In this document: positions 1-34,028 of the stretch, piece after piece
How the letters are laid out: each line of letters opens with the position of its first letter
How positions within the stretch are numbered: position 1 is the first letter of the stretch
Virus record (IMG/VR): IMGVR_UViG_3300033076_000101
Coordinates: 1 to 34,028 of that record
Origin: a virus
Taxonomy: Duplodnaviria > Caudoviricetes
DNA length: 34,028 nucleotides
Direction: 5' to 3' (one strand)
Program-made: the position numbers and the translations under genes
The notes under the pieces: generated by a model
Told to the model about the DNA's origin: nothing
The model's database searches: none
Seen by the model: the letters and a program-made list of their open reading frames with translations, nothing else

Positions 1-77
1 AGCGGTTCGAAGCATATCATCAAATTAGCCAAGAGGAATTACTTGAAATGACGGAGAAATTACTTGCTAGTTCTTAA
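1..77 (+). CDS. C-terminal part of the Ref-like HNH nuclease (continues 33827-34028)
   Basis: Base 34028 (A) plus bases 1-2 (AG) form AAG. The frame then reads RFEAYHQISQEELLEMTEKLLASS to TAA at 75-77. Confidence 0.85.
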   Translation, partial: RFEAYHQISQEELLEMTEKLLASS

Positions 78-429
78 TTTACCGCTGCCCCCTACTGTCA
101 ATACATACAGGACTATTTTCCGTAATCGCATGGGCATTAGCAAAGAGGGAAAAGCGTTCAAATTGGCAGTTCAAGACTATGTTATTGAAAACAGAGTCCC
201 AAAATTAGGTGAAAAACGGCTACAAATGCAAGTTACACTATACCCAAGGGACAAACGTAGGCAAGACATAGATAATCGAATTAAAGCCCTTTGGGATGCT
301 TTATGTGATGCAGGTGTTTATGATGATGACAGTCAAATAGACGTTTTAATAGTTCAACGAGGCGAAATCCGCAAAGGTGGCGGTTGCCTTGTAATGATAG
401 AAGAAATAGATGGTATTGATGAGACATGA
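64..429 (+). CDS. rusA: RusA-family Holliday junction resolvase
   Basis: LPLPPTVN N-terminus and catalytic motif DIDNRIKALWDAL...YDDDSQI. TTG start with GGAG at 53-56. Confidence 0.88.
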   Translation: MLVLNLPLPPTVNTYRTIFRNRMGISKEGKAFKLAVQDYVIENRVPKLGEKRLQMQVTLYPRDKRRQDIDNRIKALWDALCDAGVYDDDSQIDVLIVQRGEIRKGGGCLVMIEEIDGIDET

Positions 430-580
430 CAGTAAAGGCGTTGGAGATAGAACGCTACAAGAGTGCAGTAACTGCAAACAAAGAAAAGCTAAGGAATTTG
501 GTAGGTATATACCCTATAACCAAGGAATGAATCAAAAATGGGTATGTGGTTGTTGCTACGAAAAGAGAAATCGTAGATAA
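410..580 (+). CDS. Small zinc-finger-like protein, 56 aa (not in ORF track)
   Basis: Manual translation MVLMRHDSKGVGDRTLQECSNCKQRKAKEFGRYIPYNQGMNQKWVCGCCYEKRNRR has two CxxC pairs and fills the gap after rusA. The start could be 410 or 419. Confidence 0.65.
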   Translation: MVLMRHDSKGVGDRTLQECSNCKQRKAKEFGRYIPYNQGMNQKWVCGCCYEKRNRR

Positions 581-581
581 T
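553..581 (+). promoter_or_regulatory. Putative sigma70 promoter upstream of the late region
   Basis: TTGCTA (553-558), 17-bp spacer, GATAAT (576-581). Confidence 0.5.
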
Positions 582-605
582 GTAACGGCAACGTGAAGTG
601 ATTTA

Positions 606-634
606 TCCCCCCACTCCCTCAGGGGGACTTTTTT
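606..634 (+). terminator. Intrinsic terminator-like hairpin
   Basis: Stem TCCCCC/GGGGGA with a 10-nt loop, followed by CTTTTTT, directly before the GGAG RBS of the 644 gene. Confidence 0.6.
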
Positions 635-643
635 GGAGTTGAT

Positions 644-1003
644 ATGCACAACGAATTTGCAACTTTTATAGCAACATTGTTGCACTCAGCGACAAATGCT
701 CACTTCTTCCATTTATCTACGGATTCCTTTTCAAAGCACATGGCTTTGGGCGAATACTATGATGAAATCGTAGAGCTAACAGACGCTTTGGCAGAGTCTT
801 ATATGGGATGTTACGGTCAGATTAAGGATTTCCCTGATTTGTACCATAAGCCAAACGATATTGATAAATACATGGAAAATCTACAGCGTTTTGTATCAGA
901 TGCACGTGATGATTTACCAAGCGATTCTCAAATTCAAAATCAGGTTGACGCAATTGCAGAATTGATTGACTCAACAGTTTACAAACTAAAATTCCTTAAA
1001 TAA
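644..1003 (+). CDS. Ferritin/Dps-like four-helix-bundle protein
   Basis: HxxH...H(MAL)GEYY.....D.LAE pattern resembles Dps ferroxidase ligands. C-terminus ends YKLKFLK. GGAG RBS. Confidence 0.7.
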   Translation: MHNEFATFIATLLHSATNAHFFHLSTDSFSKHMALGEYYDEIVELTDALAESYMGCYGQIKDFPDLYHKPNDIDKYMENLQRFVSDARDDLPSDSQIQNQVDAIAELIDSTVYKLKFLK

Positions 1004-1012
1004 GAGGTCATC

Positions 1013-1198
1013 ATGCCATTGTGGAAATCAAGCAAAAAAGAAGCTGTAGGCGAAAACATTAAACGTGAAGAAGCCGCTGGCAAGCCAAAGAAGCAAGCAG
1101 TTGCTATTGCCTTAGAAACTCAGCGTCAAGCTGCACGTGGCAAGCGTAAAAAGTCATTAGAAGATGCTTACGCTAAATACATTGAAGAAAAGGCATGA
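1013..1198 (+). CDS. Small basic phage protein
   Basis: MPL...ENIKRE..AGKPKKQAVAIAL motif recurs near phage packaging genes. GAGG RBS. Confidence 0.75.
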   Translation: MPLWKSSKKEAVGENIKREEAAGKPKKQAVAIALETQRQAARGKRKKSLEDAYAKYIEEKA

Positions 1199-1461
1199 GT
1201 CGTAAAGATCAAATCCGTGCAGCAGTAGAAAAGCACGATAAACCTATTGCCAAAACTACTAAAGGCAAAGGTAGGCACTATCTTTCAGTAGAAGAAGGTG
1301 CTGGCATGACAGAAGCAGGAAGAAAAGCTTACAACGCTAAAAACAACGCAAACTTACAAGCTCCCCAAGCAAGTGGCCCAAGACACGATAGTTTCTGTGC
1401 TAGGTCTAAAGGATGGACAGGAGAACGAGGTAAGGCTGCAAGAGCAAGGTGGAAATGCTAA
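1195..1461 (+). CDS. Small basic phage protein
   Basis: SFCAR...ARARWKC motif. ATGA overlap with the upstream gene. Confidence 0.75.
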   Translation: MSRKDQIRAAVEKHDKPIAKTTKGKGRHYLSVEEGAGMTEAGRKAYNAKNNANLQAPQASGPRHDSFCARSKGWTGERGKAARARWKC

Positions 1462-1610
1462 TGAAATCAATGAAACGAGAATTTAAAGAAAAAGACGCTT
1501 TATTGCGCCCTCATAAAGAAACAACTTTAGAGAAAAACGAAAAGAAACGTATTGCTCGTAGAGAGCTTATCAATCGTGAAATGAACAAGATTGTCAAAGA
1601 TAGATTCTAA
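1461..1610 (+). CDS. Small basic hypothetical protein, 49 aa (not in ORF track)
   Basis: TAATG coupling to the previous gene. Translates as MKSMKREFKEKDALLRPHKETTLEKNEKKRIARRELINREMNKIVKDRF. Confidence 0.65.
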   Translation: MKSMKREFKEKDALLRPHKETTLEKNEKKRIARRELINREMNKIVKDRF

Positions 1611-1619
1611 TAATACAAT
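1591..1619 (+). promoter_or_regulatory. Putative sigma70 promoter for the methyltransferase/terminase genes
   Basis: TTGTCA (1591-1596), 17-bp spacer, TACAAT (1614-1619); 5/6 match in both boxes. Confidence 0.65.
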
Positions 1620-1622
1620 TAA

Positions 1623-1644
1623 GTTATCTAACTACTTGGATAAC
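1623..1644 (+). promoter_or_regulatory. RBS-covering hairpin with CUAC loop
   Basis: GTTATCTAA-CTAC-TTGGATAAC forms a 9-bp stem with one G-U pair and includes the GGA of the SD. Confidence 0.55.
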
Positions 1645-1646
1645 AA

Positions 1647-2795
1647 ATGCAAATCGAACACATTGAAGTATCAAAGCTAATTCCTTACGCTAAGAACTCA
1701 AGAACCCATGACGATGCACAGGTCGCTCAAATAGCAGCAAGCATTAAAGAATTTGGGTGGACTAATCCTATACTAGTAGACGGTGAAAAAGGCATTATTG
1801 CTGGTCATGGCCGTTTAATGGCTGCAAGAAAGCTAAAAATGGATAAAGTGCCTGTCATTGAGCTAAAAGACATGACAGAAGCACAAAAAAGAGCTTACGT
1901 TATTGCCGACAATAAACTTGCCCTAAATGCAGGGTGGGATAACGATTTCCTTACATTAGAGCTAAAAGACTTAGAAGATGAAGGCTTTGACCTAACACTT
2001 ACAGGTTTTGATGACAAAGAGCTAGATGCTTTACTAAATGTCATAGAGGGAACAGAAGGACTAACAGACGAGGATGCTGTACCTGAAGTCCCAGAAGAAC
2101 CTAAAACAAAGCTAGGCGATATTTATATTCTTGGAAATCATAGGCTTATGTGCGGTGATAGCACAAGCATTGATGCTGTAGAAAAGCTAATGGATGGTGA
2201 TAAGGCTGATATGGTCTTTACTGACCCACCTTATAATATTAACTATCAGGATATGACTGGTTCGTTTGATAAGATTAAAAACGATAAGATGTCTGACGAA
2301 GATTTCTTAGACTTTTTGATGCAAACAATTATGCCTTGCGAAACTATGTATGTGTGTTGTTCTTGGCAATATGCTCATATATTTAAGCAAGCTATGACTA
2401 ATTTAGGATACCCACCTAAAGCAATGATTGTTTGGAATAAAGTAAACCCAGCTCAAAACTTAGATAAATACTTCAAACAGCACGAAATTATTTGGTATTA
2501 CGGAGAGTTTGGTGGTCACCCAACATTGAGAGGTGATATTTGGGAAATCAAAAGACAAAGAAATACTGTTCATCCAACTATGAAACCAGTTGAGTTGATA
2601 GATATAGCTATGGAAGATCAGCCAAATAAACGAATTATTTACGATGCTTTTGGTGGTTCAGGCTCTACTTTAATATCTGCAGAAAAGAATGGTCGTAAAG
2701 CAAGACTTATGGAATTAGACCCTAAATACTGTGATGTCATAGTAAAGCGTTGGGAAGATTTTACAGGCAAAAAAGCCGTACTTTCGGAGTTATAA
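1647..2795 (+). CDS. ParB/Srx N-terminal domain fused to an amino-DNA methyltransferase (probably N6-adenine)
   Basis: N-terminal NSRTH...IIAGHGRL...IADNK. C-terminal DPPY (motif IV), HPTMKP and DAFGGSGST (motif I), in beta-class order. Confidence 0.92.
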   Translation: MQIEHIEVSKLIPYAKNSRTHDDAQVAQIAASIKEFGWTNPILVDGEKGIIAGHGRLMAARKLKMDKVPVIELKDMTEAQKRAYVIADNKLALNAGWDNDFLTLELKDLEDEGFDLTLTGFDDKELDALLNVIEGTEGLTDEDAVPEVPEEPKTKLGDIYILGNHRLMCGDSTSIDAVEKLMDGDKADMVFTDPPYNINYQDMTGSFDKIKNDKMSDEDFLDFLMQTIMPCETMYVCCSWQYAHIFKQAMTNLGYPPKAMIVWNKVNPAQNLDKYFKQHEIIWYYGEFGGHPTLRGDIWEIKRQRNTVHPTMKPVELIDIAMEDQPNKRIIYDAFGGSGSTLISAEKNGRKARLMELDPKYCDVIVKRWEDFTGKKAVLSEL

Positions 2796-3131
2796 ATGGC
2801 TCAAGGTAAAAAACACGAACCTACTCAACAGGATAGAGACACAGCCAAGCGTTTATCAGCACTTGGTTGCCCTCATGAAGATATAGCTAAACGTCTTAAA
2901 ATCAGCGCAGATACGTTGGTTAAGTATTATCAAGATGAGCTAGACGAAGGGCGTATTGACGCTAACTCAGCTATTGCAGGCACATTGTTTCAACAGGCTA
3001 AGAAGGGCAATACCGCTGCTGCTATTTTTTGGTTAAAAACTAGGGCTAGATGGAAGGAAACAAGCACCCATGAGCTAACTGGTGCAAATAGTGGCCCAAT
3101 ACAGATTTCATGGGCTGATGAGGAAAATTAA
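2796..3131 (+). CDS. terS: Terminase small subunit (HTH)
   Basis: HTH-like IAKRLKISADTLVKYY and AAAIFWLK motif. Lies immediately upstream of TerL. Confidence 0.75.
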   Translation: MAQGKKHEPTQQDRDTAKRLSALGCPHEDIAKRLKISADTLVKYYQDELDEGRIDANSAIAGTLFQQAKKGNTAAAIFWLKTRARWKETSTHELTGANSGPIQISWADEEN

Positions 3132-4458
3132 GCTTAATTACCGCCCTAGACAGGCTTTTTCTGATTTCCATAAAAGACAAGAGCGTTGGGCAGTATTAGT
3201 AGCGCATAGACGTGCTGGCAAAACAGTAGCTTGTATTAACGATCTCATAGTCAGAGCTTTGACCGAGGGAAAGCCTAATGCTCGCTACGCTTATTTAGCT
3301 CCATATCACAGTCAGGCTAAATCTATTGCCTGGGAATATTTATTGAGGTTTTCTGAGCCTGTAAGGGTAAACGCTAATCAATCTGAATTATGGGTAGAGC
3401 TAATTAATGGCTCAAGAATTAGGCTTTTTGGTGCTGATAACCCTGATAATTTGCGTGGTTTATACTTAGATGGCGTAATCCTAGACGAATATGCCGACAT
3501 GAAACCTTCTATTTGGGGTGCTGTTATACGGCCACTTTTATCTGATAGAAAAGGCTGGGCTGTATTTATTGGAACGCCTAAAGGCCACAACTCGTTTTAT
3601 GAGATATATAACAACGCCACAAAAACAGATAATTGGTTTGTCAGAACGCTAAGAGCTAGTCATACCAAGCTTTTAGATGATGACGAGCTTAAAGACGCTT
3701 TTGCTTCTATGTCTGAGGATCAATACCTACAAGAGTTTGAATGTAGCTTTGAAGCTGCCATCATTGGTGCTTACTACGGTAAAGAGATGCGAGTCATTAC
3801 CGACCAAGGCAGAATTACTAAAGTTGAGCATGACCCGATATTCCCTGTATACACAGCATGGGACTTGGGCTACTCAGACGATACGGCTATTTGGTGGTTT
3901 CAGGTAGTGCGTGGTGAGCTAAGAATATTGGATTATCACAGTTCAAATGGTCAGCCTGTTGGTTACTACACAGGACTGATTCAATCTAAAGAACATGAGT
4001 ACGGATACGTTTACAGAACTCATTGGTTGCCACATGACGCTAGAGCAAAAACATTAGCAAGTGGCGGAAAATCAATTATTGAGCAAATTTCTAACAAAAT
4101 TCCATTAGAATCGCTTAAAATTGTTCCAAGTTTGTCATTACAAGATGGGATTCAAGCTTCACGTCTTGCACTAATGAGAGCGTGGTTCGATGCAGAAAAG
4201 TGTGAAGATGGCATAGAATGTTTGCGTCAGTATCAGCGTGAGTTTGATGAAGATAAAAAAGTGTTTAGGGACAAGCCAAGACACGATTGGACATCACACG
4301 GTGCAGATGCTTTCAGGATGCTAGCAATCGCATGGAGCGAAGAACACAAAGAAGTTGCCAGAGATAAACCTATTACTGGTCTTCATGTAGGTCAAACAGA
4401 CGTAACTTTGAATGAAATGTGGCAACAAGTGCCTAAACGGACAAACGGTAGGATATAA
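3118..4458 (+). CDS. terL: Terminase large subunit
   Basis: Walker A HRRAGKT, Walker B VILDEY, coupling motif GTP, nuclease motifs WDLG and HGADA. Start set at ATG 3118 rather than GTG 3082. Confidence 0.95.
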   Translation: MRKIKLNYRPRQAFSDFHKRQERWAVLVAHRRAGKTVACINDLIVRALTEGKPNARYAYLAPYHSQAKSIAWEYLLRFSEPVRVNANQSELWVELINGSRIRLFGADNPDNLRGLYLDGVILDEYADMKPSIWGAVIRPLLSDRKGWAVFIGTPKGHNSFYEIYNNATKTDNWFVRTLRASHTKLLDDDELKDAFASMSEDQYLQEFECSFEAAIIGAYYGKEMRVITDQGRITKVEHDPIFPVYTAWDLGYSDDTAIWWFQVVRGELRILDYHSSNGQPVGYYTGLIQSKEHEYGYVYRTHWLPHDARAKTLASGGKSIIEQISNKIPLESLKIVPSLSLQDGIQASRLALMRAWFDAEKCEDGIECLRQYQREFDEDKKVFRDKPRHDWTSHGADAFRMLAIAWSEEHKEVARDKPITGLHVGQTDVTLNEMWQQVPKRTNGRI

Positions 4459-4460
4459 AT

Positions 4461-6749
4461 ATGGCTGACTCTATTCACACGTATGAGAATTGGTATAACA
4501 AGATAGCCCAATACGATAGAGCTTTTAAAAAGTGGGAAGCTCGATCAGAACGGATTGTTAAGAAATATCGTGACGATGACCGTAGGCAAAACAATCCTAA
4601 TGCCCGATTCAATATTATGTGGTCGAATGTTCAGACCATTACTCCAGCTATCTTTGCAAGACTTCCAAGACCAGACGTAAGCCGTAGATTCCGTGATAAC
4701 GACCCAGTTGGTCGTGTAGCTTCTATGATGCTTGAACGTGCTTTGGAATATGAACTAGAGCATTACACAGATTACAAGTCATCTATGCAAGCATCTGTAT
4801 TTGACCGTCTTATGGGGGGTCGTGGTACAGCTTGGGTTCGTTATGAGCCACATATTGCTGCAAGACCAGGCGTTCCTGAAGATGGCTTGATGGTTACAGA
4901 AGATGTAGACGATTACGATGAGAGTCAGTCTGCACAAGAAATGAACATGATTGAGGAGATTGAGTACGAGTGCGCTCCTGTCGATTACGTTCATTGGAGA
5001 GATTTTGGTCATTCATACGCTAGAACATGGGAAGAAGTAACTGCTGTATGGCGTAAGGTTTATATGAACCGTAATGCCTTGGTTGAGCGTTTTGGTGAAG
5101 AAGTTGGCTACATGATTCCATTGGATTCTAAGCCTGACCAAAACACCAAAGACTATGAAAAGGCAATGTACGAATCTCAGCAAGCTTGTATCTACGAGAT
5201 TTGGGATAAAGAAACAGAAAAAGTTATTTGGTTGTCTAAATCATTAGGCAAAATCCTTGATGAGCAAGATGACCCATTGGAATTAGAGGGATTCTTCCCT
5301 TGTCCTAAGCCTTTGTATTCAACATTGACTACAGACAGCCTAGAGCCTATTCCTGACTTCACAATGTACCAAGACCAAGCTCGTGAGCTTGACACATTGG
5401 CAGACCGTATTGAAGGCTTGATTAACGCCCTTAAAGTTCGTGGTGTTTATGACGCTTCTAACTCAGAATTACAGCGCTTATTCTCTGAAGGCGAAAACAA
5501 TACGCTTATCCCTGTTAAGAATTGGCAAGCTTTTGCTGAGAAACAAGGTATGCGTGGCGCTATTGACCTAGTAGACATTGCTCCATTTGCCGTAGCTTTA
5601 CAACAATGCTATGCAGCTATGGATCAAGTGAAGGGTCAAATTTATGAAATTATGGGTATTGCTGATATTCAGCGTGGCCAAACAGACCCGAATGAAACAT
5701 TAGGCGCACAAATCATCAAGTCAAACAACGCTGCTGGTCGATTAAAGACTATGCAACACAACGTTGTAGACTTTGCTACTAAGTTATTGCAATTCAAGGC
5801 TCAGATTATCTGCAAACACTTCACGCCTGAATCTATTGTGAAGATGGCTGCTGCTGACCAGATGTCTGACCAAGATAAGATGTTGATTCCTCAAGCGCTT
5901 CAGATGCTGAAAGACCCGAATGTGGGTAATTTCCGTGTTGAAGTGACAACAGACTCAATGATTTTTCAAGACGAGCAGCAAGAAAAGGCTGACCGTATCG
6001 AATTTGTGAAGATGGCAGGCAATTTCTTCCAAAGCATCATTCCTGTAGGCCAACAAGCACCTGAATTAGTGCCAATTGCTATGGAAATGTTGAAGTTTGC
6101 TACAACAGCGTTCAAAGCTGGTAAGCAAATGGAAGGTTTGATTGACGAAACTGCTGATAAGTTGAAAGAAATGGCTCAACAACCTAAGCCACCACAACCA
6201 AATCCTGAGTTATTGAAGATTCAAGCTCAAGCTCAGGCTCGTCAAGCTGAAATCCAAATGCAAGCTCAAATTGAGCAACAAAAAATGCAAATGGAAATGG
6301 AAGCTGAAGCTAATAAGCAAGAGATGCAAGCTCGTGAGAACCAATATCGCAATCAGTTGGAGCATGAACGTGCTATGGCTGATAAAGAAGCTGAGTTGGA
6401 ATTGGAAAGAGCTAAGATTGAAGCCGCTAAGTCTAAAGATTTGCTATTGGCATACGTGGATAATGCGACTAAAATTGAAACAGCTCGAATTTCACAAGGT
6501 TTAACGGATGGATCAGAAGCTTATTACGAAGCAATGTCTACCGCTAAAATCTTACAAGACACTACAGGATACCCAGATATGGCAACACATCCTTTAACAC
6601 CTGCGTTTGATAACATGGCTATGAGCAATCAACAGACTCAAGAGATGTTGGCTCAGTTAATGCAACAGTTACAAGCAATGCATGAGCATCAGACTAGACC
6701 AAAAGAAGTTGTTCGTGATGAAAACGGAAGAATTGTAGGAGTTAGATAA
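4461..6749 (+). CDS. Portal protein (P22-like, with a Gln-rich C-terminal coiled coil)
   Basis: 762 aa, directly after TerL, with a long helical Q/E/M-rich C-terminus. Confidence 0.88.
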   Translation: MADSIHTYENWYNKIAQYDRAFKKWEARSERIVKKYRDDDRRQNNPNARFNIMWSNVQTITPAIFARLPRPDVSRRFRDNDPVGRVASMMLERALEYELEHYTDYKSSMQASVFDRLMGGRGTAWVRYEPHIAARPGVPEDGLMVTEDVDDYDESQSAQEMNMIEEIEYECAPVDYVHWRDFGHSYARTWEEVTAVWRKVYMNRNALVERFGEEVGYMIPLDSKPDQNTKDYEKAMYESQQACIYEIWDKETEKVIWLSKSLGKILDEQDDPLELEGFFPCPKPLYSTLTTDSLEPIPDFTMYQDQARELDTLADRIEGLINALKVRGVYDASNSELQRLFSEGENNTLIPVKNWQAFAEKQGMRGAIDLVDIAPFAVALQQCYAAMDQVKGQIYEIMGIADIQRGQTDPNETLGAQIIKSNNAAGRLKTMQHNVVDFATKLLQFKAQIICKHFTPESIVKMAAADQMSDQDKMLIPQALQMLKDPNVGNFRVEVTTDSMIFQDEQQEKADRIEFVKMAGNFFQSIIPVGQQAPELVPIAMEMLKFATTAFKAGKQMEGLIDETADKLKEMAQQPKPPQPNPELLKIQAQAQARQAEIQMQAQIEQQKMQMEMEAEANKQEMQARENQYRNQLEHERAMADKEAELELERAKIEAAKSKDLLLAYVDNATKIETARISQGLTDGSEAYYEAMSTAKILQDTTGYPDMATHPLTPAFDNMAMSNQQTQEMLAQLMQQLQAMHEHQTRPKEVVRDENGRIVGVR

Positions 6750-7153
6750 TGGCGAGCAACTTAAAGTATTCAAACGGAACACGTGATGCCCAGCAACAAG
6801 GGCTTATCACTTATGCAGGTTCAGGCGCAAAGATTCATATTTATGATGGCAGTCAGCCTGCTAACGCCAATACGGCTATTTCTACGCAGACTCTACTAGC
6901 TACTTTAGACGTTTCAGGTAGCTTTGGTACGGATTCAAACGGTACGATTACTGTTAGCTCAATCGGTAATACAACTGCAGTTGCAACAGGAACTGCAAGC
7001 TTTTTCCGTATCACTAAGTCTGACGGCACAACTGTAGTAATGGATGGTTCAGTAGGCACATCAAACGCAGACATGATATTCAATACAGTTTCATTTGTGA
7101 CTGGCGATATTGTGGCTATTTCTTCAGGTACTATTATTAGGAATAACGGATAA
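6749..7153 (+). CDS. Virion structural protein (beta-rich)
   Basis: Gly/Thr/Ser-rich, A..TGTASFFRI motif, TAATG coupling to portal. Confidence 0.65.
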   Translation: MASNLKYSNGTRDAQQQGLITYAGSGAKIHIYDGSQPANANTAISTQTLLATLDVSGSFGTDSNGTITVSSIGNTTAVATGTASFFRITKSDGTTVVMDGSVGTSNADMIFNTVSFVTGDIVAISSGTIIRNNG

Positions 7154-8553
7154 TGGCTATCACCGTCAAACACAGTAAAACTAGCACCATTCCTGATGGC
7201 GCAGATACCGATTTAATCCGCCCATCGGATTGGAACGCTGACCACACTCTTACTGGTCTTGGCACGATGGCCGAGCAAAACGCTAGTTCCGTAGCGATTA
7301 CAGGCGGTTCAGTTAATGGCACAAGCCTAGGCGCTACAACAGCTGCTTCAGCTAAAGTTACAACACTAGACATTGGTTCAGGATTAACCCTAGCTACTGA
7401 TGCGGGTACAGCAGGTCAAGTTCTTACATCTGCAGGCCCAGGCGCAGTTCCAACATGGACTACAAACGGTGCAGGTGATGTAGTAGGCCCAGCTAGTTCA
7501 ACAGACAATGCGATTGCTCGTTTTGATAGTACGACAGGTAAGTTGATACAAAACTCTGCTGTAACGATTGACGATGCAGGCAACATTATCAGCCCTGATT
7601 CAGTTCAATTTTCAGGCACTCCACCTGTTACACAACCTATTGGTACGCTATGGTTTGATAGTTCTACGGATACGTTAAACCTACAACAAAACGCTATTAC
7701 TCAGCAAATTGGCGAAGAAATCTATGTTTACGGTAAGGCATCTAACACGATTTCAGGTCAAACTCTTTTACAAGCTATTGTTAAAACAGGCTCAGTAGGC
7801 GCAAGCGGAGTTATTCAATTTGGTGTAGCAGGTTCAGGCGTTACAGATGCAGGCTCTTTTATTGGCGTAGCCACAGAAGATATTGCAACTAATGGCTTTG
7901 GTCGTATTACTGCATTTGGCGTTGTTCATAGTGTTAATACTACAGGCTCAACTTATGGTGAAACTTGGGCTGATGGCGATGACATTTGGTACAACCCAAC
8001 GACAGGTGGCTTAACTAAAACTAAGCCTTCTGCGCCTAACATTAAAGTTCAGATAGGTACAGTTATCCATGCTGGCTCAGGTGGTTCAGGGTCATTCCAA
8101 GTATTGTTAAATACAGGTTCATCATTAGGCGGTACTGACGATAACGTTCAGCTTTCAAGCCCTACTGGCGGTCAGTTATTGACTTATAGCTCTGCTGATT
8201 CTTATTGGAAAAACACTAGTTTAGCTTCAGGCACAGGCATTTCTGTAGGTGCAGCTACAAATGGCGTTATTACTGTAACAAACTCAGCGCCTGACCAAAC
8301 TGTAGTTTTAACTGCTGGAACGGGTATTTCTACTAGCGGAACATATCCTAACTTTACAGTAACTAATACTGCCCCTGACCAAACAGTAGCGTTTACAAAT
8401 GGAACAGGAATATCTGTAACAGGAACATATCCAAACTTTACAGTAGCCGTAGTAAATGGAGTATATACAACAGGAAGTTATGCCGATCCTACTTGGATAA
8501 CTAGCCTTGCTGGTAGTAAAATAAGCGGAACACTTGATGGTGGTACTTTCTAA
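7153..8553 (+). CDS. Fibre protein
   Basis: Gly/Thr/Ser-rich, with AGQVLTS and DNAIARFD fibre motifs, internal repeats and a C-terminal DGGTF. Confidence 0.75.
   Translation: MAITVKHSKTSTIPDGADTDLIRPSDWNADHTLTGLGTMAEQNASSVAITGGSVNGTSLGATTAASAKVTTLDIGSGLTLATDAGTAGQVLTSAGPGAVPTWTTNGAGDVVGPASSTDNAIARFDSTTGKLIQNSAVTIDDAGNIISPDSVQFSGTPPVTQPIGTLWFDSSTDTLNLQQNAITQQIGEEIYVYGKASNTISGQTLLQAIVKTGSVGASGVIQFGVAGSGVTDAGSFIGVATEDIATNGFGRITAFGVVHSVNTTGSTYGETWADGDDIWYNPTTGGLTKTKPSAPNIKVQIGTVIHAGSGGSGSFQVLLNTGSSLGGTDDNVQLSSPTGGQLLTYSSADSYWKNTSLASGTGISVGAATNGVITVTNSAPDQTVVLTAGTGISTSGTYPNFTVTNTAPDQTVAFTNGTGISVTGTYPNFTVAVVNGVYTTGSYADPTWITSLAGSKISGTLDGGTF
8278..8445 (+). repeat. Tandem 84-bp (28-aa) repeat in the fibre gene
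   Basis: TNSAPDQTVVLTAGTGISTSGTYPNFTV followed by TNTAPDQTVAFTNGTGISVTGTYPNFTV. Confidence 0.9.
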
Positions 8554-8563
8554 GGAATAAATT

Positions 8564-9184
8564 ATGGCAACAATTATTAAGACAAAAAACAGCGTAACAG
8601 CATCGTCTACACCATCAAGCTTGGTTCAAGGCGAATTGGCAGTTAATATTACTGACAAAAAGATGTGGATTGGTAACGCTGCATCTAGCCCTGTTCTATT
8701 GGTAGATACAGGCGCTGCAATTAGCACATCTTCTGACAACACATGGACTGGCACACAGACTTTTGCAGGTACAACTGCTAAGCTAGGTGCGGTAACAACA
8801 AACATTGGTGAAGTAGCCACAGTTTCAGCAACTGCTGCAACAGGCACAATCAACTATGACGTAACAACTCAGTCAGTTCTTTACTACACAAGCAATGCTT
8901 CAGCTAACTGGACAGTAAACTTCCGTGCATCTAGCGGTACTAGCTTAAACACAGCTATGGCTACAGGTCAGTCAGTTACAGTAGCTTTCCTAGTAACTCA
9001 GGGATCAACAGCTTATTACAACAGCGCTGTAACTATTGACGGCACAAGCGTAACTCCTAAATACCAAGGCGGTACAGCATGGGCTGCTGGTAATGCTTCA
9101 TCTATTGATGCTTACGTTTACACCATTATTAAGACAGGTTCTGCTACGTTTACAGTATTAGCGTCACAAACTAAGTTCGCTTAA
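8564..9184 (+). CDS. Fibre-associated protein with an Mtd/hyaluronidase-like N-terminal domain
   Basis: N-terminal L..GELAVN.TDKK..IG motif and a beta-rich C-terminal domain. AAGGA RBS. Confidence 0.7.
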   Translation: MATIIKTKNSVTASSTPSSLVQGELAVNITDKKMWIGNAASSPVLLVDTGAAISTSSDNTWTGTQTFAGTTAKLGAVTTNIGEVATVSATAATGTINYDVTTQSVLYYTSNASANWTVNFRASSGTSLNTAMATGQSVTVAFLVTQGSTAYYNSAVTIDGTSVTPKYQGGTAWAAGNASSIDAYVYTIIKTGSATFTVLASQTKFA

Positions 9185-9192
9185 GGATAACT

Positions 9193-11160
9193 ATGCCAGT
9201 CGTAAAAACTAAAGGCAGCGCATCTAGCCAAGGCTTTGGAGAGTTCGCTCAACAAGGCGGTGGTGACGCCAATTGGATTGACGATGTATTCTCTACTTAT
9301 CTCTGGTCTGGCACATCTGCTGCTCGTTCAATTAACAACGGCATTGATTTGTCTACTAAAGGCGGGATGGTTTGGATTAAAGATAGAAAGGTTGCAAATA
9401 ACAACGTTATTTTTGATACTGCGCGTGGAGCATCAAAACTTTTAATTACAAACCAAACAGGTGGGCAATCAACAGACGCAGCAACACTTACTTCGTTTAA
9501 TACGAATGGTTTTTCGCTTGATTATTATTCAACAGTTAACGAGTCTCCAGATAATTATGTAGGCTGGACATTTGCTAAACAAGCAAAGTTCTTTGATGTA
9601 GTTACTTATACTGGTACAGGTTCAGCAAGAACAGTAGCTCATAATTTAGGGTCTGCACCTGGTTGTATGATTATTAAAAATCTTACAACTGGTGGTTTTA
9701 ATTGGATTGTTTATCATAGAAGCCTTGGAGCAACACAATATGGTGAATTAAATAATACTGGTTCTTTTGGAGCTTGGTCTGGTGCTTTTAATGATACAGC
9801 TCCAACTTCTAGTGTTTTTACAGTTGGTTTTGGAGATGCTGTTAATAAAAGCGGAGATTCATTTGTAGCCTACCTATTCGCCCATGATGCAGGTGGATTT
9901 GGTACAGCAGGCACAGATAATGTTATTAGTTGTGGAAGTTTTACTGGGCCATCAGCTACAGTAACCCTTGGGTATGAGCCACAATATATTTTATTCAAAA
10001 ACACAGCCAATGCTTCTGATTGGTTAGTTGTTGATAATATGAGAGGAATGTCTGTTGGTAATCCAGCTCAAGAACTTTATCCTAATACAAGTGGAGCTGA
10101 ATCTTATGGCGGAAACTTTGGTCAAGTAACCCCAACTGCTACAGGTTTTTCAGTTAGCTCTGGGTATTCAGGAACCTACATCTACATTGCCATTCGTAGA
10201 CCAATGAAACCGCCTACAACTGGTACAGAGGTGTTTAGTCCTATTACATCTTCTCAGCCAGCAGGAACAGACAATACAACAAATTTCCCTGTTGATATGC
10301 AGATAATGAAATATCGACCATCTGCAAGCGGAGATAACTGGACTGTTGATAGATTGCGTGGCATAAATACGCAAACAGTTAATGCCAATGCTCAATATGT
10401 TTTAACAAATACTTCGGGAGCAGAGGCAGCTGCATCAACAATTACTAGATATTGGACTAATCCTGGATTCCAAACTGCGGGTTCTTGGAATAATATTTCA
10501 ATGATTTATTGGAACTTTAAGCGAGCATCTACATTCTTTGATGAGGTTTGCTATACAGGTGATGGAGTTGCAAGAACTTTAAATCATAACTTAACTGTTG
10601 CACCTGAATTAATTATTATTAAAAATAGAAGTTCTGCTGGTCGAGATTGGGTTGTGCAATCTTCTGCTTTTTCTTCTGTTAAAGATGATTATGTTTTCTT
10701 AGATTTAAATAGTGCAAAAGCAAGTATTACTGATTTATGGACAACCCCAACAAGCACAACTTTTGGGTTTGGTAGTGGTGCGCCAAGTGCAGGCATTATA
10801 AACACAAATGGCAATACCTATGTAGCTTATCTATTCGCTACAGTAGCAGGAGTATCTAAAGTAGGTTCTTACACAGGTACAGGTACAGTTACTCAGACTA
10901 TTAACGCAGGATTTGGTGCTAGTGGGGCAAGATATGTGCTAATTAAGCGTACTGACGCATCAGGAAGTTGGTATGTATTTGACTCTGCTCGTGGGTTTAC
11001 AAGCTCATCTAGTCCATATCTAATACTAAATACAACTGCTGCTGAAGTAACAGGAAACAATGGTTGCTACGCTGCATCTACAGGCTTTACATTAACAACA
11101 AACGCATCAAGCACAGTCAATGTGAATGGTGGAAGTTATATTTATCTTGCCATTTCTTAA
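9193..11160 (+). CDS. Putative receptor-binding protein with repeated beta domains
   Basis: About six degenerate units of pattern (Y/F)TG.G....HNL..P....IK...W....N...Y..Y.FA. Confidence 0.7.
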   Translation: MPVVKTKGSASSQGFGEFAQQGGGDANWIDDVFSTYLWSGTSAARSINNGIDLSTKGGMVWIKDRKVANNNVIFDTARGASKLLITNQTGGQSTDAATLTSFNTNGFSLDYYSTVNESPDNYVGWTFAKQAKFFDVVTYTGTGSARTVAHNLGSAPGCMIIKNLTTGGFNWIVYHRSLGATQYGELNNTGSFGAWSGAFNDTAPTSSVFTVGFGDAVNKSGDSFVAYLFAHDAGGFGTAGTDNVISCGSFTGPSATVTLGYEPQYILFKNTANASDWLVVDNMRGMSVGNPAQELYPNTSGAESYGGNFGQVTPTATGFSVSSGYSGTYIYIAIRRPMKPPTTGTEVFSPITSSQPAGTDNTTNFPVDMQIMKYRPSASGDNWTVDRLRGINTQTVNANAQYVLTNTSGAEAAASTITRYWTNPGFQTAGSWNNISMIYWNFKRASTFFDEVCYTGDGVARTLNHNLTVAPELIIIKNRSSAGRDWVVQSSAFSSVKDDYVFLDLNSAKASITDLWTTPTSTTFGFGSGAPSAGIINTNGNTYVAYLFATVAGVSKVGSYTGTGTVTQTINAGFGASGARYVLIKRTDASGSWYVFDSARGFTSSSSPYLILNTTAAEVTGNNGCYAASTGFTLTTNASSTVNVNGGSYIYLAIS

Positions 11161-11169
11161 AGGAAAATC

Positions 11170-11631
11170 ATGGAAATCAGATTACGTTCAAACGGTCAAA
11201 CAATGCTTGAAGCAGAGTTTCGTGCTTACCAAGCTGCTAATGGTGGCCCAACATGGGGTTTGACAACTACAGAAATTCTTGATTCTTTGGATTCTGACGT
11301 TGTATTTGAAGGTCCATATCCAACAGCCACAGAATATCAAGTTGTTAGCCGTGATGGCGTAGAACAAGTTGATGGAAACTGGTATACAAAATACAAGGTA
11401 ACAGATTTGGATCAAGAAGGTATTGACGCAGTTAATGCACAAAAAACAGAATCAAACAAGAAAAAAGCTTCTGAGTTATTGGCTGAAACTGATTGGACTG
11501 TATTGCCAGACGTTACAAATCTAACAAACAAAGAAGATTTTGTAGCTTATCGTGCTGCTCTTAGAGCTATTGCTGTAACTCCTACATTTGATGCAACATT
11601 CCCTGTAAAACCTGATACAGTCTGGGCATGA
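11170..11631 (+). CDS. Tail fibre assembly chaperone-like protein
   Basis: LLAETDWTVLPD...YRAALRAI...FPVKP motif. Follows the fibre genes. Confidence 0.75.
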   Translation: MEIRLRSNGQTMLEAEFRAYQAANGGPTWGLTTTEILDSLDSDVVFEGPYPTATEYQVVSRDGVEQVDGNWYTKYKVTDLDQEGIDAVNAQKTESNKKKASELLAETDWTVLPDVTNLTNKEDFVAYRAALRAIAVTPTFDATFPVKPDTVWA

Positions 11632-12215
11632 CCACAGCGTTTCAATCCAATGCTTTTGAGCTAAATGCGTTTCAGATAGATGCCGATACTGGCGTTCTAT
11701 CTGTTACGGATGCTCTTGATACGGCTTCATTTGTAGGTCATATCCCTCAGACTATTACTGGTGATTTAAGCGTTACAGACGCATTAGATACAGCATCAAT
11801 TATTGGTCTTGCAGGAGCTACGGATACGCATGATGGCTTTACTAAAGATGACATTCGTAGAGCCAAAGAATTAGACAAGAAACTAGACCGAGCAAGACGT
11901 AAGCTAGAAGAAGCTCAAAAAGCTCAAAAGATTGCACGCAAACAAGCATTTAGAGATGCTATTGATCCTAAGCCTATTGTTGCAAAAACACAACAAGTTA
12001 AAGTAGAATCTGTTGAGAAGTCTAAAGAGGAAGCCCTTGCTGATTTAATTAAAGCATCGGCAGCTGTAAAACGCTTGGAAATGCAACAAGCCGAACTACA
12101 GCGCTCAATAGCTTTGAAGTTAGAGCAAGTTAGGATTGAAACCGAGCTTGCAATTTTAAACGCCAAGAGATTGGCAGAACAAGACGATGAGGAAGCATTA
12201 TTACTTTTGCTCTAA
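11628..12215 (+). CDS. Putative virion protein with a C-terminal coiled coil
   Basis: AFQSNAF N-terminus, two LSVTDALDTAS repeats, charged coiled coil, ends DDEEALLLLL. Confidence 0.7.
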   Translation: MTTAFQSNAFELNAFQIDADTGVLSVTDALDTASFVGHIPQTITGDLSVTDALDTASIIGLAGATDTHDGFTKDDIRRAKELDKKLDRARRKLEEAQKAQKIARKQAFRDAIDPKPIVAKTQQVKVESVEKSKEEALADLIKASAAVKRLEMQQAELQRSIALKLEQVRIETELAILNAKRLAEQDDEEALLLLL

Positions 12216-13108
12216 ATCCACATACGGAATATAAAAAAGCTTACGAACATTTACACGCAGGAAGATACCAAGCAGGTTTTAGACAGTTTGAATACCGTTG
12301 GCATCCTGACATTCTAGCTAATCAAGTTGTTCCGTATGTAAAAGAACCAAAAAACGTTCCGCCATGGAACGGTGAGTCATTAATTGGCAAATCAATAGTT
12401 ATTCAAACAGAGCAAGGTTTTGGAGATGTCATCCAATATGCTCGATTTATCCCCTTTTTAAAGGCTGCAGGCGCTGCCAAAGTAGTTGTTCTAACCCACA
12501 CATCCCTGATTCATTTATTAGGGCAAATGGAGTGCATAGATCAGATTACAAACATGACTGAAGAAGGCCCAGCCGTAGAATGTGATTACTGGATTGGCTT
12601 AATGTCATTACCTTATTACATTAACTGCTCGATGCCTTACATAAAACAGTTATTTCCTGTGGCAAAACACAAAATTGTAGGCTCAGAAGGCTATTTAGAA
12701 GCCACTCCAAGCAATATTCCTAAGAAAATAGGCGTTAATTGGTCAGCTAGCAAGGGTCAATTGCACTTTCTTAAGTCTGTTGCCGACCATGAGATGCTTA
12801 AATTGGTTGGTGATGACGCATATTCACTAAATCCTGAAACAGAATCCTTTTTTCAGCCATTACCTAACGATGGGTGGAAGAAAGATTGGGCTATTACGGC
12901 TCAACACATGAAGGCCATGAGAGGAGTTGTAACTGTAGACACAGGAACGGCTCATCTAGCAGGCGCTTTAGGCATAAAAACCATTGTTTTGCTACCTAAA
13001 GAGGAGTTTATTTGTTGGAGATGGAAAAATGGTCGTTGGTATGACTCAGTTGTTGCATTGCGACAAGAGGAATATCACAAGATACCTGAATTACTTGGGA
13101 GAATGTAA
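12200..13108 (+). CDS. TPR-associated GT9-like glycosyltransferase; start uncertain (non-canonical)
   Basis: The frame is open from 12191 and encodes FEYRW, WNGESLIGK and EQGFGDVIQYARF upstream of the first ATG (12527). It also has the GT9-type VTVDTGTAHLAGALG and CWRW motifs. Confidence 0.8.
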   Translation: MTFALNPHTEYKKAYEHLHAGRYQAGFRQFEYRWHPDILANQVVPYVKEPKNVPPWNGESLIGKSIVIQTEQGFGDVIQYARFIPFLKAAGAAKVVVLTHTSLIHLLGQMECIDQITNMTEEGPAVECDYWIGLMSLPYYINCSMPYIKQLFPVAKHKIVGSEGYLEATPSNIPKKIGVNWSASKGQLHFLKSVADHEMLKLVGDDAYSLNPETESFFQPLPNDGWKKDWAITAQHMKAMRGVVTVDTGTAHLAGALGIKTIVLLPKEEFICWRWKNGRWYDSVVALRQEEYHKIPELLGRM

Positions 13109-13495
13109 ATGACTAAGCATATTTGCCCTTTATGTAAGAGTGAATACATAAAAGAGGAAACCAAAGAGCTTTCCGATAAGGAAAAGTTCATTGAATGGTG
13201 GACTCCTACAGTTGGCAAAGAAGAAGCAGAAAAATCATGGGAAGAAAAGGAAAAGCAAACACGCAGAATAGCCCCTATGGTGGCATCTGACATTGGTGGC
13301 TATATTTCCCAAGTAGATGGCTCATGGATTGAGAGCCGTTCTAAGCATCGTGATCATTTAAAGCGTCATGGCATGGTAGAACTAGGCAATGACACTATTA
13401 ATAGTCACAAAAAGATAGAAATTAGCAGAAAATCGCAAGAGGAGCGCAAGCGCACTATTGCAGAAATTACTTATTCAAAATTACGTTACCGATAA
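13109..13495 (+). CDS. Conserved phage protein upstream of scaffold
   Basis: CPLC at the N-terminus and a Y.SQVDGSWI.SRSKHR.HLK motif. Confidence 0.75.
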   Translation: MTKHICPLCKSEYIKEETKELSDKEKFIEWWTPTVGKEEAEKSWEEKEKQTRRIAPMVASDIGGYISQVDGSWIESRSKHRDHLKRHGMVELGNDTINSHKKIEISRKSQEERKRTIAEITYSKLRYR

Positions 13496-13509
13496 CTTGG
13501 AGAGCTAAA

Positions 13510-14556
13510 ATGGCAGACTTAAGAACCGCACTAGAACAAGCATTTGACAACCCATCAACTGAGGCAGAGAACTATGAAGCTCCTGCTGTAGAAGAACAAG
13601 AGGTGCAAGATGAGCCGTTACGAAACGAAAAAGGACAATTTGTTGCTAAAGAGGAAGCGGAAGCACCTGTTGTTGCTAGTGAAGCTGAAACTAATGAAGA
13701 AGTTGAAGAAAAGCCTGAATTTGAGGTAAAACCTGCAATAAACCGCCCTACTACATGGAAAAAAGAGTATTTGCCAATTTGGGACAAGCTAACGGCTGGT
13801 CAGCAATTAAGCCCTGAAGAAGCTATCAAATTAGCAGAGTATTCAAACCAACGTGAATCAGAATATAAAAAAGGCGTTTCTACATACAAAGCTGAAGCTG
13901 ACAATGCACGTCAGTTAATTCAAGCTGTAGAACCATTCATGCCTGAGTTGCAGAAAAACAACATTCATCCTGCGACATTTATTAACAATTTAGGTAGAGC
14001 GCACATGGTGCTTGCACAAGGCTCACCTGAACAAAAAATTCAAATGTTTCACAAACTTGCACAAGATTATGGTATACAATTAAATCAAGCAGGTCAGTTT
14101 CAACAACAAGACCCTTATACAGCTCAATTAATGGAGCAACTTCAACGTGTAAACAGCGAAGTTAGCACTATTAAGAGCCGTTATGAGCAAGAAGAACAGC
14201 AACGTCTTGTTAGTGAAATTGAAAGAGTTCGACAAAATGAGGAGCAGTTTCCGCATTTTGATGAGGTAAGAGAAACGATGGCTCAATTACTTGAGCAAGG
14301 TTTAGCTAATGACCTCGAAACGGCTTATGCCAAAGCTGTACGTTTACAGGATGACGTATGGGCTAAAGAGCAAGATAGACTCTTGCAAAAAGCACAACAA
14401 GTCCAAAGTAAACAGCAGCAAGTAGCTAAAGCTAAGGCTAAAGCAGTAAGTCCAAGATCTGTTACACCTAACAACTTGGTAGCGGCTTCAGATAAAAAAG
14501 ACAGGAGATCACTTATTGAAGAACAACTAGGTTCTGCTTTAAGTAATCGAGTTTAA
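13510..14556 (+). CDS. Capsid scaffolding protein
   Basis: Acidic N-terminus, RNEKGQF motif, helical composition, directly upstream of the capsid gene. Confidence 0.75.
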   Translation: MADLRTALEQAFDNPSTEAENYEAPAVEEQEVQDEPLRNEKGQFVAKEEAEAPVVASEAETNEEVEEKPEFEVKPAINRPTTWKKEYLPIWDKLTAGQQLSPEEAIKLAEYSNQRESEYKKGVSTYKAEADNARQLIQAVEPFMPELQKNNIHPATFINNLGRAHMVLAQGSPEQKIQMFHKLAQDYGIQLNQAGQFQQQDPYTAQLMEQLQRVNSEVSTIKSRYEQEEQQRLVSEIERVRQNEEQFPHFDEVRETMAQLLEQGLANDLETAYAKAVRLQDDVWAKEQDRLLQKAQQVQSKQQQVAKAKAKAVSPRSVTPNNLVAASDKKDRRSLIEEQLGSALSNRV

Positions 14557-14576
14557 TTTTTTATAAAGGAAATATC

Positions 14577-15557
14577 ATGGCATTTGCTAATAGCGCAATT
14601 ACCGATATTATCGCTACCACGATCCAAAGTCGTAGCGGTGAATTGGCAGACAACTTGACACAAAACAACGCACTTCTTCAACGCCTAGAGAAAAAAGGCA
14701 ACATTCGCCCATTCTCAGGTGGTAACGTAATTCTTGAAGAAATTATGTATAACGACCCAAATACTAATAACGCTAACTCATATAGCGGCTATGAAGTATT
14801 GAACATTTCTCCAGATAGCCCAATTTCTGCTGCTCAGTATTCAATTACTCAGTACGCTGATGCTGTGACTATGTCTGGTCTAGAAATGTTACAAAATGCT
14901 GGCAAAGAACAAATCATCGACTTGTTAGATGGTCGTATGCAAGTTTCTGAAGCTCGCCTTTTGAACCGTATCTCTGGTGACTTGTATCTTGACGGTACTG
15001 GTAACGGTGGTAAGAACATTACTGGTCTAGCAGCCGCTGTACCTGATGATCCGACTACTGGCACATACGGTGGTATTGACCGTGCTACATGGACATTCTG
15101 GCGTCCAGTTGCAACAACAGGTACAACTATTTCTGCTACAAACATCCAAGCTAAGATGACTTCAACAGCTATCCAATTGGTTCGTGGTACAGACAAAGCT
15201 GACTTGATTATTGCTGACAACAACTTCTATTCTTTCTATGTTCAGTCATTGCAAGCTATCCAACGTATCACTTCTGAAGAATCTGCAGCTGCAGGTTTCG
15301 CTTCATTGAAGTTCTACGGTGGTGGTACATCTGCTGACGTAGTATTGGGTGGCGGTTATGGTTCACAAGCTACTTCTAACCATATGTGGTTCTTGAACAC
15401 TAACTACTTGTTCTTGCGTCCACATAAAGATCGTAACTTCGTACCTATCGGTGGTGAACGTCAAGCGATTAACCAAGACGCTATCGTTAAGCTTTATGGC
15501 TGGGCTGGCAATTTAACTTGCTCTAACCAGTTCTTACAAGGCGTTTTAACTAACTAA
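14577..15557 (+). CDS. Major capsid protein
   Basis: 326 aa after the scaffold gene, strong AAAGGA RBS, high-expression codon bias, GTYGGIDRAT motif. Confidence 0.88.
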   Translation: MAFANSAITDIIATTIQSRSGELADNLTQNNALLQRLEKKGNIRPFSGGNVILEEIMYNDPNTNNANSYSGYEVLNISPDSPISAAQYSITQYADAVTMSGLEMLQNAGKEQIIDLLDGRMQVSEARLLNRISGDLYLDGTGNGGKNITGLAAAVPDDPTTGTYGGIDRATWTFWRPVATTGTTISATNIQAKMTSTAIQLVRGTDKADLIIADNNFYSFYVQSLQAIQRITSEESAAAGFASLKFYGGGTSADVVLGGGYGSQATSNHMWFLNTNYLFLRPHKDRNFVPIGGERQAINQDAIVKLYGWAGNLTCSNQFLQGVLTN

Positions 15558-15583
15558 TTAACCATTGGATAAAGGAAATTATC

Positions 15584-15880
15584 ATGGCATATTCAATTGA
15601 GCCGCTATCAGGGATTAACCTTGTTGGCACAACAACAACTAACACTAACTCTGCTGGTACAGCAATCCCAACATTTGGCCCTTTAGGTACTCAAGTGTTT
15701 GGTTCTGACGGTAAGCGTTATGTGTTTGCTAAAGCTGGTGGCGCTATTACAGCATCAACAGCTACTTGTTCAATCAACGCATCTACATTTGTAGCAACTG
15801 GTTCTGCTGGTACTTACACAAGCCCAGCAGTTACTTTAGCTTCAGGTGACTATGCTTGGTTTGCAGCAACATCTGTTTAA
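15584..15880 (+). CDS. Putative capsid decoration/cement protein
   Basis: 98 aa, Ala/Thr/Gly-rich with GSDGKRYVF, between the capsid gene and its terminator. Confidence 0.65.
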   Translation: MAYSIEPLSGINLVGTTTTNTNSAGTAIPTFGPLGTQVFGSDGKRYVFAKAGGAITASTATCSINASTFVATGSAGTYTSPAVTLASGDYAWFAATSV

Positions 15881-15898
15881 TACAGATATGTAGTAACG

Positions 15899-15932
15899 AA
15901 GGGAAGCTCCTCACGGGGTTTCCCTTTCTTTT
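15899..15932 (+). terminator. Intrinsic terminator after the capsid genes
   Basis: 12-bp stem AAGGGAAGCTCC-TCAC-GGGGTTTCCCTT followed by TCTTTT. Confidence 0.85.
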
Positions 15933-15935
15933 ATT

Positions 15936-15963
15936 TAACAACCTAACTACTTAGGAGAAGTTA
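15936..15963 (+). promoter_or_regulatory. RBS-covering hairpin with CUAC loop
   Basis: CCTAA-CTAC-TTAGG (15942-15955) plus an outer TAAC/GTTA pairing. Overlaps the AGGAG SD of the 15966 gene. Confidence 0.55.
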
Positions 15964-15965
15964 TC

Positions 15966-16592
15966 ATGGCAATAGAATCAGATATTCAAAACCCGAATAG
16001 CCGTTTAGTGGTGTTTTTCCACAAAAAAGCTAAAAAGAACGACTTTAGAAGCGAACAAGAAGGTCGACCAATTTTTGACGATGTTATTTACATTAAAAAG
16101 ATGGTTCCAGGCGATTCTTTGAGCATTATTGACAGACCTATGTATGAGTCTGACAAAAACGAATTTCCGATGCAATGGGCGCACTTCCAAAACAAACAGG
16201 AAGGTGATCAAATGGTTTCAGGAACGCCATTGATTGAATGGCCGATTGTTTCAACAGCACAAGCTGAAGAATTAAGAGCTTTAAAATTCTACACAGTAGA
16301 AAATATTGCTAATGCTTCAGATGCACAATTACAAAGAATTGGCATTATTGCAGGAATGTCACCACATTCATTTAGAGATAAAGCCCGTCTTTTCCTCAAC
16401 AAAGCTGCAGGATTAGCAGAAGATTCAAAACGTGAAGAAGAACTTGCCACTTTACGTGAAGAAAATGCTAAAATTAAAGCAGAAACTGATGCGAAGTTGG
16501 CCGCTATGCAAGAACAGATGGCTAATATACTTGCGGCAGTTGGTGAAAAGAAGCCTAGAGGGCGCAAACCAAAAGTCGAAGTAGAGGAGTAA
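15966..16592 (+). CDS. Conserved hypothetical phage protein
   Basis: EGRPIFDD and GTPL.EWP motifs, helix-hairpin-like middle, C-terminal coiled coil with a basic tail. Confidence 0.75.
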   Translation: MAIESDIQNPNSRLVVFFHKKAKKNDFRSEQEGRPIFDDVIYIKKMVPGDSLSIIDRPMYESDKNEFPMQWAHFQNKQEGDQMVSGTPLIEWPIVSTAQAEELRALKFYTVENIANASDAQLQRIGIIAGMSPHSFRDKARLFLNKAAGLAEDSKREEELATLREENAKIKAETDAKLAAMQEQMANILAAVGEKKPRGRKPKVEVEE

Positions 16593-16593
16593 T

Positions 16594-17517
16594 ATGTCAG
16601 CCACTTATTTGCAATTAGTTCAGCAAGTTACCAACGAATTGGGTCTTGCCACGCCTACTTATGTAGCTGGCAATACTAATATTGAGGTTAATCAGATTAG
16701 CTCGTTAATGAACGCAGCTGGTTATGAATTAACTTTCGATTATGACTGGCAGGCATTGCAAACTGAGTATCGTTTTTACACGCAATTTGTAAACACAACT
16801 GGCACGTGCGATGCTAATAGTTACCTTATTACCAACGTACAAAACTTCGTAGCACAAGACGGAACGGACATTGACAGCAACTATATGGTTACTGGCAGTT
16901 CGTTCCCTCAAGACACTTATGTTGTCAGCATTGATAAAGTTGCTGGCACAGTTTTAGTTAATCAGAAAAGCTCTGCTGCTCAAGTAAACCAAAGCGTTTT
17001 ATTTAGCAAAACTAAGTACGCATTGCCACCTGATTACCACTCAATTACAGACCGTACACAATGGGACAAGTCTAAGCATTGGGAAATGCTAGGCCCTGAA
17101 GACCCACAACAATGGCAATGGCTAAAGTCTGGTTATATTTCAACTGGCCCACGTATTCGTTGGAGAATCTTAGACGATTACTTCCAAACTTGGCCACCAA
17201 TGAATACTCAAGAGTATTTAGGCTTTGAATACCGTTCTAAAGGATGGGCAAGAAGCTCTGCAGGCGCTGTTAAGAACAGTATGACTGTAGACACAGATAC
17301 TTGCTTGTTCCCAGACCGTATTATGGTTTTGGCTACAAAGCTTAAGTTCTTCCAAATCAAGAATTTTGATACAACTGCATTGTTGCAAGATTACAACCGT
17401 TATTTAAGCGTTGCTAAAGCTGAAGATAAGGGTAGTCCTAACTTGTCATTTGCTCCACAGCCTAGCAAAGTGCTTATTGGCTACGCTAATATTCCTGATA
17501 CTGGCTATGGATCTTAA
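16594..17517 (+). CDS. Head-tail adaptor / tail tubular protein A-like
   Basis: Position after the head genes, helical N-terminus LQLVQQV..ELG, C-terminal IPDTGYG. Confidence 0.6.
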   Translation: MSATYLQLVQQVTNELGLATPTYVAGNTNIEVNQISSLMNAAGYELTFDYDWQALQTEYRFYTQFVNTTGTCDANSYLITNVQNFVAQDGTDIDSNYMVTGSSFPQDTYVVSIDKVAGTVLVNQKSSAAQVNQSVLFSKTKYALPPDYHSITDRTQWDKSKHWEMLGPEDPQQWQWLKSGYISTGPRIRWRILDDYFQTWPPMNTQEYLGFEYRSKGWARSSAGAVKNSMTVDTDTCLFPDRIMVLATKLKFFQIKNFDTTALLQDYNRYLSVAKAEDKGSPNLSFAPQPSKVLIGYANIPDTGYGS

Positions 17518-17519
17518 TC

Positions 17520-19322
17520 ATGGCAAGCGTAGCTCAACAACGTAAAGCAGTTACAGCTTCAATCCCTGCGCCTATTGGCGGTTGGAACGCTAGAGATTCT
17601 TTAGCTAACATGGATCCAATGGATGCCGTTCAGATGGTGAATTGGTATCCTACTCCATCAGATATTGAGCTAAGAAAAGGCTATTCTCGTCACGCAACAG
17701 GCATTACAGGTACTGTTGAAAGCTTGATGAACTATGCAGGCCCTACATCTCAAAAGTTGTTGGCTGCTGCAGGCTCACAGATTTATGATGCAACAACTGC
17801 AGGCGCTGCAACTGTAGTGCAAACAGGCATGACAAATGCTCGTTTTCAGCACGTTAATATCTCTACTGCAGGTGGTCATTATCTAGTTGCTTGTAATGGC
17901 GCTGACCCTGTAATGGTTTATAACGGAACACATTGGATTAAGATTGCCACAACAACAACAGCTCAAACAATTAGCTCAATTACTCGTGGTGGCACAGGTA
18001 ATTTAACTGCTACTTTAACGACAGCTTCTGCTCATGGCTTAGTAACAGGCAATCAAGTAACAATTACAGGCGCAGTTCCTGCTGAATTTAACGGTGTTTA
18101 CAGAATTACCGTTACAGGCTCTACTACGTTTACCTACACAATGACTTCAGCCCCGTCTGGAGATGCTACAACAGTAGGTTCTTACATAGTTTTAGGCATT
18201 ATTGGCGGTACAACAGGCGGAACAACTTACACAGTTAATTCAAATACGTTTATTAACGTCAATTTATTCAAAAATCGCCTATATTTCACGCAAAAAGATA
18301 CCATGAAAGTGTGGTATTTAGACGTGGATTCTATTGGCGGTGAGGCTTTCCCATTAGATTTTGCTTCTGTGGCTCGTAACGGTGGTTATTTACAAGCTAT
18401 GGGAACGTGGACAATTGACGCAGGTGAAGGCGTAGACGATTACGCAGTATTTGTAACGTCTATGGGTGAAGTTATCGTTTATAACGGTACAGACCCTTCT
18501 GATGCGCTTTTATGGATATTAAAAGGCGTATGGCAAATTGGTCAAACGTTTAGCCGTAGATGTTTCTTCAAGTTTTCAGGCGATTTATTGCTATTAACTC
18601 AAGACGGTTTATTGCCTTTAGCTTCTGCTTTGCAATCAAGTCGTTTAGACCCACGTGTTGCCTTAACAGATAAGATTTTCTACGCTGTTTCTCAGGCTGC
18701 TGACGCATATTCAAACAATTTTGGCTGGCAAATCATGTATTTTGCTAAACAGAATATGCTTTTGCTCAATATTCCTGTAACTGAAGGCGTTGAGCAGTAT
18801 GTTATGCACACAATTACTAAGTCATGGGCTAGATTTACCAATATTGACGCTAAATGCTTAGAAATTCACGAGGATAACTTGTATTTTGGTACTGCAGGAT
18901 TTGTAGGTCAGTATTGGAATACAACGGCTGATGATGGCAATAACATCAATGCTTCAGTAGCTCAGGCTTATAATTACTTTGATAGTCGTGGCGTTCAAAA
19001 GCGTTTCACAATGGTTCGCCCAATTATCACATCTGATAACGGTTTACCTTCTATTGCTTGTAACGTAAACGTAGACTTTGCTACAGCCGATGTTACAGGT
19101 ACTATTTCTTTTAACCCTGCCATTTTGAACGTAGGGGTATGGGATACGGCTACATGGGATAACAATAACTGGGGTGGTGCAGTTACGGTTGTTAATAAAA
19201 ATTGGCAAACTGTTACAGGTATTGGATATTGCGCTGGTTTGCAACTAACTACAGCATCTCAAGGGATTCAAGTTAGATGGGCAAGTACGGACTTTGTAAT
19301 GGAAACAGGCGGAGTAATTTAA
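17520..19322 (+). CDS. Tail nozzle / tail tubular protein B-like (P22 gp10-like position)
   Basis: PAPIGGWNARD N-terminus and beta-propeller-like composition. Contains an inserted Thr-rich domain (AHGLVTGNQVTITG). Confidence 0.7.
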   Translation: MASVAQQRKAVTASIPAPIGGWNARDSLANMDPMDAVQMVNWYPTPSDIELRKGYSRHATGITGTVESLMNYAGPTSQKLLAAAGSQIYDATTAGAATVVQTGMTNARFQHVNISTAGGHYLVACNGADPVMVYNGTHWIKIATTTTAQTISSITRGGTGNLTATLTTASAHGLVTGNQVTITGAVPAEFNGVYRITVTGSTTFTYTMTSAPSGDATTVGSYIVLGIIGGTTGGTTYTVNSNTFINVNLFKNRLYFTQKDTMKVWYLDVDSIGGEAFPLDFASVARNGGYLQAMGTWTIDAGEGVDDYAVFVTSMGEVIVYNGTDPSDALLWILKGVWQIGQTFSRRCFFKFSGDLLLLTQDGLLPLASALQSSRLDPRVALTDKIFYAVSQAADAYSNNFGWQIMYFAKQNMLLLNIPVTEGVEQYVMHTITKSWARFTNIDAKCLEIHEDNLYFGTAGFVGQYWNTTADDGNNINASVAQAYNYFDSRGVQKRFTMVRPIITSDNGLPSIACNVNVDFATADVTGTISFNPAILNVGVWDTATWDNNNWGGAVTVVNKNWQTVTGIGYCAGLQLTTASQGIQVRWASTDFVMETGGVI

Positions 19323-19325
19323 CAC

Positions 19326-19393
19326 TTTAAAACCATTGCAAATTGAGGTATATTACGGTTAAGGCCGATTCCTTGGTTTGCAATATTTTTAAA
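19326..19393 (+). promoter_or_regulatory. Long intergenic RNA hairpin overlapping a possible sigma70 promoter
   Basis: 19335-19348 pairs with 19371-19384 (14 bp, 3 G-U) and 19326-19332 pairs with 19387-19393. The region also contains TTTAAA-17 bp-TATATT. Confidence 0.6.
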
Positions 19394-19406
19394 TACTGAG
19401 GAATAT

Positions 19407-20390
19407 ATGGCACAAACATTATCAACATCAAAAACCGCATCAGCACAAAAAATAGCTCAATCAACTTTTGGTAGACAATTAACTGCTGATGAGCTTCAAA
19501 CTATTGCTCAAAGCTATAATGGGTCAAATTTAAAAACTTTGGTAAAAGTTGTTGGTAATCTACCTAAAACAGAAACGCCTACAACTCCTCAAGCTCCTAC
19601 GTTTGATCCTAGCGCATATACTGCAGCTGCTGAAGCTACGGCAAAAGCTAACATGGCTAACGCTCAAGCTGCAACTGCTGCTAACCGAGTAAACCAAATT
19701 ACTCCTTTTGGTAATGTTCAATACGCTCAATCAGGCACAGATGCTCAAGGCAATCCTATTTGGACTGCTACACAGACTTTAAGCCCTGAACTAGAACAAG
19801 CTTATAAGGGTATTGCAGGTAATGTTTCAACTGCTTATAACCAAGCATTTAACCCTACAAATCTACCTTCTTATGGCATTAATCCTGGTGAAGCTTACAC
19901 CGATGCCATTATGCGTAGATTGCAACCAATTCAAGCTCGTCAATCTAAGCAATTAGATGCTCAATTAGCTAACCAAGGCATCATGCCTGGTTCTGAGGCT
20001 TATAACAATGCTAAACAACAATTGGCTCAACAACAAAACGACCAATTAACTAGCGCTGTTACAGGTGGCATGAACGTTGGTCTAAATGCGAATCAACAGC
20101 AATTCCAACAAGAAGCCACTAAGTATCAAATGCCTATGGCTACATTGAACCAATTTAGAACAGGTTCACAACCAAGTTTTGTAAACCCTGCTCAACAAGC
20201 AACTGTAGCTGGCCCTGACTATTTAGGCGCTTATACAACTGCTCAAAACGCAGAGTTGGCTAAACAAAATATGCAAAATGCTCAATCTAGCAACTTGCAA
20301 TCAGGCTTGTTTAACTTGGCAGGTTCTGTAATTTCTAATCCAAGCGCTGTATCAAGTGCATTTAACACAGTTAAAGGTTGGTTCAGCTAA
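19407..20390 (+). CDS. Putative internal virion / DNA ejection protein
   Basis: Ala/Gln/Asn-rich with NRVNQITPFG and LANQGI.PGSEAY motifs. Position after the tail nozzle gene. Confidence 0.65.
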   Translation: MAQTLSTSKTASAQKIAQSTFGRQLTADELQTIAQSYNGSNLKTLVKVVGNLPKTETPTTPQAPTFDPSAYTAAAEATAKANMANAQAATAANRVNQITPFGNVQYAQSGTDAQGNPIWTATQTLSPELEQAYKGIAGNVSTAYNQAFNPTNLPSYGINPGEAYTDAIMRRLQPIQARQSKQLDAQLANQGIMPGSEAYNNAKQQLAQQQNDQLTSAVTGGMNVGLNANQQQFQQEATKYQMPMATLNQFRTGSQPSFVNPAQQATVAGPDYLGAYTTAQNAELAKQNMQNAQSSNLQSGLFNLAGSVISNPSAVSSAFNTVKGWFS

Positions 20391-20392
20391 TC

Positions 20393-21853
20393 ATGGCTAA
20401 AACACAGAAACAACTTGATAAGTTATACGAAGGCACACAGCTAAAACAGCTAAAGAATTATCAAGATTCTGAGCTAGTTGCTTTAGCTAAAGTTTTGCGT
20501 GATCAAGGTTTGTCTGATTCAGAAATTAACGCTCAAGTTAAAGCTGAAAAAGATGCCAATAAGATTGAATATACCGATGCTAAAACAACAATAAAAGCGC
20601 CTGGCGTTCAAGAATTATTTACTGTAACTGATGCAAATGGCGTTTCTAGCAAAGGCCCTGCAATCTCTACTAACAACACATACACAGATGATGTAGCTAC
20701 AGGCGTTACAGGAATCATTGATAATGCCCGTGAATTTGCTTCTACGCATGGTATTCAAGACGTAAATCAAGTTGGCGGTGACGGTACTTATACAGGTGTT
20801 CGTCTTAATGATTTAGTTAAATTTACATTAAACCAAAACGAAGATGGCAGTTATTACCAAGGGTCAGGTCAAAATCGTGTTGGTAATTCAGTTTATAAAA
20901 CATTATTAGATGCAAACCAAAACTATGGGCAGTCTTTTTCTGCTGATGATTTAGGCAAAATTAAGCAAGTTGGCGTAGATGCAAGCGGAAACCCTATTTT
21001 TAGAAAAACCATAACAGGTTCAGATGAAGTTTCAAGCTATGGGATGTATGTTAAAAACCCTGATGGAACATACACCAACACAGGCTATTCTTATACAAAA
21101 CGCCCTGAAGATGATGGCAATTTCTTTAGCAAAGCTTTATCAGGATTTGATGACTTTGTTAATGATGTTATTCCTGGTGGATGGAAAACTGTTGCTGCAG
21201 TAACTGCTATGACTATGGGATTGCCGCCTGATATAGGGTCATTAGAAGCTGCAGGCGCTGCTGAAGCTGCAGGTGCCACTACTGCTGCTGCAGAAACTGC
21301 AGGCGCAGGATTAACAGATTATCTTGGCTCTACTGCTCTAGGAGATGCTACAACAGGCGCAGTAGGTAGCGGTGGAATGGGTGTAGGATTAAACGCAGGA
21401 ACTGTTGCAGGCGCTGCTAATGGTGTAGGAATAACAACTCCTACTTTATCTACAATAGGAACATTAGGTGGTACTGCTAGTATGTTGCCAGGAACTGCAG
21501 GATTAACTGCAGAACAATTAGCAACTGCTACTGAATTAGGTAAAGTTGGAACTAATGCTGCATCAGGTTTAGGTTATTTAGGTGGTGCAAGTTCATTGCC
21601 TGCAGGAACTGCTGGTATTACTGGCGTAACAGGTGCATCAAGCATGGCTGACGCATTAAGAAAAGTTTCAGACCTGTATAAAGGCACAAAAGGACTTAGT
21701 ATGCCTTCTGCTCAATCAAATAAAGGCTTACAATTAGCTCAATTGGTTAGAAGCAACGAAAATCCTTTCTACACGCCTAAAGATACAACAACTTTAGCTA
21801 ACCCATTTGCCACAAATCAGCCTGTATATATCGGCACACAATTGATTAAATAG
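20393..21853 (+). CDS. Putative ejection protein with a Gly/Ala/Thr low-complexity region
   Basis: ATG at 20393. Hydrophobic segment followed by a long Gly/Ala-rich stretch. Confidence 0.6.
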   Translation: MAKTQKQLDKLYEGTQLKQLKNYQDSELVALAKVLRDQGLSDSEINAQVKAEKDANKIEYTDAKTTIKAPGVQELFTVTDANGVSSKGPAISTNNTYTDDVATGVTGIIDNAREFASTHGIQDVNQVGGDGTYTGVRLNDLVKFTLNQNEDGSYYQGSGQNRVGNSVYKTLLDANQNYGQSFSADDLGKIKQVGVDASGNPIFRKTITGSDEVSSYGMYVKNPDGTYTNTGYSYTKRPEDDGNFFSKALSGFDDFVNDVIPGGWKTVAAVTAMTMGLPPDIGSLEAAGAAEAAGATTAAAETAGAGLTDYLGSTALGDATTGAVGSGGMGVGLNAGTVAGAANGVGITTPTLSTIGTLGGTASMLPGTAGLTAEQLATATELGKVGTNAASGLGYLGGASSLPAGTAGITGVTGASSMADALRKVSDLYKGTKGLSMPSAQSNKGLQLAQLVRSNENPFYTPKDTTTLANPFATNQPVYIGTQLIK

Positions 21854-21861
21854 GAAACATC

Positions 21862-23133
21862 ATGGCTCAACAATCACCATTCATAGAAGTAAGTAGCGAG
21901 TTTCAACCTGAATTAACAGATATTCAGCGTAAACAAAGACTTGCTCAACTGTTGATGGAACGTGGTATGCAAACGCCACAAGGTCAAATGGTATCTGGTC
22001 GTTATGTTGCGCCATCTTGGAGTCAAAACCTAGCTAATTTGTTTAGCGTATATTCAGGTAAAAACCTTGAGCAAGAAACAGAAAAGCGTCAAGAAGCGTT
22101 GGCAAAAGCAATTCGTGAAACAGGCGCTAAAGATATTAGCGAAGCTTTGCAGCTAATAAAGGGAACGCCTGGTCAAACAATTTACGGGGCTGGTGAAGAA
22201 GGCCCAACTAAAACTGAAGTTCCTGCAGTTGCTGGAAATCGTGAGGCTGCTATTGCTCGTTTGCTTAAGAGCAATTCTCCAATGGCAGGCCCATTGGTCG
22301 GCAAACTTATTGAGCAGCAATTTAGAGAGCCTAAATGGGAAAAAGCAGAACTTACAGATCCTAAAACTGGCAACACACGTCAAGGATGGGTGGACATTAA
22401 TTCTCCAAATCCTGAAGCTACTTTCCGTCAAGGTGGTGAAAAACCTGCAATTGGCCCTATGGATGTAATGAAAGGTCGATTTGAAGGATGGTATACAGGA
22501 GCTACTCCTACGGGTGGTGCAATGCCTACAGGCGGTTCAGGCGGTAGTATGCCTTCAGTTGGCGGTGGTATGCCTGCAGCTAGTGGTTCTACAGCTAATT
22601 TTAGTGGTTTGCCACCACAAGCTGCTATTCAAGCAAATAAAGAAATTACTGTTGATAAACTTAAGCGTCAGCAAGAATATGCTGAAAAAGCTCCTGCTGC
22701 TATTGAACAAATGGGGCAAACGATTAGAAACATTAATGATTTAATTGGTGATACTAAAGTAGAAAACGGAAAAGTTGTGTATGGCAAACAAAAACCACAT
22801 CCAGGTTTTGAGTCTGCAGTTGGTATATCTGCAGCTCCATTGTCAGGATTTATCCCAGGCACAAATACAACTGACTTTAAAGAACGTTTTAATCAAATTA
22901 AAGGGCAATCTTTCTTGCAAGCATTTGAAACCCTTAAAGGTGGTGGTCAAATTACTGAAATTGAAGGCGCAAAAGCTACTGCTGCTCTTAATAGAATGAA
23001 TTTAGCTCAATCTGAAGCAGAATTTATTAAAGCTGCTAGAGAATTTGAAGAAAACGTAAGTAAAGGCATGGAATTGGCTCGTAAAAGAGCTGGCATTGTT
23101 TCCCCACAACAAGGTGGATGGAGAATTAAATAA
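21862..23133 (+). CDS. Putative ejection protein
   Basis: PQGQMVSGRYVAPS N-terminal motif and LKGGGQITEIEG C-terminal motif. Confidence 0.6.
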   Translation: MAQQSPFIEVSSEFQPELTDIQRKQRLAQLLMERGMQTPQGQMVSGRYVAPSWSQNLANLFSVYSGKNLEQETEKRQEALAKAIRETGAKDISEALQLIKGTPGQTIYGAGEEGPTKTEVPAVAGNREAAIARLLKSNSPMAGPLVGKLIEQQFREPKWEKAELTDPKTGNTRQGWVDINSPNPEATFRQGGEKPAIGPMDVMKGRFEGWYTGATPTGGAMPTGGSGGSMPSVGGGMPAASGSTANFSGLPPQAAIQANKEITVDKLKRQQEYAEKAPAAIEQMGQTIRNINDLIGDTKVENGKVVYGKQKPHPGFESAVGISAAPLSGFIPGTNTTDFKERFNQIKGQSFLQAFETLKGGGQITEIEGAKATAALNRMNLAQSEAEFIKAAREFEENVSKGMELARKRAGIVSPQQGGWRIK

Positions 23134-24644
23134 TGGCTGAAAAAGAATATACCGTTGTAGCTCCTGATGGCAAAGAAATTACATTGATTGGCCCTGTTGG
23201 GGCTAGTCAAGAAGAAATTATTGCTCAAGCTCAAAGGTTATATAAGCCAAATGCACAACGTCAAAATGTGCCTACTGCAACTGGGCCATATTTAGGTGGT
23301 GATAGACCAGCTCCTATTTCTCAAGAGCCTAAACCAACAACATTAGATTATGCAAAAGCTTTGTACGAAGTTCCTGCAACTGTTGTTTCTGGTGCTGTAG
23401 CTCCATTTGTAGGCGCTGCTAAAGGTATTGTTCAAAACATTCAACAAGGCACTAATGAACGTGTAGACAGACCAGAATTAGCTCAAGAGTTTACTTATCA
23501 GCCTACGTCACCTGTAAGCCAAAACATTTTAGGTTCAATGGGTAAAGTATTAGATACAGCTAAAATTGCTCCTGTTACAGGTTTGCCTATTTCTGCTTCT
23601 TTATCTCAAGCAGGTGAAGTTGTTGCTCCAATGGCTAGGTCTATTGCTTCAAAGCCTGTTCAAAAATTAGCGGGTGCATTAAGAAAAGAACCAACAATTG
23701 AGCCTACTACTGGTGAAATTAAATCTACTGTAGCTCAAAGATACAAAGAAGCTTTTACACCTGCAGAAAAACCAACTTATGCAACTGCTGAAGAATTGGC
23801 TCAAAAATCAACAGATTTATTTAAAAAAGCTCAAGATTCAGGCGTTGAATTAAATCCACAATATTTTTCAAATTACATGAAATCTATTCAAAAGGATTTA
23901 AGACAAGAAGGATATGATCCTAGAACAATGCCTAAAGTTGCTGTTGCTTTGGAAGAAATGCAAAGAACTGATTTAACTAAAGATTTGCAAGAATTAAAAA
24001 CTTTAAGAAAATTTATTAGAAACGCACAAAAAAGTAATGATATAGATGAAAAGCGAGTTGGAACAATTCTTAAAAATGAATTTGATGATTATGTAGCAAA
24101 CATTCCTGATTCATCTATTAAAGGTGGTTCAAAAGAAGGTTTAGCCGCATGGAAAGAAGCTAGAGATACTTATTCTAAATTAAGTAAAGCAGAAATTTTT
24201 GACGATATGTTAGAAACTGCTAAATTAGAAAAAGGTAAATATTCTCAAGCAGGTGTTGAACAGTCTTTATACAATCAGCTTAAAAACTTGGCTAAAAACG
24301 ATAAGCGTATGCGAATGTTTACCGCTGAAGAACAAGATGCTATTAAAAAAGCTGCTGAAGGAACAGATTTACAAAATACTCTTAAATTTATTGGTAAATT
24401 TGCGCCAACTAGCACAGTAAGTAGCATTCTTCCATTGCTAGTAACAGGAGCAAGTGCGCCAGCAGGCATTATTGGTACTGCCGCTGCTATTGGTTCAAGG
24501 GCTGCTGCTGCTCAAATGAGAAAAAATCAAATTGAGCAATTAGCTAATTTAATGCGAGGAACTGTTCCTGCTGAATTACAAGTTCAACAAAAACCTGTAA
24601 ATCCACAGCTTTTGAAAATGTTAAGAATGGATCAAGGAGAATAA
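23133..24644 (+). CDS. Putative ejection protein
   Basis: YTVVAPDGK...GP.GAS N-terminus, helical body, hydrophobic Gly/Ala segment near the C-terminus. Confidence 0.6.
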   Translation: MAEKEYTVVAPDGKEITLIGPVGASQEEIIAQAQRLYKPNAQRQNVPTATGPYLGGDRPAPISQEPKPTTLDYAKALYEVPATVVSGAVAPFVGAAKGIVQNIQQGTNERVDRPELAQEFTYQPTSPVSQNILGSMGKVLDTAKIAPVTGLPISASLSQAGEVVAPMARSIASKPVQKLAGALRKEPTIEPTTGEIKSTVAQRYKEAFTPAEKPTYATAEELAQKSTDLFKKAQDSGVELNPQYFSNYMKSIQKDLRQEGYDPRTMPKVAVALEEMQRTDLTKDLQELKTLRKFIRNAQKSNDIDEKRVGTILKNEFDDYVANIPDSSIKGGSKEGLAAWKEARDTYSKLSKAEIFDDMLETAKLEKGKYSQAGVEQSLYNQLKNLAKNDKRMRMFTAEEQDAIKKAAEGTDLQNTLKFIGKFAPTSTVSSILPLLVTGASAPAGIIGTAAAIGSRAAAAQMRKNQIEQLANLMRGTVPAELQVQQKPVNPQLLKMLRMDQGE

Positions 24645-24647
24645 ATA

Positions 24648-24866
24648 ATGTCACGTAATGGATCAGGCGTTTACTCATTACCTGCTGGTAATCCAGTAGT
24701 AACTGCCACAACAATTACTTCTACATGGGCTAACAATACTCTTAATGATATTGCTACTGCTTTAACAGGTTCTTTGGCTGCTGATGGTCAAACTACAGCA
24801 ACTGGCCCTTTAAACATGGGTAATAACGAAATCCAAAACGTAACACTAGACTGTGGAACGTTCTAA
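24648..24866 (+). CDS. Short tail-fibre N-terminal/adaptor-like protein, 72 aa
   Basis: MSRNGSGVYSLPAGNPVV...WAN.TL.DIATALT resembles the virion-attachment domain of podovirus fibres. AAGGAG RBS; ends TLDCGTF. Confidence 0.7.
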   Translation: MSRNGSGVYSLPAGNPVVTATTITSTWANNTLNDIATALTGSLAADGQTTATGPLNMGNNEIQNVTLDCGTF

Positions 24867-25099
24867 TGGAATGGCAGACCTTAATAAACATAGGAGCTGG
24901 ATCGTTACTTGCTATATTTGGTTGGTTTGCTAGAGAGCTATGGGATGTAGTCAAAGAAATTAAACAAGATGTTCAAAATCTAGAAGTTAAGATTGCTAAA
25001 GAATACACAACTCATGCTGACATGAACGCTAGATTTGATCGAATTGAAGGTATTTTAGAGCGTATCTTTGACAAGATTGAAAGAAAGGCTGATAAATGA
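24866..25099 (+). CDS. Membrane protein (1 TM plus coiled coil), lysis-associated
   Basis: N-terminal hydrophobic helix followed by a heptad pattern. TAATG coupling. Confidence 0.7.
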   Translation: MEWQTLINIGAGSLLAIFGWFARELWDVVKEIKQDVQNLEVKIAKEYTTHADMNARFDRIEGILERIFDKIERKADK

Positions 25100-25452
25100 A
25101 CGAGCATATTGAATCTGCAAAAGAAGTAGCTGGTAAAGCGATTGGTAAGCATGGTCTTGTTTACATAACAATTATTGTAGCTATGGGTGTAGGCGCATCT
25201 ATTGTGCTTGAGGAAAGCAAAATGGCTGCGGTAATGGGATTATTAGGCGCATCTTTAACAGCTCTTATTTCTATGCTTAACGGTGTGGCAGGCGCATCTC
25301 CAAAACAAGAAAAACCTGAATTTGAGATTATGAAAGAGCTTATTGCTCGTTTAGATCGTATGGCAGACCGTGATCCTATGACAGTTGCTGTTGATGGTGA
25401 CAGAGTTACTGTTAAAAAAGGTGACAACGAAACAACTGCGACTAGAGGTTAA
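25096..25452 (+). CDS. Two-TM membrane protein, possible holin/antiholin
   Basis: Two hydrophobic helices. ATGA overlap with the upstream gene. Confidence 0.6.
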   Translation: MNEHIESAKEVAGKAIGKHGLVYITIIVAMGVGASIVLEESKMAAVMGLLGASLTALISMLNGVAGASPKQEKPEFEIMKELIARLDRMADRDPMTVAVDGDRVTVKKGDNETTATRG

Positions 25453-25453
25453 T

Positions 25454-25855
25454 ATGTTTCCATTAGCTGCCGTGTTTGAAATTGGTAATAAACTGATTGA
25501 TAAGTTGTTGCCTGACCCTGAAGCTAAAGCAAAAGCTCAAGCTGAATTGCTAAAAATGCAACAAGATGGCAGATTAGCTGAATTACAGGCAGATAATGTA
25601 GAAGCACAAGAAATTAGCAAGCGTTGGCAAGCTGACATGGATTCTGATTCTAAGTTGGCTAAAAATATTAGACCAATGACTTTGGTTTATATTTTGACTG
25701 CTTATTTAGTTTTTGCAGTAGGTTCAGCATTTGGATTAAATGTTAATGAACGTTATGTTGAATTGCTTGGTCAATGGGGTATGTTGGTTATGTCAGCTTA
25801 TTTTGGCGGTAGAACCCTAGAAAAAATTATGGATAGAAAAAATGCAACTAAGTGA
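25454..25855 (+). CDS. Holin (GTA-type 3TM holin family-like)
   Basis: RWQADM.SDS.L.KNIRP motif, TM helices, AYFGGRTLEK. ATG at 25454 with GAGG RBS. Confidence 0.78.
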   Translation: MFPLAAVFEIGNKLIDKLLPDPEAKAKAQAELLKMQQDGRLAELQADNVEAQEISKRWQADMDSDSKLAKNIRPMTLVYILTAYLVFAVGSAFGLNVNERYVELLGQWGMLVMSAYFGGRTLEKIMDRKNATK

Positions 25856-26276
25856 ACATTTTTCTCTTACAGAGTTAACAACATCTGAAATTGCAGTCAG
25901 AAAAGGTTTAGACAACCTTCCTGAAAGCGTTGCATTAGAAAATCTAAGCCGATTAGCTGAAAAACTAGAAGAAGTCCGTAAAGTTTTAGGCAAGCCAATT
26001 ATGATTAATTCAGCTTATCGTTCCCCTGAAGTAAATTCTGCCGTTGGTGGGGTTAAAACAAGCCAACATTGCCTTGGATGTGCTGCGGATATAAGAGTGC
26101 CAGGCATGACTCCTGATGAGGTTGTAAAGGCTATTATTGCATCTAAGATTCAATACGATCAGTTAATAAGAGAGTTTGATTCTTGGACTCATATCAGCAT
26201 ACCTAATTTGCCTGAACAAACGCCTAGAAATCAAACCCTCATTATTGATAAAGCAGGAACTAGGCCTTACGCTTAA
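25842..26276 (+). CDS. Endolysin, peptidase M15A family
   Basis: LSEHFSL.E, SAYRS..N..VGG, SQH..G.AAD and W.H zinc-ligand motifs. Confidence 0.9.
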   Translation: MQLSEHFSLTELTTSEIAVRKGLDNLPESVALENLSRLAEKLEEVRKVLGKPIMINSAYRSPEVNSAVGGVKTSQHCLGCAADIRVPGMTPDEVVKAIIASKIQYDQLIREFDSWTHISIPNLPEQTPRNQTLIIDKAGTRPYA

Positions 26277-26484
26277 AAACCTTAGATTGATGTGTTTTTA
26301 GAATATCTAATGGCACATCTAAGCGTTTAATTTTGTTAGCTGGGTGACATACCCATTTTTCGCCCATTTCTTCAATAATTTCTTTAGATTTGGCTAAGTT
26401 ATAAGCAGGCATAAAGTCTAATACTGCACTATATCTGCCAGCTTTCATCATTTGCACAATTAAATTTCTATCGTTTTCGTTCAT
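26260..26484 (-). CDS. Hypothetical protein, 74 aa
   Basis: ATG at 26484 with AGGAG RBS; MGEKWVCHPAN motif. Overlaps the 3' end of the convergent endolysin gene. Confidence 0.7.
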   Translation of the reverse strand: MNENDRNLIVQMMKAGRYSAVLDFMPAYNLAKSKEIIEEMGEKWVCHPANKIKRLDVPLDILKTHQSKVFKRKA

Positions 26485-26491
26485 ATAGCTC

Positions 26492-26845
26492 CTAAATTGG
26501 GTTAAATAACCATGCTGCTGCATAGTCAGGTTTTGGAGTAAATTTATACGATTTTTTAATAGGCTCTCTAGTCTTTAACTTGTATTTCTTGTTGTATTCA
26601 TCCTGACTAATTGCTGAAATTCTAGGCGCATCAGGAGCGTTACCTGTCATGTAATACACAGTAAATTGACCAGGAGTGCGTTCATATTTATGAATATGAA
26701 TTTTTCTACGAAATCGCATCTCTGTGATGTATTTGCAAACCGATGGTACAGACATACCCACAGCATCAGCCATTTGATGCCTGTTCATAGGTTCACGTTT
26801 CATACGTTCAAGTAAATATTCAATTCTTTTTTGTTTTAAATTCAT
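26492..26845 (-). CDS. HTH-domain protein
   Basis: MNRHQMADAVGMSVPSVCKYITEM is HTH-like. C-terminal D.AAAWLFN. Confidence 0.7.
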   Translation of the reverse strand: MNLKQKRIEYLLERMKREPMNRHQMADAVGMSVPSVCKYITEMRFRRKIHIHKYERTPGQFTVYYMTGNAPDAPRISAISQDEYNKKYKLKTREPIKKSYKFTPKPDYAAAWLFNPI

Positions 26846-26854
26846 AGCTTAAAT

Positions 26855-26870
26855 GGGGGATTTCTCCCCC
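26855..26870 (-). terminator. GC-rich hairpin after the micro-peptide gene (weak terminator or stabiliser)
   Basis: Minus strand GGGGGA-GAAA-TCCCCC with a GNRA tetraloop and a short ATTT tail. Confidence 0.6.
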
Positions 26871-26876
26871 TGTTAA

Positions 26877-27005
26877 TTAACGACCACAACCACAAATCAT
26901 TTTGCCGTTTGCGCCTGGTGTGCAACCATAAGGGGCCCAAGTAGGACAAGCTGCAAATGCTGTTGTTGAAACTAACAATACTAAAGTTACAAGTGCTTTT
27001 TTCAT
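26877..27005 (-). CDS. Secreted Cys-rich micro-protein, 42 aa (not in ORF track)
   Basis: Translates as MKKALVTLVLLVSTTAFA-ACPTWAPYGCTPGANGKMICGCGR. AAGGAG RBS and a classic signal peptide. Confidence 0.82.
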   Translation of the reverse strand: MKKALVTLVLLVSTTAFAACPTWAPYGCTPGANGKMICGCGR

Positions 27006-27014
27006 GATTTCTCC

Positions 27015-27269
27015 TTAAAATGGAACATCGTCACTAAGAGTTACATCTCTAGATACAACTCCTTCTGCTGGCTTTTCTTCAGGCGGATTTAAATACGCAA
27101 GAATTTGGCCATCTTTCATAGCAAATAATGGCAAAGATTCAATCTTTAACATTAAGCCATGTTTGGTTTCCATCACTAATCCGATGGTTTGATAACGCTT
27201 TTTAAGCGTGTTTGTTTTTAAGTCAGTATATTCAGATACTGCTGCTTTAACGTAATGGGTAATCGCCAT
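27015..27269 (-). CDS. Small SSB-like protein
   Basis: Beta-rich body with an acidic SSB-type tail (DDVPF). Lies in the recombination operon. Confidence 0.6.
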   Translation of the reverse strand: MAITHYVKAAVSEYTDLKTNTLKKRYQTIGLVMETKHGLMLKIESLPLFAMKDGQILAYLNPPEEKPAEGVVSRDVTLSDDVPF

Positions 27270-27692
27270 TTAACTTCCTTTCATCAATTCAAAAGATTTT
27301 TTAATGCAACAAGCATCAAAAAAATTGTCTACAGTTACATCTAAAACTATCACTTTATTGCGCCTAGCTCTTACTCTATAAGAGCCATAAGACCTAAGCT
27401 CAATTCCTTTAATGCCACATTTATTTGTTTTAAATAAACGCCTATTCATTGATTGTTCTTGTCTAGTTGCCCAATAACAATTTTCTTTTGAATATCCTTT
27501 GTTATTGTCTTTTCTTTCAAGTGTTTCATTTTCTTGTTTAATCCCCATATCTTTTAAAAATACACTAAAAGATTTTCTCCATGTAGGACAAACAGTAATC
27601 CCCCTAGCACCATAATTTTTGTAATACTTATTATTAGGGTTTTCACATCTTTGAATCATGGAAGCCCAAACCCAATAAAGTTTTTTATTCAT
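27270..27692 (-). CDS. HNH-type homing endonuclease-like protein
   Basis: W.SM.QRC.NPN..Y.NYGARGI.VC..W and LER.DNNKGY..ENC.WAT motifs. AT-rich. Confidence 0.85.
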   Translation of the reverse strand: MNKKLYWVWASMIQRCENPNNKYYKNYGARGITVCPTWRKSFSVFLKDMGIKQENETLERKDNNKGYSKENCYWATRQEQSMNRRLFKTNKCGIKGIELRSYGSYRVRARRNKVIVLDVTVDNFFDACCIKKSFELMKGS

Positions 27693-28314
27693 TTTTACCT
27701 TTCATTAAATTTGTTTCATGTTCAACTTCTTCAAGAAATTTAATAACTTCTTTTTCAATTTTTTCTATAAATTCTTCATCTCTTGGCAATCTAACTATTA
27801 AAAGTTGGCTTCTTTGTGGCATCCTAGGATCAAAACTAACAAAATCACACCACTTTCTACCAGTTACAGCCATTTGTGTTTGCATTTGAGTTATGTATTT
27901 TTGTGGGGGCGCTTTCTTTTTAAAATACTCCCAATGTGTGCTACTGTTACAACACTTAATTTCAATAAGACCGTCATCACCAATAAGACCATCAGGACTA
28001 CAACCGAAATTGGCAATAGTAGGATGGTCAATAAAAGCCACCTGATCGACAAAGTTTCCTGTTTCAACTTCATAAGCTACCCTTGCTTGTGGTTCTGTTT
28101 GTGTTCCCCATTCCATCGCTGCATTAGTGTATGATGGCTCAATAGTTCCTGTGCTACGTTGTAACGCAAGTTCTATTAGGTAATTCTGGCGACTTGCAGA
28201 AGGCCCAGTCCTTGTCTGCGCTAGGATGTCAGCTACCCTAGAAGCAGTTACTTTGCCCGCCCTAAGCTCATGCCATTGTTCCGAACCTTGCTCAATATCC
28301 TGAATATTCGCCAT
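27685..28314 (-). CDS. YqaJ/lambda-exonuclease family recombinase nuclease
   Basis: QGS..W...R.GKVTAS, WG...E, SPDGL...EIKC and Y..Q.Q.QM motifs. Confidence 0.92.
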   Translation of the reverse strand: MANIQDIEQGSEQWHELRAGKVTASRVADILAQTRTGPSASRQNYLIELALQRSTGTIEPSYTNAAMEWGTQTEPQARVAYEVETGNFVDQVAFIDHPTIANFGCSPDGLIGDDGLIEIKCCNSSTHWEYFKKKAPPQKYITQMQTQMAVTGRKWCDFVSFDPRMPQRSQLLIVRLPRDEEFIEKIEKEVIKFLEEVEHETNLMKGKNE

Positions 28315-28771
28315 ACAATTCAATCCTTTTTAATTTATATGCTTGATGAGCTTCTTCTAAAGTTTTAAAGCTGCCAATATTTATTGGTTTTTTGTTATAA
28401 GAAATTCTTGCAACAAACCTATTTTTATTTTTTTTAATACCCATTGGTAAATTGCTAGTTTTTTTTCTAAATTTATGATTCCAATTATTTTGAGTAACAG
28501 TTGCTTCTCTTAAATTTTTTAATCTATCGTCTGTTTTTATGCCATTTATGTGATCTATGCAAGGGAATGGAAATCTTTTGTAAGCATATAAAAAAATTAA
28601 CCTTCCTCTTCTGTATGATTTTCCATTTATTTTTATTCTGAAATAATCATTATTTGTAGAAAATCCAGCTTCTTTCCCAATTAAATCAGAATGATTTTTA
28701 GGTGGATTTTTCCAAAAAATTTTTCCATTTTCTACATCTATATCAAACAAATTTTCTAATTGTTGAATCAT
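28292..28771 (-). CDS. HNH endonuclease with an AP2-like C-terminal domain
   Basis: IDHINGIKTDDRLKNLR and IGSFKT.EEAH.AY motifs. AT-rich. Confidence 0.88.
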   Translation of the reverse strand: MIQQLENLFDIDVENGKIFWKNPPKNHSDLIGKEAGFSTNNDYFRIKINGKSYRRGRLIFLYAYKRFPFPCIDHINGIKTDDRLKNLREATVTQNNWNHKFRKKTSNLPMGIKKNKNRFVARISYNKKPINIGSFKTLEEAHQAYKLKRIELYGEYSGY

Positions 28772-28974
28772 AGCTCAACCCTACCTACACATTTATATTC
28801 TTTAAAACGCTTGTTATTGCGTTCTACCCAACGATCCTGAAACAAATAACCACGTTCTTTAAGGTCTAAGATGCGTCTAGGCAAATGGATGCAACCAAAT
28901 AGTTCTAAAGCTACTAAACCGCTAATCCAGTTCTTTTTTGAATATTTTAAAATTGAATCGTTTTGGCTCATCAT
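28768..28974 (-). CDS. Small winged-HTH protein
   Basis: Q...IL.....IS...AL.LFGC..L..RI.DLK..GY pattern. Confidence 0.75.
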   Translation of the reverse strand: MMSQNDSILKYSKKNWISGLVALELFGCIHLPRRILDLKERGYLFQDRWVERNNKRFKEYKCVGRVEL

Positions 28975-29507
28975 GCTAATTCTCCTTTTTTAGCGTCTTT
29001 GGCTTTAGAAATCATGTCTACTGCTGCTTTGTCTTTAGATAATGCTTTATAGGCTTGACCGTATACTTCTTTAAGCTCATCTATTGAGCTACATTCCTTA
29101 ATCTTGTCTACCCAAGCTATGCTTAAATCAGTCAAATCTACTGATTCTTCTTCAGGCAAGTCAGATCCTGCATAAATGTATAAACCGATGCCAAAGCAAG
29201 CAATACACTTGGCAAGGCAACGCATGGTGGCATCGCTGATTTTGCGTGTATCAGGGTTTTTAATGGCATTGTTGCGGTTATCCATTACAGGTAGCTGCAT
29301 CTTCATGGTTTTGCCAAAAGCTGTTACGTTGCAGAACACCATGACAGTATCGTTCCACACTTTAGGCTCAGGGAACTCCCATGTAGCCGTTGGATCGTTT
29401 TGCAACAGTACATCAACTGCCCAGCTCCACGATAAATAATTAAGGTTACCTTTGCGTTCAATGTGTTCGTTTACATTGATTTTGCGAAGTTCGTTATAAG
29501 TAGTCAT
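28971..29507 (-). CDS. sak: Sak (Rad52-like, DUF1071) single-strand annealing protein
   Basis: YLSWSWA, LPVMDNRN and MRCLAKCIACFGIGLYIYAG.DLP motifs. ATG at 29507 with GGAG RBS. Confidence 0.88.
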   Translation of the reverse strand: MTTYNELRKINVNEHIERKGNLNYLSWSWAVDVLLQNDPTATWEFPEPKVWNDTVMVFCNVTAFGKTMKMQLPVMDNRNNAIKNPDTRKISDATMRCLAKCIACFGIGLYIYAGSDLPEEESVDLTDLSIAWVDKIKECSSIDELKEVYGQAYKALSKDKAAVDMISKAKDAKKGELA

Positions 29508-29508
29508 A

Positions 29509-29811
29509 TCAATCTCCAATAAGGTCAATTAAAGAAATAATCTCTTTGTTGCAAGCTTGTTTGATAAGCGATAGCAACTCAGCATCGTTACCGTTTACAT
29601 AAGCAAGCATTAGTTGTTTTTGGATTTGACCAACTTTGTCGTACAAATCGCTGTCTGATGGATCAACTGTGTATTGGTTACGATTGCCATAACTAAGCTT
29701 TTGACCTTTTTTAATAGCGTCAATAACTGAATCTTCTAATTCTTCCCATTGCTCTTGAAGTTCGTCTTGACGTGCTAACCAGGCGTTAGTTTGAGATGTT
29801 AGGAAGTCCAT
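29509..29811 (-). CDS. Hypothetical protein
   Basis: 100-aa ORF, TAATG-coupled within the early-left operon. Confidence 0.7.
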   Translation of the reverse strand: MDFLTSQTNAWLARQDELQEQWEELEDSVIDAIKKGQKLSYGNRNQYTVDPSDSDLYDKVGQIQKQLMLAYVNGNDAELLSLIKQACNKEIISLIDLIGD

Positions 29812-29900
29812 TAGAAACCCCCTGTTCTTAGGATGTATGTAACAGCTAGGATGCTGCCACCAATTAAACCTAATAAGGCTGCGTAGATTACGTCTTTCAT
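29811..29900 (-). CDS. 29-aa single-TM peptide (not in ORF track)
   Basis: Translates as MKDVIYAALLGLIGGSILAVTYILRTGGF. AAGGGA RBS; its stop overlaps the next ATG. Confidence 0.7.
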   Translation of the reverse strand: MKDVIYAALLGLIGGSILAVTYILRTGGF

Positions 29901-29948
29901 GTTTACTTTCCCTTCATCACTTGTTAAAAAATTTACTGCATGGATGTA

Positions 29949-29977
29949 ACTATACACGAATTTGTGTGTTTGTGTAA
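29949..29977 (-). promoter_or_regulatory. Putative leftward early promoter
   Basis: Minus strand TTACAC, 17-bp spacer, TATAGT. Confidence 0.55.
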
Positions 29978-30011
29978 GTTTTTTTGTAGGTAGATTCCCT
30001 AATCAAATAAA

Positions 30012-30041
30012 TTTACTAATCCCACGAATTTAGTATATCAT
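30012..30041 (+). promoter_or_regulatory. Putative rightward early promoter with overlapping operator
   Basis: TTTACT/TTACTA, 18/17-bp spacer, TATCAT. Contains the inverted repeat TACTAA..TTAGTA and CACGAATTT, which is shared with the left promoter. Confidence 0.55.
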
Positions 30042-30067
30042 ACCACAATAAATTATGAAAGGGAACT

Positions 30068-30265
30068 ATGAAACCGTTTGATGCTTTGAGAGTTGAATTT
30101 GGCGTTTTAGCCAATTTAGCTCCACTTTTAGGGGTTCGTGAGAACGCTGTATATCAATGGGCTAAACGTGGCCAAATACCTATTAAACACATTAGAAAAC
30201 TAGAGGAGTTATCAGAAGGTCGTTTGACAGCAAAGATTCTTAGACCTGATTTATTTGAAGGCTGA
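30068..30265 (+). CDS. Cro/YdaS-like transcriptional regulator
   Basis: LAPLLGVRENAVYQW HTH and C-terminal LRPDLF. Confidence 0.85.
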   Translation: MKPFDALRVEFGVLANLAPLLGVRENAVYQWAKRGQIPIKHIRKLEELSEGRLTAKILRPDLFEG

Positions 30266-30266
30266 T

Positions 30267-31016
30267 ATGCAAAAAACTGACATTTGGATGCCTTTGTATA
30301 TTGGTGATTATTTAGCAGATACGGCTAGGCTTACAACTGAGCAACATGGAGCTTATTTATTGTTGCTTATGGACTATTGGAGATCAGGAAAACTTCCTGA
30401 CAATGATCAGGTTTTATCTCAAATCACTAAATTATCTCCTGATGCTTGGAGCAATGCTAAAGCAATGCTAAAACAATTCTTTAGTATAGAAGATGGTTTT
30501 TGGATTCATAAAAGAGTTGAGCAAGAATTGGTAGCTTCTATTGAAAACAAAGCTAAAAATCACAAAAGAGCCGTTGGTGCTGCTAAAGCAAGGTGGGATA
30601 AGCAACAAAAAGATGCTACAAGCAATGCTAAAGCAATGCTTGAGGAATGCCCATCACCTTCACCATCACCTTCATCTAATAATGATATAGATGTAGCTAA
30701 AGCTACCAAGCCCACAAGAGGATCAAGATTTAAAGAAGATTTATTGCCTAAAGAATGGGAGCAGTTTTGTTTAAAAGAAAGACCTGATTTACAGCCTAAT
30801 GTTGTATTTATAGATTTTAAAGATTATTGGGTTTCTGTTGCAGGGCAAAAAGGAGTTAGGGCTGATTGGTTTGCTACATGGAGAGGATGGGTTAGAAGGC
30901 AACACGTTCAAAAAACTCAGGCAAAAACTCAATCTGACAAAACAAAGGATGTTTTAAAAGGATTAACTAGAGGATTATTGGGGGGTGAAAACGATGTCGG
31001 ACTACTTGGAAAGTAA
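30267..31016 (+). CDS. DUF1376 (YdaU-like) replication initiator
   Basis: WMPLYIGDYLADT..L..EQHGAY.LLL..YW at the N-terminus and F.DYW...DW.ATWR.W at the C-terminus. Contains internal iterons. Confidence 0.85.
   Translation: MQKTDIWMPLYIGDYLADTARLTTEQHGAYLLLLMDYWRSGKLPDNDQVLSQITKLSPDAWSNAKAMLKQFFSIEDGFWIHKRVEQELVASIENKAKNHKRAVGAAKARWDKQQKDATSNAKAMLEECPSPSPSPSSNNDIDVAKATKPTRGSRFKEDLLPKEWEQFCLKERPDLQPNVVFIDFKDYWVSVAGQKGVRADWFATWRGWVRRQHVQKTQAKTQSDKTKDVLKGLTRGLLGGENDVGLLGK
30450..30480. repeat. 11-bp tandem iteron-like repeats, cluster 1
   Basis: AGCAATGCTAA twice, then degenerate AACAATTCT. Confidence 0.75.
30621..30650. repeat. 11-bp tandem iteron-like repeats, cluster 2 (putative origin)
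   Basis: AGCAATGCTAA, AGCAATGCTTG, AGGAATGC. Confidence 0.75.
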
Positions 31017-31383
31017 CTTTACAACTGCTGATAATGGGCTTGATTATATTTTTGGAAAGATGAGTGCTATTTATGGTGCTGCATTTACTAGAAATTGGGA
31101 TGGCGTAGATTTAGGTTTAGTTCGTGATACATGGAAAGAAATGTTGGGTGTTTATGCAACATACAAGCCTACTTTGGATTTTGCTTTAAATTCAATGGAT
31201 AAGTCATTTGTTCCTTCTGCAATAGCTTTTAAAGAGTTATGCGAACAAGCAGGTCGTATTCCTGTAAAGCCTGAAAGAACTATTACGCATCAACCAACAC
31301 AAGCAGAGATAGAGAAAAATGCCAAAGCAAGAGATGAAGCTATTGCTGCAATTAGAGCTTGGAAGGCAGGCATAAAAGCATGA
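30994..31383 (+). CDS. Putative replication accessory protein (helicase loader-like position)
   Basis: IF..M.AIYG..F...W and PS...FK.LC motifs. Directly follows the initiator gene. Confidence 0.55.
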   Translation: MSDYLESNFTTADNGLDYIFGKMSAIYGAAFTRNWDGVDLGLVRDTWKEMLGVYATYKPTLDFALNSMDKSFVPSAIAFKELCEQAGRIPVKPERTITHQPTQAEIEKNAKARDEAIAAIRAWKAGIKA

Positions 31384-31526
31384 TTTATTACATCTACGAC
31401 ATTGATGGACTAATTCGCATAGTTAAATCTAGGACAGAAGCTAAATACTTAACGTCATGCAGACCTGATTGGAAGATTGTTGCAAAAAAACAACAAAAAC
31501 CTGTTTATGAGGAGTGTTTATTTTGA
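31380..31526 (+). CDS. Hypothetical protein, 48 aa (not in ORF track)
   Basis: Translates as MIYYIYDIDGLIRIVKSRTEAKYLTSCRPDWKIVAKKQQKPVYEECLF. Overlaps both neighbours (ATGA and TTGA). Confidence 0.7.
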   Translation: MIYYIYDIDGLIRIVKSRTEAKYLTSCRPDWKIVAKKQQKPVYEECLF

Positions 31527-32542
31527 ATAAAGTGTATTGGGGTGATTGTCGTGATTCTTTAAAACAAATGGCTAAAGAAGGTATAAAAGTTCAAACTTGC
31601 GTTACCAGTCCACCTTATTATGGACTTAGAGATTATGGACATGATGGACAAATAGGTAATGAACAAACACCACAAGAATTTATTGACAATCTTGTTGAAG
31701 TTTTTGCTTGTGTTTGGGATGTATTAGCTGATGACGGCACATTATGGGTAAATTTAGGTGATAGTTATTACAACTATAGACCAGGCAAAGGACAGGCTTT
31801 ATCAAAACAAACTGTAGCTACAAATAATCAAGATTTACCACAAGAATGTGCAAGAAGGGGAAATAAGCTTAAAGGTTATAAAGAAAAAGATTTGATGGGG
31901 ATGCCTTGGAGACTGGCTTTTGCTTTACAAGATTTTGGTTGGCATCTTAGACAAGACATTATTTGGCATAAACCTAATCCAATGCCTGAATCAGTAAAAG
32001 ATAGATGTACAAAAAATCATGAATATATTTTTCTTTTAACTAAAAAACCTAAATATTATTTTGATTCTGATGCAATAAAAGAACCTGCAGAATATTGGGG
32101 AGAAAGAGATAGAACAAATGGTAAATATCATAATGAAGGAACTGGTTTAAATCCTCATTCTGGACTTGATGGAAAGAAAAAAGATAAAAGAGCAGGAGAA
32201 GGAAGAATTTCTTATGAAGGCAAAAGAACCGAAAATAATGAAAGTGGCGGTCAGCAATCTTTTGTACACATAGAAGAATTTAAAAATAAAAGGTCTGTTT
32301 GGACTGTAACTACAAAACCATATTCGGGCGCACATTTTGCAGTTTATCCACCTGATTTAATTGAGCCTTGTATTTTGGCAGGAAGCAAGTCAGGTGATAT
32401 TGTTCTTGATCCTTTTTTTGGTAGCGGTACAACTGGCATGGTTGCTCAAAATTTAGGAAGAAAATGGATTGGATGTGAATTAAATAAAAATTACGAGAGC
32501 TTGCAAAATGAACGACTTATTCAACAAGGACTTGAACTATGA
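31523..32542 (+). CDS. Beta-class DNA methyltransferase (SPPY, probably N4-cytosine)
   Basis: TSPPY, IIWHKPNPMPESVKDR, HFAVYP and DPFFGSGTT motifs. TTG at 31523 follows GAGGAG. Confidence 0.92.
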   Translation: MNKVYWGDCRDSLKQMAKEGIKVQTCVTSPPYYGLRDYGHDGQIGNEQTPQEFIDNLVEVFACVWDVLADDGTLWVNLGDSYYNYRPGKGQALSKQTVATNNQDLPQECARRGNKLKGYKEKDLMGMPWRLAFALQDFGWHLRQDIIWHKPNPMPESVKDRCTKNHEYIFLLTKKPKYYFDSDAIKEPAEYWGERDRTNGKYHNEGTGLNPHSGLDGKKKDKRAGEGRISYEGKRTENNESGGQQSFVHIEEFKNKRSVWTVTTKPYSGAHFAVYPPDLIEPCILAGSKSGDIVLDPFFGSGTTGMVAQNLGRKWIGCELNKNYESLQNERLIQQGLEL

Positions 32543-32723
32543 AGAAGAAAAACATAGGTGTGAAGTCAGGCAATTACTCGCATGGCGCAAAGAGTGGGGT
32601 CTACAAAGATTTCAAGGATATTTACAAAATCCTAGATTTGATTCAAGACGAGCAGAACTCTATCGAGACTTTGCAGAACAATGGAAACGTGGAAATAGAG
32701 GTGAAAAAGGAGACTGGCGATGA
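32508..32723 (+). CDS. Conserved small phage protein
   Basis: HRCEVRQLL...QWKRGNRG..GDW motif. Confidence 0.7.
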   Translation: MNDLFNKDLNYEEEKHRCEVRQLLAWRKEWGLQRFQGYLQNPRFDSRRAELYRDFAEQWKRGNRGEKGDWR

Positions 32724-33058
32724 GTGACCTAGACCACCTAAACGACAACAGGGTAGAAAAGGCTCTTATTTTCTTATCTTCCACAGACGAAGAACACGCA
32801 GAGCTATCAGGCGAAGTAAAAAGGCTCGAGGAACGCTTAAAACAGGTCAAGGCGCATTTATTTTTGAAGTCTGATGGGTCGGTAGCCAGTAGGGAAGCAG
32901 AAGCGCTCAGAAGCCCGTTATACGATGAAGCGGTACAAGAGTGGATTGAAGCTTTTAAGCAATTTAAGATGCTAGACAATAAACGCTTGCACGAAATACG
33001 AATTACAGAGATTTGGCAAAGTTTGTCTGCCAATAGGCGTAAAGGCAATGTACAATAA
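32720..33058 (+). CDS. Helical hypothetical protein (possibly UvsY-like)
   Basis: AAGGAG RBS. G.VA.REAEA...IWQS.SAN.R motif. Confidence 0.7.
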   Translation: MSDLDHLNDNRVEKALIFLSSTDEEHAELSGEVKRLEERLKQVKAHLFLKSDGSVASREAEALRSPLYDEAVQEWIEAFKQFKMLDNKRLHEIRITEIWQSLSANRRKGNVQ

Positions 33059-33124
33059 ACAAAACCCATTAAGAACGGCTATTCCTAATGGGCTTCTAAC
33101 CACCACAACTAAATAGGAGTTGAT

Positions 33125-33616
33125 ATGGCTGCGCAAATATTAACACAAGAATATTTAAAATCTGTTGTTGAATACAAAGATAATAATTTGTATTGGAGTT
33201 CTTCAAGACAAAAAATTAAAGCTGGAACTTTGGCTGGAACTGTTTCATCTAATGGGTATCGAGTCATTCAATTAAATTGGAAAATTTACAAAGCTCATAG
33301 ATTGATATTTTTATATCATCATGGATATTTGCCTAATTTTGTAGATCACATTGACGGAAATAAACTTAATAATGCAATAGAAAATTTAAGGCCAGCCACA
33401 AAATCACAAAATTGCCAAAATAAAAAATTACCAAATAACAATAAATCAGGCATAAAAGGAGTTTATTGGTTAAAAAGAAATCAAAAATGGGCTGTGCAAA
33501 TAAATGTAAATAACAAAAGAATTTTTTTAGGTGTTTACAAAGATATTGAATTTGCAGAATTAGTTTCAAACGAAGCAAGACTTAAATATCATCAACAATT
33601 TGCGAGGAAAATATGA
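33125..33616 (+). CDS. HNH endonuclease with an AP2-like domain
   Basis: YKAHRL, VDHIDGNKLNN.IENLR and N.SG.KGVYW motifs. AT-rich. Confidence 0.9.
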   Translation: MAAQILTQEYLKSVVEYKDNNLYWSSSRQKIKAGTLAGTVSSNGYRVIQLNWKIYKAHRLIFLYHHGYLPNFVDHIDGNKLNNAIENLRPATKSQNCQNKKLPNNNKSGIKGVYWLKRNQKWAVQINVNNKRIFLGVYKDIEFAELVSNEARLKYHQQFARKI

Positions 33617-33840
33617 ACGGAGAAGAAAAACTAAAGAAACAGATCAATTTTGCGGTTAAAAACCCAATTTATATTGATTTTTCAGAAACTTTGCTTGAAT
33701 TAAAGCGCACAATTAGGGCTTACGAAGATGCTACTTTAAGAAAAGAATGGGATAACGCTTACGATTTAAGCATGGCATTGGTAGATTTAAGCCAGCGATT
33801 AGAGGATATTGCTCAACAAATGCACCATGACCAAAAGTGA
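33613..33840 (+). CDS. Hypothetical protein
   Basis: ATGA-coupled ORF with GAGG RBS. Confidence 0.65.
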   Translation: MNGEEKLKKQINFAVKNPIYIDFSETLLELKRTIRAYEDATLRKEWDNAYDLSMALVDLSQRLEDIAQQMHHDQK

Positions 33841-34028
33841 AAAAGAACATTACAGGAAAGTCGCTCAACTCGGATGTATCTTATGCCGTCACCTGGGCTA
33901 CGGAGAGTCTCCCTGCGAAATCCACCACATTAGACGATTCGGGGGTAAAAGAGATCTTGCGCCTGTTATCGGACTATGCCCTGAACACCACAGAGGGACA
34001 TCTTACGGTTTACATGGCCTTGGAGCAA
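33827..34028 (+). CDS. Ref-like (recombination enhancement) HNH nuclease, N-terminal part
   Basis: Translates as MTKSEKEHYRKVAQLGCILCRHLGYGESPCEIHHIRR...IGLCPEHHRG...GLHG. Total 92 aa when joined to 1-77. Confidence 0.82.
   Translation, partial: MTKSEKEHYRKVAQLGCILCRHLGYGESPCEIHHIRRFGGKRDLAPVIGLCPEHHRGTSYGLHGLGA

Follow-up and report, generated by a model that had tools for sequence, protein, structure and literature searches.

An optional phage gene encodes a conserved four-cysteine mini-protein with a predicted export signal and a probable role at the host envelope

The peptide gene lies between an SSB-like gene and a weak winged-HTH-like gene. The window analyzed here, a virus record of 34,028 bases, contains a podovirus-like structural module with a capsid about 53% like those of Stenotrophomonas phage BUCT555 and Myxococcus phage Mx8. 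Pfam and PHROG scans identified Sak, YqaJ and two HNH genes in a leftward unit that diverges from a Cro-like gene, and these neighbors suggest that the peptide gene belongs to an early operon. The peptide ORF occupies positions 26877-27005 on the minus strand and encodes 42 amino acids. Its sequence agrees with that in a preliminary description of this DNA, and the features reported there, namely a 42-codon ORF with an AAGGAG ribosome-binding site, a signal-like N-terminus, four Cys and a GAAA hairpin, are all present. The Shine-Dalgarno motif AAGGAG (27011-27016, minus strand) ends 5 nt short of the ATG and overlaps with the stop codon of the preceding gene, which makes translational coupling of the two genes likely. 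No promoter-like site is found between them. Across the peptide family, 101 of 113 distinct upstream regions contain a Shine-Dalgarno-like motif. Residues 1-18 (26952-27005, minus strand) represent a predicted Sec signal peptide with a predicted signal peptidase I cut after Ala-Phe-Ala. The predicted 24-residue mature peptide, encoded with its stop codon at 26877-26951 (minus strand), follows the pattern C-P-x4-Y-x-C-x9-C-G-C, possesses a net charge of +2 and is predicted to form a beta-hairpin. The combination of a ribosome-binding site, a signal-like N-terminus and at least four Cys is found in a single ORF of the window and in none of 200 shuffled windows.

A 6-bp GC stem capped by a GAAA (GNRA) loop starts 6 nt after the peptide stop (26855-26870, minus strand). 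Its folding energy is modestly unusual (z -1.85, with 7 of 200 shuffles equally stable), it lacks a U-tail on the sense strand and a terminator scan calls the opposite strand only. The upstream neighbor is an 84-amino acid gene (27015-27269, minus strand) that comes after Sak and YqaJ and carries an acidic Pro-Phe tail. It appears SSB-like by position and tail only, with no match in Pfam, PHROG or Foldseek searches, and its model is all-beta at low confidence (pLDDT 59). The downstream 117-amino acid gene (26492-26845, minus strand) gave weak HTH matches to Pfam HTH_Crp_2 (E 0.009, under the cut-off) and to phrog_142 'Ren-like' (E 0.004) and represents a neighbor, not a dedicated partner. The leftward unit opens with a 29-codon hydrophobic ORF (29811-29900, minus strand) that has a GAAGGG-type ribosome-binding site and possibly encodes a small membrane peptide.

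The peptide gene is real, with more than 200 distinct relatives under purifying selection. All 20 candidates of a single-sequence search were relatives of the peptide. An alignment covering 102 viral stretches yielded 84 relatives; 80 loci were retained, and narrower alignments brought 13, 24 and 78 further loci. At 50% identity 63 clusters were obtained, two of which were unrelated repeat proteins. The pooled set comprises 219 distinct sequences after exclusion of six proteins (the two repeat proteins, three with odd N-termini and one mis-clustered ABC transporter) and of two further sequences that did not match the pattern. The search pattern required four Cys, so their presence in all 219 sequences is by construction; a fifth Cys occurs in none. 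The spacing between the first and second Cys is 7 residues in 219/219 and that between the second and third is 9 in 213/219. Pro directly follows the first Cys in 216 sequences and Tyr occupies the position two residues ahead of the second Cys in 218, while the Gly and Lys of the turn are retained in 212 and 215, respectively. Net charge is +2 in 172 and +3 in 36 of the 219 and is never negative, and His and acidic residues are very scarce in the family. Across 85 non-independent pairs of 85-99.5% nucleotide identity, pooled pN/pS was 0.10 in the mature part compared with 0.18 in the signal, and one relative (L002) encodes a mature peptide identical to that of the window despite a pS of 0.67. 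The expectation of a conserved, selected, exported-type four-Cys mini-protein with homologs of fixed Cys spacing is thus borne out.

As had been proposed, the peptide is unannotated: no named family was matched in Pfam, PHROGs, NCBIfam or PADLOC, and a PDB sequence search returned matches to the signal peptide only. There was no match among 50,697 annotated phage records, and the ESM Atlas contained only hypothetical clusters (at 0.83-0.84), with none for the mature part. NCBIfam PA0050 (NF047882), a 45-position small-protein model, gave a weak full-length match to one relative (E 0.013). The window peptide scored 11.1 bits (E 0.34) and the best of 17 members scanned 15.7 bits against a cut-off of 45 bits, and two papers checked for PA0050 list it in expression tables only. 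Scoring of 7,998 candidates yielded a single longer match, the same peptide with a long extension at its N-terminus that probably reflects a mis-called start, which is weak evidence that the peptide is not fused to other domains.

The product is very probably an exported disulfide peptide. Features of a Sec signal cleaved by signal peptidase I, that is, a basic N-terminus, a hydrophobic core and small residues at -3 and -1, are found by pattern, with Ala at -1, two residues before the first Cys, in 216/219 and Ala, Val or Ser at -3, four before it, in 219/219. The signal sequence is variable, yet the cleavage motif and the Cys spacing are fixed across the family. A micro-lipoprotein processed at a FAAC lipobox had also been suggested. 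A strict lipobox is present in only 31 of 219 relatives, the residue right before the first Cys is one disallowed for lipidation (K, H, T, Q, R or V) in 13, and an Ala-x-Ala type site one residue ahead of the lipobox cut position is conserved in 218. The family pattern consequently fits a signal peptidase I cut after residue 18 and not a lipoprotein. The structure prediction proposed in the preliminary description, carried out with AlphaFold2 on 21 sequences, placed a helix at residues 2-18 over the signal and two strands at 26-30 and 36-40, giving a beta-hairpin in the mature part (mean pLDDT 78, pTM 0.37). The register of this hairpin, not a computed bonding pattern, would pair Cys28 with Cys38 and Cys20 with Cys40. 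Foldseek and VIA matched no solved fold; the one viral structural match is an uncharacterized homolog (A0A6J7WJU4).

The peptide gene is optional and mobile. An exchangeable cassette (26846-27033, minus strand) is replaced by 27 other bases in close relatives, in which the upstream stop overlaps the HTH start. Contigs of DNA run X9 and of RNA-library run X19 join position 27034 to 26845 via these bases. Both forms are carried by X9 (contig depth 9 with the peptide, in the unchanged window form, and 58 without) and by X8 (34 with and 14 without), and X19 contains mainly the peptide-less form; the two RNA-type runs contribute contigs with small shares and give no reading on transcription of the peptide gene. 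A further contig (L334/L415) has no peptide gene; its YqaJ, SSB-like, HTH and endolysin genes and the ORF next to the HTH gene show 75-90% identity, and here too the stop of the upstream gene overlaps the HTH start. The HTH gene had been noted directly downstream of the peptide, but because close relatives carry the same gene without it, the HTH protein is not a dedicated receptor. The hairpin also proved not to be specific to the peptide gene, since an identical GAAA copy precedes the HTH gene in L413, after an unrelated gene and without the peptide. One contig of run X12 shows a loop change that keeps the GNRA class. Contigs of close relatives skip both window HNH genes (27270-27692 and 28292-28771, minus strand), with joints at 27271-27919 (X19) and 28277-28761 (X9); such behavior would be expected of mobile endonucleases.

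Other small exported-type proteins occupy the same slot after SSB-type genes. For the 63 distinct loci of the first set we read the gene immediately before the peptide, which carries an SSB-type tail in 27, is RusA-like in 16 (a label from motifs, with no Pfam match for the one representative scanned), encodes a six-Cys exported-type peptide in 2 and is of another kind in 18. The SSB-type genes span several families, including PF00436, PF10991, DUF669, phrog_18154 and unnamed ones. To survey the slot itself we read 56 loci, obtained from 79 relatives of the 84-amino acid gene after dropping 20 duplicates and 3 truncated loci. In 18 of these loci the occupant belongs to a second, unnamed family of four-Cys exported-type peptides, in 9 it is an 88-amino acid lipoprotein-like gene and in 5-6 (one doubtful) a 95-amino acid signal-bearing gene. 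The studied peptide fills the slot in 2 loci, and 21 have a gene that is non-exported or unassigned. An exported-looking mini-protein is hence found in 34-35 of 56 relatives, counts that come from related genomes and do not represent independent events. The second four-Cys family shows the spacing C-x5-C-x4-C-x5-C, begins its mature part with Gln and comprises 76 clusters at 90% identity without a Pfam domain; it is exemplified by L335:695-823 and 17 other distinct loci among L334-L412. The 88-amino acid lipoprotein-like (L409:1750-2016) and 95-amino acid signal-bearing (L025:350-637) occupants likewise gave no Pfam match. A six-Cys exported-type family with a C-x-x-C-C motif (L272:547-693, L003:3819-3989 and L005:2773-2943), unnamed in PHROG, NCBIfam and Pfam, stands in tandem with the studied peptide in L003 and L005 and precedes a structured RNA element in several phages. 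Homology of the studied peptide to the six-Cys and second four-Cys families was considered and rejected, as alignments span the signal and extend no further than the beginning of the mature part, and the families are treated as unrelated. The two four-Cys families never occur together in 31 genomes (16 and 5 carriers), an uninformative observation given that this sample was picked by slot.

The structured RNA element belongs to the end of the SSB unit and not to the studied peptide. It consists of a conserved stem, an internal purine-rich loop and a variable top and follows the peptide stop in 28 of 136 distinct loci. Two of nine consensus pairs show changes on both sides in sequences picked by motif, Rfam gave no match and the core is estimated to occur in about 900 viral stretches. 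Of 116 distinct examples of the RNA, 2 come after the studied peptide and 13 after another small, Cys-rich peptide of exported type. An SSB-type gene with a Pro-Phe or Pro-Trp tail precedes the RNA in 15 examples and some other gene in 76, a group with many members that appear SSB-like by eye, while 10 examples had no upstream ORF. Examples are L002:4135-4210, L031:4135-4205 and L212-L331, while the window contains only the simple hairpin at this position. A tRNA gene is present directly after the peptide gene in L044 (4143-4215) and about 1.1 kb later in L002 (5261-5333).

A GC-rich branch of the family looks like a moron. The branch is probably alphaproteobacterial, as judged from GC content and a GcrA neighbor. 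Terminator-like sites were called after the stop codon in 32 of 51 GC-rich loci compared with 6 of 85 others; the window copy is inserted but coupled to its upstream gene. Neighbors of cI, cro or XRE type are found in at least 9 of 56 GC-rich loci (L096, L113, L115, L146, L160, L161, L164, L173 and L176), integrases or resolvases in L094, L109 and L174, lysis genes in L092 and L097 and terminases in L139 and L170, and many other neighbors in this branch have no database match. AraC regulators flank six GC-rich loci. Peptide copies adjoin such a regulator in L140 (3814-5896), L145, L150 and L136, and an outer-membrane beta-barrel gene is next in L140 and L145. In L182 an Acb2/Tad1-family anti-defence gene (1939-2214, PF24729) lies directly upstream of the peptide, as does a gene of the same PHROG family in L108 (3735-3980). 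Copies in cellular genomes are rare. Searches of such genomes, in which 16-24 candidates per genome were scored, returned true matches in 1/301 (six more covered the signal region only), 2/401, 1/401 (five more lay in long ORFs) and 1/151. A chromosomal copy in Comamonadaceae (L082:4883-6126) resides on a small island with a RelE/ParE-type pair and an XRE gene, flanked by PEP carboxykinase-like and hydrolase-like genes. A distant chromosomal homolog (L206:1522-1674, G357) follows lolCE-lolD-like genes and was not found with the L206 query in 150 other genomes of its family.

The peptide is not bound to one virion type or endolysin type. The capsid family of the window is present in 5 of 21 carrier records and 9 of 18 non-carriers. 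No tail- or ejection-gene link to the peptide was detected in 31 genomes, a small sample with highly divergent genes, and no gene family is common to all 16 carriers. An M15 endolysin is present in 8 of 16 carriers and 0 of 15 non-carriers (p 0.0025, uncorrected), the latter being closely related and chosen through one gene. As a partner of the peptide this endolysin was rejected: carriers use three unrelated endolysins (M15 in 8, GH19 in 3 and GH24 in 1, with none found in 4), and L334 encodes a 90% identical M15 enzyme without the peptide.

Context favors an envelope-directed role over signaling. The product of this optional phage module would be exported and trimmed to a 24-residue, disulfide-stapled periplasmic hairpin: the anatomy of the peptide points to the periplasm, the slot and the moron-like branch to an optional envelope effector, and the spread across unrelated virions to a host target rather than a phage-specific one. 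The near-invariant Tyr26, Gly34 and Lys35 and the charge of +2 could form a binding face, as judged from the hairpin register, through which the mature peptide would bind a host envelope component met by many unrelated phages. Action on such a component is, on balance, probable. Binding may in turn block entry of competing phages, with target and outcome both suggested by context. The peptide shares with superinfection exclusion systems the trait of an envelope-targeted product, here predicted, of an optional gene. Exclusion was chosen because it is a recurrent function among characterized phage genes with such a profile, as excerpts of the sources describe them (PMC3594210; PMC10883804; PMC7650644); morons are independent units, some of which encode exclusion proteins (PMC3594210, in excerpt). 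We propose this outcome tentatively and hold it to be possible rather than probable. Characterized exclusion factors are usually matched to the entry proteins of their own phage, as SieA is to the P22 ejection proteins (PMC10883804) and Spackle to gp5 (PMC7650644), again according to excerpts; no such link was seen among the 31 genomes, a point against exclusion. In addition, the 21 slot occupants that do not look exported indicate that the slot may be a simple recombination hotspot, and for the GC-rich copies beside AraC regulators and ordinary bacterial genes exclusion is not obvious.

Several other roles were weighed against exclusion. The peptide could bind a periplasmic sensor, protease or defence effector and so protect the infecting phage itself through counter-defence or damping of envelope stress. 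An early-operon position after SSB-type genes, the Acb2/Tad1-family genes directly upstream in L182 and L108 and the occurrence across unrelated virion types are in line with this role. However, the adjacency stems from one related group of loci, PADLOC returned no defence-system match, and stand-alone, terminator-bounded copies beside repressors and integrases suggest expression in lysogens, so we consider counter-defence unlikely. We give little credence to a diffusible signal or host-ligand mimic, which would require release of the stapled peptide from the cell and its recognition by a receptor of a phage or of the host. The layout of the precursor, a signal followed by a short mature peptide, recalls peptide pheromones, and the RNA in 28 of 136 loci and the AraC regulators at six GC-rich loci also count in its favor, but no gene family is shared by all 16 carriers, no TPR receptor was found among 20 window ORFs scanned, the HTH gene and the RNA are mostly found where the peptide is absent (2 of 116 RNA loci come after it) and a 2.4-kDa peptide exceeds the general porin size limit. 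The arbitrium system of SPbeta-like Bacillus phages (AimP/AimR/AimX) likewise has a short precursor that combines an export signal with a small mature peptide, as far as the excerpted source describes it (PMC11323111), whereas the studied peptide has four Cys, is associated with Gram-negative-type hosts and is accompanied by no cognate receptor gene. Models of AimP, Phr and NprX gave no AimP_fam match to the window peptide and only sub-threshold matches, mainly in the signal region, to distant relatives. The view that the peptide does not resemble arbitrium peptides is upheld by this result, by the lack of an adjacent TPR receptor and by the varying neighbors.

A host-fitness role as a periplasmic peptide that uses free thiols for redox chemistry or for binding copper, silver or zinc would account for the four fixed Cys with their C-x-C pair, the small size and the occasional chromosomal copies. 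The even Cys count and the hairpin register instead fit two disulfides, thiols are oxidized in the proteobacterial periplasm, His and acidic residues are nearly absent and the scanned neighbors include no metal-resistance genes, which leaves this role improbable. Animal antimicrobial peptides include cationic beta-hairpins with disulfides, a likeness that would suit a lysis helper or an antimicrobial peptide disrupting the outer membrane; regulation of the endolysin is a related option, and the excess of M15 endolysins among carriers is compatible with these roles. Phages without spanins can use a peptide disruptin, and that of phiKT (gp28) is, like the studied peptide in its predicted action, a small cationic phage peptide acting on the envelope (10.1101/515445, in excerpt). 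Gp28 is, however, a 56-amino acid amphipathic helix needed for lysis (same source), while the studied peptide is predicted to form a hairpin and its gene is optional and not part of the lysis unit. In the window it lies on the strand opposite to the lysis genes with a charge of only +2, and the varied endolysins of carriers and the M15 enzyme retained in L334 without the peptide speak against a lysis function, which we regard as very improbable. Anchoring as a micro-lipoprotein via the first Cys, like Cor or Llp, is scarcely credible: FAAC in the window copy fits a relaxed lipobox, but the family-wide cleavage pattern described above does not, and lipidation would leave three Cys.

Characterized phage envelope proteins differ from the studied peptide in size and design. 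T4 Spackle is a larger, helical folded protein, HK97 gp15 and P22 SieA are inner-membrane proteins and Cor is a lipoprotein. Like the studied peptide, for which export is predicted, Spackle (gp61.3) is phage-encoded and periplasmic with a cleaved signal, and it guards infected cells from later infection (PMC7650644, in excerpt). It binds the phage's own gp5 lysozyme; the studied peptide, a predicted hairpin of 24 residues, shows no sequence or fold match to it and is not tied to one virion type. HK97 gp15, Cor of HK022, N15 and phi80, and SieA are likewise small, optional, horizontally moved envelope proteins encoded in independent transcription units, as excerpts of the sources describe them (PMC3594210; PMC10883804), whereas the studied peptide is predicted to be soluble and disulfide-stapled and matches none of their families. 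A literature search covering the openings of abstracts found no description of the peptide family, the slot or the RNA; small-gene catalogs may list such ORFs without a function.

The phage envelope effectors known so far comprise membrane proteins, lipoproteins and folded domains; a soluble disulfide hairpin of 24 residues would represent a far smaller design. A broader generalization, which we put forward as doubtful, is that phages of freshwater and soil proteobacteria carry at least three unrelated, undescribed families of exported, disulfide-stapled micro-peptides of ribosomal origin, swapped in the slot between the SSB gene and the structured RNA and inhibiting conserved Gram-negative envelope machines or receptors. 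If true, these would be the phage counterpart of venom and host-defence hairpins, natural constrained-peptide inhibitors. The RNA element, estimated in some 900 viral stretches and absent from Rfam, offers a second lead. Members of the family are small enough to be synthesized, and more than 200 natural variants share four fixed Cys and four further near-invariant positions. Unrelated counterparts, at least two in number, occur at the same slot or position, and the question of which products phages place in the periplasm during early infection thereby becomes directly testable. Such peptides could yield natural scaffolds that bind Gram-negative envelope proteins.
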